A DNA stretch of 64,000 bases from Cyanobacteria bacterium P01_D01_bin.156 (GTDB taxonomy: Bacteria > Cyanobacteriota > Cyanobacteriia > Phormidesmidales > Phormidesmidaceae), in contig JBCCQQ010000010.1 of NCBI GenBank assembly GCA_039024555.1, positions 53,013 through 117,012 on the forward strand. The letters are read 5' to 3'. The number at the start of each line of letters is the position of its first letter. Positions within the stretch are counted from its first letter, which is position 1. The notes under the pieces were generated by a model. That model ran no database searches. It worked only from the letters and a program-made list of their open reading frames with translations, and was not told the DNA's origin. A program made the position numbers and the translations under genes. Positions 1 to 64,000 of this stretch are shown piece by piece.

Positions 1-1
1 A

Positions 2-310
2 GGACAGCACGTCAATGTCCCCATTAATCAGTGCTTCAAACGCCTCATCGGTGCGGCTGGCGTCTAGCTCCACATCCACATTGGGATACTGCTGCTCAAA
101 TCGACCTTCTAGTTCTTCGTTTGTCAGCCGCATACTGGTGGAACCATCCACCCTTAAGGTCGTACCGTCGGGCAATGACCCGGGAATTGGAAAGCTTTCG
201 GGCACTTCTCCAAAAGCTTGGGCCTGAGCCTGACGAGAAAAACTTTCACCAACGGCCTGAGACACCGTTGCCGCTATCAGACAGGTGGTCGCGAATTTGA
301 TCAAGGACAT
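2..310 (-). CDS. Partial (5' end) secreted PstS-like periplasmic binding protein; runs off the window start
   Basis: Not in the ORF track. Read manually from ATG at 310: MSLIKFATTCLIAATVSQAVG...AQAQA (signal-like), then TTLRVDGSTSMRLTNEELEGRFEQQYPNVDVEL...ALINGDIDV, typical of PBP-type-2/PstS domains. No stop before position 2. Confidence 0.75.
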   Translation of the reverse strand, partial: MSLIKFATTCLIAATVSQAVGESFSRQAQAQAFGEVPESFPIPGSLPDGTTLRVDGSTSMRLTNEELEGRFEQQYPNVDVELDASRTDEAFEALINGDIDVLS

Positions 311-444
311 TTTGCGATACACGATTTTGTTCCCAACTAAGTAGACGGCACAAGGACGATTTCAAAAGAGCGTAGAGAATGCGAGATGCACTGAATGCGA
401 CTAACAATGATTTTTATGGGTGACGGATAACTGAGATCGATTGA

Positions 445-837
445 CTAAATGGCAGTCACCGAAAGGGTTAACTCTCCACCGTGGTTTCCTGTGCTGGTAT
501 CGAAGAGCAGAGCACAGAGAGTTGCAGGTTCAAGCACCTCCAAAATCAGTTCATCGGTGTAGCCGTTAAGGGACGCCCAAGTAGCGACCACCTCAGTATC
601 CGTCTGTTTATTGATTACCTTGCCACCGTAAATCCATAGCAGGACCCAGGGTTCGGCTTGATCGCCAATACCAGTGACATAGGGCGTGTCGCCTTCTAGC
701 AGTTTGATCCGATTAGTTCCAGGTTGCAGGTTCACTGACACCCCGTTATCTTGAATCGCCGTCATCTGTTCGGGGCTCAGACGATAGCAATTGTGCTGAC
801 TGTGGACCTTGATCTCTGCAACTACACCGCTTTCCAT
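445..837 (-). CDS. Hypothetical protein (130 aa)
   Basis: ATG-started ORF with ordinary globular composition; no recognised motif. Confidence 0.7.
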   Translation of the reverse strand: MESGVVAEIKVHSQHNCYRLSPEQMTAIQDNGVSVNLQPGTNRIKLLEGDTPYVTGIGDQAEPWVLLWIYGGKVINKQTDTEVVATWASLNGYTDELILEVLEPATLCALLFDTSTGNHGGELTLSVTAI

Positions 838-1173
838 GATTCCAGCTTCCTTTGATGTCTCAGTGAAGAACTTACAGGCCCGTGCTTAAGGGTAAATAAA
901 GTTGTCTGTGGATTTGGTCAAATGTGAGTCCGTTGCTGAGCCAAATCATGATTTCTTTCTGAAAGATGCTGACATAGGGCAGACCGCACAGATTGATTCA
1001 TAAACCAGCAACGACGGGGGTAATTTCCCATTAGCAGGAGCTTATGAGAATCACCATTGTCAAACCATAGACCGAATCATTTTCTAGAATAATCTTCCTT
1101 AACAATAAAAAAGGATCGTATAGCCGTACATAAGCAAACCAGATAGATGAAATCTCCACACATCTAAAAGAGC

Positions 1174-1203
1174 AGATCGTAAGTACTAAAGATCGCATGT
1201 ACT
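1174..1203. promoter_or_regulatory. Tandem LexA-box-like sites upstream of sbcC
   Basis: AGATCGTAAGTACT (1174-1187) and AGATCGCATGTACT (1190-1203) resemble the cyanobacterial LexA consensus RGTAC-N3-DGTWCB with mismatches, 34 bp before a DNA-repair gene. Confidence 0.4.
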
Positions 1204-1237
1204 TGTTATCTTAGATGCAGGCTGTCAAGCTACATCA

Positions 1238-4225
1238 ATGATTCCGAAGCGGCTAACCCTAATTAATTTTCTGAGTTATCGAGACGTGACTCTCGATTTT
1301 TCAGGGCTGCACGTGGCTTGTATTTGCGGGGCAAACGGTGCAGGTAAGTCTTCTTTGTTGGAGGCTATGGGCTGGGTCGTGTGGGGCCACAGCCGAGTTG
1401 CCACCGATGATGATGTAATTCACTTAGGGGCCAAAGAGGTCAAAGTTGAATTTCTTTTTGAGCATCAGGGACAGGTATACCGTATCCTGCGGGGCCGGCG
1501 ACGGCGACAGGGTGGTTTTTTAGAATTTCAAATTGAGACAACTGAAGGATTTCGCAGTTTAACCCAGCGAGGGATGCGGGCAACGCAGCAACTGATTTTG
1601 CAGCATCTTAAGGTGGACTACGAAACGTTTATTCATTCAGCCTATTTGCGCCAGGGACGTGCGGATGAATTTATGCTGCGACGTCCAGGGGAGCGTAAGC
1701 AAATTTTGGCGGATTTGCTAAAGCTCAGTCAGTATGACCGCTTGGTGGAAAAGGCCCGAGACCGCTGTCGTAGCTACCAAGCTGAAATTAAGGTGCTGGA
1801 GACAGCGCTGGTCCAGGCGGAAGAAACCTTGGCCCAGCGTAGTGCGATCGCAACTCACCATCAAACCCTGCAATCCCAAACCAGTCAGCAGCAAGAACAG
1901 CAGCAGACGACCCAGCAGATTCTTGACCAGCTGCGACAGCAGCAGGGTCAATGGCAGCAGCAGCAACAAGCCCTAAGCCATATCCAGCAACGTTTGCACC
2001 ATCTACAGCAGCAGCAAAGTCAGCTGCAATCAGAATTGCTGCATTTACAGCAGCAGGGTCAAACCTTACAAACCGAGCTGGATCATGCCGTTGTGATTGA
2101 AGCGGGGTACGAACAACTACAAAAACAGCAGCAGGTAGAGATCGCCTACAGTCAGCGATTACCCCAATATCAGCAGGCCCAACAACAGCGTATGGAGCTC
2201 CTGGGTCAGCACCAGCGCGATCGCACCCATTTAGAAACGGCAATCCACCACGAAGAACGCCACCTGACATCCCTAGATGAAACCATTGCCGAACTGAAGC
2301 ACGGTCAGCATCAGCGGGAAACCGTGGAAGTCACCCTGCAGCAGCTCCACCAGGCCCGGCGACAGTTGCGCAATCTGGATCAGCGTCAGGTGGAGATAGC
2401 TCCTCTGCAACAGCGTCGTCAGCAGGTGCACACCCAGCTTAAGCAGGCATCTGCCCGGTTAGAGGCTCGTCTAGAAGCCATTAGCCAAACTCAGGCCACC
2501 TTAGCAGTGGAGCATCCGCCGGACCTACCCAAAACCTTGGCTGAAGTGCAGCATCAGCTTGTCTATCTGGAGCAGCGACGGGCTTACCAGGCTCAGGTAA
2601 GGCAAAAGGGACAGGAACGTCGAGACTTTATGGCCCTTTTGCAGACAGAGCAGCGTCAGTGTGAAGAACAGCTAGTGCAAGTGGACCAGAGGTTAGAACT
2701 TTTGAATCAGCCGGATGCCCACTGTCCCCTATGTGAACAACCTCTGACAGACCATGGTCCCCAGGTTTTAGAGCAGCTAAATCAGGAACGAGAAACACTC
2801 CAGCAACGCATCTGGGGGATTCGGGAACAGCTCACTACCTCAGAGCGAGAGATTCAGGTACTGCGCCAGGAGTATCGTCAGCTGGAGACAGAATTGGAAC
2901 AGTACAGCCAAGTTCTACAGGAGCACGGCGCTCTACAGTCTCAACTGTCCGCCGCTGCCGAAGCCCAAACCCGGCTGCAGGCCCTAGAGCAGGAGCGCAA
3001 CCATCTGGAGCAATGTTTAGATTCAGAAGACTATGGAACAGAGCTACAGCAGGAATATCAACAGCTAAAACAGCAAATTGCTCAGCTAGCCTATGATGAA
3101 CGAGACCATGCCCTGGCTCGTAACCAGGTAGAGAAGCTGCGCTGGGCAGAATTTAAACAAGCAGAACTGGTTCAGGCTGAAAGACAATTGGACCAGCTAC
3201 AGGAAAAACGACGGTTGGCGGAGCAAGCCTTGTGTGAGTTAAAAACTCGACTGCTGCAGTTTGAGCAACCGCCTGACGACCTGTTGGCCCTGGATAAAAC
3301 GCTGGCGGCCCTGGACTACGATCCTGAAGAACACCAGCGGCTACGGCAGCAGTTGCAAGCACTCTCCCAATGGCAGCTGCGCTATCAAACGTTGCAACAG
3401 GCTCGGGCCACCTTGCCAACGTTAGACGAACGACGGCAGACGTTACTGCAAGCCCAGGCAGAGTATCAGCAGGAATGTCAACAGCTCCAGACCCAGCTGG
3501 ATGCCATTAATGCTGACCTGCTACCAAATGTTAGTGAAAAAATTCAGGATTTGGAGATTACCCTGGCCCAGCTACAGGTTCAGCGTGAAGCACAACTGAG
3601 TCGGCTGGGGCGGTTGGAGCAGCAGCTCACTCAGTTAGATAGCTTGCAGCAGCAAACCGACGAACAGCGGCAACAACTGCATCAATATCGTCATCAGTTC
3701 AAGGTGTACCAGGAGCTACAGCAAGCCTTTGGGAAAAATGGCATCCAGGCGCTGATGATTGAAAACCTGCTGCCCCAGCTAGAGGCGGAAACAAATCAGA
3801 TTTTGGGACGCCTCAGCGCGCACCAGCTCCATGTGCAGTTTGTGACCCAGCGTTCGGGGCGTACTGACCGTAAGAGGCTGATCGATACGTTAGATATTCT
3901 GGTGGCGGATACCCAGGGCACCCGAGCCTATGAGACTTACTCTGGCGGTGAAGCATTTCGGGTCAACTTTGCAATTCGCCTGGCCCTAGCACGGCTGCTG
4001 GCCCAGCGGTCTGGACTGGCACTGCAGATGCTGATTATTGATGAGGGGTTTGGCACCCAAGATAAGGCAGGATGCGATCGCTTAGTGGCCGCGATTAATG
4101 CGATCGCTCCAGACTTTGCCTGTATTTTGTCCGTTACTCACATGCCCCACTTTCGTGAAGCATTTCAGACCCGTATTGATGTTACAAAAACTGAAATGGG
4201 CTCCCAGGTAAGAATATCGGGCTAG
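1238..4225 (+). CDS. sbcC: SbcC/Rad50-family SMC-like ATPase (exonuclease SbcCD subunit C)
   Basis: Walker A GANGAGKS, long Q/E/L-rich coiled coil, central zinc hook CPLC, signature YSGGE, Walker B LIIDEGFG, VTH switch. Confidence 0.95.
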   Translation: MIPKRLTLINFLSYRDVTLDFSGLHVACICGANGAGKSSLLEAMGWVVWGHSRVATDDDVIHLGAKEVKVEFLFEHQGQVYRILRGRRRRQGGFLEFQIETTEGFRSLTQRGMRATQQLILQHLKVDYETFIHSAYLRQGRADEFMLRRPGERKQILADLLKLSQYDRLVEKARDRCRSYQAEIKVLETALVQAEETLAQRSAIATHHQTLQSQTSQQQEQQQTTQQILDQLRQQQGQWQQQQQALSHIQQRLHHLQQQQSQLQSELLHLQQQGQTLQTELDHAVVIEAGYEQLQKQQQVEIAYSQRLPQYQQAQQQRMELLGQHQRDRTHLETAIHHEERHLTSLDETIAELKHGQHQRETVEVTLQQLHQARRQLRNLDQRQVEIAPLQQRRQQVHTQLKQASARLEARLEAISQTQATLAVEHPPDLPKTLAEVQHQLVYLEQRRAYQAQVRQKGQERRDFMALLQTEQRQCEEQLVQVDQRLELLNQPDAHCPLCEQPLTDHGPQVLEQLNQERETLQQRIWGIREQLTTSEREIQVLRQEYRQLETELEQYSQVLQEHGALQSQLSAAAEAQTRLQALEQERNHLEQCLDSEDYGTELQQEYQQLKQQIAQLAYDERDHALARNQVEKLRWAEFKQAELVQAERQLDQLQEKRRLAEQALCELKTRLLQFEQPPDDLLALDKTLAALDYDPEEHQRLRQQLQALSQWQLRYQTLQQARATLPTLDERRQTLLQAQAEYQQECQQLQTQLDAINADLLPNVSEKIQDLEITLAQLQVQREAQLSRLGRLEQQLTQLDSLQQQTDEQRQQLHQYRHQFKVYQELQQAFGKNGIQALMIENLLPQLEAETNQILGRLSAHQLHVQFVTQRSGRTDRKRLIDTLDILVADTQGTRAYETYSGGEAFRVNFAIRLALARLLAQRSGLALQMLIIDEGFGTQDKAGCDRLVAAINAIAPDFACILSVTHMPHFREAFQTRIDVTKTEMGSQVRISG
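2217..2224. repeat. HIP1 octamer GCGATCGC (representative copy; recurs across the window, e.g. 4074, 4100)
   Basis: Exact palindrome seen many times; HIP1 over-representation is a known cyanobacterial genome signature. Confidence 0.9.
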
Positions 4226-4605
4226 ATAGTAAGCGATAGGGGCAATTAAGGTATGTGTGGTTTCGTCACAGATATGACATAAAATAACCACAGGTTTTCG
4301 TGATTTTGTAGTCTATGTAACAGCCTCGTTGACCACGTAAGTTCCAGTTTGCCAAATTGTTGTTCCGAGAAAACAGATTTTTGGCAATTGTGGCGATGAG
4401 GCCTTTAATTTTTAGAGAATGAGAATATTTGTCGCTGACAGAGAGCCAGCACTGGTTCTGTTAAAGAAAAAATATGACCGAGTGATTCGAGAGTGCGACA
4501 GCCAGTATTGCGAACATCTCAGGTGGATCTTTAACCATCCTAATGTCTAGGTAACTTAGTTCAATCGCTCGGTACCCTAGGCGATGCAGTCCGCCATAGC
4601 ATTTT

Positions 4606-6042
4606 ATGCAAGTCCAAACACCCGACTGGGTTAAGCATGCCGTCTTCTACCAAATTTTTCCCGATCGCTTTGCCCGTACCCAGCGGCAGCCTTTACCCCC
4701 AGCTATGCATGTCCCTCTAGAGGCGTGGGATGCACCACCTACGTTGGAGGGCTATAAGGGCGGTGATCTGTGGGGAGTGGCAGAAAACTTAGACTATCTG
4801 AAAGACCTAGGGGTAAATGCCATTTACTTTACCCCCATTTTTCAGTCCGCCAGTAACCACCGTTATCACACCCACGACTACTACCAGGTAGATCCGTTGC
4901 TGGGGGGCAATGAAGCCTTTGCCGATTTGTTGAAAGCGGCCCACCAAAGAGAGATTAAAGTTGTTCTCGATGGGGTGTTTAACCATGCCAGTCGGGGCTT
5001 CTTTTTCTTTAACGATATTCTCGAAAATGGGCCTAGCTCCCCCTGGCTTGACTGGTTCAAGATAGAAGGCTGGCCCCTGTCTGCCTACGATGGAGCAAAA
5101 CCCGCCAACTATGAGAGCTGGTGGGACAATCGAGCCCTGCCGGAGTTTAACCACGACAATCCCCAGGTGCGGGAATACATTATGCAAATAGCCGAGTACT
5201 GGCTGCGTCAGGGAATTGACGGCTGGCGGCTGGATGTTCCCTTCGACGTTAAAGCAGATGGATTCTGGCAAGAGTTCCGAGAACGGGTAAAGGCCGTTAA
5301 CCCAGAAGCCTACATTGTGGGAGAGATTTGGACCGATGCTCGACAGTGGTTGGATGGTACTCAGTTTGACGGGGTGATGAACTATCTGTTTACTGGACCC
5401 GCTCTAGCGTTTACGGCCAAAGACAACGTAGTTATGAAACTGGTGGAGCAGCCGGCCTATTTTCCCTATCCTGCTTTAGATGCCCAGGGCTATGGGACAA
5501 AGATAGATGAGTTGTTGGCATTGTATCCGTGGGAGATTCAACTGACCCAGCTAAATCTGTTGTCTAGCCACGATGTTGCCCGTGCCCTAACGGTTATCAG
5601 TGACGATCAGACTAGTTTTGAGCTAGCCGTGCTGTTGCAGATGACCTTTCCAGGTGCTCCCAGTATCTACTACGGTGACGAAGTGGGGGTGGCGGGTGCC
5701 CACGATCCAGACTGTCGTCGTGGCTTTCCCGCAAGTGCTCAGTGGAATCAAGAACTACTCACACTCCACAAGGAACTGATTGCCCTACGTCACGCTCACC
5801 CGGCTTTACGCACAGGCCGTTATAAAACGGTTGTAGCGGAGGGCGATACCTATGGCTTTGTCCGTAGTGAAGGGGGTGAAGCCTTACTGATTGTTATTAA
5901 TACGGGTGAAACTGCACATCAGATTACGCTCTCGGATATGGAGTTAACCCCCCGCTTACTTTGGGGAACCGCTACTATTGACGCGGCTAATCATCGCCTT
6001 GAGGTGCCACCACGGGCAGGGGCCATCCTCATTGAGGACTAA
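4606..6042 (+). CDS. nplT: Glycoside hydrolase family 13, neopullulanase/cyclomaltodextrinase-like
   Basis: TPDWVKHAVFYQIFPDRF, DGVFNH (region I), GWRLDV (catalytic D), GEIW (catalytic E), SHDV (region IV). Confidence 0.9.
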   Translation: MQVQTPDWVKHAVFYQIFPDRFARTQRQPLPPAMHVPLEAWDAPPTLEGYKGGDLWGVAENLDYLKDLGVNAIYFTPIFQSASNHRYHTHDYYQVDPLLGGNEAFADLLKAAHQREIKVVLDGVFNHASRGFFFFNDILENGPSSPWLDWFKIEGWPLSAYDGAKPANYESWWDNRALPEFNHDNPQVREYIMQIAEYWLRQGIDGWRLDVPFDVKADGFWQEFRERVKAVNPEAYIVGEIWTDARQWLDGTQFDGVMNYLFTGPALAFTAKDNVVMKLVEQPAYFPYPALDAQGYGTKIDELLALYPWEIQLTQLNLLSSHDVARALTVISDDQTSFELAVLLQMTFPGAPSIYYGDEVGVAGAHDPDCRRGFPASAQWNQELLTLHKELIALRHAHPALRTGRYKTVVAEGDTYGFVRSEGGEALLIVINTGETAHQITLSDMELTPRLLWGTATIDAANHRLEVPPRAGAILIED

Positions 6043-6060
6043 TGGTAGTTATTAATGGGG

Positions 6061-6699
6061 TCAGTTACTTTGTAGCAGCCAAACATTTTCTGTGGCGGCA
6101 CATTTTCCTTTAAGACCACCAGGCACCTGATTGCTGTTTAACAGATTTAATGTATAGCCGTTGTCATAGTGGTGGCAAACTTCCTCAGCGCTAATGGAAA
6201 ATGGTGGGCCTTGCATTACGGTTTGGTCGTATTCGTAGCTGACGAGTAGCTGTGGTGCCGTAGCCGTAATCTCCATGAGATGGGTAGTATATCGAGGACG
6301 TATCTCCTGGGGCAAGGCCACTAAAGCCGCTCTGTCGTAAATGGCATTGATGGAACCCAACATCGTGCTAGACAGATCAAAAATATTACCGACAAAGATG
6401 TCGATATTTTCTGCGCTATAGCGTTTGAGTTTGCCAGTATCTGAAATGGTTGGCTCTACGTCAAGTTCTTGAAATAGCTGTTCAATGGCTATTTCGATTA
6501 ATTCAGCTCCGGCAACCCGATAGCCACGGGATAAGAGCCAAGCAATGTCGAGGGTTTTGCCACAAAGCGGTACAAATACGCGGGCGCCCTCACTTAAAGC
6601 AAGCTTTTCGAAGTGATTGACCAATAGAGGATTTGCTTTACTTCTGTGGAACGCAATTTGATTTTGCTCCCACTTTTGACGCCAAAAACCTGTGTCCAT
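6061..6699 (-). CDS. tpm: Thiopurine S-methyltransferase
   Basis: FW..KW...I.FH N-terminus, RVFVPLCGK, YDRAALVALP, GPPFS motifs. Confidence 0.92.
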   Translation of the reverse strand: MDTGFWRQKWEQNQIAFHRSKANPLLVNHFEKLALSEGARVFVPLCGKTLDIAWLLSRGYRVAGAELIEIAIEQLFQELDVEPTISDTGKLKRYSAENIDIFVGNIFDLSSTMLGSINAIYDRAALVALPQEIRPRYTTHLMEITATAPQLLVSYEYDQTVMQGPPFSISAEEVCHHYDNGYTLNLLNSNQVPGGLKGKCAATENVWLLQSN

Positions 6700-6882
6700 A
6701 CTATTTGGGGCGTTGCCGACCGTTTGGATGATTTAATCCATCACATTCCGAGGATCGAATAGTTTTGTGGATCGCTCCATCCGTCAAGGCAGCAACGATT
6801 TATAGAATCTTGTTCTTTACCTGACCATTATGGACGATGTTTAGACCGTTTTGCCTGGTTCCGGCTGAACGATACAATCTCG

Positions 6883-7584
6883 ATGCAGGTGCCCCTCAAG
6901 AAACCAATGGCTGAACCCTCTAGTCCCAATCATGCTGTATTTAGTGAACAGACACTTCAACAGATGATGCAGCGGGCCAATATTTCTAGCCAACGGGCTT
7001 TGGCTGAGCAGGCAGGGGTTTCTCGCTGGCAGGTGCAACAGCTACGCCAAGGCAACATTGATACGATGCGGTTAGCGGTTCTCAAAAAACTAGCGTTGGC
7101 GTTGGAGTGTGCCTTGTCTGAGTTATTAGACGCATTTGATTCAACCTCAACAGGGTTAGAAAAGACGACTGGAGACCCTAGTGAACAAAATGAAGTAACT
7201 CTCCTGCGACAGGAATATGCTCGCTTGGAACAACGGTTAGAACAACAAAGCCAGAGTCTAAAGACACAATTTCAAGCGGAGTCGTTGCAAGTATTGGAGT
7301 CTTGGCTAACCTATTGGCCTACAGCTGCTAAAGCTGCTGCCGAGCGCGATGGGTTTGATGCAAAAAAGCTATTGCCGCTGGTAAAACCTGTTGAGCGCCT
7401 GATGGAAACTTGGGATGTTATATCTATTGGTACGGTGGGTGAACAACTTCCCTATGATCCACAACAGCACCAGTTGGCCAGAGGGGTGGCCCAATCTGGT
7501 GAGCTGGTGCGTATTAGTCATGTAGGGTACCGTCACAGAGACAATCTGCTGCAGCGGACCAAAGTAGTCCCGATTACTCCTTAA
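6883..7584 (+). CDS. XRE-type HTH protein with coiled coil and GrpE-like C-terminal domain
   Basis: N-terminal SQRALAEQAGVSRWQVQQL (HTH); C-terminal IGTVGEQLPYDPQQHQL...VRISHVGYRHRDNLLQRTKV resembles the GrpE head. Confidence 0.75.
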   Translation: MQVPLKKPMAEPSSPNHAVFSEQTLQQMMQRANISSQRALAEQAGVSRWQVQQLRQGNIDTMRLAVLKKLALALECALSELLDAFDSTSTGLEKTTGDPSEQNEVTLLRQEYARLEQRLEQQSQSLKTQFQAESLQVLESWLTYWPTAAKAAAERDGFDAKKLLPLVKPVERLMETWDVISIGTVGEQLPYDPQQHQLARGVAQSGELVRISHVGYRHRDNLLQRTKVVPITP

Positions 7585-7924
7585 AAGAACACTCCACGGT
7601 GATTTGTAAGTTCGCTTCAGCACTGCCCTCTGTAATATAGGGAATACCTGCAGAACCAGCGATTTTAAGACCAAATTCCAGATTTACCTTATCTACATTG
7701 CCACTGCCTAATTCTTGGAAAGCATTGAGGACATATCGGGTGTATTGGGTAATGGTGTTTTTTACGGTGGGTAGCTGCTGTTGTATTGCCGATGAAGCGG
7801 AGCCCTTTGACACCCGCCCAGACTCACCACTGGTGCTTGGAGCTGTTGGTACATCATTACGATCCACAGCCTCAATATAGATCGTGGTGCCGTCGTCTAA
7901 GGTAATCGGTGCAAGTTGAGTCAT
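7574..7924 (-). CDS. CU044_2847 / Trypco1-like small protein
   Basis: LDDGTTIYIEA N-terminus and VNLEFGLKIAGSAGIPYITEGSAEANLQITV C-terminus match my recollection of the trypsin-co-occurring domain 1 family. Confidence 0.75.
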   Translation of the reverse strand: MTQLAPITLDDGTTIYIEAVDRNDVPTAPSTSGESGRVSKGSASSAIQQQLPTVKNTITQYTRYVLNAFQELGSGNVDKVNLEFGLKIAGSAGIPYITEGSAEANLQITVECSFKE

Positions 7925-8041
7925 TGTTTGTACTTAAGTAGATGCTGTTCTTTCTATACCCAGTTTGAAAGACTCACTATCGTTGATATGAAAATGCAGT
8001 GGGTGAAGTTAGTCAGCTTTTAGACCATTTGCTTAACCATT

Positions 8042-8060
8042 ATTGAAAATATTTATTAAT
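8042..8060. promoter_or_regulatory. Fur-box-like 19-mer upstream of fur
   Basis: ATTGAAAATATTTATTAAT; a second candidate AATAAGAATGAGTATCGAT lies at 8253-8271. Confidence 0.45.
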
Positions 8061-8362
8061 TACCCTGTAGACGTGATTGCAAGTGACTGAATATACTTAT
8101 TGGGAGCTATAGCTAACTATAAAATCTTAGTAGCGTTGGTTTATGGCTCTATATTTAATAGATATGGTGTTTAGAACTATTGATGTGAAACGGTGTTACT
8201 AACTTTGAAAGGCTGAATTAGTGTATGCGCTCCCTATCTAATGCCGTTTATAAATAAGAATGAGTATCGATTTAACTAATGTAATCCGTACATCGATAGG
8301 CCGGTACATAGCCCCAACGGTATGGCCCAAGGCACTTCGAATCTGTTTCAAGAAAACACGCC

Positions 8363-8821
8363 ATGTCGTTCTATTCAGATGATGTCTGGAAAGCTGAGCT
8401 CAATTCTCGTGGTTATCGCTCCACACCCCAGCGTCAGAAAATTCTCAACATTTTCCAAACTCTAAGCCAGGGCAACCATTTGAGTGCTGAAGAACTCCAT
8501 GAGCTGCTTAGGCGTGACGGCGAACGTATCAGCCTTTCAACGGTTTATCGCACATTGCATCTATTGGTATACATGGGACTGCTTAGAGAACTCGAATTTG
8601 CCGAAGGGCATAAGCATTACGAACTCAACCGTCCACTACGGGATCACCACCATCACCTAGTGTGTGTTCAATGTGGGCAAACCACAGAGTTTAGTGAAAA
8701 TAATATTGACCGCATTAGCCAAGGCCATGCCGATAGTTCCGGCTATCACGTGCTGGATTGTCAGCTGATGTTGTATGGCGTCTGCCCCAGCTGTCGCTCG
8801 CGCAGTGCAGCGTCAGGTTAG
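8363..8821 (+). CDS. fur: Ferric uptake regulator, FurA-like
   Basis: TPQRQKIL, HLSAEEL, LSTVYRTL, EGHKHYEL, HHHHLVCVQC, C-terminal CPSC. Confidence 0.92.
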   Translation: MSFYSDDVWKAELNSRGYRSTPQRQKILNIFQTLSQGNHLSAEELHELLRRDGERISLSTVYRTLHLLVYMGLLRELEFAEGHKHYELNRPLRDHHHHLVCVQCGQTTEFSENNIDRISQGHADSSGYHVLDCQLMLYGVCPSCRSRSAASG

Positions 8822-8881
8822 ACAGTTTGTCAGGATTAATTTCTATTTAACGTAAGAAAATCTAGTCCACACTTTAAGGTT

Positions 8882-9422
8882 ATTGATATAGATCTGCAAT
8901 AACCTGATCCATAGCCATAGAAATAAATCAATGGCTACGGATATAAGAACAAATATCAATAGAGACTTTTTTAAGGACGTAGGTGATTTTTGGCATTACT
9001 TAGCAACTGTACAGGTATATTGTCTTGTGTTGCTAAGACTCAATAGTAGTATTTTATGTGCATTGACAGGGCTAAGTTTTCCTAAACCTCTTTATTTCCA
9101 GTGATCTAAAAGATTCTACTTAGCATTTCATGGACTCAAACGGATTATTTTTATTAGCTATTGATGTCAATAAGCTTTTATGGGATAATTCTGCGTGTTC
9201 TGTAAAATTACTGATAATTAGACCTAATAATGATTTTGCTTTGCGATAGGGACTGTTTGTAGGCAGTTCAATGTTGCCTGGTCAAAGTTCAGGACAATGG
9301 TCTATTTCGGTGGTTTTTGGTGAATGCCAAATCAGATCGAACGGTACTTTTTCGAATCGCTCTACTGTCTAGTTTCCATTTTTAGAAAAAATTTTCCGAT
9401 GGAAATGAAAATAGCTTCTAAT
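8882..9422. promoter_or_regulatory. Several Fur-box-like sites in the fur-futA intergenic region
   Basis: ATTGATATAGATCTGCAAT (8882-8900), TATAAGAACAAATATCAAT (8942-8960), ACTGATAATTAGACCTAAT (9210-9228), AATGAAAATAGCTTCTAAT (9404-9422). The region is AT-rich, so some matches may be chance. Confidence 0.45.
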
Positions 9423-9477
9423 AGGCTGGATTGTTTTGACATAGTGCGGCAGTAGTCAACCAGAAGGATCGGAATCT

Positions 9478-10530
9478 ATGAAATTTTCACGACGTTCTCT
9501 TTTGATTAGCGGTGCTGGTTCTACAGCAGCATTTGCAGCAACTCAAGTATTTCGTCCCAAGCGGGGGGTAGCCCAGACCGGTGCTGTAAACCTCTATTCG
9601 TCTCGTCACTACAACACTGACGATGTCCTCTACGAAGAGTTTACTAACAAGACAGGCATCCGAGTTAATTTGCTGGAAGGTAAGGCAGATGAACTCTTAG
9701 AGCGGATCAAGGCTGAAGGCGATCGCAGTCCTGCGGATGTGTTTATGACCGTAGACGCGGGTCGTCTATGGCGTGCAGATCAAGCAGGTGTCTTTACCCC
9801 TGTGTCTTCTAGCACGTTAGAAGCGCGTATTCCTGAGAGTCTGCGTCATCCTGATGGTCACTGGTTTGGTTTTTCCAGACGGGCGCGGGTGTTCATGTAC
9901 AACAAAGGTATGATTGATCCTGCTGACCTATCTACCTACGAGAGTCTGGCAGATCCCCGTTGGAGCGGTAAGATCTTGACCCGTTCTTCTAGCAATATCT
10001 ATAGCCAGTCTTTAACGGCTTCTATCATTGCAGCCAATGGTGCTGCCGCTGCCGAGCGCTGGGCTAGGGCATTTGTAGCGAACTTTGCCCGTACTCCTGA
10101 GGGGAATGACCGTGCCCAAATCGAAGCCGCTGCTGCTGGCTTGGGTGGCCTAGCAATTGCTAATACCTATTACCTACCCCGCTACGCTAAGGATTCAGAC
10201 CCTGCTAAGCAGGATATTTTTAAGAAGGTTGGTGTTTTCTTCCCTAACCAAGATGGACGCGGTACTCACGTGAATATTAGTGGTGCAGGTGTAGTTAAGT
10301 CTGCTCCTAACAAGGAGAATGCTATTAAGTTCTTAGAGTACCTCTCCAGTAACGTGGCCCAAACATTCTTTGCTCAAGGTAACAATGAGTATCCTGTTGT
10401 TGCAGGTACCCCAGTAGATCCTGTTGTAGGTGCATTTGGCCAGTTTGACCCTGATACTGTTAACGTTAATGAGCTGGGTGAAAATCAGGCTGAAGCTGTT
10501 CGTATCATGGACCGCGCTGGTTGGGCATAA
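9478..10530 (+). CDS. futA: Fe(III) ABC transporter substrate-binding protein FutA/IdiA with Tat signal
   Basis: SRRSLL twin-arginine signal; YSSRHY, TVDAGRL, ANTYY, GTHVNISG motifs. Confidence 0.95.
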   Translation: MKFSRRSLLISGAGSTAAFAATQVFRPKRGVAQTGAVNLYSSRHYNTDDVLYEEFTNKTGIRVNLLEGKADELLERIKAEGDRSPADVFMTVDAGRLWRADQAGVFTPVSSSTLEARIPESLRHPDGHWFGFSRRARVFMYNKGMIDPADLSTYESLADPRWSGKILTRSSSNIYSQSLTASIIAANGAAAAERWARAFVANFARTPEGNDRAQIEAAAAGLGGLAIANTYYLPRYAKDSDPAKQDIFKKVGVFFPNQDGRGTHVNISGAGVVKSAPNKENAIKFLEYLSSNVAQTFFAQGNNEYPVVAGTPVDPVVGAFGQFDPDTVNVNELGENQAEAVRIMDRAGWA

Positions 10531-10557
10531 GCCTTATGGCCACAGATATATGAGGTT

Positions 10558-10670
10558 CACCCCGATAAAATCATCGGGGTGCAATGCTTATCCAGATAAT
10601 TAGAGCGAGAAACACATTCCTCTCTAAAGACACCTTGCTACATTGGTTCAATATGGCAAGGTGTTTTCTT
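10558..10670 (+). terminator. Two hairpins after futA; the second has a U-tract (rho-independent terminator)
   Basis: CACCCCGAT-N6-ATCGGGGTG (10558-10581); ACACCTTGC...GCAAGGTGT followed by TTTCTT (10630-10670). Confidence 0.7.
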
Positions 10671-10701
10671 GCATGTCTTTTTAGGAGATAGTTTGAAGCA
10701 A

Positions 10702-11475
10702 CTAGACTTCTTCAGTATTTAAGGTTTCTAGATCTGCCCGAGTAATAATTTCTGGTGTGATGAGGTAAAAAACGCTAGCCAGTCCTTCTCCAAAGACATT
10801 GAGATACTTTACTTCAGCGTTTGGATCACTGGGCTTGTTTATTTTGAAGATAGTTTGGTTGTTGTATCGCTCATCATCTTCTGGAGTCACGTCATCCAGT
10901 GTGTAACCCTGATCTTCTAAATCCTTTTTGAGGGCTTTGGCTGCATCACTAAAGTTCTTGTCATCTACGGTACGACAGTTTTCTAAACCATAGCTACCAC
11001 AGCCAGATGCTGACCCGGCAATATGGGGAAAGTCATCATTAAAGACAAAAGCAATGCCCGCTTCGGGACCATTATCTTCAGGCTCTGGTAATGTTTCTTC
11101 TTCGAATGTTGGTTCCAGGTCATCCAATTCTTCGAAATCTTCAGTGTTTTCTATGATTTCGGGAAGTTCTTCAGGGAGCTCAACGAGTAGTGGTTCTTGG
11201 ATTACCTCAGAAGCTGCAACGGGTTCTGCAGGCTCAATTACTTCAGGTTCTGGAACTGCGGGTTCGGGGGCTGTAACACTGGGGAGAGTAGTCAGTGAGA
11301 TCGCGCCGCTTTCCTCCAAAATATCCTTAGGTTCAGGTTCTTCTGCAGTTGACCACCATTTAGGCGCAGGCATCAGTAGCAGCACCCCATGGAGCGCCAC
11401 CGATAAAATAACCAAGAACCATAAACCTGAACTGGCTGGCAAACGATTTATTAAAGATGGCTTAACCAACGCCAT
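10702..11475 (-). CDS. Membrane-anchored protein with TonB-like SxxxH anchor, Pro/Glu-rich linker and unknown C-terminal domain
   Basis: LWFLVILSVALHGVLLLMP transmembrane helix; PEPAVPEPEVIEPAEP acidic linker; C-terminal domain with GC...C, not recognisable as TonB_C. Confidence 0.65.
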   Translation of the reverse strand: MALVKPSLINRLPASSGLWFLVILSVALHGVLLLMPAPKWWSTAEEPEPKDILEESGAISLTTLPSVTAPEPAVPEPEVIEPAEPVAASEVIQEPLLVELPEELPEIIENTEDFEELDDLEPTFEEETLPEPEDNGPEAGIAFVFNDDFPHIAGSASGCGSYGLENCRTVDDKNFSDAAKALKKDLEDQGYTLDDVTPEDDERYNNQTIFKINKPSDPNAEVKYLNVFGEGLASVFYLITPEIITRADLETLNTEEV

Positions 11476-11891
11476 AGATTATCGTTGTTTCAGCTTACTG
11501 TCATCAGTTTAACCCGAATTGATATCCCTATTGCGACTGGCTCCTTTAAAGTTTTGGATGGTTAACTATCAAAACTGATATCAGTCTATCCGGCTGAAGT
11601 GATTGATGAACAATGCTTATATAGGTGATGCTTATCAAGCTAAGTAGGCTGTACCCTTCTACTAGAAAAAATAGTAAAGATTTAACTATTGATACAGCCT
11701 GTCATCTAGACGTTTTAACAATGAGTGCAGCTCTTACCTGACTGGAGAAAGTCTATAGGCAGAAAAAATCTTGGGAAGAATCTACACATCATTTAGCCCC
11801 ATAATTTGTCTCTCCTATTTTTAAGTCTTTTTTCTCTAGGATTGAGCAAGACGCTAGAAAAACATAAATGTGGGCTTTTCGAGAGAAAATT

Positions 11892-12254
11892 TTAAGCTGA
11901 TATTGTATTTTTTGGGAGAATGCGCTGACTCCAATCCTGCGCTAATTGTGCAATCTCCTGACGTTTTTCTTCATCGTCCCACCAATCTAACCAATTTAGC
12001 TTCCAGCGACTTAGCAACCGCTGCAAGTCACTTAGTTCCAAAGCCTGTTCCAGATTCGTCTCTAAATCAATACCTGTCACTATCCATTCAATAAAAAACT
12101 GACTCTCCCTGACTAAATGTTCAAAAATAGATTCTCCTGTACCACTGCTAGCAAATATCTGAATACGAGTCAGATTCAATACAAGACTATTTAGCTGGGT
12201 TTTTTGGTCAGTCTGAAGGAAGTGAGTTTTAAGGATTTCCCAATCTACTCCCAT
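11892..12254 (-). CDS. Hypothetical protein (120 aa), partner of DUF5674 gene
   Basis: AT-rich ORF whose start overlaps the stop of the upstream DUF5674 gene by 10 bp. Confidence 0.7.
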   Translation of the reverse strand: MGVDWEILKTHFLQTDQKTQLNSLVLNLTRIQIFASSGTGESIFEHLVRESQFFIEWIVTGIDLETNLEQALELSDLQRLLSRWKLNWLDWWDDEEKRQEIAQLAQDWSQRILPKNTISA

Positions 12255-12726
12255 TGCATTTCAACTCCTTCTAGAAAAGATCTGACTATTTTCTCTATCC
12301 TTTTACGCAATTCGAGATCTTGAATTTTCATCGAACGATTGTTGGCGCTGGGACGAATATTGATAATCGATTCAAATCCTATAGATTGATTAGTGGGGTA
12401 CCAGTCGGCTCCCCAAATATTACGCTGTTCACTGCCGTCATCCAATAAAACTAGTTCACAATCGGCGTGCAATTCTCCGCCTCCGGCCAAAACTTGACGT
12501 TCAACATCCACCGCCATCTTAATGTAAATTCCTAGTGGAGCGTCAAGACTGAGATTTGGGATCGATGAGAATCGCCTTTACTACCGCTAGACCTTATCAA
12601 GAATGCGATTCACGACTCACTGAATAACTGGGTCAATCCTAATTTTTAGCTTTGACGCTCCACTAGAGCCTCAAGCATTTGATTGATTTGCTCAGGAATA
12701 GCCTGCCCTCTAATGATTACGATCAT
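12245..12726 (-). pseudogene. DUF5674-family gene interrupted by a MITE
   Basis: ATG at 12726 gives MIVIIRGQAIPEQINQMLEAL. Removing 131 bp (MITE plus one CTAG) restores ...EALGIYIKMAVDVERQVLAGGGELHADCE...IWGADWYP...INIRPSANNRSM, a 116-aa ORF. With the insert, the frame stops at TAA inside the MITE. Confidence 0.85.
12536..12662. mobile_element. 127-bp MITE (non-autonomous IS derivative) with CTAG target-site duplication
   Basis: Perfect 11-bp terminal inverted repeats TGGAGCGTCAA/TTGACGCTCCA, extending imperfectly to about 27 bp. Flanked by CTAG at 12532-12535 and 12663-12666; excision restores the host reading frame. Confidence 0.9.
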
Positions 12727-12793
12727 GATTCATTGTTCTTTCCCTAGGCTAGAAATGTTTGATATTGGAAGATACGATATTGCTAAGAGAAGA

Positions 12794-14455
12794 TTATCTT
12801 TCTTTTGCAATACGCCAGCTCAATAAAATTACTGGCAATAGTCCCACCAACAAAATTACCAATGCCGGTGCTGATGCCTCTACTAATCTCTCATCAGACG
12901 CATACTGATATACCCGAACCGCCAGCGTGTCAAAATTAAATGGACGCATCACCAGCGTGGCGGGTAACTCTTTCATCACATCCACAAACACCAGCATAAT
13001 GGCCGTCAAAAGACTGCTGGTCATCAATGGCGTATGGATTTTCACTAAAGTCTGTGAGGGAGAACACCCCAAACTACGGGCCGCATCATCGATGGTGGGA
13101 CGAATTTTACTTAGACCCGACTCCACCGTACCTAGTGCCACGGCTAAAAACCTAACCAAGTAAGCAAAAATCAATGCGGTTATGGTGCCACTAAGCAACA
13201 GACCAATGTTGTTGCCCGTGGTCGCCTCTACCCAGGTCGCTAGCTTTCTATCTAGCTGGGCCACCGGGATTAAAATACCCACAGCGATAACCGCACCAGG
13301 AACCGCATAGCCCATGGAAGCCAGACGTACCCCTAGTTCCACCGTAGGTTGCTTGGTCAGACGTTCGCCATAGCCAAGCACCAGAGCAACAACGACGCCA
13401 ATAATGGCCGTGAGGCTTGCCAAAATCAGACTGTGCTGAGCTAATTCTAGAAAGCGGTTGTCTAGGGTTTCATCTAAGTTAGTTAGGGTCATATGGGCCA
13501 ACAGACTGCCGGGCAGCAGCAGACCAAGGGTGATGGGAAGACCACAGGCTAGGGTGGAGAACCAAGCGCGGATGCCCTGCAGTCTATAGGCTTGGGGACG
13601 CTGAATGCTGTTGTTGGCTTGGTAGTATTTAGCCTGACGACGCGACCAGCGCTCCAGCACAATCAAAATAAAGATAAACACCATCAGCATGGCCGATAGC
13701 TGGGCGGCGGCTACCTGAGCTCCCATGCCAAACCAGGTGCGATAGATGCCGGTGGTAAAGGTGGTTACCCCAAAATAGTCCACGGTGCCAAAATCACTCA
13801 GGGTTTCCATCAGGGCCAGGGACAGTCCGGCTGCAATGGCAGGACGGGCCAGGGGTAGAGCCACTCGAAAAAAGCTACGCCAGGGATTGCACCCTAGGGA
13901 CCGGCTGGCTTCTAGGGTGCAGGTAGATTGTTCTAAAAAGGCCACCCGCGCCAGCATGTAAACGTAGGGATAGAGGGTGAGGCTAAACATCGCGATCGCA
14001 CCCCCAATGGATCGCACATCGGGAAACCAATAGTCGTTGACAGATTCCCAGCCAAACAGCGATCTCAGCCCGAGCTGCACCGGACCGTAGTAATCGAGCC
14101 AGTCCGTGTAGGTATAGGCCAACAAATAGGCCGGGGCCGCCAACGGCAGCAGCAGCGCCCATTCGAATATGCGACCTCCAGGAAACCGACACATGGTCAC
14201 CAGCCAAGCGGTACCAATGCCGATCGCCAATACCCCCATGCCGACACCCACCATCAAAATCAACGAATGGGTAATGTACTGACTCAAAACCGTAGAGGCC
14301 AGGTGGCTAAATACCCCTTCACTAGGGGAAAGTACGCTGCCGAGTACCACCAAGATGGGCACTGCTACCAACAACGCAATTAGCCATATAACGATGGTCC
14401 AGCCGTTAAGGGGGGACTGGCCTGTGGGCGTTGGCAGGACTTCGGGAGAATTCAT
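12794..14455 (-). CDS. futB: Fe(III) ABC transporter permease FutB
   Basis: Two EAA-type loops (LEASRSLG, IDDAARSLG), LYPYVY, DFGTVDYFG, DVMKELPATL, many TM helices. Confidence 0.93.
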   Translation of the reverse strand: MNSPEVLPTPTGQSPLNGWTIVIWLIALLVAVPILVVLGSVLSPSEGVFSHLASTVLSQYITHSLILMVGVGMGVLAIGIGTAWLVTMCRFPGGRIFEWALLLPLAAPAYLLAYTYTDWLDYYGPVQLGLRSLFGWESVNDYWFPDVRSIGGAIAMFSLTLYPYVYMLARVAFLEQSTCTLEASRSLGCNPWRSFFRVALPLARPAIAAGLSLALMETLSDFGTVDYFGVTTFTTGIYRTWFGMGAQVAAAQLSAMLMVFIFILIVLERWSRRQAKYYQANNSIQRPQAYRLQGIRAWFSTLACGLPITLGLLLPGSLLAHMTLTNLDETLDNRFLELAQHSLILASLTAIIGVVVALVLGYGERLTKQPTVELGVRLASMGYAVPGAVIAVGILIPVAQLDRKLATWVEATTGNNIGLLLSGTITALIFAYLVRFLAVALGTVESGLSKIRPTIDDAARSLGCSPSQTLVKIHTPLMTSSLLTAIMLVFVDVMKELPATLVMRPFNFDTLAVRVYQYASDERLVEASAPALVILLVGLLPVILLSWRIAKER

Positions 14456-14551
14456 AGAGTGAGCATGGGGAGATGTGCCCCATTGTCAGCCATCAACGCC
14501 CTTTGCAGCAACCAGGGTGGAGGAACTTAGGCAGGGTGAGATGATTTTTTT

Positions 14552-14606
14552 GAATTAGGAATTAGGAAGTCGGAATTAGGAAAGGGGGATTCCGAACTCC
14601 GAACTC
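14552..14606. repeat. Heptamer tandem repeats (GAATTAG/GAAGTCG...TCCGAAC) arranged as an inverted pair
   Basis: GAATTAG-GAATTAG-GAAGTCG-GAATTAG followed by TCCGAAC-TCCGAAC; STRR-like cyanobacterial repeat, related copy at 22202-22266. Confidence 0.7.
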
Positions 14607-14643
14607 TTCTATCATGATCCCAGCACAATCGGAACTCTTCTCC

Positions 14644-15741
14644 ATGACGGCAAAGCGGGTTTTAATCATTGGTGGCAGTGGCCGCATCGGTCGTAGTGTG
14701 GCAGCCGACTTGTTATGCCACACGGATGTGACCATGACCCTAACGGGCAGACGTTACCAACCGACTTTTGAACTATCTTCTCGACAGCGTTACCAGAGTT
14801 TATCTCTAGAGGATCATCCAGCGTTACAGCAGGCGATCGCAGCCCATGACTTAGTGATCCACTGCGCTGGTCCCTTTCGCATCCGAGAGTTAACGGTGCT
14901 GATCCAGTGCATTCAACAGGGTACGCCCTATGTTGATGTGGCCGATAGCCCGGATTATGTTAGTGAGGCCCTGGCCCTAGGAGAGAGTGCAAAGGCGGCT
15001 GGAGTGACCTGTATTGTTAGCACCGGAGTATTCCCTGGCATTTCTAACAGTATGGTGCGCCAGGGAATTGAACGGCTTGATTCTGCAGAAGATGTGCACC
15101 TGAGTTATTTGGTGGCCGGTTCGGGCGGAGCGGGAGTAACGGTAATGCGCACCACGTTTATTGAACTACAGACACCGTTTCAGGCCAAGGTGAACGGTGA
15201 GTGTGTGTGGATTCAGCCCTATTGCGATCGCGAAGTGCTACCGTTTCCTGACCCTTATAACCAAGGAGCCGGTGTGTATTGGTTTAACACCGTGGAAGCA
15301 TTTACCCTGACTCGTTCCTTTCCCCAGCTCCAGAGTGTTATTACAAAATTTGGTTCTCTCCCCGATGGGTACAATCGCTTGACTGGGCTAATGACACACT
15401 TGCCCCCTAGCTGGTTAAAAAATTCAACCGTAGTGGAGTTTTTGTCCCAGGTGAGTTATGCCATGACCCAAGTTAGCGATCGCTTTAGCGGTACTGGCAT
15501 TGCCATGCGTCTAGCTATTCAAGGACATCGCCACGGTGTGCCCGCCACCTATCTGGCAACTGCCACTCACCCCGATACGGCTGCCACCGCTGGGTATGGC
15601 ACCGGTAGTGTGGCCCAGCTAATCTTAGACGGTCGGCTGGTACAACCAGGAGTATGGCCAGTGGAACAAGCCCTATCGACGTCCCTATTTGAAGAGACAT
15701 TGGCAGAGCGACAGTTCTCGATTAGCAGTGCTTTTGAATAA
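14644..15741 (+). CDS. Saccharopine dehydrogenase-family NAD(P)-dependent oxidoreductase
   Basis: Rossmann VLIIGGSGRIG, HCAGPF, YVDVAD, TGVFPGISN; alternative start at 14614. Confidence 0.88.
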   Translation: MTAKRVLIIGGSGRIGRSVAADLLCHTDVTMTLTGRRYQPTFELSSRQRYQSLSLEDHPALQQAIAAHDLVIHCAGPFRIRELTVLIQCIQQGTPYVDVADSPDYVSEALALGESAKAAGVTCIVSTGVFPGISNSMVRQGIERLDSAEDVHLSYLVAGSGGAGVTVMRTTFIELQTPFQAKVNGECVWIQPYCDREVLPFPDPYNQGAGVYWFNTVEAFTLTRSFPQLQSVITKFGSLPDGYNRLTGLMTHLPPSWLKNSTVVEFLSQVSYAMTQVSDRFSGTGIAMRLAIQGHRHGVPATYLATATHPDTAATAGYGTGSVAQLILDGRLVQPGVWPVEQALSTSLFEETLAERQFSISSAFE

Positions 15742-15744
15742 CTT

Positions 15745-15787
15745 CAATGCTGGTTTAGGGCAGTGCTGGTTTAGGGCAATGCTGGTT
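15745..15787. repeat. 16-bp tandem repeat, about 2.7 copies, between convergent genes
   Basis: CAATGCTGGTTTAGGG CAGTGCTGGTTTAGGG CAATGCTGGTT. Confidence 0.85.
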
Positions 15788-16950
15788 CAAGACATGCTCA
15801 ATACAGGAGCCAAAGATACGTACTTCATCCAAGCGCGCATGGCATATTGCACGTAGTCTATGCGTACTTCTGTAGCTCGTTGGTTAAAAGCAATTGCAGC
15901 AGCTCGTCTTGAGCGCAATGGCCCTACAGCTCTAGGAATTGCTCCAGCCCACTCTCCATCACGAATTTGAGCCTGTAGCAGAAAGTTGATTCCTCGCCGT
16001 ACGGCACAGTGGATTTGTTTCGTCAGTCTAGTGTTGACTGGCAAAAAAGTTAATGCTGCCAACAACCCTTCTATCCAGGCAGCCGTTGGTAACGTAACTC
16101 CATCTTTTGAAAATCCTCCACTGTAGTGAGGTTGCCTAGGAGTATCAATCTGTTGTCGTAGTAACAGTTCACAAACCCGAGTGGCATAGGCGACTAACAA
16201 CTCTTTAGGCATCGGCATCCCAACTTTAGAGTTGAACGAGAGTAGTTTAGATATCGCTAATAATGTCCACGGATTGATATCCGCCATTGATGCAGGCTTT
16301 CCATGGCGAACAAGACTCTCTAGGGCCACACAGGCTGTTTCTAACCAAATACTGTAACGATCTTTTTCATGGAGCATCAGTAGTCCCAGCGTAGCTTCCA
16401 TGGGATAGTGCTTGAGAGATTGAGGCCTCTTTTTACCTCCAAATAGTGGAATATAGCGAGCATAAAAACTCTTATCTCCCTGCTGCATATAGACAATAAA
16501 GCGCCCCAGAGCTTGTAAATATTCGATGGATACAACCTCTTTTTGTATTGTATGCAAGCTTAAGAAAGCCAACAAACCTGTTCCTGCTCCATCTAGCCCT
16601 GCCTGCAGGGGGCGAGTGGTATTGTGCATTTCAGGTCTTGCCCAAACTGCTAGAGTTGTTTGGGATCCTGGAATCGGTTGAACAGCTTCTTTAGATAGAT
16701 AATTGGCAGACGTTTTGACCGCCCTACGTACATTTTCACTGGGACAATACTGGTTATATAGAGAAAGGGCATACACACAGCCTGCATGGTGCAGTATGTT
16801 ATATTTTGGCCTAAGTTTTACACCAGAATTAGTATTAATACGATATCTAAACATCCCATTTTTCTGCAGGTTGTTTATTAGATAGCCAGCTGCTTGATCT
16901 ATTGCCCCCTGAACGACGTCGATTTGCACAGTCGTTTCTACTTTCAGCAT
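15787..16950 (-). CDS. Hypothetical protein, probable (alpha/alpha)6-barrel (terpene cyclase/glycosidase-like) fold
   Basis: Helical repeats such as AAGYLINNLQKNGMF, GRFIVYMQQGDKSF, GINFLLQAQ; motifs YNILHHAG and VRIDYVQY. Confidence 0.6.
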   Translation of the reverse strand: MLKVETTVQIDVVQGAIDQAAGYLINNLQKNGMFRYRINTNSGVKLRPKYNILHHAGCVYALSLYNQYCPSENVRRAVKTSANYLSKEAVQPIPGSQTTLAVWARPEMHNTTRPLQAGLDGAGTGLLAFLSLHTIQKEVVSIEYLQALGRFIVYMQQGDKSFYARYIPLFGGKKRPQSLKHYPMEATLGLLMLHEKDRYSIWLETACVALESLVRHGKPASMADINPWTLLAISKLLSFNSKVGMPMPKELLVAYATRVCELLLRQQIDTPRQPHYSGGFSKDGVTLPTAAWIEGLLAALTFLPVNTRLTKQIHCAVRRGINFLLQAQIRDGEWAGAIPRAVGPLRSRRAAAIAFNQRATEVRIDYVQYAMRAWMKYVSLAPVLSMS

Positions 16951-17126
16951 GTCAACAGCACCGTTTCATTAATGTAGTACTCTATTTGTTGCCAAAACGA
17001 GTGTTACATTAACGGTTACATTATAGGCTTTTCATAAAGTTTTGATAAAGCTCTTTAAAGAACACCTCTATCAGAAACTAAGGACAGTCCCTACTACAAC
17101 TAAAAAAATTAGACTACTTAGGAAGT

Positions 17127-18386
17127 CTAGTCCATCACTCTGGGGGTATAGTTCACCCAAGGGGCATTAAGCGCTAGGGCCACATTCATGTATTCAAAAG
17201 ATTCCACGAGCCACCCTACTCGATCGAGGGTACATGACTCCTGAATGTGAAACAAAATACCAAAGCGATCTTCAAACCACGAGCGAATCGTACGTCTAAA
17301 TAAGACAAGCTTTAACAAAACAGCGGTTACAACTTTGGCCCCAACGGTTTCAACCAACCGCTTAAAATGCGCCATTTCAGGTCGCTCTATGGTGTTGCTT
17401 ACCAGTAGCTTGAGCAACCGAGTACACATTTGAGTAATGGAAATATCTGTAAGGGGAGTTGTTGTTTGCCCCGCAGAACTCACCAGAACCTCCTTGACCA
17501 GTTTACTAAACCGGTTGTTCTGATAGCGCTCGTCCACATGCACCAGGGGTTCCATAACGTACTTGTAAAACGGCTCCACAAAGTCTCCCGTGGTTCGAAA
17601 CTGAGTTACCCCACCTTCAAAAATCTGGGCTTGGTGCCGATAGCCATTCCGCCGCTGAGGGTGATACAACCCAATCGCTTCTCGCAGTTTTCTATGCTCT
17701 AACCGGGAGGGGTTAACGGCTTGGTCAAGATTGCCTTGACGCTGGGCTTGCCAGTAATGAGTCAGCTGTTGATTCAGCTGCTGAGCCTTTTTCTGACGCT
17801 GCAGCTGAATACTTTCACGCTGGCGCACGGGAATATCGCGGGTCGCTGCTACAGACTCATAGATAAAGAAGTAATCCTTAAAGCAATCACCAAAGGTAAC
17901 GACTTTCTCCTCTACCTCGTCATTTAAAAGACGCATCTGACGCTGTAGCGGGACATACAAATGCTCACTATTTGCATAGTCCGCCATAGCCTTGACCAAC
18001 TGCTTGACCTGACGCCCGGTGGGCTGGCGCTCTGGCAGATGAGTGGCTCGTTCTACTAAAAATCTGAGGTCTGCGTGGCGGTGAGCCTCCATACGCCAGG
18101 GATTACCAATGGTGTAGAAGCATCGGTTAATCACATAGGGCAAAATTTTGTCTGCCTCTGGCGAATCCAGAATATTCATCAGTGCATTACGCACAGATCT
18201 GGGATCAAATTCGGTAAATTCAAACTCTGTACAGCTGACCGTACCCTGGAAGAAAAGACTGTAAAACGCATCAGTAGCAAGTTTTGAATCTTTTAATCGG
18301 GATAGACAGCGAACGTAGCTATACACCTCACGTTCGGCCCGAGTTACTGGGCGATTTGCAAAAAATTCTCCGGCGTTAGAGTACAT
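17127..18386 (-). CDS. Conserved cyanobacterial hypothetical protein (419 aa, helical)
   Basis: INRCFYTIGNPW, LLKLVLF, RFGILF, WLVESFEYMNVALA resemble a widespread uncharacterised cyanobacterial family (recollection, not searched). Confidence 0.7.
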   Translation of the reverse strand: MYSNAGEFFANRPVTRAEREVYSYVRCLSRLKDSKLATDAFYSLFFQGTVSCTEFEFTEFDPRSVRNALMNILDSPEADKILPYVINRCFYTIGNPWRMEAHRHADLRFLVERATHLPERQPTGRQVKQLVKAMADYANSEHLYVPLQRQMRLLNDEVEEKVVTFGDCFKDYFFIYESVAATRDIPVRQRESIQLQRQKKAQQLNQQLTHYWQAQRQGNLDQAVNPSRLEHRKLREAIGLYHPQRRNGYRHQAQIFEGGVTQFRTTGDFVEPFYKYVMEPLVHVDERYQNNRFSKLVKEVLVSSAGQTTTPLTDISITQMCTRLLKLLVSNTIERPEMAHFKRLVETVGAKVVTAVLLKLVLFRRTIRSWFEDRFGILFHIQESCTLDRVGWLVESFEYMNVALALNAPWVNYTPRVMD

Positions 18387-18534
18387 CGAAAGATTGGATC
18401 CCTTTGGAATCTGTTCTTAAAACAGTCTACGTAATTGATAGCGCAAAATATACTTAAGATCCAGTCTGATTCAGTGATTTTCAGGACTGTATCAAAAATT
18501 CATCAAAAAAGTTTGGGATACTGAGCTGCCAAAA

Positions 18535-21276
18535 TTACTTAATAGTGCCTCCTAATCGCTGTATAGAGAGGAGTTCATCGTTTGAAAACCCCTGATTGTG
18601 GTAAAAAATGTAGCCTCTGTATTGATCCAGATCACTGACGGTCTCCCACACCCTCAAACACTGCTGATGTTCAAGGTCCCAAAGGCTCACTGTGTGAGTG
18701 TTTTGGCACAGTAACCACTGGCCATCATTGCTAATGGAGAGAGCATAGGGAAGAGTCGGTAGCACGACACTTTTTTCCGAGACGGGCAACCGGTGGTGCC
18801 ATATATCTACCCTGTGATCTACGTCACACAGTGCTAAATATAAACCGTTTTCACTAAAAGCGGCTTTATGGGGTTGGCAGGCGACCTCTAACTGTTCGAT
18901 ATGAGGGGCCATAGAGTCTTCGGGTGAGGTCTGTTCAATGGGGGTAAATGAGCGTACGACTACCTCAGGATTCGAAGTTTGATAGTCATCATTGACCACC
19001 GCTTCAACCACCTGTAGCTCAACATCGTTCCAGCCAAAGGCAAGAAAATGCCCGTAAGGATTTAGAGGCAGGGTCGCTTTTTGAGCCGTGTAGCTGTCGG
19101 CTCTAAGATTTCGATGCCAGATCCGAATTAGATTATTGTGGTCGTGTCCGGCTAGCACCTTACCATCAGGGCTAAATGCCAGGTGCCTGACAATGTTGGT
19201 GAGTTCGGGTAAGGGCGTACCTGCAGTGTCTTCCCACATGAGGTCCCAGAGATAAACCTGCCCACTGCTCACCCCGGCTGCAATTAAATTGCTGTCTGCT
19301 CTTAGACTAGTGCTACAAATAGCTGCCTCACTGGAGAGGTTATCGTAGGCTTGTTCGTTAACAGTTAAATTATCCCAAATGTGGAGAGTCTGGTCTCCTA
19401 GCGTTACCACTAACCGATTATCCTGAGTGATGGCGATATCGTTGATGGGGACTCCTAAATCTTGACACCATTCTAGGGTGAACCGTTGTTGAGTCTGCTG
19501 ATAAACTTGCAGCCAACCTTGTTCATCGCCAATGGCGACAACGTTCCCTTGGGGATGCAAGGCTGAGACGGTCGTGCCCTGTAATCCTGTCATTAAGGCG
19601 GTGTTGTTGAGCTGACAGTCGCGAAAAGTATATGGCTGTAGCTGGGGACTACTTAAATTTACGTGCCACAGTGTTAATCCTGCCCAGATGTCTTCTGGCA
19701 GCTTGAGGTTGAGGTGGTTGGCTAAGTTCAGCAGGTTGCCAGCGGCACAGCTTTGGGGCTGTTTTGGAAATATGATCAGTTGACGTAACAGGCGATTAAT
19801 TTTCTCCCCTAGGGCATTCGCCAAATGGGTTTGTTGAAGAGCGTTAGCTACAGGCTCTAGAAGATACTGTTTAAGTTCTCGTTGAGAGTCAGTGGGGGCA
19901 TTGGGGATAATAAAGGGATATCTGTGAAACAGCGTTAGCTCTTCGCTGGTCAGCTCTTGTAAAAAGATGGTTTGTAGTTTCTCTAGTAGATATAGACGAA
20001 AATAGCCTGTATTGAGCTGACACAACCCTTCTTTTTCGGAATAAAACTCCAGAAAATGTCGCCGGTGCAGTTTACCCCAAGCTTGCATGAGCTGGGGCTG
20101 GGTAAATGGCAGTATTAGGGGCCATTCTCTTATTTGAGTCCAAGAAAGGGGACGAAAGACTAGCCAATATAATAGCTCCTGTTCAGTCTCTGAGTGAGCT
20201 GCAAATATCTGTTCAAAATAGCTGGTTATGCTAGGCGACAGGGGTAAAAGATTCGTGATAAATTGCTCAATCTGATTGGCGTAGAAAGACTTTAAGGTTT
20301 CCACACTCTTATGTATAAGGCTAGGGTTTCCACCGCATAGTGCATGTAGCTTTTCCCAAGCAGCTGCTTGTTGAGCTAGGGAAGACTCTAAATAGGGATA
20401 AAATTTAATTAACAGTGCCTTTGTGTCAGCAAATGAAAGACCGGTTACGGTTTCAATGGGAATTTGTTGGTCAAGATTGGTGGGTTGAACGGCGGTTATC
20501 CATAGCACACAGCTTTTGGTGCTGACTGTTGTTGTAATCTCTCGAAGAAATGTTTGATAGTCAGGGTCGTCAAGGAAACGCTCGCCCTGTTCAATCAGAA
20601 TCAGGCATGGATGCTGGTTGAGAGTTTGAATCACCTGTTGACGACTTTGCTCTAGATTAGGGCTGGATGTTATGTCATTGTCTGGGGGAGCAAGTTTCTG
20701 ATGCCAGGTGAGCCAACTGGGGGATTCGTAAAATGAATGGCGAATTATCTTGGAAAATAGTTTGTTGAGCTCTGGCTCTAGGGTTTGTAGTAAGTGACTT
20801 TTCCCAATGCCGCTGCCCCCTGTCAGTACAACCAGGGGACTACTGCGATCGCAAAGGGTATCTAGCAGCTGCGATCGCACTCCCGACTCTATTTCCACCG
20901 CTGATCTAACAGGTGTAGCATCCCCCTCAGGTGTGGCTATCAAAGAAAAAGAAGAGGAAGCGATCCCTTGGGAGAGCTGTCTGTAGTCTCTGTAACGGCG
21001 CTCGGCGATTTCTTTAAATTTAGGTTTAGTGACCTTATCTTCTTCTGGCCATACTTTACCTAAAAATCTCCATAGCTTAAATCCAATTTCTCGGTGTAGA
21101 GTCTTTGGCGAATAAACTATGCTAGATTGAGCCATGCGTCTAGCCATTTCGCTGTAGGACAATCCTTCCCAAGTCCAGCGCAGAATGGCCTGCTCGGCAT
21201 CCGTTAACGGACGTTCCCCATAGGATTGCACACAGTCATTGACATAGGCTAAGACATCCTCAAAGTCGAACTCCAT
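18535..21276 (-). CDS. N-terminal HTH - STAND (NB-ARC-like) NTPase - WD40 protein
   Basis: LTDAEQAILRWTWEGLSYSEMA...GFKLW (wHTH-like), Walker A GGSGIGKS, degenerate Walker B LILIEQGE, GGNP motif, AAGNLLNL, pentapeptide-like stretch, degenerate WD40s (VRHLAFSPDGKVLAG...IRIW). ATG at 21276 preferred over the track start 21297. Confidence 0.85.
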   Translation of the reverse strand: MEFDFEDVLAYVNDCVQSYGERPLTDAEQAILRWTWEGLSYSEMARRMAQSSIVYSPKTLHREIGFKLWRFLGKVWPEEDKVTKPKFKEIAERRYRDYRQLSQGIASSSFSLIATPEGDATPVRSAVEIESGVRSQLLDTLCDRSSPLVVLTGGSGIGKSHLLQTLEPELNKLFSKIIRHSFYESPSWLTWHQKLAPPDNDITSSPNLEQSRQQVIQTLNQHPCLILIEQGERFLDDPDYQTFLREITTTVSTKSCVLWITAVQPTNLDQQIPIETVTGLSFADTKALLIKFYPYLESSLAQQAAAWEKLHALCGGNPSLIHKSVETLKSFYANQIEQFITNLLPLSPSITSYFEQIFAAHSETEQELLYWLVFRPLSWTQIREWPLILPFTQPQLMQAWGKLHRRHFLEFYSEKEGLCQLNTGYFRLYLLEKLQTIFLQELTSEELTLFHRYPFIIPNAPTDSQRELKQYLLEPVANALQQTHLANALGEKINRLLRQLIIFPKQPQSCAAGNLLNLANHLNLKLPEDIWAGLTLWHVNLSSPQLQPYTFRDCQLNNTALMTGLQGTTVSALHPQGNVVAIGDEQGWLQVYQQTQQRFTLEWCQDLGVPINDIAITQDNRLVVTLGDQTLHIWDNLTVNEQAYDNLSSEAAICSTSLRADSNLIAAGVSSGQVYLWDLMWEDTAGTPLPELTNIVRHLAFSPDGKVLAGHDHNNLIRIWHRNLRADSYTAQKATLPLNPYGHFLAFGWNDVELQVVEAVVNDDYQTSNPEVVVRSFTPIEQTSPEDSMAPHIEQLEVACQPHKAAFSENGLYLALCDVDHRVDIWHHRLPVSEKSVVLPTLPYALSISNDGQWLLCQNTHTVSLWDLEHQQCLRVWETVSDLDQYRGYIFYHNQGFSNDELLSIQRLGGTIK

Positions 21277-21325
21277 AGATTCACGGTAAACGCACACAAC
21301 CCTTACATATTGAGGAGCTTACCGT

Positions 21326-21523
21326 AAGTCATATGACTTTTTTGTGACTATATGACTTTTTTTATGACTTCTTTAACCTCTCTAGGTCCTGACTTTTTAT
21401 AAAAGTCAGTTGATGGTCAATGACTTTTTATGACTTATGGGTTTGAGAAAATCTCAAATCCATGACTCAGACAGATGACTTTAAGCGGACTAATCAGACT
21501 TTTCCCTTGTCATCATGTAGTCA
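21326..21523. promoter_or_regulatory. Dense TGACT(T) motif array (putative multi-site operator) in a divergent promoter region
   Basis: TGACT at 21334, 21345, 21353, 21365, 21390, 21421, 21431, 21463, 21476; AGTCA at 21327, 21404, 21519. Includes palindromes AAGTCATATGACTT and CTGACTTTT-TAT-AAAAGTCAG. Confidence 0.75.
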
Positions 21524-21578
21524 TCGAGCTTAACGCTTTGATGCATGTAGCACATTTATAAATCAGGGAAATCAACCC

Positions 21579-21752
21579 ATGGCTGAAATGTTTATCGGTT
21601 TAGGTCTAAGCGGTTTGCTAATCGTGATGTTTGGCAAGTCTCCTAGCAAGTCCAAACCAAAGCCTGACAATAAGGCAACACTGACTCTGGTTCTCAACGG
21701 CCAAGACTACACGGTTAAGGAAGTCAAGGGTGCCAGTTTTGAACAGCATTGA
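21579..21752 (+). CDS. Small single-pass membrane protein (57 aa), below the ORF-track threshold
   Basis: MAEMFIGLGLSGLLIVMFGKSPSKSKPKPDNKATLTLVLNGQDYTVKEVKGASFEQH*; AGGGA precedes the ATG; hydrophobic N-terminus followed by a basic linker. Confidence 0.65.
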   Translation: MAEMFIGLGLSGLLIVMFGKSPSKSKPKPDNKATLTLVLNGQDYTVKEVKGASFEQH

Positions 21753-21832
21753 TAACAACGGCTGCTGCAAAACTTCTAGGAAATATCCATAGGAACAGCA
21801 GCTACCCACACCCCATTAGGAGGACACAAACT

Positions 21833-22159
21833 ATGTCTATCCGCTCGTACTTAGCATCTATTTTCTACGTTACGCCTTCCCCGATGCCCCAGGCCCTGAG
21901 CTTTATGGAAGCCCATGGCAGAGTAATCGAACCCATCAAACCTAATGCCACTGGTCGTGTAAATCTGCAAGGTGTTTCTTGGCTGGCGCGCTGTCCCGAC
22001 ACGCTACTCCATCCCTTACCGGTCGATACCCCCATTCAAGTCGTTGATCGAGTGGGCCTAACCTTACTAGTGAGACCCATCGCAACAACAGCAGCCATCT
22101 GCGGAGAACCGCGTCATACCGCTCTTCGCTCGGCAGCTGTGGATAACAGTGCCGCATAG
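21833..22159 (+). CDS. NfeD-like C-terminal OB-fold protein without TM helices (108 aa)
   Basis: AGGAGG RBS before ATG 21833; GRVIEPIKPNATGRVNLQGVSWLAR...VVDRVGLTLLVRP is the NfeD C-domain pattern. Confidence 0.8.
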   Translation: MSIRSYLASIFYVTPSPMPQALSFMEAHGRVIEPIKPNATGRVNLQGVSWLARCPDTLLHPLPVDTPIQVVDRVGLTLLVRPIATTAAICGEPRHTALRSAAVDNSAA

Positions 22160-22201
22160 CAATGCTGGAGTATCAACATAAAAACGGCATGATTTTCCCA
22201 A

Positions 22202-22266
22202 GGAATTTGGAATTCGGAGTTAGGAATCTGGAATGCTCACCCTTTCCGAATTCTGACTTCCGAATT
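22202..22266. repeat. Heptamer repeat inverted pair (GGAATTT/GGAATTC/GGAGTTA...TTCCGAA), hairpin-forming
   Basis: GGAATTT-GGAATTC-GGAGTTA-GGAATCT-GGAA...TTCCGAA-TTCTGAC-TTCCGAA-TTC; same family as 14552-14606. Confidence 0.7.
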
Positions 22267-22356
22267 CATTCCTCGCCGAAGTTTTCTGGATTAAATTGAT
22301 ACTCCGATACCGCCCTAATTCACCTGACAAACCATATCGTTCTCTCGGAGATTCCT

Positions 22357-22587
22357 ATGCGTAGAAGTCATCATTACTCACGGTTTTACTACGTTCTTGG
22401 CAAACTATTGCGTGGCTTTTTTATTCTGGCGTACGGCTTTTTGATTCTTAGCCTTTTGCTCGTCATTGCCATGGGGTTTGAATCCGCTTGGGCATTTTTA
22501 ACCACCCTAGGGCCATGGATATTCAAACTTGGCCTTACCCTTGGCTGTGGTGTTGCTATTCTGGCGCTGATTGAATCCTTACCTTAA
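22357..22587 (+). CDS. Small membrane protein (76 aa, 2 TM)
   Basis: GGAGA RBS; two long hydrophobic stretches after a basic N-terminus. Confidence 0.7.
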   Translation: MRRSHHYSRFYYVLGKLLRGFFILAYGFLILSLLLVIAMGFESAWAFLTTLGPWIFKLGLTLGCGVAILALIESLP

Positions 22588-22779
22588 TGCGCGTCCGCTT
22601 TTGATTACCCATCATGATTAGGGCGGTAGGCAAGGCCCACTTTCATGTCGCACTCGATGTTTATGCAGCATAATTTCGAATAACTTCGCCTTACTTCGCA
22701 GTGGTGGTTCTGGCTGCAGACACCTCATTGAGGTTTCCTAGATACCGTTGCCAATATAGAGGCAGCCGTGTCTTCTTAA

Positions 22780-24012
22780 GTGCATATGGTTTCTAGATTT
22801 TTACGTTACCTGGGGCGTTTTTTGCGCCGTTCTCGCACCATCAATAATGAACCACTCAATAAGGTGAGTCTGGTCGTCATTATTCTGGTGGATATTGTTA
22901 TTTTGTCCAATGTGTTTATTGGCTTAAATGATATCGCCCAGTGGCCGATTTCCCCGGAAGCCGCTTACCCCTGCTACGCCGAGTGGAGTGACTACCGAGA
23001 TAATCAGGCCGATGATAAGGATTTTGATTTGGTGCGTCGAGTCGCCAGTAGACAAGTTATAAACGTAACGTCTGCCTATAACCGAGGGGCTGTGGATCGA
23101 CTCGGTGAGGTGAGCCCTGTTTGTTTAGAGTATGAACAGGTTCGCGATGGGGTTCGCCAGCCAGCCGCTGATGCTCTTTTGAAAACGCTAAACCAGAAAG
23201 AAGGCGAAATCACTGCCCTAGAATTATCGAATAGTACTATTCGCCAACAGTACGACTCTACACTCCTCGAAGAGATTGCTGGGCAGCCCCGCGAGCAGTC
23301 TATTAACCAGACCGGAGCAGCCGAGGCGAAGGCCACTCTGGCTGAAAATGATGCCAAAATTGAGACCCTAGAGGCTGAAATCTCAGAATTAGAAACCAAG
23401 CTGGTTGAAATCCCTGAAAGTGCTGCATTTTTAGAATTTCTTGCTCAGGAGCCTACGTTTCAAACGGTTGAGCAAGCTTATGAGAAAGCCAGATTTTGGT
23501 ACCCTACCATTCAGTTAATCTTTCAGGCATTGTTTTTGGTGCCGTTGATGGTGGTTACCCTAGCGGTGTATAAGCTGGCTCAGCGAAGACGCTATGGTCT
23601 AGTGGCGCTGCTTAGCTGGCATCTGCTGGTGATTTTCTCCATTCCTCTCATTCTTAGAGTGTTTGAGTTTTTCCAGGCGGGTGTTATCTTTGCTGTTGTT
23701 TTTGATGTTGTTAGCGCGTTATTTGGCCAACTGCTGTTTTTGGTCAGCTACATCTATATTTTGTTGATTCCGTTGTTGGGTTTTGGGGTAATTAAGCTGG
23801 CCCAGCGGTTTGTGTTTAACCCTAAGTTACAGGCGGCGGGGCGGGTACAGAAGTCACGCTGCATCAAGTGTGCGAAAAAGATAAAGCTGCACGATACTCA
23901 TTGTCCCCACTGTGGTTACCATCAGTATCGAGAATGTGGCCACTGCCATCAGCAGACGTACAAGTATTTGCCCTACTGTAGCCACTGTGGCACGTCTCAA
24001 CCTGTTGGATAG
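22780..24012 (+). CDS. Multi-pass membrane protein with extracytoplasmic coiled coil and C-terminal double zinc ribbon
   Basis: N-terminal TM helix, coiled-coil loop, 3-4 further TM helices; CIKC...CPHC...CGHC...CSHC. ATG alternative at 22786. Confidence 0.8.
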   Translation: MHMVSRFLRYLGRFLRRSRTINNEPLNKVSLVVIILVDIVILSNVFIGLNDIAQWPISPEAAYPCYAEWSDYRDNQADDKDFDLVRRVASRQVINVTSAYNRGAVDRLGEVSPVCLEYEQVRDGVRQPAADALLKTLNQKEGEITALELSNSTIRQQYDSTLLEEIAGQPREQSINQTGAAEAKATLAENDAKIETLEAEISELETKLVEIPESAAFLEFLAQEPTFQTVEQAYEKARFWYPTIQLIFQALFLVPLMVVTLAVYKLAQRRRYGLVALLSWHLLVIFSIPLILRVFEFFQAGVIFAVVFDVVSALFGQLLFLVSYIYILLIPLLGFGVIKLAQRFVFNPKLQAAGRVQKSRCIKCAKKIKLHDTHCPHCGYHQYRECGHCHQQTYKYLPYCSHCGTSQPVG

Positions 24013-24389
24013 TGTCGTAAGCGTAGGGCTTCTTGATAGCTTTAAGTCAGGGTGAGCACTGATGAAGTTGTGGCTGAGATATCGGTGGTTGTACAGATTT
24101 GACGTGCGGTGCAGTGTGGGAATTCTAAACGTGAATTCTCTTATAGCCAGCCTTTGGCAACCTTGCTAGGGGCTTTTATTTCTATTTTATGAATGTTGCT
24201 GAGCACCAGGCAGTTGAATCTCAGATAGTTGTTGCGGATGTTGCAGCCCCCTTGTTTGCGCAGTATAGCCTTGCTGTCAATGTAGTGGTGCTGTTGTTTG
24301 CAGTGATGATCGCGAGCTGGCCCTATAAGGAAACTGAGTAAGGTTTAGTAAGGGTTCTAACATTTGGTGGCTAAGAGATGACGTGTTTT

Positions 24390-27300
24390 TTATTCAGTCA
24401 TTTTGGGTGTTGGTAGATCTCTCGTCCCAGGATGCTTTTCTGTTGTCGCAGGTGTATCGGTAGGGTCATAACCGATGTCGCCTACAAAGCAAAAAGATAG
24501 GGCTAAGTGGAAGGTGTCGCGGTCAATTTCAAACCGCTCTCCTAAGATTCGAGTAATGTCACCTTCAAATCGCCGCCATTCCATGTGGGCGTAGAAATTG
24601 CTCTTAGCGGGTGGGTTGAGGCTTGTGTAGAATTCATTCCACTTTAGAGTCAGAGATGGATTGGGATCTAGGGTACTGACATGCTCATCAAATCGAGCGT
24701 CGAGTTCTTGGAAAACGTCTCGCATGAGGCTGGGATAGCGACCGGATAGGGCTAGGAAAACAAGCACTACTTTTTTGCTTTCTTCTGTGGGTTCGCCCCG
24801 CTTGGACCAAATGACCTTGAGTACTTTGTAAATATTGGTTAGCCGTTTACCGGTGCGGGGGGTAATATCCACGTGGTTGCAGCATTCCACTAGCAGGTCG
24901 AACTCGGCTTGATCAAATTCGGTTACGGCAATGATATTGCCCATGGATTGGCCTGATAGTTCTGATGGCGTTGGCTGCTGGGGCTCTTGTTGTGGTTCTG
25001 GTGGTGGCTCTTGGAACTTCTGTTCTGGTGATTGAGAGCCTATTTTTTGGTCCAGGAGTGGCTCGGGAGCTGATCCTGTTTGTTGTTCTTGATCCGAGTC
25101 TGCTACTTGTTCAAAGTCAGCTTCTAGGCGTTGTTCCAAGAATGGTTGTGGAGTCTGTTGGAGCTCAGACTCTGATGCTGTTATTTGCCTTTCTTCCTGG
25201 TCTAGTGTTTGTTCTTGTTTTTGTCTTGGGGAACGTTTAGGCTTGGCTTTTGGGGCTGATTCCTTAGGTTTACGCTGTTTGGGCGTTGGTGATGCTTTTG
25301 GTGTCTGGCTTTGCTTGGGTTGTGTCTCGTTGTCTGGTGCGATTTCAGTTTGTTCTGGATCCTTAACCTGTACTTGTTCGGCCAGGTAAGATTTTACATT
25401 TTTTTGGGAAATGGGGCGCATGCGGTAGGGGATCTGGATGATTTTTTCCAGATAGTCCACACCGGAGGGTACACCGCCCCGTTTGAGGACGCCCTGATAC
25501 ACTTCTTCGAGGGCACGTGCAATGTAGCGATCGTCAATGGCTAGGACGACGATAAAGAGCTTGGTTTTGAGTAGGAGTTGAACAGCCTCTAGAACCTGCA
25601 CCACCCGGTCGGGGGGGCAGCGGTCTAGGTCGTCGATGTAGACCACAACTCGGGCAGGGCCACGGGGAAAGAGCTTTTTCAGAGCTTCTGCGTTGTGGGG
25701 GCCGGGGGTGAGCTGCTGGGTAAGGTCGTAGAGGTCCTGCTGGATTTGTTTCATTAGGCCCAGATGCTGGCCATAGGCGTTGTCATCCAGGCGGGAATTG
25801 ACAAAGTCTAATAGGGAAGGGGCATCGGCGATGATGCCAATGCGTTGGCGTTGTTCGTTGATTTGGAGTTTTAGTTTGGCGATGTCTTCAGCAATGGCGG
25901 TAGTATCACTCTGCTTTTCCGCCAGTAGGCTTTCCCGTTCGCTTTGGATGCGGGCCTGTTCTTTTTGGACGGCCTGAATGTAGTTCCAGACAATGGGCAG
26001 AATCGAAAGCAGCGCGGCGATCCAAGATTGGAGTGCTGTTGGTAAGCCCGTGGCGTTGAGCCAGGTTTGTATGGTTTGCCAAAGATATTTGGCAAACTGA
26101 AGGATATCGGTGGGGGAGGGTAGGAAGGGAAATTTGTCGGGTTGGCGGAAGTAGACGAACCCAAAAGCCAGAAAGAAAAGAGTAACGAATCCGGTCAGGC
26201 TTTGGAAAGCGGCTGGGATTTTAGCTATCGTTTGTCCTTTGGTAGTGAATTCTTCAATTTGTTCTTCGCTGTAGCGCTGGCGCAGCACTGTATTCAGCAG
26301 GGGTTTCCAGATGGCTGCAAACTTTTCGCGGGAGAGTTTTTGATCTACTTCAAATTCGATTTTGCTGAGGGAGCGTTGCAGTTCCCGTTCTTTTGCCTGG
26401 AGGCTAGCTTCTGCTTTTGTTAGTTGGCGACGTTCTTGTTGGCGGATATCGCTGAGGGTATTCCACAGGTAGTTAGGCTCTTTCAGGTTTTTGAGTTGGG
26501 TTTGATCCAGTTTTTTATTGTGATCTGATTTTTCAAGTTCTTGAGTAAGAAATTTGGTTCGCTTGCTCTCGTCAAGGATATAGATAGATTGCCAGATATT
26601 CCCACCCTCTCTGAGGATTTGGGCATATTGCTCTTGTTCTTGTGGTAACTTTTCAGCTGTTAGCAAGGTTATAAATTCAGAACTGAATTTATCTGATTTT
26701 TCAGATTTGGGATCCCATTGTTGTGCTCGATTTCTTCGTCGTTTCGGGAAACCAACAAAAAAGAAAAATAGACTTAACTCAATAATGTTTTCTATCCAGA
26801 ACTTTTCGTTATCCCATAGCTCGGGTGGGGCGTAGTATTGGCGAAATTGATTATATTCACCAAGTTTACGATTTCCTAGAATGTTGCATACATTGTCGAT
26901 TGCCGAATAAGTTGAATTTATAACCAGGGGAAATCTTGTTTCGAAGCCACTTTCTATCAGTTGGTGAATTGTGCTGACAGCAAGAGAGATAATGCCAACT
27001 AAAATGCTGATAATACCTATGATACTGTGAGTCATAGGTTGATAAATGTTTAGATCTAGATTCTTCAAAAGAGTTGAACTAAAATAGAGCCATGGATATA
27101 CAATTCGCTTTACAGGCTGATATATCCAAGTATCAAATCGTCGATCTGGCTGTTTTAAGTCTTTTTGAGAAGTTTGTTTTTTAAGCCAAAATCGATAGTG
27201 TTTTCTGAAGTTTCTTAACCTCTTCATTGTAGGCCAAGCAATCCTAAGTGAAAACCACTTTTGTCTATTTCGGTTTTGAGTGCGAGTTTTATTGCTGTGG

Positions 27301-29441
27301 TTATTTTTTTTGTCTGAATATTGATTCTGAATGAGAAATTCCCCTAGCTGTTGTTCCCAACTAATCTGGCGGTTGAGTTCGAAGAATATTTTCTGCATAA
27401 GGCTAGCCCATAGGTTTTCCTTGGCATAGCTCCAAGCATCAAATTTAATTTGGTAAATATGCCCTACATAGGGAGAATGTCTACCTGAATAAGGTCCCCA
27501 AACTTGAGGTGGTGTCAATGCTTTAGTGCGAATGGCATTGATTTGGGATTGAATAAGATGCATGGCAAAAGATTTACCACTGCCCCAACTGCCCAAAAGG
27601 GCAACCGCTAGGGGCGGCTTCAAGAGCCGCAGCATCAACACTTGGGTCAGGGCATCTAACTCATCTTGGATAAATAAGGCATCTTCACCTTCTGCAAGAT
27701 CATTATTAAAACTTTGAGGAATGGAAATCCGTTTAGGATTGATAGGCCAAAGACGAATGGTTCTATCAGAACTGCTACTAGCAATAGTGTTGCCATCAGG
27801 GTTAAAGACAACAGACCAGACAGGATTCGAATGTCCTTGGAAAGGTTCACAAATGGAGTTGCCGTTTAAATCCCATATCCGAATAGTGTTGTCAGAGCTA
27901 CCACTGATAATAGTGTTCCCATCGGGGCTAAAGGCAACAGATAAGACAGCTCTCGAATGTCCCTGAAAGGATTCACCGATAGGGTTACCGTTCAAATCCC
28001 ATAGTCGAATGGTGTTGTCATAACTGCCGCTGACAATGGTGTTTCCATCAGGGCTAAAGGCAACAGATAAGACGGTATTCGAATGTCCCTGAAAGGGTTC
28101 ACCGATAAGGTTACCGTTCAAATCCCAGAGCCGAATAGTGTTATCCTGACTCCCACTAATGATGGGATAACTTAACCCTTTCGAGGTCGCTATACGAACG
28201 GGACCAAAGGCAACAGATAAGACAGCTCTCGAATGTCCCTGAAAGGGTTCACCGATAGGGTTACCGTTCAAATCCCAGAGCCGAATAGTGTTGTCATAAC
28301 CGCCGCTGACAATGGTGTTTCCATCGGGGCTAAAGGCCACAGACATGACAGCATCCGAATGTCCGTGGAACGGCTCACTGGTAAGGTTACCGTTCAAATC
28401 CCAGAGCCGAATAGTGTTGTCCTGACCGGCGCTGACAATGGTATTTCCATCGGGGCTGAAGGCCACGGACATGACAGCATCCGAATGCCCCTGGAACGGT
28501 TCTCGAATAGGATTTCCCTGCAAGTCCCACAGTCGAATAGTATGGTCAGCACTGGCACTAACAATTGTCTTTCCATCGGGGCTAAAGGCTGCGGACCAGG
28601 CAGTATTCGAATGTCCCTGGAGGGTCTTGCCGATGCGGTTTCCCTGCAAATCCCACAGTTGAATAGTTTTGTCCAAACTACCACTGGCTAATGTGTTGCC
28701 ATCAGGGCTAAAAGCTACAGACCTAACATAATCCGAATGTCCTTCAAAAGGTTTTTCTATGAGATTGCCATGTAAGTCCCATAGTCGGATAGTTTTGTCA
28801 TCACTGCCACTAACAATAATTTTTTCATTTATAAAAGCTACAGTCCAGACGTCATCTAAATGTCCCTTGAAGGGGGTGTTGATTAAATTGCCGTGTAAGT
28901 TCCACAGCCGAATAGTTCTGTCAGCGCTACTACTGGCTAATGTGTTGCCATCAGGGCTAAAGGCAACAGATAAAACGGTGTCCAAGTGCCCCTGAAATGG
29001 TTCACCAATAGGGTTACCATTCAAATCCCATAGTCGAATGGTGTTGTCATTGCTGCCACTAGCAATAGTTTTTCCATTAGGCCCAAAAGCTACAGACCAG
29101 ACAGGAGCTGAATGACCCTGGAACGGTTCTCCAATAGGATTTCCCTGCAAGTCCCACAGTCGAATAGTATGGTCAGCACTACCGCTAACAATTGTCTTGC
29201 CATCGGGACTGAAAGTCACTGAAAAGACAGACCTTGAATGTCCCTGAAACGGATTACCGATGGGATTACCCTGCAAATCCCACAGTCGAATGGTTTTGTC
29301 ATCACTGCTACTGACAATGGATTGACCATCGGGGCTAAAAGCTACAGACCCAATAGTATCCGAATGTCCTTGGAAGGGAGCCCTGATGACTACAGGACCA
29401 TTTTTTTGCTTTCCCGGCTGCGCTGGTTGTGCTACATCCAT
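24390..29441 (-). CDS. WD40-repeat (13 repeats) - KAP-family P-loop NTPase fusion, 1683 aa
   Basis: 13 GH...WD repeats; KAP Walker A ALLGSWGSGKS, FDAWSY, inserted TM helices and coiled coil, Walker B VVVYIDDLDRC, DYLEKIIQIPY, ITPRTGKRLTN. Confidence 0.92.
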   Translation of the reverse strand: MDVAQPAQPGKQKNGPVVIRAPFQGHSDTIGSVAFSPDGQSIVSSSDDKTIRLWDLQGNPIGNPFQGHSRSVFSVTFSPDGKTIVSGSADHTIRLWDLQGNPIGEPFQGHSAPVWSVAFGPNGKTIASGSNDNTIRLWDLNGNPIGEPFQGHLDTVLSVAFSPDGNTLASSSADRTIRLWNLHGNLINTPFKGHLDDVWTVAFINEKIIVSGSDDKTIRLWDLHGNLIEKPFEGHSDYVRSVAFSPDGNTLASGSLDKTIQLWDLQGNRIGKTLQGHSNTAWSAAFSPDGKTIVSASADHTIRLWDLQGNPIREPFQGHSDAVMSVAFSPDGNTIVSAGQDNTIRLWDLNGNLTSEPFHGHSDAVMSVAFSPDGNTIVSGGYDNTIRLWDLNGNPIGEPFQGHSRAVLSVAFGPVRIATSKGLSYPIISGSQDNTIRLWDLNGNLIGEPFQGHSNTVLSVAFSPDGNTIVSGSYDNTIRLWDLNGNPIGESFQGHSRAVLSVAFSPDGNTIISGSSDNTIRIWDLNGNSICEPFQGHSNPVWSVVFNPDGNTIASSSSDRTIRLWPINPKRISIPQSFNNDLAEGEDALFIQDELDALTQVLMLRLLKPPLAVALLGSWGSGKSFAMHLIQSQINAIRTKALTPPQVWGPYSGRHSPYVGHIYQIKFDAWSYAKENLWASLMQKIFFELNRQISWEQQLGEFLIQNQYSDKKNNHSNKTRTQNRNRQKWFSLRIAWPTMKRLRNFRKHYRFWLKKQTSQKDLKQPDRRFDTWIYQPVKRIVYPWLYFSSTLLKNLDLNIYQPMTHSIIGIISILVGIISLAVSTIHQLIESGFETRFPLVINSTYSAIDNVCNILGNRKLGEYNQFRQYYAPPELWDNEKFWIENIIELSLFFFFVGFPKRRRNRAQQWDPKSEKSDKFSSEFITLLTAEKLPQEQEQYAQILREGGNIWQSIYILDESKRTKFLTQELEKSDHNKKLDQTQLKNLKEPNYLWNTLSDIRQQERRQLTKAEASLQAKERELQRSLSKIEFEVDQKLSREKFAAIWKPLLNTVLRQRYSEEQIEEFTTKGQTIAKIPAAFQSLTGFVTLFFLAFGFVYFRQPDKFPFLPSPTDILQFAKYLWQTIQTWLNATGLPTALQSWIAALLSILPIVWNYIQAVQKEQARIQSERESLLAEKQSDTTAIAEDIAKLKLQINEQRQRIGIIADAPSLLDFVNSRLDDNAYGQHLGLMKQIQQDLYDLTQQLTPGPHNAEALKKLFPRGPARVVVYIDDLDRCPPDRVVQVLEAVQLLLKTKLFIVVLAIDDRYIARALEEVYQGVLKRGGVPSGVDYLEKIIQIPYRMRPISQKNVKSYLAEQVQVKDPEQTEIAPDNETQPKQSQTPKASPTPKQRKPKESAPKAKPKRSPRQKQEQTLDQEERQITASESELQQTPQPFLEQRLEADFEQVADSDQEQQTGSAPEPLLDQKIGSQSPEQKFQEPPPEPQQEPQQPTPSELSGQSMGNIIAVTEFDQAEFDLLVECCNHVDITPRTGKRLTNIYKVLKVIWSKRGEPTEESKKVVLVFLALSGRYPSLMRDVFQELDARFDEHVSTLDPNPSLTLKWNEFYTSLNPPAKSNFYAHMEWRRFEGDITRILGERFEIDRDTFHLALSFCFVGDIGYDPTDTPATTEKHPGTRDLPTPKMTE

Positions 29442-29671
29442 CTCGACAGCAATTCCCCGACATCATCATCCTGGCTGCTGCCCATGGTAGCAACGCAAGA
29501 AAACGCGATCTAAATATCTCCACAACAGAAAAAAAATCAAACCCATGAATTGACCAACAACCCATTTCAAATCCAGAGCCAAGGCTCATTCACTTAGCCA
29601 CAGCACGCTCCCACCTCCATTGCCCGCTCAAATTGCGTTAATATTTGCAAAGAAAGTTTACATTTTTAACT

Positions 29672-30460
29672 ATGGGTTCTGGTCCCTCCATCCTTTCGCG
29701 CTGGCTACGGCCTTCTGACTGGCAGCAGTTCAAGCAACCATCCACCGGCTTTATCGAACTGCGCCACCTCAGCAAAAATTTTATGGAAGGGGCCACCCAG
29801 CGACAGGTACTCAGTGACCTCAGCCTCACCTTTGACGAAGGTCAATTTATTGTGCTGCTGGGCCAGAGCGGCAGTGGCAAAAGTACCTTACTAAATCTAA
29901 TTAGCGGCATCGAACGACCCACAGCGGGCGAAGTGCTAATCGACGGCGTACCCATCACCAAATTGGATGAGCGTACCTGCACCCTGTTTCGCCGTGACGA
30001 AATCGGCATCATCTTCCAGTTCTTTAATCTAATTCCCACCCTGACGGTGCTAGAAAACGTCACCCTGCCCCAGGAGCTAGCAGGCAACGCACCAGGGGAT
30101 GTTGAAGCTCAAGCGACATCAATTTTAGACAGAGTGGGTCTGGGCGATCGCACTTCTGCCTTCCCCGATAAACTCTCCGGCGGTCAGCAACAGCGGGTGG
30201 CCATTGCCCGTGCCCTGGTCCACGAACCCCGACTAATCTTGGCGGATGAACCCACCGGTAACCTGGACGAAGAAACTGGCGAGACGGTGCTGCAGTTGCT
30301 GCTAGACCTCACCCGCAATGCAAACAAGACCCTGATTATGGCCACCCACAACCCGGACATTGCCAAGTACGCCGACCGGGTGCTGCGGGTTCACGAAGGC
30401 CAATTAGAAGATGCTACTGCCGAACTTAAGACCGCATCTCAGGGGGCAGCCGTCGCCTAA
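29672..30460 (+). CDS. ABC transporter ATP-binding protein, LolD/MacB (AttE-like)
   Basis: [36 protein letters not shown]; stop overlaps the permease start (TAATG). Confidence 0.92.
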
Positions 30461-33108
30461 TGTCTGTTTCCCCTTCTCCTAATGGGCAGGCACAAGGCCA
30501 GCCCCTACTGTCCAATGCCCCTCTGTGGCGGCTGGCCTGGCGACGTATCCAGCGCCGTCCGTTTCAGTACGTTCTGTTTATCTTGGGTATCGCCATCGGT
30601 GTAGCCATGATGGTGTCCATTGACCTGGCGAACGGGTCAGCCCAGCGTGCCTTTGCTTTGTCTACAGATGCCATTGCCGGACGCACTACCCATCGCATTG
30701 AGGCCATTTCTCCCGTTGGTATTGACGAATCTCTCTATCAAGAACTGCGTACCGACCTCGGCTATACCCGCTCCGCCCCCATCGTCGAAGGCTATGTGGT
30801 GGCAGAAGATTTGGACCGCCAGCCCATGCGGCTGGTGGGTGTGGACTTTTTTGCTGAGGCTCCCTTTCGTAGCTATTTGGGTAGCAACAGCGATAGTGGT
30901 GCAGGTGTAGAAGCGCTAACCACATTTCTCACCGAACCCAATACGGTCATTCTTGCGAAGGATACCGCTGCTGAATATGGCGTGCAGGTGGGCAACAGTT
31001 TAGAACTCACACTGGCGGGCCAGCCCATTGATGCCAAGGTGGTGGGCATTTTGCAACCGGCCAACGCCCTTACCCGCGACGCCCTCAGTAATGTGTTGTT
31101 CACTGACATCGCTTCGGCCCAAGAAGTGTTGGGGATGCAGGGTCACCTCAGTCACATTGACCTAATTGCGGATAGCGATGCAGACCTGGCTCCCATTCAG
31201 GAGATTTTGCCGGAAGGGATAAAACTGGAAACTGCTCAAGCCCAGAAAAATGCAGTACAGCAGATGACGGCGGCCTTTGAACTAAACCTGACGGCTTTGA
31301 GTTTGTTGGCCCTGGTTGTCGGTATGTTTTTGATCTACAACACCGTCACCTTTAGCGTCATTCAGCGGCGTAAGCTATTTGGCACTCTGCGCTGTTTGGG
31401 CGTTACCCAAGGGCAGCTGTTCCAGCTGATTATGGGGGAATCCCTGGTACTTAGCATTGTGGGTTCTATTATTGGTCTGGGTCTGGGTGTAGTCCTGGGT
31501 CGCAGCATTGTAGGACTGATTACCCAGAGTATTAACGACTTTTACTTTGTGGTGTATGTGCGGGACATTAGCCTCAGCAATATCACCCTGGTGAAGGGCA
31601 TGGCCATTGGTATTTTTGCCGCCCTATTTGCGTCGCTGATTCCGGCACTGGAAGCCATGGGCACCTCACCTAATAGCAGTCTGAAGCGCTCTACGTTAGA
31701 GGGGAAAGTGCAACAGATTTTGCCCTGGCTAGTGCTGGCCTGGGGACTCTTTACCATCGGTGGTGCTGGGTTGCTGAGCCTGAAAAATGGCGGATTGGTG
31801 ATTGCCTTTGCCGGTCTGTTTGCGATCTTGCTGGCGGCGGCGCTGTTAACCCCACCGCTTACCGCCGCACTGATGCAGGTGTTTACCCCGGTGCTCAATG
31901 GACTGCTAGGGGTGATTGGCAAGATGGCTCCGAGGGATATTATTCGGTCGTTGAGTCGGACTTCGATTGCGATCGCATCCCTAATGGTGGCAGTCTCCGT
32001 TATTGTCGGTGTATCCGTTATGGTGGGCTCCTTTAGAACCACCGTGGTGCAATGGCTAGACCAAACTCTCCAGGCGGATATATATGTTACTCCACCCAGC
32101 ACTACAGCCAATCGAGTGTTGGGCAGCGTTGACCCTAGCGTTGTTGCCGAAGCCTATACCTGGCCCGAAATTGACCATATTGTTACCTACAACGACACCG
32201 ATGTAGACGTTATTGCCTTTAACCGCGATACGGCATCTTCCGAATTCACCGTTAACCGCTCCGCCAAACTAATCTCCGCCGATGGCGACGTGTCCGACGG
32301 TCAGCGTCCCTACGCCTGGATTCGCGATGATGTAAAAGACCCCTGGCCCCAGCTGGATTCTGGCGAAGGGGTGATTATCTCCGAAGCCTTGATGCTGCGT
32401 GCCGGTGTTTCTGCTCCCCCGGAAACGGTCACCCTAAAATCTCCCCAGGGGCCAATGACCTTCCCGGTGGTAGCAGTGTTCTATGACTATTCTTCCGATC
32501 GCGGTACCATTCTTCTCGATAACGATCTGTATTTAGAAGCTTGGCAAGACAACAGCATCGCTTCCCTTGGTTTGTTTGTAAAACCTGGCATTGATGTGGA
32601 TGGCGTTGTTTCCCACCTAAGACGCACATTTAAAGGTCGTCAAGATCTGGTTGCCCAGTCTAACCGCAACCTGCGTCAGGGTTCTCTCGAAATCTTTGAC
32701 CGCACCTTTGCCATCACTGGGGCCTTACGACTGCTTGCCGTTGTGGTTGCGTTTATTGGTGTACTTAGTGCCCTGATGAGTCTCCAGCTAGAACGCACCC
32801 GAGAGTTGGGCATTCTCCGCGCCAACGGCATGACTCCATTACAAATGTGGCAAATCACCCTATTGGAAACGGGCATCATGGGTAGCCTGGCCGGATTTTT
32901 TGCCATGCCCCTGGGCTATGTCCTTGCCTGGATCTTGATCTATGTGATTAATGTCCGCTCCTTTGGGTGGACCCTCCAGATGCAGATCGAACCGGGCTAT
33001 TTCTGGCAAGCCTGGATTGTTGCCGTAGTTGCTGCCCTGCTAGCTGGTGTATATCCCGCCTGGCGACTTAGCAAAATGGTTGTTGCCACCGCTATTCGGG
33101 AGGAGTAA
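30460..33108 (+). CDS. FtsX/MacB-type ABC permease, duplicated architecture (AttF/G-like)
   Basis: Two MacB periplasmic + FtsX modules; FELNLTALSLLALVVGMFLIYN, IFDRTFAIT, INVRSFGW. Confidence 0.9.
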   Translation: MSVSPSPNGQAQGQPLLSNAPLWRLAWRRIQRRPFQYVLFILGIAIGVAMMVSIDLANGSAQRAFALSTDAIAGRTTHRIEAISPVGIDESLYQELRTDLGYTRSAPIVEGYVVAEDLDRQPMRLVGVDFFAEAPFRSYLGSNSDSGAGVEALTTFLTEPNTVILAKDTAAEYGVQVGNSLELTLAGQPIDAKVVGILQPANALTRDALSNVLFTDIASAQEVLGMQGHLSHIDLIADSDADLAPIQEILPEGIKLETAQAQKNAVQQMTAAFELNLTALSLLALVVGMFLIYNTVTFSVIQRRKLFGTLRCLGVTQGQLFQLIMGESLVLSIVGSIIGLGLGVVLGRSIVGLITQSINDFYFVVYVRDISLSNITLVKGMAIGIFAALFASLIPALEAMGTSPNSSLKRSTLEGKVQQILPWLVLAWGLFTIGGAGLLSLKNGGLVIAFAGLFAILLAAALLTPPLTAALMQVFTPVLNGLLGVIGKMAPRDIIRSLSRTSIAIASLMVAVSVIVGVSVMVGSFRTTVVQWLDQTLQADIYVTPPSTTANRVLGSVDPSVVAEAYTWPEIDHIVTYNDTDVDVIAFNRDTASSEFTVNRSAKLISADGDVSDGQRPYAWIRDDVKDPWPQLDSGEGVIISEALMLRAGVSAPPETVTLKSPQGPMTFPVVAVFYDYSSDRGTILLDNDLYLEAWQDNSIASLGLFVKPGIDVDGVVSHLRRTFKGRQDLVAQSNRNLRQGSLEIFDRTFAITGALRLLAVVVAFIGVLSALMSLQLERTRELGILRANGMTPLQMWQITLLETGIMGSLAGFFAMPLGYVLAWILIYVINVRSFGWTLQMQIEPGYFWQAWIVAVVAALLAGVYPAWRLSKMVVATAIREE

Positions 33109-33153
33109 CAAGAATGAGTTTGTTTAGATCATTAATGTCAGGCATAGAAGAAT

Positions 33154-33255
33154 CTCTATCCCCCTTTAGAAGGGAGATTACAGGGGGTCTTCGAGCACCT
33201 GCACTAACGACTGAAGACCCCTCTGCCTCCGGCACCTCCCCTTGGTAAGGGGAGG
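33154..33255. repeat. Palindromic short dispersed repeats (CCCCTT..AAGGGG type)
   Basis: CCCCCTTTAGAAGGGAG, GGGGTCTTC...GAAGACCCC and CCTCCCCTTGGTAAGGGGAGG hairpins, of a type common in cyanobacterial intergenic DNA. Confidence 0.65.
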
Positions 33256-33313
33256 ACGAACTTAAGCATTCTCTATACACCACAAAACTCTCCTCCTAAA
33301 TCGTTATCTCCCC

Positions 33314-34474
33314 ATGAAACGCCTTCCCCTCGTCCTTCTTTCCATTGCCCTCGTCCTGACCGTTGCCCTCTGGCCCCGACCAGGCATCACCAACAGCGGC
33401 CAAGCCTCCGTTGAATGGCTCTCTGGCCAGGATGCTGAAACCTCTCAAAACTTTGCCCGAGTTACTGAACCCAAGGCCCTAAGCTTCCCAGAAGATCTAG
33501 GTGCCCACAGCGAATACCAAACCGAGTGGTGGTATTACACCGGCAACCTAGAGACTAAATCAGGACGAGAGTTTGGCTATCAGCTCACCTTCTTCCGTCG
33601 TGCCCTCACCCCAGAGACAGCAGATGTCGCAAACGTATCTGACTGGCGTTCCAATCAGGTGTACTTCTCCCATTTCACCATTAGCGATATCAAAAACAAC
33701 GACTTCTACCCCCACGAACGCTTTAGCCGTGGCTCAGCTGCCCTATCCGGAGCCCAGGCCACGCCCTATCGTGTGTGGTTAGAAGACTGGTCAGCAACAG
33801 AGACCGAATCGGGTAACGTCCATCTTGTTGCGGATGCTGATGATGTGGCTCTGGATTTAACGCTGGCAGAAACATTGCCCCCGGTGCTCCAGGGAGATCG
33901 GGGTTATAGCAAAAAAGGTCCTGAACCAGGTAACGCCTCTTACTACTATTCCATTGTGCAACAGCAGGCTGAGGGCACCATCACCGTAGGCGATGAAGCC
34001 TTTGATGTGAGTGGTCTCACCTGGAAAGATCATGAATATTCCACCAGTGCCCTTAGCCCAGGCACCATCGGTTGGGATTGGTTTTCACTTCAGCTAGATG
34101 ATGGTTCAGCCCTCATGCTCTATGGTTTGCGTTTAGAAAATGGAGAGATTGCCGATGTGTCTGCCGGTAAGTATGTTGGCGCTGATGGTACAACTCAGAC
34201 CATTGACCACACCGACTGGCAAATTGATGTCTTGGATACCTGGCATAGCCCCAATAGTAAAGCTGATTATCCCGCCCAGTGGCATATCGAGATTCCCAAG
34301 CTAGAGCTGGTATTGGATGGCAAACCGCTAATGTCTAACCAGGAGTTAGAGTTTGCTAGAACCTATTGGGAGGGGGCCGTTAGCTTTATCGGTACGGTCG
34401 CCAATCAGCCGGTGAGCGCGAAGGGCTATATAGAAATGACCGGCTATGCCGATCGTCTAGATGCTGTTCTTTAA
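33314..34474 (+). CDS. Secreted lipocalin-like / CrtC-AttH family protein
   Basis: Signal peptide; FPEDLGAH, TEWWYYTGNL, FGYQLTFFR, SYYYS, WKDHEYS, GWDWFSLQL, YWEG, GYIEMTGY. Confidence 0.9.
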   Translation: MKRLPLVLLSIALVLTVALWPRPGITNSGQASVEWLSGQDAETSQNFARVTEPKALSFPEDLGAHSEYQTEWWYYTGNLETKSGREFGYQLTFFRRALTPETADVANVSDWRSNQVYFSHFTISDIKNNDFYPHERFSRGSAALSGAQATPYRVWLEDWSATETESGNVHLVADADDVALDLTLAETLPPVLQGDRGYSKKGPEPGNASYYYSIVQQQAEGTITVGDEAFDVSGLTWKDHEYSTSALSPGTIGWDWFSLQLDDGSALMLYGLRLENGEIADVSAGKYVGADGTTQTIDHTDWQIDVLDTWHSPNSKADYPAQWHIEIPKLELVLDGKPLMSNQELEFARTYWEGAVSFIGTVANQPVSAKGYIEMTGYADRLDAVL

Positions 34475-34764
34475 GACTGACGATTTGTCCTTGCTGATTT
34501 AGAAGACAAAGCTGGCCAGGTTTATAGATTTGGTTGGCCTCATAAAATCACTTTGATGAGCAGTGTGACTTTTCCTGCTAACCTTAGAATCGTCTTACAG
34601 CAGGGACTTACGCTGGATTAAATCCAGCGCTCATGGGGATGTTTTCCGCTAAAGGGACAGCTGGTTGGATAGCTCCAGCGATCGTGTCTCTTCAGTTTAA
34701 TGAACAAAACCATGATTTTAATTTTTAACAAGCCCTTAGCTATAATTGTGGGCAACTTTCCTGG

Positions 34765-35385
34765 ATGCCAGGTATGACCAATCTGCTCGTTAAATCTGTA
34801 CAGGCAGCAGTGCCGATTAATCTGTCTTCGCTGACAACCCTGGCAAAGATGAGCAATCAGCAGTTCTATGAGTTTTGCCGCACAAATCCTGAGCTGCGGA
34901 TTGAGCGTAGTGCAGACGGAGAAATTATTGTAATGCCCCCCGCCTTTTCGGATACTGGCAACCGTAATGGCAGAATCTTCGGCCAGCTTTTCATTTGGTC
35001 AGAGGCAGACGGCACAGGCGAAGCCTTCGATTCTAGTTCGGGTTTTACGCTACCCAATGGAGCCATGCGTTCTCCCGATGCAGCGTGGATTTTAGCTGAG
35101 CGTTGGCGGGCGCTGACTCCAGAACAGCAGGCATCATTTGCTCCAATTGTGCCCGATTTTGTTGTGGAACTCCGTTCTAGCAGTGATACACTAGCGAGTC
35201 TTCAAGAGAAGATGGAAGAATATATCGCCAATGGAGTGCGGCTAGGTCTATTAATTGACAGAAAAAGTTGCCAAGTTTATATTTATCGCCCTAGTCAGAC
35301 AATAGAGGTTTTAGAAAACCCTGAATCTGTTAGCTGTGAACCCGAACTGTCAAAGTTTGAGCTGAAGATGGCTAAGATTTGGTGA
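34765..35385 (+). CDS. Uma2 (DUF820) family PD-(D/E)XK endonuclease-like protein
   Basis: FDSSSGFTLPNGAMRSPDAAW, PDFVVELRSSSD, KMEEYIANGVRLGLLID. Confidence 0.92.
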   Translation: MPGMTNLLVKSVQAAVPINLSSLTTLAKMSNQQFYEFCRTNPELRIERSADGEIIVMPPAFSDTGNRNGRIFGQLFIWSEADGTGEAFDSSSGFTLPNGAMRSPDAAWILAERWRALTPEQQASFAPIVPDFVVELRSSSDTLASLQEKMEEYIANGVRLGLLIDRKSCQVYIYRPSQTIEVLENPESVSCEPELSKFELKMAKIW

Positions 35386-35402
35386 GATTGTGTCACCGAA
35401 CT

Positions 35403-35422
35403 CAGTTGGGCAAACCCAACTG
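35403..35422 (+). terminator. Perfect hairpin after the Uma2 gene
   Basis: CAGTTGGG-CAAA-CCCAACTG; weak U-tract. Confidence 0.45.
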
Positions 35423-35541
35423 GTTATGAGGGCAATCCGACCTCCACACAAGAATTATTTACGGATAGGCTATTAGAGAGCGGTAGACATTGAGCCGCTC
35501 ACCCATCCCAGCAACAGAAAACCCTATCCAACAAGCTAATT

Positions 35542-36159
35542 ATGCTGCAATCACTTCTCGATTTGCTGCAGCAGATCGATCTATCCGCCCTTGGCGATCT
35601 CAGCGAACTTGACTGGACTAATATTGCCACCTATGGCGCTCTAACGGTAGCGTTTGCCGGCATAGTCTGGACCACAGCTAAAAACTTTCTCAAAGTACTA
35701 TGGCAGAAAACCGAAGGACTGATTGGGTTTACCGTCAGTACCCTGGTTGTTATCTCTCTTTGGTACACCCTGCTGCGAGTCCATGTCAGCATTTCCTTTA
35801 ACCTGGACAAAGAAGTTTTTGATAATCTTCTTTGGTTCTCGGCAATTCTCTTTACGCCCTATTATTTAATTCATTACAATCTCCTCATGGGTTTCTTGGT
35901 AACGGTTGTTAGAACCCTGGAGCTTGTTTTAGATCTGCTTATTTTCTCCTGGTTCCCAAAAAAAGCAGAACAGAATCGTGAAAAATGGAAAAACCGCATC
36001 GGTGGTCTGTCCCACACTTGGAAGGACGCTGTAGGCTTCCTATTGCGGAAAGAGCCTGCCCTAGTTCCAACGGGTGAGGTTTCATCAAATGAAGTAACCA
36101 CCAATGACTCAAACATTGCTGCCATGGAAATCGGATCAGATGAGGCGGCTGCAACCTAG
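35542..36159 (+). CDS. Hypothetical membrane protein
   Basis: 3-4 hydrophobic segments; no motif recognised. Confidence 0.7.
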   Translation: MLQSLLDLLQQIDLSALGDLSELDWTNIATYGALTVAFAGIVWTTAKNFLKVLWQKTEGLIGFTVSTLVVISLWYTLLRVHVSISFNLDKEVFDNLLWFSAILFTPYYLIHYNLLMGFLVTVVRTLELVLDLLIFSWFPKKAEQNREKWKNRIGGLSHTWKDAVGFLLRKEPALVPTGEVSSNEVTTNDSNIAAMEIGSDEAAAT

Positions 36160-36315
36160 ACCAAAGCGATAGCTGATTTAGAGGATGAAACGTTTTGCAT
36201 ACCTGCATCTTTTAGATAAAATCATGCTTCAAAGCACCAAAGCTACAACGAACACATTCAGCAGACGGATTGGGAAGTTACGATAGACCCATAGAGGAAT
36301 TTTTGGTGCTTCCTG

Positions 36316-36915
36316 ATGTCTGCACAAAAGTTTGATCGTCGACTGCTTTTGCGGCTAGGGCCTGCTACCCTGGCTTCGTTTTTATCCGTAACCTGTAGCC
36401 AATCAGTATTCTCAAAAAAGACGACAAATAAATCGCTGACAGTGACACCCGCCTGTGGTGAGGATGCGGTTACTCCATCGCAAACGGCTGGTCCTTTTTA
36501 CACACCGGACTCTCCAGAGCGACAGTCCTTATTAGAGCCAGGATTTTCCGGTGATGTGATGGTACTCACGGGGCGAGTGCTATCGTCGCAATGTGTCCCT
36601 GTGGCTGGAGCCTTAGTAGACTGTTGGCATACCAATACCCAGGGTGAGTACGATAACAGTGGCTACCAGTTCCGTGGTCATCAGTTTACGGATGCCGATG
36701 GTCGATATCGCATCGAGACCATTGTTCCTGGACTCTATCCTGGACGCACCCGTCATTTCCATATGAAGGTGCAGGCTGCCAATCAGGCAATACTTACAAC
36801 ACAGCTTTATTTCCCAGGGGAACCCGAAAACCAAGGAGATTTTCTCTTTAACCCATTACTCTTAATGTCGATGAGTGACGATCTTAAACACGCAAGCTTT
36901 GATTTTGTTGTGTAG
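36316..36915 (+). CDS. Intradiol ring-cleavage dioxygenase-like protein with Tat-like signal
   Basis: FDRRLLL; TAGPFY, DCWHTN..GEYD, FRG, TIVPGLYPGRTRHFH, TTQLYF. Confidence 0.88.
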   Translation: MSAQKFDRRLLLRLGPATLASFLSVTCSQSVFSKKTTNKSLTVTPACGEDAVTPSQTAGPFYTPDSPERQSLLEPGFSGDVMVLTGRVLSSQCVPVAGALVDCWHTNTQGEYDNSGYQFRGHQFTDADGRYRIETIVPGLYPGRTRHFHMKVQAANQAILTTQLYFPGEPENQGDFLFNPLLLMSMSDDLKHASFDFVV

Positions 36916-36945
36916 CAGCCAATGATTAACTGTATGGGCCAGTTA

Positions 36946-37557
36946 TTAAAGAACCGTTGGCGGTAGATCAACGCCAATCATGTTGTGATTAATGTCCGTG
37001 GCACAGTCCACCGTAGTAACGTATTCCCCGTCAATTTCTACAGTGACCCCCCCTTCAGGCGGTTGCTCAATATTTAAGCGATCGCGCGCCCAGAAAACGG
37101 TGTAGAGAGTATTCCCATTGGGCACGCTGACTGAATAGCTTTCATATCGGCCAAAGCCCTCCCACTGATAGGTAGAGGCTTCATTCCTAGGAACATTCAG
37201 CACTAGTTCTGGCTGCTGTTCTGGACCAAACACATACTGAATCGAGCTGCCCAGGTCATTGACTTCAAGGACTTTACCCTGAGCTGTTCGACAAAAAAAT
37301 AAAGAGCTGCCGAAGCCTTGAGCAGCTTCTGCAGGAGCAGAGGCCTCAGCGGCTCCGGCTATGTCTGTTGTCGGATCAGATACAGCAGAATTCCCAGCGG
37401 TGGGAGTAACCAGTGGGGCCACACTTTCTGTGGCAGCTGAGTCAGTAGCCTCTAAAGTAACGCTCTCTGAAACAGCTGAATCAGGTGTACAGCTACCTAG
37501 AAGCATCGCTATGACTAGCAAATAGCCTGAACTCATGGACCACGAGAACTTCATCAT
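36946..37557 (-). CDS. Hypothetical lipoprotein
   Basis: Lipobox LLGSC after a hydrophobic signal; A/T/S-rich linker; C-terminal domain with two Cys. Confidence 0.75.
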   Translation of the reverse strand: MMKFSWSMSSGYLLVIAMLLGSCTPDSAVSESVTLEATDSAATESVAPLVTPTAGNSAVSDPTTDIAGAAEASAPAEAAQGFGSSLFFCRTAQGKVLEVNDLGSSIQYVFGPEQQPELVLNVPRNEASTYQWEGFGRYESYSVSVPNGNTLYTVFWARDRLNIEQPPEGGVTVEIDGEYVTTVDCATDINHNMIGVDLPPTVL

Positions 37558-37578
37558 TAGCCCTCTGCCTCCCTATCG

Positions 37579-40500
37579 CTAAAGCATGGCTAAACGTTCC
37601 CGTAGTAGCTTGGCCTGAGTTTCGGCTTCTACTAGAGAATCCCGCGCTTCCTGCACCACATGCTCAGGAGCTTTGCTTACAAAACCCTTGTTGCTTAAAC
37701 GACCGTTGATGGATTTGATCTCTCCTTCTACCTTGGCTAAGGATTTTTCTAGCTTTTGCTTTAGGGCATCCACATCTACCAAACCGGTTAATGGAATTAG
37801 CACCTGTACAGTACCAAATACCCCAGCAAACATCTGTCGATTGTCTGTTGGCTCATCGATTGTGAATTCTGAGCTATCTGAACCAGACGTTTCCTTGTTA
37901 AAGGTACCTACCACTTCATCCCAGAATTCGGTGGTATTATCCCAAAGCTGTCGCCGGTTTGTACCCTTCAGCAGATAGCGCCCACCAAACCAGGTGGTGT
38001 ACCCGAAACCAATCATCTGGAAAAATCTGCCCACAAACGGTAGCGTATTCAGACCTTTCACCACAGCTGCAGCTAGTTCTAGGCTTACAGCGCTTAGTAA
38101 CAACAACAGCGCTACAGACGCTGGCTTTTTAGCTGCGTTGTAAGCTTGATTTGCGTATCCTAGGGGATGCTTTAACAGGGTTTGAATTGCATCAACTCCA
38201 TCCCCCCAGTCGATTTCTGGAAGGGCGTCAGGATCAGATGAGTCTGTTTTTTCAGTCTCCTCAGATGGTTCAACACCTTCATCCGTTGGTGTGGCCACCG
38301 GTAATGTGGCTGCAGTCAAAGTAGTATTACCAATAGTTAGGGCTTCTACCTTTGCAGCATCTTTTAGATACACCTGAGTAGCGTTTAGAATGCGGATCTC
38401 GTCGGTGTCATCCGTTTTCAAGATGGCTTCAATCTTGGCCGAGGGTTTTACCCCCGCTGCGGCCCGTAGGTTACGAATAGTACGGATGGTGCCAATCAGT
38501 AGATCAAAGTCTTTTTCTAACTCAGCATCTACCAGATCCGTTTGGACAGTGGGATAGGGCTGTACGGCTAGATAGGTATTCTCATCTGCCTGGGTCAGGG
38601 TATGCCACACTTCCTCAGTGATGTGGGGTGTGAAGGGATGCATCAACTTGAGAATGCCATCCAGCACAAAGGACAGAGTTTGCTGAGCCACTCGCTTGGA
38701 GCCCTCGTCTTTACCGTAAAGGCGAGGTTTTACGAGCTCAATGTACCAGTCGCAAAAGTCTCCCCAGGTAAATTCGTACAGTACCTTGGCGGCTTCACCC
38801 ATGCCGTACTTATCGAGATATTCCCGAGTGGTTGTAATGGTTTGATTGAACTTGGAGAGAATCCACTTGTCTGCCAATTCCAGTTTGGCAGTGTCAGGTT
38901 CACCTAAATCAGCAGGTGTTTTGCCACCCAAGTTCATCATCACAAACCGAGAGGCATTCCACAGTTTGTTGGTAAAGTTTCGAGATGCCTCTACCGAGGA
39001 GGATTCATCGGTTTTGCGGTTATAGTCTAGACGAATGTCCTGTCCGGCACCTGCCACTTCACGGATTAAGGTATAGCGTAGGGCATCGGTGCCATACTTG
39101 TTGATCAGCACCAGTGGGTCAATCCCATTGCCCTTGGACTTGGACATTTTCTGATTTTTCTCGTCCCGAACCAGTCCGTGGATATAGACGGTCTCAAAGG
39201 GCATAGTGTCGGTAAAATGCCCCGCCATCATGGTCATGCGGGCTACCCAGAAAAAGATAATGTCAAATCCAGTTACCAATGTGGTGGTGGGGTAGTAGGT
39301 TTGAAAGTCTTTGGCGGTCTCATCGGGCCAGCCCATGGTGGAAAAGGGCCATAAACCAGATGAAAACCAAGTGTCGAGAACGTCGGGATCTTGTTTTAGT
39401 TCAACATTGTCTCCAAACTGTTCAGCCGCCTTGGCCTTTGCTTCTTCTTCGGATGCGGCAACAAAAAAGGGCGTATCGTCCGTAATCTCTCCATTTGTTT
39501 GGCTAACGGCATACCAGGCAGGAATTTGGTGACCCCACCACAGCTGTCGAGAAATACACCAGTCTCGCAGGTTCACTAACCAGTCTCGGTATACCTTAGT
39601 CCACCGCTCAGGAACAAACTTAGGAGATTGGTGATTGTCCAAGGCAGCTAGAGCTTTATCTGCCATGGGGCGAATTTTGACAAACCACTGGGTGGATAGC
39701 AGAGGTTCTACTGGTACCTTGCCGCGATCGCTATAGGGAACGCTGTGCTGATAGTCTTCAACGCGTACTAGAGCATCCACCTCATCCAGGGCTGCAACTA
39801 CCTGTTTGCGGGCTTCAAACCGGTCCAAGCCTTCAAACTTGCCCGCGTTTTCATTCATCGACCCGTCCTTGTTCATGATGTTAATCATGGGCAGGTTGTG
39901 GCGCTCACCCATAGCAAAATCATTGGGGTCGTGGGCCGGTGTGACCTTGACGCAGCCGGTACCAAATTCTTTGTCTACATAGTCGTCGGCAATGATGGGA
40001 ATCTCGCGACCCACCAAAGGCAGGGTGAGGGTTTTGCCCACCATGTCCTGGTAACGCTCATCCTGAGGATTGACGGCCACCGCCGTATCTCCCAGCATGG
40101 TTTCGGGTCGGGTGGTGGCCACTTCCACATAACCGGACCCATCGGTCAGCGGGTAGCGAAAATGCCACAGGTTGCCGTCAACGTCCTTATTCTCAACTTC
40201 TACATCCGATACGGCAGACTGGCTGGCGGGACACCAGTTGACCATGTAGTTGCCGCGATAAATTAGACCTTCTTCGTAGAGCTTAGTGAAGGCTTGCAGG
40301 ACCGCTTTGGACAGTCCTTCATCCATGGTGAACCGCTCGCGGGTCCAGTCTACGGAAACGCCCAGCTTGCGCAACTGGTTAACAATGGTACCGCCGGACT
40401 CTGCTTTCCATTCCCAGGCGCGCTCTAGAAACTTTTCGCGGCCTACATCTTCTCGGTTTTTACCTTGGGCCTTGAGTTCTCTTTCCAGAATGGTTTGTAC

Positions 40501-40776
40501 AGCAATGCTGGCGTGGTCAGTACCTGGTAGCCACAAAGTATTGCGACCATTCATCCGCTGGTAACGTACCAGGGTATCAATCAGTGCATTCTCAAAGGCA
40601 TGCCCCATGTGAAGGCTACCAGTGACGTTCGGTGGCGGAATCACTACGCAAAACGGGTCCCCACCATGGTCTGGATCGGCCTTAAACACAGCATTATCTT
40701 CCCAAGCGGCTTGCCACTTGGACTCGGTCTGAGATGGATCGTACTGGCTCGATAGGTTGGGGACAGTTGCGGTCAT
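37579..40776 (-). CDS. valS: Valyl-tRNA synthetase with inserted CAAD membrane-anchoring domain
   Basis: [13 protein letters not shown] (HIGH), [17 protein letters not shown]. The C-terminal insertion [31 protein letters not shown] is CAAD/CURT1-like and lies before the final coiled coil. Confidence 0.97.
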
Positions 40777-40862
40777 TGCCTGAGGGTGTTTAGCTTGTTA
40801 CTGACTAACTCAATAATGTTAGGCCATAACTGGAAAGTCCGGAGTGTTATCCTGACAACGCA

Positions 40863-40901
40863 AAAATTTAAGGGGAAGTGCAGCACTTCCCCTTAAATTT
40901 T
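40863..40901. terminator. Strong bidirectional hairpin between the 40961-41296 gene and valS
   Basis: AAAATTTAAGGGGAAGTG-CAG-CACTTCCCCTTAAATTTT, perfect 18-bp stem. Confidence 0.75.
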
Positions 40902-40960
40902 ACGTGTAAGTTCTTAAGTCCTATCAGCGTTGCTCTGCGATTAAGGCTAAAAGTCCGTCT

Positions 40961-41296
40961 TTAAAGCTGCTCTTCAACGACAGGTGTGTCTGTCACACTC
41001 GGTTGAGCGTCGATAGCTTCTTGCTGACGGCGGCGAAAATCACTGGCCGCTTCGTTGATGTTGCGATCGCTCTTACGACTAAATTCACCTGTACTTAAAC
41101 CATCGGCCCGGCGCAGGTTGCCTATAATGTCGGTCAGGCTCAAATCGCTGCCGCTAAACACCTCGTTACTATTGACATCCCCACTGAGATCATCAAAGCC
41201 GCCATTGACTTGAGCCATGACTGGAGCAGTGACTAAACCCAGGGCAAATCCCAGACCGGTGACAGATGCCAATGTGTATTTAAGTATGCTTTTCAT
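40961..41296 (-). CDS. Small secreted hypothetical protein
   Basis: Sec-type signal (…APVMA/Q), 111 aa. Confidence 0.7.
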   Translation of the reverse strand: MKSILKYTLASVTGLGFALGLVTAPVMAQVNGGFDDLSGDVNSNEVFSGSDLSLTDIIGNLRRADGLSTGEFSRKSDRNINEAASDFRRRQQEAIDAQPSVTDTPVVEEQL

Positions 41297-41396
41297 GGTG
41301 AGGGTCTAAATAGTGCTGCAATTAACCATTCATGCCTACAGTTTAGCAAGACTATCTAGCATTGGTGTAAAGTCTGCGGCAGTTTTTGAATTGGTT

Positions 41397-42023
41397 CTAA
41401 GCCTCTGGTGGATCGTCTGAAAGACTGAAGATAGGCAGCATTAGCCCCCAAATAATGGCTGCCAGTCTCAGCCCTGCTACGACAGCCATCCCCACAATCG
41501 CAGCCCATGGCTGAACTACACCAAAGGCTTGCAAAAGCAGATACATGCAAACACCCACAATCGCGGCGGTGGCATAAATCCGACTTCGCGTAAAGATTAC
41601 GGGAATATCCGCCAATAGGACATCTCTTAGTAGGCCACCAGCTGTCCCGGTAATCGTTCCCATCACCACAACAAGCAGATTGCTGAGGGTAACCTGTTCT
41701 GCAATCTGTGCGCCACTAATTGAGAAAAGTGCTAAACCAAAGGCATCCGCTACTAGTAATGCTTTATGGGGCGGTGTGAAGAATTTGGCATAAATCACTG
41801 TTAATAAAACCGCACCTAGAATAACGGACAGATAAATGGGGTGCTCTATCCAAAAGACAGGATGTCGATCTAGCAAAATATCCCGTAGGGTGCCACCACC
41901 AGTTGCTGAAACAGCAGCAACAACGATAACACCCAATAAATCAAGTCGCTTTCGCCCAGCCGCTAAGGCACCACTAACTGCCGAGACCGCTACACCCAGC
42001 AACTCTAAAATATAGATAACCAC
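41397..42023 (-). CDS. Trimeric intracellular cation channel (TRIC/YadS, UPF0126) family protein
   Basis: Twin GGG motifs ATGGGTLRD and TAGGLLRD, DAFGL, 7 TM helices. Confidence 0.9.
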   Translation of the reverse strand: MVIYILELLGVAVSAVSGALAAGRKRLDLLGVIVVAAVSATGGGTLRDILLDRHPVFWIEHPIYLSVILGAVLLTVIYAKFFTPPHKALLVADAFGLALFSISGAQIAEQVTLSNLLVVVMGTITGTAGGLLRDVLLADIPVIFTRSRIYATAAIVGVCMYLLLQAFGVVQPWAAIVGMAVVAGLRLAAIIWGLMLPIFSLSDDPPEA

Positions 42024-42031
42024 TGGCTACA

Positions 42032-42907
42032 TTAGGAAATGCGGCGGTTGATCAGAGGATAGGTGAGGGCTAGAGACCCCACGCAGAAGCAGACCAATAG
42101 CACCAGGGTGGTTCCCATGGAAATTTCTCCCCAGGCGGTTTGCATCACAATGCTGCTAAGGTTCCAGTCGTTGTGCAAATACAGGTAGCGGATGGGTTCG
42201 ATTGCGTAGCTCAATGGATTTAAGCTGGCGACGGTACTTAGCCATTTAGGCATAAAGGACAGTGGCACCAGAGCTGTGCTGGCAAACAGCAGCGGTAAAT
42301 TGGCGACAAAAATGACGGCAATTAGTTCAATATGGCCGGGTAGAGCAAAGGCTAGCCCCAAACTAAAGGCTGTTACTCCCAATACCAGCATAAGAATAAT
42401 GGCCATCATCAGCCCCAGCCCCGCAATGCTGGGAAGTCCCGCCCCAAGAAATGCGCTCAGGGCCACAATTGCGGCTGTTTGGACCAAGCTCATGGCCGCA
42501 ATAAACAATGCCGAGGCGATAACAATAGAAAATCGTGAGACCAGCGGCGCTACCAATAGACGGTTCAAAAAGCCAAATTCTCGGTCAAACATCACCGGCA
42601 GGCCAGCATTAAGAGCACCCCCAAAGGCGGTAAAGACAATAATCCCGGCGCCGATAAACTGACCGTAGTTGACGCTATCGCCAAATAACCCCTGGGGCAC
42701 ATTCTGAAACAGAGCCCCAAACAGGATCAGCCACATTAGCGGTTGAATAATGCCAGCAGCCAAGGTGGAGGGGCGGCGCTGTAGCTGAATAAATAGGCGT
42801 TTGGTTAGGGCCAGGGTTTCCTGGATCAACTCGCTGACACCAGGAGATGCGATCGCATCATCTTTCCACTGCTGTAGCTGACTATTTTGAATACTGGAAC
42901 TGCTCAT
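42032..42907 (-). CDS. ABC-2 type permease (DrrB-like)
   Basis: QPLMWLILFG, FDREFGFLNRLLVAP, NPLSYA. Confidence 0.9.
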   Translation of the reverse strand: MSSSSIQNSQLQQWKDDAIASPGVSELIQETLALTKRLFIQLQRRPSTLAAGIIQPLMWLILFGALFQNVPQGLFGDSVNYGQFIGAGIIVFTAFGGALNAGLPVMFDREFGFLNRLLVAPLVSRFSIVIASALFIAAMSLVQTAAIVALSAFLGAGLPSIAGLGLMMAIILMLVLGVTAFSLGLAFALPGHIELIAVIFVANLPLLFASTALVPLSFMPKWLSTVASLNPLSYAIEPIRYLYLHNDWNLSSIVMQTAWGEISMGTTLVLLVCFCVGSLALTYPLINRRIS

Positions 42908-42987
42908 AGGAGTAGTGAATTTTAGACTTTGAGGTTGAAGTTATTTGCCAAAGTTTATGAGGTCAGGGTAGTTAATTTTAGACGCTC

Positions 42988-44022
42988 TTATCGCTTCATA
43001 TTTTGCTGTTTCATTTCCTTTTTCATATCCCGTTTGCTAGCCGCTGCCATTTCCGCATCCATAATGGTGCTGCCTGTGGCCGCCAGGTATACATCGTCTA
43101 GGCTAGGCTGGGACTGGGCAATGCCAAAAATAGGGAGGTCAGCGTCCCTAAGAGCTTTCTGCACCATCATGAGTGCATCTGCTTCCGATTCCACCACTAG
43201 ATTTAGTGAATTTCCCTGGGCGCTATTGACAATTACTTCCTGTACCACCGGCAAGTCCTGAAGTAGCTTGCTGGTTTTGGTTGCTTCCTCTAAGGGAGTA
43301 AACTCTCGGATTCGTAAAGTGATGCGCTCACCGCCTACCTTGGCCTTCAATTCAGCTGGGGTACCGGAACTGATCACCTTACCCTGGTCGATAATGGCGA
43401 CTCGATTTGCTAAAGCATCCACCTCTTCTAGATAGTGGCTAGTAATCAAGATGGTGGTACCTGCGGCCTGTAGCTGTCTCAAAAATCGCCACACTGCAGA
43501 ACGGCTCTCAATATCCAGACCTACGGTGGGTTCATCTAGCACCAGTACATCCGGCTGGTGCAATAGCCCTGCGGCTAGATCCAATCTCTTTTTTAATCCA
43601 CCAGAATAGGTGCCGGTTTTTTTATCTGCCCAGTCGGTCAGCTCTAGTAGCTCAATCATCTGGTCAATGCGAGCCTTGGCTAGCTTACCTGGCAAGTGGT
43701 AAATGGCCGCCTGCAGTTCCAATAACTCTCGACCGGTAAGTACTTTATCCAGGGCGACTTCTTGAGCGATGTAACCCAGTCGCTGCCGCACCTGTCGTGG
43801 CTCGGTCACTACTGAAACCCCCATCACCTCTAGCTGGCCTGCATCCGGTAGCGTCAGGGTACACAGACAGCGAATAGTTGTGGTTTTGCCTGCTCCATTG
43901 GGGCCTAGTAACCCAAAAATTTCTCCAGCTTCAACCTGTAATGAGACACCCTTTACCGCCTGCACCTCACCATAGCTTTTCTGAAGACCTTTGATTACAA
44001 CTGCGGGCTGCTGCTGTACCAT
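42988..44022 (-). CDS. ABC-2 ATP-binding protein (DrrA-like)
   Basis: GPNGAGKT, YSGGLKKRLDLA, LDEPTVGLD, SHYLEE, PSLDDVYL; ATG 44022 preferred. Confidence 0.92.
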   Translation of the reverse strand: MVQQQPAVVIKGLQKSYGEVQAVKGVSLQVEAGEIFGLLGPNGAGKTTTIRCLCTLTLPDAGQLEVMGVSVVTEPRQVRQRLGYIAQEVALDKVLTGRELLELQAAIYHLPGKLAKARIDQMIELLELTDWADKKTGTYSGGLKKRLDLAAGLLHQPDVLVLDEPTVGLDIESRSAVWRFLRQLQAAGTTILITSHYLEEVDALANRVAIIDQGKVISSGTPAELKAKVGGERITLRIREFTPLEEATKTSKLLQDLPVVQEVIVNSAQGNSLNLVVESEADALMMVQKALRDADLPIFGIAQSQPSLDDVYLAATGSTIMDAEMAAASKRDMKKEMKQQNMKR

Positions 44023-44254
44023 TCTAAACCTCGCGTAAATGCCCTTCGAGCTTACGATCACACTATATTGTAGTCGTGAAATGCAAGCCTAGATGGTCTA
44101 GACGCAGCATCATTAGAATGAATAAAGACTCAGCTATCCCCAGCTGTCTCGTAGCTCTCAAAAACCTAATTTTTGGGGAATGAAAATATTCTTGGAGGTT
44201 ACTGAGTTTAGTCTCGGCCACCTACGGATAAGCCTTGCTTGCTTTTTTAGCCAA

Positions 44255-46381
44255 TCACATGTGGGGCTCGCCAAACAAAACAATTGAACAGGTGAGTTCT
44301 CGAATTAGTCTTGTGGTGACATCGCTTACCATCAGTCCGCCAACAGTACGGCGACGCATGGAACGCAAAATCAGTAGGTCAAAGTTCTTGGCCAACCGCA
44401 ACAGGGCCTGGGTGACATCATCGTGGGTAATGATTTTGATGCGATCAACAGCCTTAAGCTCATCGTGGGTGATGATGGCTTTTAGGTCGTCTTTAAAGGC
44501 GGTGATGCGGGATTGTGGAGTTCTGCGATCGCATACATGCACCAAGGTCACCGCTGCATGGTGAGCATCAGCAAACAGCTGGGCAAACCGCACAGTGTGG
44601 ATTGTTTTAGGCATTAAATCTCGTACCGGTACTAATATGCGATGAATATTACTCGGATCGGTATGTAACCGCATGGCTGCAACAGGACAGTGGGAAGACC
44701 AAAAAACACTTTCTAAGGTTGTGCCAAACAGCCGCGCTCTCACTCCCGTTTCTTCTTTATTCCAGCCCATGACCACTAAGTTGGCATGTTGTTCTCGAGC
44801 GGTGTGGCTGATACCCATGGCATCATCATCGGCAATCCGCACCACTGGATGAGCCTTTACACTCAGCGTTTGGCTAATGTCGCTCGCCTCTTGTACCATT
44901 GTTTGTCGTTTTTCTAAGTCGTCTACCAATAAGGGATCATCCATGTGGGCATAGGCACGACTAATGGCCATGGGAACAATTTTTCCCGCTTCGTGATGGG
45001 CCAACAAAACAGCCGTTTCTACCAAATACTGATCGGCACGGGGATTAAAAATCGGTACCACAATGGTAAATGGCTGATACCCATTACCATCAACAATCCG
45101 AGAAAGCTCGGGGACATCGGGTTGTTGCGCACTCAATTCTGACGTATCAGCAGCAGACGAAATTGCTAGCTGACTCCCAAAGGCTCTAGTAGCAATGGGA
45201 CCAGCAATTGCTGTTACCAACATCAACACAATGACACCGTTAAATAGGGTATCGTTAATCAGCCCAACTTCACGAGCAACAATTGCCGCCGCTAAGGGGG
45301 CAGCCACATGGGGTAAGCACAGTGACCACATGGTCATGGCTTCATTCCAACTGTATTGGTACGCCAGCTTACCCAAATAGGTACCGACCAGTTTACTGAC
45401 AACTACACCGATCAAAATTGCTAGGGTAATCCCTAATGATGACGTAAAGGATGAGATGAATACTGGCAAATCCACCAGCAGCCCCACATGCACAAAAAAG
45501 AACGGGATAAATAAAACACTCCCAACAAATTCAACTTTCTCTTTTACGGGACCTTCCCCTAGCACGTCATTAACGGCTAAACCTGCTAAAAATGCTCCGA
45601 CAATCCGCTCCACATTTACTAGCTGAGCTCCAGCTGATGCCAAAAAGACAGCCAGGAGCACAAAAACAAATTGGTTGCCCTGTTCATCGCCAGTGCGTCG
45701 AAAGTATTCTTTCCCGGCCCAATCCAGTCCAAACAAAACAGTAGCTGCATATATAGCCAGAGCCAGCACCTGACCGACTAGGCTAAATAGAGAGAATTCT
45801 CCGGCATGAATAGAAACAGAAATAGCCAGCAGTAAGAGCCCCAGAATGTCGGTAAAAATGGTAGCGCCAATGGTGACCGTAATCGCTTCATTCCCCATTA
45901 CCCCGAGACGGTTAGCAATGGGATAGCCCAACAATGTGTGGGGAGCAAAGACTGCTCCCATGAGCAGCGACGTGTTCCAGCCAAATCCGAGCAAGCGCCC
46001 TACCAGCAGCCCACCCGCTAGGGACGATACAAAAATCAATAATCCAAAACCAAGTGAACGGTAGCGAGTTTTGTGAAATTTGGCGAGATCGATTTCTAAA
46101 GCGATCACAAACATCAGGTAGATTTTTCCGATCTCTGCCAACAGTTCCATGGTCTCTGTGTCAGCTTCTAGAACCCCTAGAACGCTCTTGCCAAGGACGA
46201 TCCCCGCGAATAACAACCCCACTAGTCCCGGTAGTTTGAGCCGCTCAAACAGGCTGGGAAGGGTGAGCACGACCATCAGTAAGATAGTCAAGGAAATAAA
46301 AGGACTATGGAGTGAGAGGGCAGCACCGTGCTCGACTGCGGCTAGAACCATGTGGGGAGAAAAAATACTTGGCAGCATCAA
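44255..46381 (-). CDS. CPA2 cation:proton antiporter with C-terminal USP-like domains (NhaS5-like)
   Basis: PGLVGL, HTLLGYP, GATIFTD, IVGAFLAGL, FIPFFF, followed by two USP-like domains. Confidence 0.9.
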   Translation of the reverse strand: MMLPSIFSPHMVLAAVEHGAALSLHSPFISLTILLMVVLTLPSLFERLKLPGLVGLLFAGIVLGKSVLGVLEADTETMELLAEIGKIYLMFVIALEIDLAKFHKTRYRSLGFGLLIFVSSLAGGLLVGRLLGFGWNTSLLMGAVFAPHTLLGYPIANRLGVMGNEAITVTIGATIFTDILGLLLLAISVSIHAGEFSLFSLVGQVLALAIYAATVLFGLDWAGKEYFRRTGDEQGNQFVFVLLAVFLASAGAQLVNVERIVGAFLAGLAVNDVLGEGPVKEKVEFVGSVLFIPFFFVHVGLLVDLPVFISSFTSSLGITLAILIGVVVSKLVGTYLGKLAYQYSWNEAMTMWSLCLPHVAAPLAAAIVAREVGLINDTLFNGVIVLMLVTAIAGPIATRAFGSQLAISSAADTSELSAQQPDVPELSRIVDGNGYQPFTIVVPIFNPRADQYLVETAVLLAHHEAGKIVPMAISRAYAHMDDPLLVDDLEKRQTMVQEASDISQTLSVKAHPVVRIADDDAMGISHTAREQHANLVVMGWNKEETGVRARLFGTTLESVFWSSHCPVAAMRLHTDPSNIHRILVPVRDLMPKTIHTVRFAQLFADAHHAAVTLVHVCDRRTPQSRITAFKDDLKAIITHDELKAVDRIKIITHDDVTQALLRLAKNFDLLILRSMRRRTVGGLMVSDVTTRLIRELTCSIVLFGEPHM

Positions 46382-46598
46382 ATGTGACGGACGTTATCCG
46401 TCGGTATGGTAATTCTGCATGAAGATCGATGCCTTGAAGAGCTTTATTAAGGATTAAAAAGTAATTGATGAATAAAATTAACTTACGCTAGAAACTCTTC
46501 AATTAGGGAAAGGGCGGCATACAAAAGACAAACGTCTTTTCACGTTTCTAATCACATAAAAATAACGCGACTAAAATGGTGTAAACAACCATCCAATG

Positions 46599-46970
46599 TG
46601 AACAGGTAGGCTGTCGGGATTTTTCTTGTTCTCCTATACTGGTTGTTTTTTTCTGTTACAGCCACAACAATCCTGAGCATAAATTTGTTGTAGCAGTTTT
46701 GGATTCGCACTGAACTCATTTGGTAGCGAGAGTGGATTTTAACACTCCGTCCCATCATCGAGTGTGCCATGTCGCTAATGCGGAATACATTAATGGTAGC
46801 TAGGGTGGTGTTAATTGTTTGAGATCGCATCTTTGGCACATTTATCAAAGAACGCCCCATCATCCACCGGTGTATGGATTAACTCGTCTCCTACGCTCCC
46901 ATCGTCCGAGCAAAATTGTGCTACACGAATGGATTCGCCTGTAGCAAAAACTTAGAGTGGCCAAGAGCCG
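46599..46970 (+). pseudogene. Decayed sterol desaturase / fatty-acid hydroxylase superfamily gene (3' half)
   Basis: Across stops and frameshifts it reads *TGRLSGFFLF / TILSINLL*QFWIRTELI / EWI-NTPSHHRVCH.AN.EYI..*GGV / LIV*DRIFGTF / PVYGLTR / IVLHEWIRL*. This matches the family pattern NLLYQFWIHTE...NTPSHHRVHH...NYGGVLIIWDRLFGTF...YGLT. Confidence 0.8.
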
Positions 46971-47259
46971 GGGGCTGCCACCGAGTCATTACAAGACACC
47001 CAGCCTAATTTTAGATTTAGTTAATGATTACGTTTCAGGAATACCAATATCTCTTGATGTATGTCTACCTGCAAGGCTGCATAGCTATTGCCATACTACC
47101 TAAATGCTCGCTTTGCTACAGACTTTTCTGATACGTAAAGTAGCTCTGAAAATGCCGTTGTTGATTTAGAAGATGACGCTGTCTAGCAATAGTGTCACTA
47201 TTGTTCAGATAACACCAGTCTGAGGATCAGTAACGCCCTTCAAAAATAGGATACAAGAG

Positions 47260-48921
47260 ATGCCCTTTCAGAACAACTACGCCAATCTCGTTACCGAAAA
47301 GCCCCAGGCCCATACCCGTCTGATCCGAGATTATGACGGTGCCAACAAAGACTTTGATTTTATTATTATTGGTTCTGGAATCGGCGGTGGCATTCTAGCT
47401 GACGATCTTGCAGATCGCTTAGGGGGCAGCCATCGAATTTTAGTCTTGGATGCAGGCTCGTTTGTCTATCCTACCCATGTCTACAATGTTAGTCGGGTTC
47501 CCAACTTTGCTGTGGCCAGACACTTTGGTGTTGACAACTTTCAGCAGCCTGCTTCCGATCAACATTTTATTGGTGAGAAACCTCAATTAGCCTTTGGTGG
47601 GCGGTCTATTTTCTGGTCCGGTCTAATTCCAGAACCCCAATCCTGGGAAATGGATTTCTTTCCAGATGGCGTGCGTCAGGATTTAACGTCGGAGTACTTT
47701 AACGTTGCTGCCGACCGCATGAATGAGTCTGTTTCTTTAGGGGAAAAGGCCCAGGAAATTGTCAGACATTTTCAAAACAGCCCTCTTAATGATGACTTTG
47801 TTATCAAAGAAGCCCCCCGTGCTCTGCACCAGCCCTACCTCAATCCCGATGGCACTCCTCGGGACCAGTTTTTTGTAGAACCTACCGGAGTGTTTAATAC
47901 AGCTGAACTGTTGATTAACCAGGTGGGGTTAACCCCAGGGGCTAACCAGGATGGTAATGGACTCTTTATTAAGCTCAACAGTTTTGTAGAGTCCATTAAC
48001 AATATCCCCTTTGACTGGTATGAGGTTAAAACCACTGACACCATTACTGGAGAACAAGTTAGCTTTTATTCGCCCAAGGTGATTGTTGCGGCAGGTTCTA
48101 CGGAAAGTCCCAAGCTGATCAATCGCTCTACGGTGTATCAGACCATGCCTGATAGCGTTAAGCAGCGTGTCGGCTTCGGTTTAACCGATCATCCCGTTAC
48201 AGGAGAATCCCAGGCCTATGTTTCCTCACTGGGGAATGTTGCCCTGAGCCGGAGTGACCATGCCAAAATCATCTTTTACTCAAAGGGTAATCGCGATGCT
48301 AATGGTCATGTGAAATTTCCTTTCAATATTGAAATGAATATCAACCATGAATACTGGCATTTAAGAAACAACGATCCTTCCGCGGAACCGGTTGTTGATG
48401 ACACTAGCAAAACCCGTATTGACATTAAGTTTAGTTTTGCCAATTGTTTGGATGATGAAAATGGTATTTTCTCCCATGCTGATGATGGCTACATTCCAGA
48501 CATTGTCTTTAAGCGCTTTTCCGGCTTGGATGACTTGTTGCAGTCTCGCTTTCCAGCTCTTGCAGGCTGGCAAATAGGACAGCAAGACTTTTTCAACTTA
48601 CTCAATCAAACCAGGAATCGCGTTTTTGCAGAGTTCACTAATGTAGACGTGATTACCGGTGAGTACGGCGGTGGTTCTGGCCAGCAGTGGCCCTTTGGTT
48701 GGGGCACCGTACACCATGCTTGCGGTACGTTGCGCATGCCTTGGAAAGCAAATCGTAATGCTGGCTTTAACACTGAGTCCGTTGTGGATGAAGACCTCAA
48801 GGTGCGGGGCTCAGCTGGACTGTACGTGTGCGACATGTCGGTGATGCCCATTAGCACCGCGGCTAATCCTGTTCGTGCCCTTGCAGGACTTGCGCTGCGG
48901 CTATCTCAGCATCTGGGTTAA
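47260..48921 (+). CDS. GMC-family FAD oxidoreductase
   Basis: FDFIIIGSGIGGG, GGRSIFWSG, VAAGSTESPKL, GLTDH, HHACGTLRM, LYVCDMSVMP...ANP. Confidence 0.88.
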   Translation: MPFQNNYANLVTEKPQAHTRLIRDYDGANKDFDFIIIGSGIGGGILADDLADRLGGSHRILVLDAGSFVYPTHVYNVSRVPNFAVARHFGVDNFQQPASDQHFIGEKPQLAFGGRSIFWSGLIPEPQSWEMDFFPDGVRQDLTSEYFNVAADRMNESVSLGEKAQEIVRHFQNSPLNDDFVIKEAPRALHQPYLNPDGTPRDQFFVEPTGVFNTAELLINQVGLTPGANQDGNGLFIKLNSFVESINNIPFDWYEVKTTDTITGEQVSFYSPKVIVAAGSTESPKLINRSTVYQTMPDSVKQRVGFGLTDHPVTGESQAYVSSLGNVALSRSDHAKIIFYSKGNRDANGHVKFPFNIEMNINHEYWHLRNNDPSAEPVVDDTSKTRIDIKFSFANCLDDENGIFSHADDGYIPDIVFKRFSGLDDLLQSRFPALAGWQIGQQDFFNLLNQTRNRVFAEFTNVDVITGEYGGGSGQQWPFGWGTVHHACGTLRMPWKANRNAGFNTESVVDEDLKVRGSAGLYVCDMSVMPISTAANPVRALAGLALRLSQHLG

Positions 48922-48996
48922 ACCTGTGACATAACCCATAAAAATTGCTGTTGTTGAGGACGGCTTCATGCCATACCTTGAATCAGTAACAGCTAT

Positions 48997-49033
48997 CCAT
49001 TGGCAGATCAGGGTTTACTGGGTCTGCCAATGG
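48997..49033. terminator. Hairpin between convergent GMC and GNAT genes
   Basis: CCATTGGCAGA...TCTGCCAATGG. Confidence 0.65.
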
Positions 49034-49078
49034 TGTTCATGGCCCTGAGAAACATGTGTGCCAGTATATGTGGGCACC

Positions 49079-49615
49079 TTAATCAACCCTTGATTGCTTA
49101 ACTTGGGTAACCATTATTAAGTCTCGCTGTGGGTCGTTGCCAAATTGAAATACATGTTCCCCCACCACGTCGAATCCGTACTTGCGATAAAATGCGATCG
49201 CTCTCGGATTCTGCTCCCACACACCCAGCCAAATGTAGTCTGCGCCAGTGTGTGCTGCTGTAGAAAACACCTGATCCATCATTTGTTGGGCCACGCCTCG
49301 GCCGTGCCATTCCTGAGACACATAAAATCGATAGAGTTCAGTAGGGTGGTTGGCAACAACACATTCTTTAGGAGAATGAAGGCGCACCTGGGCAAAGGCC
49401 ACTAGCTGATTGGCTATCGTTGCGAGGAACGTGACATAGTTAGGATGCTGAATTTCTTGCTGCTGTATTTCTGCACCAAAACTTTTGGCACAGTGAAGCT
49501 CCATGTCGGTGGTGTTATCGTCCTCAGTAAACGTGTCCCGAAAGGTGCGCTCTGCTAGATGGGCTAGGGCTACCGCATCTTCTAAGCTGGCCCGTTTAAT
49601 AATTATTTGTTCCAC
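49079..49615 (-). CDS. GNAT acetyltransferase (PaiA-like)
   Basis: TFRDTF, ELYRFYV...GRGVA, IWLGVWEQNPRAIAFYRKYGF, F.FG.D.QRDLIM. Confidence 0.9.
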   Translation of the reverse strand: MEQIIIKRASLEDAVALAHLAERTFRDTFTEDDNTTDMELHCAKSFGAEIQQQEIQHPNYVTFLATIANQLVAFAQVRLHSPKECVVANHPTELYRFYVSQEWHGRGVAQQMMDQVFSTAAHTGADYIWLGVWEQNPRAIAFYRKYGFDVVGEHVFQFGNDPQRDLIMVTQVKQSRVD

Positions 49616-49904
49616 TGATTTCCGTGGGTATTACTACAAATGACACGCCTTAAACATTAATCAAACTAGCAGATTCAGCCCTTTGTACGTCAAAAGAAAA
49701 GCCGTTGCTGATTTAGAGGATGCAACTATCTGTACACCCGTCCAGAGTTCTGGATTTGGCAGATAAAATCATCCCGAGGATCAGCAACGCCAAAGAAAAT
49801 GGCCGCAATCGTGTAGAAAGATCTGACTCGGGTGTGAGCGCTAGACGTCAGCGGACATTTACCTACCCGATGTCTGAGCAAATCTTTGCTAGAAGAGCGC
49901 TGGC

Positions 49905-50318
49905 TTAAAAACCTGTAATCGGTGTGCCATTTAAGAAAATTCTTGGTTCAAGCTCGCAAAGGCCAATTTGAGCATGCCAACGAGACGGAAAGTCCGAATC
50001 GATAAATGTAACTTTGAAGTTTCCCCAGTGATAGGTTTGTTCTCCATCAGTCCCTTCTCTATAGGTGTCACAACGCATAGAAGAGGACTCTTGTGCCCAG
50101 TACCCGGTATAGGAACCCCGGTCGGTATACACGCCTGCTAAACCATCTATAAAAATGATGCCATCGTCACCATAGGTCCAAATAGCAGTTCTATTGCGGT
50201 CTTCCTGGTAGATTACATCGTATTCTTCTGTTGACCAAACTTCATCTGCTAAAGCTTTTTGGGGTGCCAATGCGCTAACGATTAAGGCTAGGGGGACTAA
50301 AAGGAAGTTTGTCTTCAT
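49905..50318 (-). CDS. Secreted hypothetical protein
   Basis: Signal peptide ending ALA/DE; beta-rich domain with two Cys. Confidence 0.75.
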   Translation of the reverse strand: MKTNFLLVPLALIVSALAPQKALADEVWSTEEYDVIYQEDRNRTAIWTYGDDGIIFIDGLAGVYTDRGSYTGYWAQESSSMRCDTYREGTDGEQTYHWGNFKVTFIDSDFPSRWHAQIGLCELEPRIFLNGTPITGF

Positions 50319-50593
50319 GTTGATGCGATCTAGAGGATAATGACGTCAGTTTATCTGGGAAGAGTACTAAAACACCTAAGTTCAGCAAAATGTTAAAGAA
50401 CGTCAGGTATTGTACATCTTTGAGATGATTTTAGTTTTCAAACTCTAAACGTTGCCAGGTTTTGCAGATTGTTTTATTCTCCAACCCAGCAACGGTGAAA
50501 AAACAATAGCTGTGGCATATAAAGCTTTTAACGAGATCACTAGGGCTTGAATGATGGGTCCCTCAGGTCCTTCGCTATAATTTATCTAAAACC

Positions 50594-51053
50594 ATGACAA
50601 CAACCCATGTAACATGGCACGATTATTCAAGGCTATGGCGTTGCCTCGGGTCAGGGAGGAGATCGACGTTTTCCTGGCGGCACTCTTCGTCTACAGCAGC
50701 CCGTATTTGCCACCTATGGTCTCAATCTTGAGAGATACTTCCCCGGCACTTTGAATGTATCGATTCAGCCCTATCAATACCAAATCAAGCATGCCAAACA
50801 TACCTTTAGACAGGTAAAGTGGGCCGAGAGTGCTCCTCCGGAAGACTTTTCTTTTTTTGATTGTTGGCTCACTGTAGGGACGCAGAAGCGTCTTCCAGGA
50901 TTAGTGTACTACCCCCATCCAGAAACAAAGCCAGAACATTTTCAGGGTGCGGCCACCCTGGAAGTGATGACACAATTTATTGATGGCTTGAGCTATGGTA
51001 TGGAGATTAATCTAGAACTGGATAATAGTCAGATTCAGGTATGGCATAGATAA
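50594..51053 (+). pseudogene. Frameshifted gene for a CTP-dependent riboflavin-kinase-like protein
   Basis: ATG 50594 gives MTTTHVT. One extra base near 50615 shifts to GTIIQGYGVASGQ...YFPGTLNVSI...YYPHPETKP.HFQ...LEV, and that second frame has TAA just upstream. Could be a sequencing error. Confidence 0.65.
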
Positions 51054-51116
51054 GGTATTAATCGAGGAGAGATTCTCTCAGCACAAGGATTAGATCTGGT
51101 TTAGAAACGGGTGCAG

Positions 51117-52094
51117 TTAAGCCATGGCTAAATCTGGTTGCATCATTTGGTTGTACCCCTTGGCTGAAAGAGACATTCTTTGCACAGGGCCCACACCGGC
51201 ACGATTTAAAATTTCCGGAATCAAATCTTCGCGGCGGATGGCCATAATGTGCACTCCCTGACATGAATTCTTGGCTTGTTTGACCTGTTCCGAGGCAATG
51301 GTGATGCCTTCTTGTAAGGGATCCTCTGCCGCAGCCAGGCGATTGATCAACTCATCTGGGATTTGGACACCGGGAACATTACGATTCAAGAAAGCTGCGT
51401 TCTTGGCGGATTTAAGCAGGAAAATACCGGCTAATACAGGTTTTTTAGAGGGGACTGCAATCTGGGTCATAAATTTATCCAGAGAGTCAAAGTCGGAGAT
51501 TAACTGACTCTGGAAAAACTGAGCCCCGGCTTCCACCTTGCGCTCAAATCGCTTTTGTAAACCGGACCAGCTAGGGCACTGGGGGTCTACAGCAGCGCCT
51601 GCAAAAATGTCGAGAGCACCGTTGGGCAGTGGTTTCTTGTTAAAGTCCATGCCTTGATTCAAGAGTCCAATGGTGCGCAGTAACCGAACAGATTCCAGAT
51701 CAAATACGCCACGGGCTTTGGGGTTATCCCCAGCTTTGACCGGGTCGCCAGTGAGAGCCAGGATGTTATGAATACCTAGAGCGTGGGCTCCCATTAAATC
51801 TGCCTGGAGAGCAATGCGGTTGCGATCGCGACAGGCCATCTGACAAATCGGTTCAATGCCTTCCTGCTTGAGCAAGACTGCCGATGCTAGTGACGACATC
51901 CGCATCACCGCCCGGCTCCCATCGGTGATATTCACCCCGTGCACCCGTCCCTTCAATAACTTCGCCATTTCCACCATATGGCTGGGATCGCCGCCTTTAG
52001 GGGGCATCACTTCAGCGGTGATCAGAAATTGGTTAGCTGCGATCGCAGACTGTAAAAGGGAGGGGACCGACTGGGAGCCGTGAGTCATGGTCAT
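51117..52094 (-). CDS. metF: Methylenetetrahydrofolate reductase
   Basis: TAEVMPPKG, NITDGSRA, CRDRNRIALQ, LALTGDP, KVEAGAQFFQSQ, GVHIMA. Confidence 0.92.
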   Translation of the reverse strand: MTMTHGSQSVPSLLQSAIAANQFLITAEVMPPKGGDPSHMVEMAKLLKGRVHGVNITDGSRAVMRMSSLASAVLLKQEGIEPICQMACRDRNRIALQADLMGAHALGIHNILALTGDPVKAGDNPKARGVFDLESVRLLRTIGLLNQGMDFNKKPLPNGALDIFAGAAVDPQCPSWSGLQKRFERKVEAGAQFFQSQLISDFDSLDKFMTQIAVPSKKPVLAGIFLLKSAKNAAFLNRNVPGVQIPDELINRLAAAEDPLQEGITIASEQVKQAKNSCQGVHIMAIRREDLIPEILNRAGVGPVQRMSLSAKGYNQMMQPDLAMA

Positions 52095-52201
52095 TAAAAA
52101 CGTATTTATTATCTAACGTGAAATCATAGGCGGTATCCCTGGTCGGGGATATGTCTATGGTACGAGACCCTGCCTATGGTTTCAGCTACCCGTTCCATTG
52201 C

Positions 52202-53212
52202 CTATAGCGGTCTAGCATAGCCTAGGGCATCTTTCACCTTGGCCAGGGTCTGATTGGCAATCACAGCCGCTTTTTCATTACCTTGCTTCAGGACCGATTC
52301 TAAATAACTTCGATCATCCATCAGGGCCTGATACTTTTCTTGGATGGGTTGGAGGGCTGCGATCGCAGTTTCAGTCAGCAGTGGCTTAAACTGTCCCCAG
52401 CCCATATCGGCACATTCAGCCGTCACCGCATCTTTTTCTTTGCCCGACAGCAGCATATAAAGCGTCAGCAGGTTATTACACTCAGGCCGCTCCGGGTTAC
52501 CAAACTCTAGACCGCGCATGGGGTCCGTCTTACATTTTTTGATTTTCTTCTTAATCAAATCCGGCGTATCGCCAATTTCAATCCGACTCAGTTCTGATGG
52601 GTCCGATTTCGACATCTTTTTCGCACCGTCCGTCAGACTCATCACCCGTGCCCCATCCGTGCGAATCAGCGCATCAGGCACCTTTAGCACCGGTTCCTTT
52701 TTTTTGCCAAACTGGTGATTTAATCGCACCGCAATATCGCGTGTCAGCTCAATGTGCTGCTTCTGGTCTTCACCAACGGGCACCAAGTCCGGCTCATATA
52801 GCAAAATATCTGCCGACTGCAGTACCGGATAGTCCAACAGACCAACGCTGACATTTTCACCCTGCTTTACCGCCTTCTCCTTAAACTGAATCATTCGCTC
52901 CAGCCAGTTCAAAGGCGTAATGCAGTTAAACAACCAGGCCAGCTCACTATGGGCGCTGATGTGGGACTGGACAAAAATAGTAGAGCGGTCTGGGTCAATG
53001 CCACAGGCTAAATAGGCTGCCGCTACCTTGTAGGTGTTTTCCGCCAGCAGCTTTGGGTCATGGGGCACCGTAATGGCATGGAGATCCGCCAGAAAAAGGA
53101 AGCACTCGTACTCATCCTGCATCCCCACCCAGTTACGAATCGCTCCTAGATAGTTTCCCAAATGTAGATTGCCAGTGGTCTGAATGCCCGAAAGAATCCG
53201 CTTTTTAGTCAT
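52202..53212 (-). CDS. trpS: Tryptophanyl-tRNA synthetase
   Basis: SGIQTTGNLHLGNYLG, YPVLQSADIL, VPVGEDQKQH, KMSKS. Confidence 0.97.
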   Translation of the reverse strand: MTKKRILSGIQTTGNLHLGNYLGAIRNWVGMQDEYECFLFLADLHAITVPHDPKLLAENTYKVAAAYLACGIDPDRSTIFVQSHISAHSELAWLFNCITPLNWLERMIQFKEKAVKQGENVSVGLLDYPVLQSADILLYEPDLVPVGEDQKQHIELTRDIAVRLNHQFGKKKEPVLKVPDALIRTDGARVMSLTDGAKKMSKSDPSELSRIEIGDTPDLIKKKIKKCKTDPMRGLEFGNPERPECNNLLTLYMLLSGKEKDAVTAECADMGWGQFKPLLTETAIAALQPIQEKYQALMDDRSYLESVLKQGNEKAAVIANQTLAKVKDALGYARPL

Positions 53213-53346
53213 GAATTAGATATGGGAAAACAAGGGAAAGTGTAGACATCGAAGACAAAGGCTTCTGAAAGATTTTATAGGACTACCGAAGCTTTCTGAA
53301 CCCACCCCCTTATGATGTAAAATCGCCTACCTGCTTTCTAATACCC

Positions 53347-53739
53347 ATGGCCAAGTGGACCCTCAAGACAGAATTTACCTTTGATGCTGCACATTTCATA
53401 AAAGACTACGACGGTCCCTGCGGTCGTATGCATGGTCATAGCTATCGGGTGCGCATGGAGGCCGCTGCCCCCAAACTCCACAGTTCCGAATATTGTCCCC
53501 ACGAAGTCATGGTGACCGATTTTCGCACACTGCGCTGGGCTAAACGAGATGTGGAAAAAGGCGGTCTGGACCACTGCGTTCTGAATGACGTTATGCCCGA
53601 GGAGTATGAAACTACAGCGGAAATGATTGCCAAGTTTATCTACGACAAAACCAAAAAAGATTTGCCCGAAAGCATCACCCTCAAAGTTTCCGTGTCTGAA
53701 ACACCCGGTTCCTGGGCCGAATACGAGGACGATGAGTGA
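53347..53739 (+). CDS. queD: 6-carboxytetrahydropterin synthase
   Basis: FDAAH, C.RMHGHSY, LDHCVLN, TTAEMIA, VSETP. Confidence 0.93.
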   Translation: MAKWTLKTEFTFDAAHFIKDYDGPCGRMHGHSYRVRMEAAAPKLHSSEYCPHEVMVTDFRTLRWAKRDVEKGGLDHCVLNDVMPEEYETTAEMIAKFIYDKTKKDLPESITLKVSVSETPGSWAEYEDDE

Positions 53740-54404
53740 TGGTTAAAGCAATGGACCGTAGTAGGCTGGGCACGACCCACCATCCTCAAGACATTAACCA
53801 TTCAACGAATATTCAGCAAACGTATCCGATTGTCGAAACGTTCCATTCGGTGCAGGGTGAAGGCATGTGGACAGGCACCAGCGCCTTCTTTATCCGTCTG
53901 GCTGGCTGTGATGTGGGCTGTCCCTGGTGCGATACCAAGATTTCCTGGAGCACAAAGCCCCATGGCAAAGTAGCCATTACTGATTTGGTCCAGCGGGCCA
54001 AGGCAGCCCAGCCCTTTATGGTGGTGATTACCGGTGGTGAACCGTTGATGCACGACCTCACACCCTTGACTGACGCTTTAAAGGCATCAGGCTTGCGTAT
54101 CCATTTAGAAACTTCAGGAGCCCATTCCCTCAGCGGTCAATTTGACTGGATTTCCCTATCTCCAAAACGATTTAAGCCCCCCCAGCTGGACATTTATCCT
54201 CTCGCCCAAGAACTCAAGGTCGTGATTTCCAATGCGGAAGATTTGGCCTGGGCCGAGGCACAAGCAGAGCAGGTTTCCGAGACTACGGTAAAACTGCTCC
54301 AGCCAGAATGGACTGGTGGTCAGCAGCTCGTATTTGACTATATAAAACAGCATCCTAGCTGGCGCATCAGTTTACAAACTCACAAATTCCTAGGTGTGAG
54401 ATAA
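53736..54404 (+). CDS. queE: 7-carboxy-7-deazaguanine synthase (radical SAM)
   Basis: ETFHSVQGEG, FIRLAGCDVGCPWCDT, TGGEP, SLQTHK. Confidence 0.95.
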   Translation: MMVKAMDRSRLGTTHHPQDINHSTNIQQTYPIVETFHSVQGEGMWTGTSAFFIRLAGCDVGCPWCDTKISWSTKPHGKVAITDLVQRAKAAQPFMVVITGGEPLMHDLTPLTDALKASGLRIHLETSGAHSLSGQFDWISLSPKRFKPPQLDIYPLAQELKVVISNAEDLAWAEAQAEQVSETTVKLLQPEWTGGQQLVFDYIKQHPSWRISLQTHKFLGVR

Positions 54405-54438
54405 AAGCCATCCCTGGTCCACCTCAAAACATACAACC

Positions 54439-54471
54439 CTGTAGGGGCTGGCCTTGTGGGTATCCCTACAG
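54439..54471. repeat. REP-like palindrome (GTAG-type)
   Basis: CTGTAGGGGCTGGCCTTGTGGGTATCCCTACAG; GTAGGG...CCCTAC stem. Confidence 0.6.
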
Positions 54472-54517
54472 AATTGTCCATTTTTAACCTAATTTTTGGC
54501 AGTAGATAAACAATCCC

Positions 54518-55189
54518 ATGAAAAAAGCTGTTGTTTTGTTATCCGGTGGTTTAGATTCTGCCACCGCTGCAGCCCAGGCCATTGCTGATGGTTATGATGT
54601 CATCGCCTTGTCGTTTCGCTATGGGCAGCGCCATGGACGTGAACTGGTGGCAGCCAAGGTGATTGTGGGGCATTTAGGCATTACTCAACACTTTATTGTG
54701 GATGTGAACCTTTCCCAGTGGGGAGGCTCTTCTCTAACGGAATCACATCGGGCACTACCCCAGGATGGTATAATGCCCGATGTGATTCCGTCTACCTATG
54801 TACCAGGGAGAAACACGGTATTTATCTCATTAGCGCTCTCCTTGGCAGAAGCTCAGGAAGCCGAAGCAATTTACCTCGGTATTAATGCGGTAGATTATTC
54901 AGGCTATCCAGACTGTCGGCCTGAATACTTAGAAGCGTTTCAAAAACTGGCAAATCTCTCTTCGAAAGTAGGTGTTGAGGGTAAACCAATTGAACTAAAA
55001 GCGCCCCTAGTAATGGATTCAAAAGTGGATATTGTAAAGCGGGCAGTGGAATTGGGTGTACCTATTCCACAAACCTGGTCCTGCTATGCGGGGGGAGAAT
55101 CCCCCTGTGGTAAATGCGATTCCTGTCGCATTCGCGATCAGGCATTGATCGAAGCAGGCTACCCCCAATGGGCTACAAAACATAATTGA
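54518..55189 (+). CDS. queC: 7-cyano-7-deazaguanine synthase
   Basis: SGGLDS, YGQRH, TYVPGRN, YPDCR, TWSCY...CGKCDSC. Confidence 0.96.
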
Positions 55190-55450
55190 GTTAGCGCCTT
55201 CTCAAACTGAGCATCTCCCTGCGGTTGGCTTGAATGAGCCACCACGGAGCGCTTTATATTGTTTGTGTGCAAGCACCGTTGTTTGAGGTTTGATTGCAGC
55301 TACGGACGGGCATATTTAACCTGTGGGTTTGTAGAAAATGAATATCAAGCGATTTATCATCCTTGCCAACAAGTATCCGTAGACTTTATTCGAATTACTG
55401 CCTAAATCAACTTCGGAGCAGAATACCTTTTTTGCATTACCAACATAATT

Positions 55451-57367
55451 ATGAAAAAACTTAAGTCGCTGAAAGCGGCTTATCAACAGCTTCCTCTACA
55501 TTGGAAAATAAACGTTCCTTTTATTGTCACTTATTTGGGAATTTGGACACTGGGAACTGTTTTAGTGGCCTGTATTTTTTCTGATTATCTAGAACGCAGA
55601 CAGGAACAAAGGCTCCATACCTTGTCTGACCTAGTTGTTCAGGAGTTTAATGACACCCTGGGCAATCTTAGGGAAACCGCTCAGCTTCTCAGCCAGCAAA
55701 AGTCTTTAGAAACGTTATTAGCGGATAACGATAATTCCAATTGGCAACCAGCACTTTGGTCATTCACACCTGTTTTAAACGCTGATATTATCAAAATTTT
55801 CGATAAGGATGGCCTCATACAGCTAAGTTTACGACAGTCAGTCTTACACGATGTTTCTTTAGATTTGACAGACAGCAGAGAACAGCTACTTGCAGGTAAA
55901 TCAAGCTCTAGCCTGGTTAGTGCAAGCGATGCTCTGTTCTACACATTTGTGACCACTCAACCGGTTAACAATGGTTTTGAGCAAGTAGGCGGAGTCTTAA
56001 TCGGCCATGCGTTGACCAACCAAAAGCTTGAACAAATTGCTGATCGAGCCGGAGTTGAACTAGTTGTCTTTGATGGTAATGACCAAATCGCGTCCACATT
56101 TACAGAAAGGGGAGAAAGATTTGATCACCGTCAGACATCTCAAGATATCTCCCAATTAAGTATCCAAAAGACTCCATATCTAGTTAAACATATTGAGATT
56201 TCCAGGTTCGACAACCAAACAATTCCCCTCCTGGTGCTGCAATCTCTGGAACCACTCAAGCAGCTTCAGAAACGATTGTGGTTAACAGCCCTAGGAGTAA
56301 CAATAGTTGGTTCAGGAGTAGTGATTACGATAGGGCACTGGACAGCAAGAAAAATCACACGTCCAGTTCAAGCCATCACTCAAGCAGCTCAGCAAGTTAT
56401 ACAAACCAGTGACTTTAGTCAACTGATATCCGTAACTACCCAAGACGAAGTAGGCATTTTAGCAACGGCGCTCAACCAGCTGATTACTTGGATGCACGAC
56501 CATACAAACGCCTTACGGCAATCGCAAACTGCTCTCAACATAGAAATCGAAGAACGATCGCAAGCTCTACAACAACTTAAAAGAACTCAGACTCAACTCA
56601 TTCAAGCAGAGAAAATGTCTAGTCTGGGAACAATGGTCGCGGGAATTGCCCATGAAATCAATAATCCAATAAATTTTATCTACGGTAATCTAAAATTTAT
56701 TGATGAATACACAACAGATCTATTAAATCTCATCCACCTATTTCGAAAAAAGTATTCAACTCCTGATACTGATATTCAAGCCGAAGTGGACAGAATCGAC
56801 TTACTCTTTATCGAGTCAGATCTTCCTGAAGTCCTCAATTCTATGAAAATTGGCACAGATCGAGTACATGAAATTGTATCTTCTCTAAGAAATTTCTCTC
56901 GATTAGATGAATCTGAGCAAAAAACTGTTAATCTTCAGGATGGCATTGAGAGTACCCTACTAATCTTAAACTATCGCATTAGACGAGGTGTAAAAATCAC
57001 TAAAAACTATGCTGAATCTGGCCTTTTTCACTGTTATCCAGCTCAGCTTAATCAAGTTTTTATGAATATCATCACGAATGCTCTAGACGCACTGGAAAGT
57101 AGTAATGTTGATTCGCCTGAAATTACGATCTGTACAGAAAAAATCAACAATCAAACTATCATTAGGATTAAAGATAATGGCCCTGGAATTCCCGAAGAGA
57201 TTAGATCAAAAATCTTTGATCCCTTTTTTACAACTAAGCCCGTTGGCCAAGGTACGGGCTTAGGGCTGAGTATTTGCTATCAAATTGTCCAGAAGCATTA
57301 TGGCACTTTATCTGTAGAGTCAGTCTTCCCTCAAGGAACAGAGTTTTTCGTTGCACTACCGGCTTGA
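55451..57367 (+). CDS. Membrane sensor histidine kinase (Cache-like periplasmic domain, HAMP, NtrB-type HisKA/HATPase)
   Basis: 2 TM helices, [49 protein letters not shown]. Confidence 0.92.
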
Positions 57368-57589
57368 CAATGGATTGAAGCTGGTCCTCATGAAGAGACT
57401 TTAGTTGTCAATCATTGAGGCTGTTACCTCAATAAGTATAAAAAGCCGCCCAAGTTGAAGCGTTAATCTGGTGATGTTTGGGAAACAACGTTTCACTGAA
57501 AATGCCTTATAAGAATTGAAATCTCTGTTAGAAATCTTGGTGCAGGACATGATGACGGTATCCTTGGATTATTTAGTCCGTAAAATATT

Positions 57590-57627
57590 GGATTGCTAGG
57601 CTTTGCTAGCTCAACGCCAGCCTACAA
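57590..57627 (-). repeat. REP-like element (GTAGG..GTTGAG..AA.CC type)
   Basis: Minus strand TTGTAGGCTGGCGTTGAGCTAGCAAAGCCTAGCAATC resembles GTAGGTTGGGTTGAG...AAACCCAAC repeats. Confidence 0.45.
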
Positions 57628-57651
57628 TAAAGTTCCTGCAACGTTTTCTGT

Positions 57652-59046
57652 ATGTCTGATTTCCCTACCTCCCAGCCCATTCACGTTATTGGCGGTGGTC
57701 TTGCCGGTACTGAAGCTACCTGGCAAATTGCCCAGGCGGGCATTCCTGTGGTGCTGCACGAAATGCGTCCGGTAAAGCGCAGTCCGGCCCACCATTCAGA
57801 GCATGTTTCAGAGCTAGTGTGTAGCAACTCCTTTGGAGCTAAGTCTACCGATCGAGCATCAGGACTGCTCCATGAGGAATTGCGACAGCTGGGGTCGGTG
57901 GTTATCACCAAGGCTGATGAACATGCGGTGCCTGCAGGTGGAGCACTGGCCGTGGACCGAGGCGTGTTTAGCCGCAATCTGACAGAAACCTTGGAGCAGC
58001 ATCCCCTGATCGAACTCCGCCGCGAAGAAGTTACCGCTATCCCCCAGGACAGCACCGTAGTCTTAACCACTGGCCCCCTTACCAGCGATGCCCTGGCCAA
58101 AGAGCTACGTCAGTTCACCGGTCAGGACTACATGAGCTTTTTTGATGCGGCTAGCCCCATCATCGTTGGCGAATCCATTAATAAAGGCATCGCCTTTATG
58201 GCCTCTCGCTACGACCGAGGCGAAGCCGCCTACCTCAACTGTCCCATGGATAAGGAACAGTACCTGGCCTTCTGGCAGGCGCTGTGCGCGGCCGAGCAGG
58301 CAGAACTAAAAGACTTCGAACAAGAAACTGCTAAATTCTTTGAAGGCTGTCTGCCCATTGAGGTGATGGCCCGTCGGGGTGAAGACACCATGCGCTATGG
58401 GCCACTGAAGCCCGTCGGCCTGTTCGACACCGAACGCTACGGCCCCTTCGACGCACCGGGAAATAAAGAAAAGCGCCCCTATGCCGTTGTCCAGCTACGC
58501 CAGGAGGATAAGGACGGCCAGCTATGGAATATGGTGGGGTTTCAGACTAATCTACGCTGGGGTGAGCAAAAGCGTGTTTTTCAGATGATTCCAGGGCTGG
58601 AAAATGCAGAGTTTGTGCGTATGGGGGTAATGCACCGCAATACCTTTATTAATTCGCCAGAGCTGTTGAGCAGCGCATTGCAGTTTCATCGACGAGAGAA
58701 TCTCTTTGCGGCGGGTCAGCTGGTGGGTACTGAGGGTTACACAGCCGCCTGTGCTGGGGGCTGGCTAGCGGGTACCAATGCAGCCCGTTCTGTCCTGGGT
58801 TTACCGCTGGTATCGTTACCTGGAACTACGATGATGGGGGCACTATTTGGCTTTATTAGCTCAGCAGAACCTAAGCACTTTCAGCCGATGCCGCCTAATT
58901 TTGGGATTTTCCCTGCCTTACCTACACGGATTCGTAATAAGCGAGAGCGCTATGGCAAGTATCGCGATCGCAGTTTCTCGGACCTCCAAACCTGGGCTGA
59001 CACTAACCAAATCACCCTGAAAAAGCCCATGCTTGCTACGGCGTAA
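57652..59046 (+). CDS. trmFO: FADH2-oxidizing methylenetetrahydrofolate-tRNA-(uracil-5)-methyltransferase
   Basis: [60 protein letters not shown]. Confidence 0.96.
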
Positions 59047-59053
59047 AATCGCC

Positions 59054-59956
59054 ATGGATAACCGTTTTATCCTGCTGTTTTTGGATGGCCTCGGTCTAGG
59101 AACCACTGGTCCCCATAACCCTGTCAGCGATCCAGAGGCTATGCCCCGGGTAAGATCGCTTTGTGGTCAGCCGTGGTTAGCAGGCACCCACATTCAACGG
59201 TCAAATTTTCTCCTTAAACCTGTGGATGCCACCCTAGGCATCCCTGGCCTTCCCCAAAGTGCCACGGGGCAAACCACCATTTACACAGGCCATAACGCCG
59301 CTAAATTTAGGGGAAAACACCAAACAGGCTTTGCCAATGGGTGCCTACGTCAGCTGATTGAACCCTACGGGCTGTTTAAACAGGTGATGGCTAAAGGGGG
59401 CACGGCTACCTTGGCAAATCTCTATTCCCCCGCCTATTTTGAAGCAATCGCCCAGCGACGATGGCGCTACTCCGTATGTACCCTGCTAAATATGACTGCG
59501 GGGCTACCTTTCCGTATGCAGTACGAATATGAGCAGGGGGCCGCTATTTTTTGGGACATTACTGGAGAGATTGCTCGCGATCGCGGCATTGCCACAGCTC
59601 CCATTACCCCTGAACAGGCTGGTGATTTTCTCGCCAACTTAGGAAAACAGCATCATATTACGCTTTTCGAATGCTATCTGAGTGACTATGCTGGCCATGC
59701 CCAAAACTACGACCGTGCTGTGGCAGTGCTACAGCGCATTGATCGCTTTGTTGCTGCTGTCGTCAACAACTTAGCCCCCAGCACAACGCTAATTGTTGTT
59801 AGCGATCATGGCAATGTGGAAAATCTCGCCACTAAATGTCACACCCTAAATTTTGTTCCTTTATGGGTGATTGGGCCAGCTGCTCAGGCATTTGCTGAGG
59901 TGTCAGACCTTACTGGAATTACCCCAGCTGTAATGACTAGCTTATCAACGGCTTAG
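59054..59956 (+). CDS. Alkaline-phosphatase-superfamily metalloenzyme (phosphoglycerate mutase / phosphopentomutase-like)
   Basis: FLDGLG, PQSATGQT, DYAGH, VSDHGN, HTLN metal-binding motifs; ATG 59054 follows the trmFO stop. Confidence 0.85.
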   Translation: MDNRFILLFLDGLGLGTTGPHNPVSDPEAMPRVRSLCGQPWLAGTHIQRSNFLLKPVDATLGIPGLPQSATGQTTIYTGHNAAKFRGKHQTGFANGCLRQLIEPYGLFKQVMAKGGTATLANLYSPAYFEAIAQRRWRYSVCTLLNMTAGLPFRMQYEYEQGAAIFWDITGEIARDRGIATAPITPEQAGDFLANLGKQHHITLFECYLSDYAGHAQNYDRAVAVLQRIDRFVAAVVNNLAPSTTLIVVSDHGNVENLATKCHTLNFVPLWVIGPAAQAFAEVSDLTGITPAVMTSLSTA

Positions 59957-62442
59957 TTATAAGCATAGGCATGCTGTGGTCGATATTTTTCTAGCACTGC
60001 CAGCAGTTTTGTTGACTGTACAGGTTTAGAGACATAATCTGTTGCCCCCAAGGAATATCCCAACTCATTATCGGCCTGCATGGTATGTAGAACAACCGGT
60101 ATATTGCTTAGTTTAGGATGCTCTCGAATTGTTCTAATGATTCTCCATCCATCCACCTTAGACATCATCACATCTAACAGAATGATATCAGGCAAAAGTT
60201 GTTCTGCCATATTCAATCCGCGTTCGTTATTATGGCTCAGTATTACAAAATATCCCTGCTGAACCAGCAGTTGTCGCACTGCTTCGCAATCTTCTAAGTT
60301 TTCATCAATGACCAGTACACAGCCTAGACAGGGCGCAGACGTACTCTCAAGATCTGAAGATTGATCTATGGTTTCTGCAGAAACACTCTCGGAGGTATCG
60401 GCCATAGCCTCTCCTGAGAGTGTTGACTGATGGTCTTGATCAGATTTTATTGGCTTCCCTTTTTGAACCGTTTTGGGGAGACATACGGTAAAGGTGGTAC
60501 CCACACCCATTTCACTTTTTACGTCTACGGTTCCTCCCATCATCTGTACAAACTTTTGGGTAATAGTCAGACCTAAACCTGTACCCCCATACTTTCGTGT
60601 TGTAGACGAGTCTGCCTGGGCAAAGGCGTGAAAGACTCTTTTAAGCTGATCCGGCAACATCCCAATACCGGTATCCTGAACTTGAAACAGGATACCGGTG
60701 GTGCCTTCAGTGGTGATGGATTGAACGCTTAGGGTAATGGTGCCGTTGTGGGTAAACTTATTGGCATTGCTTAATAGGTTAAACAAACTCTGACGTACCT
60801 TTGCCGTATCTGCATGCATTTCTCCAATATTGTCAGGACAGTGGATACGCAACGTGTTATTACTTTTTGCGATCACCGGTTGAACAGTCGAAACAACATC
60901 CTTGATCAAGGAGCTAATCTTAAAGGTTTCTAGATCTAATTCCATTTTGCCAGCTTCTACTTTTGATAGATCCAGCACGCCATCAATAAGACCCAGTAAA
61001 TGTTTGCCAGCCCCTTGAATCCGCTTGAGTTCGGGAATAAATTCGGTCTGACCTAAATCCTCAGCATCTTCTTCTAGAAGCTCACTGTAGCCAATAATCG
61101 CGTTAAGAGGAGTCCGCAATTCGTGGCTCATATTGGCCAAGAATTCGCTTTTTGCCTGACTAGCTTGTTCCGCTTTTACGCGCTCAGCTTCTGCTTTTTC
61201 ACGGGCCTCATCCGCTTTGCGTAAGGCTTCATCATTGGCCTCTAGGCTAAGCGCTAACTGAAATTCTGCTCGCTTGTGGCTACTGATATCGTGCCAAGAC
61301 AAGGATAATCCTGTAGACATAGGCGTTAATGACATTTCTATCCAACGGTCTTGGGCCGTTAGTCGAGCTTCAAGGGTAAGGTGAGACTGTTGACTAATCG
61401 CCTGTTCATAGTAGTGTTTTTTCTCTTGCCCCAGCTCTTTAGGCAATACCGTCCAGAGGATATGGCCAATTAACTCCTCTGATGGTTTATTTAAATCCTC
61501 AGCAGCAGGTCCGTTAATATTAGTAATCACCCATTGATGATCCACATCCATAGAGGCATCATCCATACTTTCGAACAGGGTGTCGGCAATCTGACCCACT
61601 CGACGAAACTGATTTTTAAGCATCCATCCATAGGCGGCTCCACTGAGTATCACTAATCCCCATATTATGGCTGCTAGCTGAAATCGCTGGGTTCTGGCGT
61701 TGGCTTGCTGATAGGCGACCTCGTAGGTTTCGATCAGGGTTTGGAGTTGTTCTGTAGTAGGAACAGCCAGTAGCGACTGGGTAAGTTCATCAACCGCTGG
61801 TTTATTCTCAACAATAAATCGGCTCTGATCCAAGGCGATTTGAATGGTGTCCCGCTCTGCTAGCTGAGCTTCGTCACTTAAAGACTGAATCTGGGTAATT
61901 TGCGTACTAATCTCTGAACGGAGGGAGTCATCTAAAGATAGACCGTAGAGTAAAACTTGGTTGAACAGCTCTACAAGGGGCTGATCTAAGGATTCTCCCA
62001 CCAGAACATTGCTAGATGATTGTTCAAGTAGGACCGGCAATTGGGATAGCGATTCTTGAATCCGTGCATTATCCACCCGAAACTGCTCTGCTAGGAGAAC
62101 TTTTTGTTTTAGGGTTGTATTGCTTTCCTGCAGAGTATTTTGCAGATGTTGGTTTGCCTGATTATTTTGCTGATTTAGAAATGCTGGAACAGTTTGTAAG
62201 CGTTTACGATTATTGTCTAACTGCTCTATGGCTGTAGCCAATCGCACATCATTGGGTTCTGATACTTGGCGTGTCTCTAAAACAGCTTGGTTAACGTTGA
62301 GATCATATTGCAGTTGCTTCGCTAGTGCATCTTTATAGGCCAGATGGTCTTTTGTAGAAATGGGGCGACATTGGATTAGCAACCCGACCCATAGGAGTAA
62401 TGTACTGGCAGTAGCCGAAAGTATGATCAGTTTATGCTTCAT
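59953..62442 (-). CDS. Hybrid histidine kinase (DAHL-like sensor, PAS, HisKA, HATPase, receiver)
   Basis: 2 TM helices, helical periplasmic domain, PAS-like segment, MSHELRTPLN, NLLSNA.KFT, DTGIG, GGTGLGL, receiver DIILLDVMM...KP. Confidence 0.92.
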   Translation of the reverse strand: MKHKLIILSATASTLLLWVGLLIQCRPISTKDHLAYKDALAKQLQYDLNVNQAVLETRQVSEPNDVRLATAIEQLDNNRKRLQTVPAFLNQQNNQANQHLQNTLQESNTTLKQKVLLAEQFRVDNARIQESLSQLPVLLEQSSSNVLVGESLDQPLVELFNQVLLYGLSLDDSLRSEISTQITQIQSLSDEAQLAERDTIQIALDQSRFIVENKPAVDELTQSLLAVPTTEQLQTLIETYEVAYQQANARTQRFQLAAIIWGLVILSGAAYGWMLKNQFRRVGQIADTLFESMDDASMDVDHQWVITNINGPAAEDLNKPSEELIGHILWTVLPKELGQEKKHYYEQAISQQSHLTLEARLTAQDRWIEMSLTPMSTGLSLSWHDISSHKRAEFQLALSLEANDEALRKADEAREKAEAERVKAEQASQAKSEFLANMSHELRTPLNAIIGYSELLEEDAEDLGQTEFIPELKRIQGAGKHLLGLIDGVLDLSKVEAGKMELDLETFKISSLIKDVVSTVQPVIAKSNNTLRIHCPDNIGEMHADTAKVRQSLFNLLSNANKFTHNGTITLSVQSITTEGTTGILFQVQDTGIGMLPDQLKRVFHAFAQADSSTTRKYGGTGLGLTITQKFVQMMGGTVDVKSEMGVGTTFTVCLPKTVQKGKPIKSDQDHQSTLSGEAMADTSESVSAETIDQSSDLESTSAPCLGCVLVIDENLEDCEAVRQLLVQQGYFVILSHNNERGLNMAEQLLPDIILLDVMMSKVDGWRIIRTIREHPKLSNIPVVLHTMQADNELGYSLGATDYVSKPVQSTKLLAVLEKYRPQHAYAYN

Positions 62443-62683
62443 ACTTTATATCCTGCAAAATAAGCCGTTGTTATACATGGGACTAAGAGACTTAATCAGC
62501 ACCAAATGGTTTCAGAACACAGATAAATGTCTAGTGGTTTAGATGTTGACTACCCTAGTTTTCTAACTTCCGATGGATTGGACGAAAATCAGACTGACTT
62601 AAGAAAAAAGAGGGCTAATTGAGAAAAAAATGCGCACAATATAAAGATTTTATGGTTTGAAATACTTAGCGGAATAGTTCACC

Positions 62684-63787
62684 ATGGGTTATCGAGTAAT
62701 ATCATCTGTTAACATCCCTGAATCAAAGGGAGCAGGAGCCACTATGGGGAACCAACGTTGGTCTAGTCTGTTTAATGGAAGACTAAGTTCCTATTCTTTA
62801 CGCACGTTACACCGCTGGCGCTTACTGATCTTGGCAATGGGGATAACCATCGCTCTGGTCACCCTGGGTAACGGTGCGATCGCGCAGTCCGATACTGCGA
62901 AGACAGCCCCCACCAATGCTGCGGTTTATCACTTTAAGGTGGGTGAATTTGGGGCGATGGTGGTTAGCGATGGCACCCTATCTATTCCCGCCACTTTTTT
63001 TGTTCCCAACGCGAATCCCGAGGACGTAGCTACAGCTTTGACGGATCATTTTCTCTCTCCGGATAATCTATTGGTCCATGTCAACGCTCTCTATGTTGAA
63101 ACCGATGAGCACAAAGTGTTGATTGATACCGGTGCAGGGAGTTTATACGGGCCAACTGCCGGTCACCTGCTGGACAATCTTGAGGCGGCTGGTGTCCCAG
63201 CAACGGACATTGACACGGTGATTGTCACCCATGCCCACCCGGATCATATTGGCGGAATTCTAGATGCCAATGGTGAATTACGATTGCCCAATGCTCAGTT
63301 TTATGTGTCCCAGCCGGAAGCTGATTTTTGGTTGGCGGATATAGTAGAGATGCCAGCATCATTACTGGATGAGGATACCAAGGCAGGGCTGATGGCAACA
63401 GCTAAGGGGCGTTTGACAGCTATTCGCGATCGCACCACCTTTTTCTCCATGGGAGATGAGGTTATTCCAAACATCCAGGCGGTCGCAGCCACTGGACACA
63501 CACCGGGTCAAGCGGCTTTCTTGATTACCTCTGGTGAGGAGAGTTTATTAGCCACGGGCGATGTCTTTTTTAGCGATCCGCTAAATCTGGAAAATCCAGA
63601 CTGGGAAGTTGTCTTTGATGGCGATCCGGAACAGGGCGTGAATACTCGGCGTGAACTGCTAGAAACCGTCACGGCTGAACGACGATTGGTATTAGTACCC
63701 CACATGCCATTTCCTGGATTAGGTCATGTGAGAACCCAAGACGACGCCTATGGTTGGGAACCAATTATCTGGAAATTTACAATTTAG
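62684..63787 (+). CDS. Secreted metallo-beta-lactamase-fold hydrolase
   Basis: LIDTG, THAHPDH, GHTPG, TGD, HMPFPG; signal-like segment. The start may be ATG 62744 (AGGAG RBS). Confidence 0.9.
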   Translation: MGYRVISSVNIPESKGAGATMGNQRWSSLFNGRLSSYSLRTLHRWRLLILAMGITIALVTLGNGAIAQSDTAKTAPTNAAVYHFKVGEFGAMVVSDGTLSIPATFFVPNANPEDVATALTDHFLSPDNLLVHVNALYVETDEHKVLIDTGAGSLYGPTAGHLLDNLEAAGVPATDIDTVIVTHAHPDHIGGILDANGELRLPNAQFYVSQPEADFWLADIVEMPASLLDEDTKAGLMATAKGRLTAIRDRTTFFSMGDEVIPNIQAVAATGHTPGQAAFLITSGEESLLATGDVFFSDPLNLENPDWEVVFDGDPEQGVNTRRELLETVTAERRLVLVPHMPFPGLGHVRTQDDAYGWEPIIWKFTI

Positions 63788-64000
63788 AGACAGACATTGA
63801 TGATTTACTCTCAATCGTAAACAACATCAGATAATTTATTAGGAGTCAGGATGTTTATGACAATACTCCGGACAGCATTAGGAGACGAGAACCCCGTAGT
63901 CACAAAGGCTTGAATAGTTGGGGTGTGATTTAATCAAAGTCTCGTCTAAGTCTAAGTTGCGAATAAACCTGTCCATCAGATGCTGATTGAGTTTGCGACG

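Follow-up and report, generated by a model that had tools for sequence, protein, structure and literature searches.

The window analysed here is a 64,000-nt stretch of contig JBCCQQ010000010.1 from Cyanobacteria bacterium P01_D01_bin.156. Re-checking of the ORF coordinates placed five genes where the initial annotation had located them, namely a gene for an HTH-STAND-WD40 protein, a gene for a 419-aa protein behind it and, across an intergenic TGACT array, three divergent genes for a 57-aa peptide, an NfeD-type OB domain and a 76-aa peptide (Table 1). This layout, with the small genes on one side of the array and the HTH-STAND-WD40 gene followed by the 419-aa gene on the other, recurs in three cyanobacterial families, so that the expectation of a conserved neighbourhood and TGACT array among homologues holds. 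The STAND ortholog itself is patchy, being present in 11 of 21 further genomes from the genus (of which some are incomplete), and at one locus (L082) a 419-aa gene belonging to the same clade lacks an upstream STAND gene. The dispersed repeat has 22 further blastn matches in the window's genome and is probably an insertion outside the module; Rfam gave no match in 16800-22900.

Table 1. Coordinates of the genes, protein regions and DNA elements of the module within the window.
Feature	Position	Strand	Remarks
419-aa gene	17127-18386	-	All-helical product; 3' of the STAND gene
STAND gene	18535-21276	-	913 aa counted from ATG; alternative in-frame GTG at 21297
Degenerate WD40 region	18637-19554	-	About residues 575-880; roughly one propeller
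Walker A motif, G153-S160	20797-20820	-	Intact
N-terminal five-helix domain, predicted LuxR/NarL-type HTH	20968-21276	-	AlphaFold and VIA
-10-like hexamer TAAGCT	21316-21321	-	Towards the STAND gene; first + strand box 12 nt away; putative promoter
TGACT array	21327-21523		12 boxes, mostly with T runs behind; likely operator, from sequence
Extended -10-like TGn-CAnnAT	21508-21516	+	Towards the small genes; 30 nt past the box at 21476; putative promoter
57-aa peptide gene	21579-21752	+	N-terminal hydrophobic segment
NfeD-type OB domain gene	21833-22159	+	108 aa, TM-less
Dispersed repeat	22161-22310		15-nt inverted ends; between the NfeD and 76-aa genes
76-aa peptide gene	22357-22587	+	Predicted two-TM

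The 281-nt gap at 21298-21578 contains 12 copies of TGACT, nine on the + strand and three on the - strand, compared with a genome average of 0.52 per 250 nt, and the description of this DNA as packed with one repeated motif is borne out by its being the densest cluster in the 6.6-Mb assembly of the window (G000), where the next densest holds seven. Relative to 10 same-genus relatives, box columns were 0.71 identical and the remaining columns 0.50; 48 of 10,000 circular shifts attained 0.71, which is about what the unshifted placement alone yields. Conservation differs among the 12 boxes (six at 0.84 or above, one at 0.72 and five at 0.22-0.64), and while one alignment gave the box at 21476 a score of 0.22, another placed GACTTT there. 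The array is kept in all 18 clade loci, 11 of which come from one genus and seven of which were retrieved via the 419-aa gene, and at least four TGACT copies occur in 17 of these loci and in none of the 132 other HTH loci. Adjacent boxes in the clade are frequently in helical register, with 54 of 98 spacings being 10-11, 20-21, 31-32 or 41-42 nt. The position of the array relative to promoter-like elements is also constrained: in 17 of the 18 clade loci AGnnTA precedes a box by exactly 12 nt, a 3-nt version is found at exactly the seven other loci with an NfeD or 419-aa gene, and the divergent -10-like element lies 31 nt from a box in 10 of the 18 loci and 30 nt in three. A sigma-70 scan of the gap listed no promoter. 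A genome-wide TGACT regulon was rejected, as just one (C12) of the seven other close pairs in G000 is operator-like.

The DNA-binding HTH proposed at the N-terminus of the STAND protein is predicted to adopt a LuxR/NarL-type fold. In a comparison of the AlphaFold model (pLDDT 93) with 48,161 chains using VIA, the top eight were all of LuxR/NarL type (Z 6.2-6.8, hence all below 8 and moderate; rmsd 1.9-2.6; 63-68 residues aligned), and the sequence gives weak matches to the same class. Foldseek returned no match to the head at E ≤ 0.001, and Sigma70_r4_2 was not among the 25 Pfam families listed; the Pfam name of the domain is presumably HTH_VMAP-M9. A winged-helix reading was discarded, the model being without wing strands. 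The predicted recognition helix starts Y55-S-P-K-T-L-H-R62, and the head is present in 135 of the 201 cyanobacterial genomes searched, with up to 24 copies apiece. Behind it, the protein retains Walker A, a Glu-bearing Walker B strand and GGNP, and aligns over its full length with 1200-aa paralogs; Pfam NACHT and AAA_16 fall below cut-off. The Glu occupies the first acidic place of Walker B, as in three of 11 aligned clade proteins, and an Arg found after the next strand in the 1200-aa paralogs, which we take to be 'sensor I', is missing in the window protein and in seven of 11 aligned clade proteins, casting doubt on an active nucleotide switch or signal-induced oligomerisation. As judged from its motifs, the NTPase is partly degenerate; a tree of these domains mixed NB-ARC and AAA_35 members and is a rough guide only. 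The WD40 part claimed in the initial annotation is present, but short and degenerate, with one WD40 stretch passing in Pfam; a 1184-aa relative (L299) has 14 such stretches.

Over 150 loci, the core of the box tracks the recognition helix, with TGACT accompanying T-L-R/K, CCGAC accompanying EGHxKD, and CCTGA or GAACT going with some YLxxDxGP helices, although the head and its upstream DNA are physically linked and co-variation could also result from joint inheritance. The boxes finish with a run of T, and the distance between them often corresponds to a whole number of helical turns. With helix groups drawn up after inspection of the locus listing, CCGAC occurs at least twice in 11 of 12 EGHxKD loci vs four of 138 others, and nine of 27 YLxxDxGP loci carry their own motif twice. 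The 12 EGHxKD loci range from ~800-aa proteins and a WD40 protein of 1191 aa to a protein of 477 aa and an HTH-only frame of 93 aa, and since heads on such differing bodies keep CCGAC, the box appears to follow the head, whatever the tail. When tandem core+TTT pairs were sought in a motif-blind test, 41 of 150 loci were positive on the strand that runs away from the STAND gene, compared with three of 150 on the other strand, three of 148 further-upstream windows and 20 of 3000 random windows. Arrays are not a feature of every paralog, as 109 of the 150 loci failed this test and the five other paralogs in G000 are without a dense array. The G000 paralog C9 has a few CCGAC/CAGAC-like boxes.

The membrane features assigned to the divergent genes agree with a Kyte-Doolittle scan, in which the 57-aa peptide has one N-terminal hydrophobic segment, the NfeD protein none and the 76-aa peptide two. 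The 57-aa peptide is genus-specific, occurring at all 11 loci of the genus and at none of the seven others. The NfeD domain (PF01957, E 7e-11), which likely starts at ATG 21833 as its relatives begin there, belongs to an expanded cyanobacterial subfamily often accompanying HTH-STAND genes; at 18 of 41 NfeD loci it faces, follows or is fused to an HTH-headed STAND-like gene, with NfeD-HTH-NTPase-TPR fusions in two genomes, and it is absent upstream in three genus loci that retain the array. All 37 short NfeD-like ORFs scored lack a hydrophobic segment before the OB domain, as does the window protein. For an amphipathic N-terminal helix in these TM-less NfeDs the signal is weak, with 27 of 37 exceeding their own shuffle mean. 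The 76-aa peptide represents an unnamed cyanobacterial family with members in 56 of 201 genomes, frequently following NfeD or opposite a STAND gene, and an Atlas search matched it to unnamed clusters only. The 419-aa protein belongs to a widespread cyanobacterial family, and its gene lies 3' of the STAND gene in all 16 clade loci with downstream sequence covered. Fusions of its domain to AAA_35 were seen at six genome loci in two families and in five of 19 long relatives scanned. Its model had no Foldseek match at E ≤ 0.001 and a best VIA Z of 7.0 to unrelated helical bundles, over residues 11-161 only; the Atlas gave no usable match and plasmids none. The TM-less NfeD, 76-aa peptide and 419-aa protein each recur as companions of STANDs, the last being a candidate partner or sensor of the STAND protein.

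It is considered probable, from sequence, that the 913-aa protein is a one-component STAND regulator whose LuxR-type head would occupy phased TGACT-TTT boxes, so that sensing of a signal would turn on the divergent small genes while its own promoter is probably damped. Binding of the boxes by the head is quite probable. By analogy with MalT, nucleotide-dependent multimerisation may bring several heads onto boxes of one DNA face, at slightly less than an even chance given the partly degenerate NTPase. The chances are about even that boxes at ~-25 to -48 of the STAND promoter would repress and a box at ~-45 of the divergent promoter would activate. The 419-aa protein is tentatively proposed to work alongside the STAND protein as an accessory sensor or partner, and it is doubtful whether the NfeD protein and two peptides would form the membrane-side output of stress or infection surveillance, with possible feedback from NfeD to the STAND protein. 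A joint and somewhat unlikely reading is that LuxR-headed NLR-like switches with a readable recognition code operate in filamentous cyanobacteria, where each recognition helix would have its own 5-nt core and a shared T tract, and where a kit of TM-less NfeD, two-TM peptide and 419-aa helical protein would be plugged into varied STAND bodies. Here the 419-aa protein would derive from a conserved cyanobacterial protein linked to murF, copied and put to use as decoy or sensor, from which it would follow that the module guards that murF-linked cell function and responds with small membrane proteins.

Rather than activating, the STAND protein could act mainly as a repressor with a weakened NTPase, occupying the whole array and blocking both promoters until released by a signal. 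The degenerate NTPase motifs and shortened WD40 region fit this scheme, as do the first boxes, which overlap the spacer of the putative STAND promoter, and a GACTTTT at 21497-21503 within the spacer of the putative divergent promoter. It is nonetheless unlikely, as Walker A is intact across the clade, the last box adjoins a weak -35 region and precedes the divergent hexamer by 30-31 nt, and both experimentally tested precedents, XssQ and MalT, are activators.

Distinctly unlikely is an NLR-like defence or cell-death module in which the STAND and 419-aa proteins would recognise an invader, damage to the membrane would come from the two-TM peptide and DNA binding would just silence toxic genes. 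The 419-aa domain does occur fused to STAND (AAA_35), TIR, CHAT/TRADD-N and SAV_2336-type proteins, and NfeD is also fused to CHAT-TRADD-N; comparable contexts are known from conflict systems (PMC7159879 and PMC8195603, in the accessible text), and the patchy ortholog would suit such a role. On the other hand, PADLOC 2023 models run on seven proteins gave a weak match to the WD40 region only, no toxicity is known for the 76-aa peptide, and this peptide is found by itself or next to other regulators as well and is absent from the 1.5 kb upstream in the six loci of the other two families.

The array might also not be the target of the head, consisting of another regulator's sites or of slippage-derived sequence co-inherited with the gene. 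Linkage alone, the box number on the main strand ranging from two to nine across loci and the absence of arrays at most paralogs are compatible with this, but boxes are better conserved than spacers, helical spacing and fixed hexamer distance hold over three families, and the genome contains no second comparable array, making it improbable. Very improbable is the output model of the initial annotation, a stomatin/flotillin-type membrane-stress operon, since, although NfeD genes usually lie in operons with SPFH genes (PMC2636767, accessible text), flotillin is a binding partner of the NfeD OB fold in S. aureus (PMC11222466, accessible text) and SPFH genes elsewhere in G000 could be served in trans, one Band-7 query (which can miss distant SPFH families) matched one of 350 loci, beside a TM-bearing NfeD and not in the module, the ordinary NfeD-SPFH pair of G000 sits at C66, and TM-less NfeD domains travel and fuse with STANDs. 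The earlier interpretation is partly supported, by the neighbourhood and array, the predicted LuxR-type HTH fold and the box register; the stomatin link is not.

Proteins with this head are generally catalogued under immune-like NB-ARC or WD40 proteins. As the box core changes together with the predicted recognition helix, target sites become predictable and testable across a large, as yet unstudied set of regulators, and the predicted operator, helix-to-box code and fixed promoter layout make the HTH-STAND family amenable to experiment. The loci also give first functional contexts for two unnamed cyanobacterial families, those of the 419-aa and 76-aa proteins, and point to a role of the NfeD OB domain outside stomatin systems. 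Among the papers listed in searches of a largely open-access literature, none dealt with the module, its boxes or an NfeD-STAND link.

The one tested cyanobacterial HTH-STAND regulator found in that literature is XssQ (Slr5058) of Synechocystis sp. PCC 6803, which is of another family. According to the accessible text of PMC8205485, XssQ is a STAND activator with an N-terminal HTH that works through short boxes, alone or in tandem, to activate its targets and gives an EMSA shift with consensus DNA, and it acts under the XssS/XssR two-component pair to drive polysaccharide genes. An N-terminal-HTH STAND activator on boxes was therefore already described (PMC8205485), but with another HTH, NTPase and box than in the module, which had been called undescribed. 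Like the window protein, XssQ is cyanobacterial, has an N-terminal HTH and faces a divergent gene (xssP). It differs in being a NACHT protein whose head has no match to the window HTH profile, with no significant BLAST match between the two (best E 0.067); its box AAGTTxxAC does not occur in 21298-21578, XssS/XssR and polysaccharide genes are not among the neighbours of the window module, and the annotation around XssQ shows no gene of the NfeD, 76-aa or 419-aa type. In MalT, the DNA-binding domain is LuxR-type and C-terminal; the window protein shares the LuxR-type fold, as predicted from its model, but carries it at the N-terminus, together with a reduced WD40 repeat region and a partly degenerate NTPase. 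MalT of E. coli is a STAND activator that multimerises and binds cooperatively to several boxes, is checked by partners such as MalY, and has a SUPR/TPR sensor whose inducer is known (PMC4381067 and PMC10427625, accessible text). Architectures of sigma70_r4_2, NB-ARC and TPR, WD40 or AAA_35 have been listed as cyanobacterial 'SigR' sigma factors and similarly join an HTH-like N-terminal domain to NB-ARC, WD40 or AAA_35, but the accessible text of PMC11119718 gives domain architectures, with no operators, partners or function. In NTP-dependent conflict systems of multicellular bacteria, GUN4 and FGS occupy C-terminal slots (PMC7159879 and PMC8195603, accessible text), much as the 419-aa and NfeD domains fill those of TIR, CHAT/TRADD-N and SAV_2336-type proteins; NfeD is unmentioned in the main texts of both papers, whose source data may name these domains, and the window module differs in that no MoxR/vWA genes were noticed. 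Finally, NfeD-SPFH operons share the Pfam NfeD OB domain with the window protein (PMC2636767 and PMC11222466, accessible text), whereas the latter has neither TM anchor nor SPFH neighbour and associates instead with STAND genes.

The 913-aa protein is probably a STAND regulator that acts on the TGACT array and its flanking genes; its polarity, partners and physiological role are proposed with less confidence. Gene calls bear out the positions that the initial annotation gave for the five genes of the module. Pfam matched WD40 in the 913-aa protein, with NACHT/AAA matches below threshold, and identified the small OB protein as NfeD; the 419-, 57- and 76-aa proteins had no Pfam match, and an NCBIfam search of the module proteins returned nothing beyond Pfam.

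Coordinates of the module, its surroundings and related sites (window positions unless a contig or plasmid is named).
Feature	Position	Strand	Remarks
419-aa gene	17127-18386	-	
STAND gene	18535-21276	-	
Gap with TGACT array	21298-21578		
57-aa gene	21579-21752	+	
NfeD gene	21833-22159	+	
Dispersed repeat	22161-22310		about 150 nt; 15-nt inverted ends; internal heptamer-like repeats; 22 more matches in the source genome
Perfect 12-nt inverted repeat	22308-22319, 22617-22628		flanks the 76-aa gene; may be chance
76-aa gene	22357-22587	+	
410-aa gene	22780-24012	+	TM segments, coiled region, C-terminal double zinc ribbon; not adjoining the module in the relatives checked
1683-aa gene	24390-29441	-	13 N-terminal WD40 stretches, then a P-loop NTPase (presumably KAP-like) with TM segments
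CTGAC/CCGAC-TTTT boxes	G000 (source genome) contig C12, near 103969	-	three in tandem, with the end of a WD40 gene on one side and a 1037-aa gene on the other; possible second target site
Second TM-less NfeD of the source genome	G000 contig C27, 21456-24482		head-to-head with an 814-aa HTH-NTPase gene
HTH-WD40 family member (L248)	Synechocystis plasmid pSYSG, 32698-36411		in a model strain

A conserved neighbourhood and motif array among homologues, on which the initial annotation had staked its proposal, were found at 18 loci (the TGACT clade), 11 in the genus of the window and 7 elsewhere. Of the 21 other genomes in the genus, not all of them complete, 11 encode a STAND ortholog (41-51% identity). 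Leptolyngbya sp. PCC 7375, which carries the entire module (L036), and Adonisia turfae are among the named records; equal gene order and the array recur at six loci from two other families, which were retrieved via the 419-aa gene. The 419-aa gene lies 3' of the STAND gene in all 16 clade loci with downstream DNA to examine (18 in total), and NfeD lies upstream in 14/18, the remainder being three losses and one short contig. All 11 genus loci, but 0/7 other clade loci, have the 57-aa peptide; the 76-aa peptide is present at 10/11 genus loci. NfeD or the 419-aa gene also accompanies other STAND bodies (453, 788 and about 1200 aa) at seven more loci, and one locus in another family (L291) unites the 419-aa gene, an HTH-NTPase, NfeD and the 76-aa gene. 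Outside the module block, gene content varies among relatives.

Twelve TGACT boxes fall within the gap, where the genome as a whole averages 0.52 per 250 nt; nowhere else in the source genome do they cluster as densely. Among ten relatives of the same genus, box columns were 0.71 identical compared with 0.50 for spacers, with strong conservation in only 6 of the 12 window boxes. The relation between predicted recognition helix and box was surveyed at 150 different HTH loci, each with 300 nt or more of upstream sequence, drawn from the 150 best of 599 head matches plus earlier loci, using helix groups defined after inspection of the locus listing. In counts inflated by kinship and physical linkage, T(L/V/M)(R/K/H) or NLKN helices went with at least four TGACT in 17/18 loci versus 0/132 others, EGH.(K/R)D helices with at least two CCGAC in 11/12 versus 4/138, YL.(R/Q/K)D.GP helices with at least two CCTGA-TT/GAACTT in 9/27 versus 6/123, and E.(H/Y).KE helices with CC(A/T)AC in 3/3 versus 8/147. 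Proteins of the CCGAC group differ widely in length and tail, and T runs lie 3' of all cores. In the TGACT clade, 54/98 adjacent box spacings are whole helical turns. A motif-blind tandem test, whose counts are similarly inflated, was positive on the strand away from the STAND gene at 41/150 loci and on the other strand at 3/150 (further upstream, 3/148; random windows, 20/3000); excluding the TGACT clade, the values were 23/132 and 3/132. With 41 of 150 loci positive, an array is thus not evident at most HTH paralogs.

In 17/18 clade loci, the distance between the first box and a TAnnCT hexamer directed toward the STAND gene is exactly 12 nt (the next-best offset is shared by 5 loci), and on the divergent side a (C/T)AnnAT hexamer follows a box by 31 nt in 10/18 loci and by 30 nt in three, including the window. 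Boxes would thus cover both the spacer and the -35 region of the putative promoter of the STAND gene itself, with one box near -45 of the predicted divergent promoter, a placement that would fit self-repression plus activation of the divergent genes. The transcription starts predicted by this layout lie near 21309 (-) and 21523 (+). A plain sigma-70 scan listed no promoter within the gap. Among YL-group loci, 7/27 have the TAnnCT hexamer at a distance of 3 nt from the box, and these coincide exactly with the seven loci bearing NfeD or the 419-aa gene. At five CCGAC-group loci (L141, L145, L151, L179, L204) a TGACA element directly adjoins the last box, and about 17-18 nt beyond it stands a TAAGCT/TAAGTT hexamer, an arrangement clearly of activator type.

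The head, present in 135/201 genomes of the class, was modelled (residues 1-105, pLDDT 93) as five helices without a wing. The best eight matches in a structural search with this model were all LuxR/NarL-type DNA-binding domains with moderate scores (Z 6.2-6.8), and Foldseek gave no match at E <= 0.001. The HTH profile also matched three repeats of a lysozyme fragment in PDB 5i8l (summed E 2e-9, with weak scores for the individual repeats), probably a chance resemblance between helix bundles. Walker A is intact in the 913-aa protein; Walker B with Glu is found in 3/11 aligned clade proteins, that of the window among them, and the Arg after the next strand, carried by five 1200-aa paralogs, is absent in 7/11. 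The WD40 part has about the length of one propeller. Given these degenerate NTPase motifs and the short WD40 part, the nucleotide switch may be altered. Adjoining gene pairs in which both members carry the head were seen at L130, L142 and L214. No paper on the pSYSG family member was found in a literature search by its presumed locus tag.

The TM-less NfeD belongs to an expanded subfamily, with up to seven NfeD matches per genome. Among 41 NfeD loci not in the training set (21 that came next in the search, with 1.5-kb flanks, and 20 hand-chosen, of which L299 was known beforehand to adjoin a STAND), 15 place NfeD opposite an HTH-headed STAND-like gene, only the head being in view in two and a Pfam NTPase hit at E 1e-5 lacking in three more; NfeD is fused to HTH-NTPase-TPR at two, lies 3' of a NACHT gene at one and is fused to CHAT-TRADD-N at one. 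An SPFH neighbour was seen in these 41 loci only beside the single TM-bearing NfeD, and a single Band-7 query matched 1/350 loci. Since the heads at these loci vary in type, NfeD is a companion of STANDs in general. The 76-aa family occurs in 56/201 genomes, and at 19 loci outside the training set its gene faces an HTH or STAND gene in six and comes after NfeD in five; both genes are also found alone or beside other regulators. Small Cys-pair (zinc-ribbon-like) proteins with TM segments, often occupying the place of the 57-aa peptide, adjoin either gene at L262, L270, L276, L277, L324 and L334. NfeD or the 76-aa gene also faces presumably PadR-like regulators at L296, L343 and L344, and has a small gene bearing a KRKRLNLDL-like motif nearby at L259, L266, L271, L283 and L347. 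Near-identical tandem copies of the TM-less NfeD gene occur at L267 and L293.

The 419-aa family was found in 180/301 genomes of the class and comprises 388 clusters when grouped at 50% identity; precomputed Pfam labels on the protein are PF27138 and PF27130. Its common paralog is opposite a murF-like gene, presumed to be murF from its sequence, in 10/14 unfused loci. An AAA_35 NTPase precedes the domain in fusion proteins at six genome loci, and the partners in 19 long relatives, chosen by length, were AAA_35 (5), SAV_2336-type (3), pentapeptide (2), CHAT (2, one with TRADD-N) and TIR (1), with six lacking a named partner. A quick tree separates STAND-following copies from the murF-type ones and places the AAA_35 fusions within the murF-type group, a pattern suggestive of repeated recruitment. 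The model is confidently all-helical (pLDDT 89), and structure searches gave no fold match. GUN4, a proposed sensor, occupies similar slots (PMC7159879); we infer by analogy that the 419-aa protein could be a sensor or decoy, and it may bind the STAND directly.

STAND regulation on boxes is already known from the experimentally tested XssQ and MalT. XssQ of Synechocystis, a STAND with its HTH at the N-terminus, recognises AAGTTxxAC, single or in tandem, and acts as an activator of its targets (PMC8205485). MalT of E. coli undergoes inducer-driven multimerisation, then binds several boxes, and partner proteins keep it in check (PMC4381067, PMC10427625). Among cyanobacterial sigma-like proteins, PMC11119718 lists HTH-NB-ARC-WD40 architectures, and further context is provided by PMC9239133, PMC12267927 and bioRxiv 10.64898/2025.12.18.694786. 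Literature searches of main texts returned no description of the TGACT operator, of a relation between helix and box, or of a link between NfeD and STANDs. The window STAND differs from XssQ in head, NTPase class and box, and is a member of neither the XssQ nor the MalT family, although by analogy the module would work as these do. The module is real and conserved, and is a variant of an already known kind of system.
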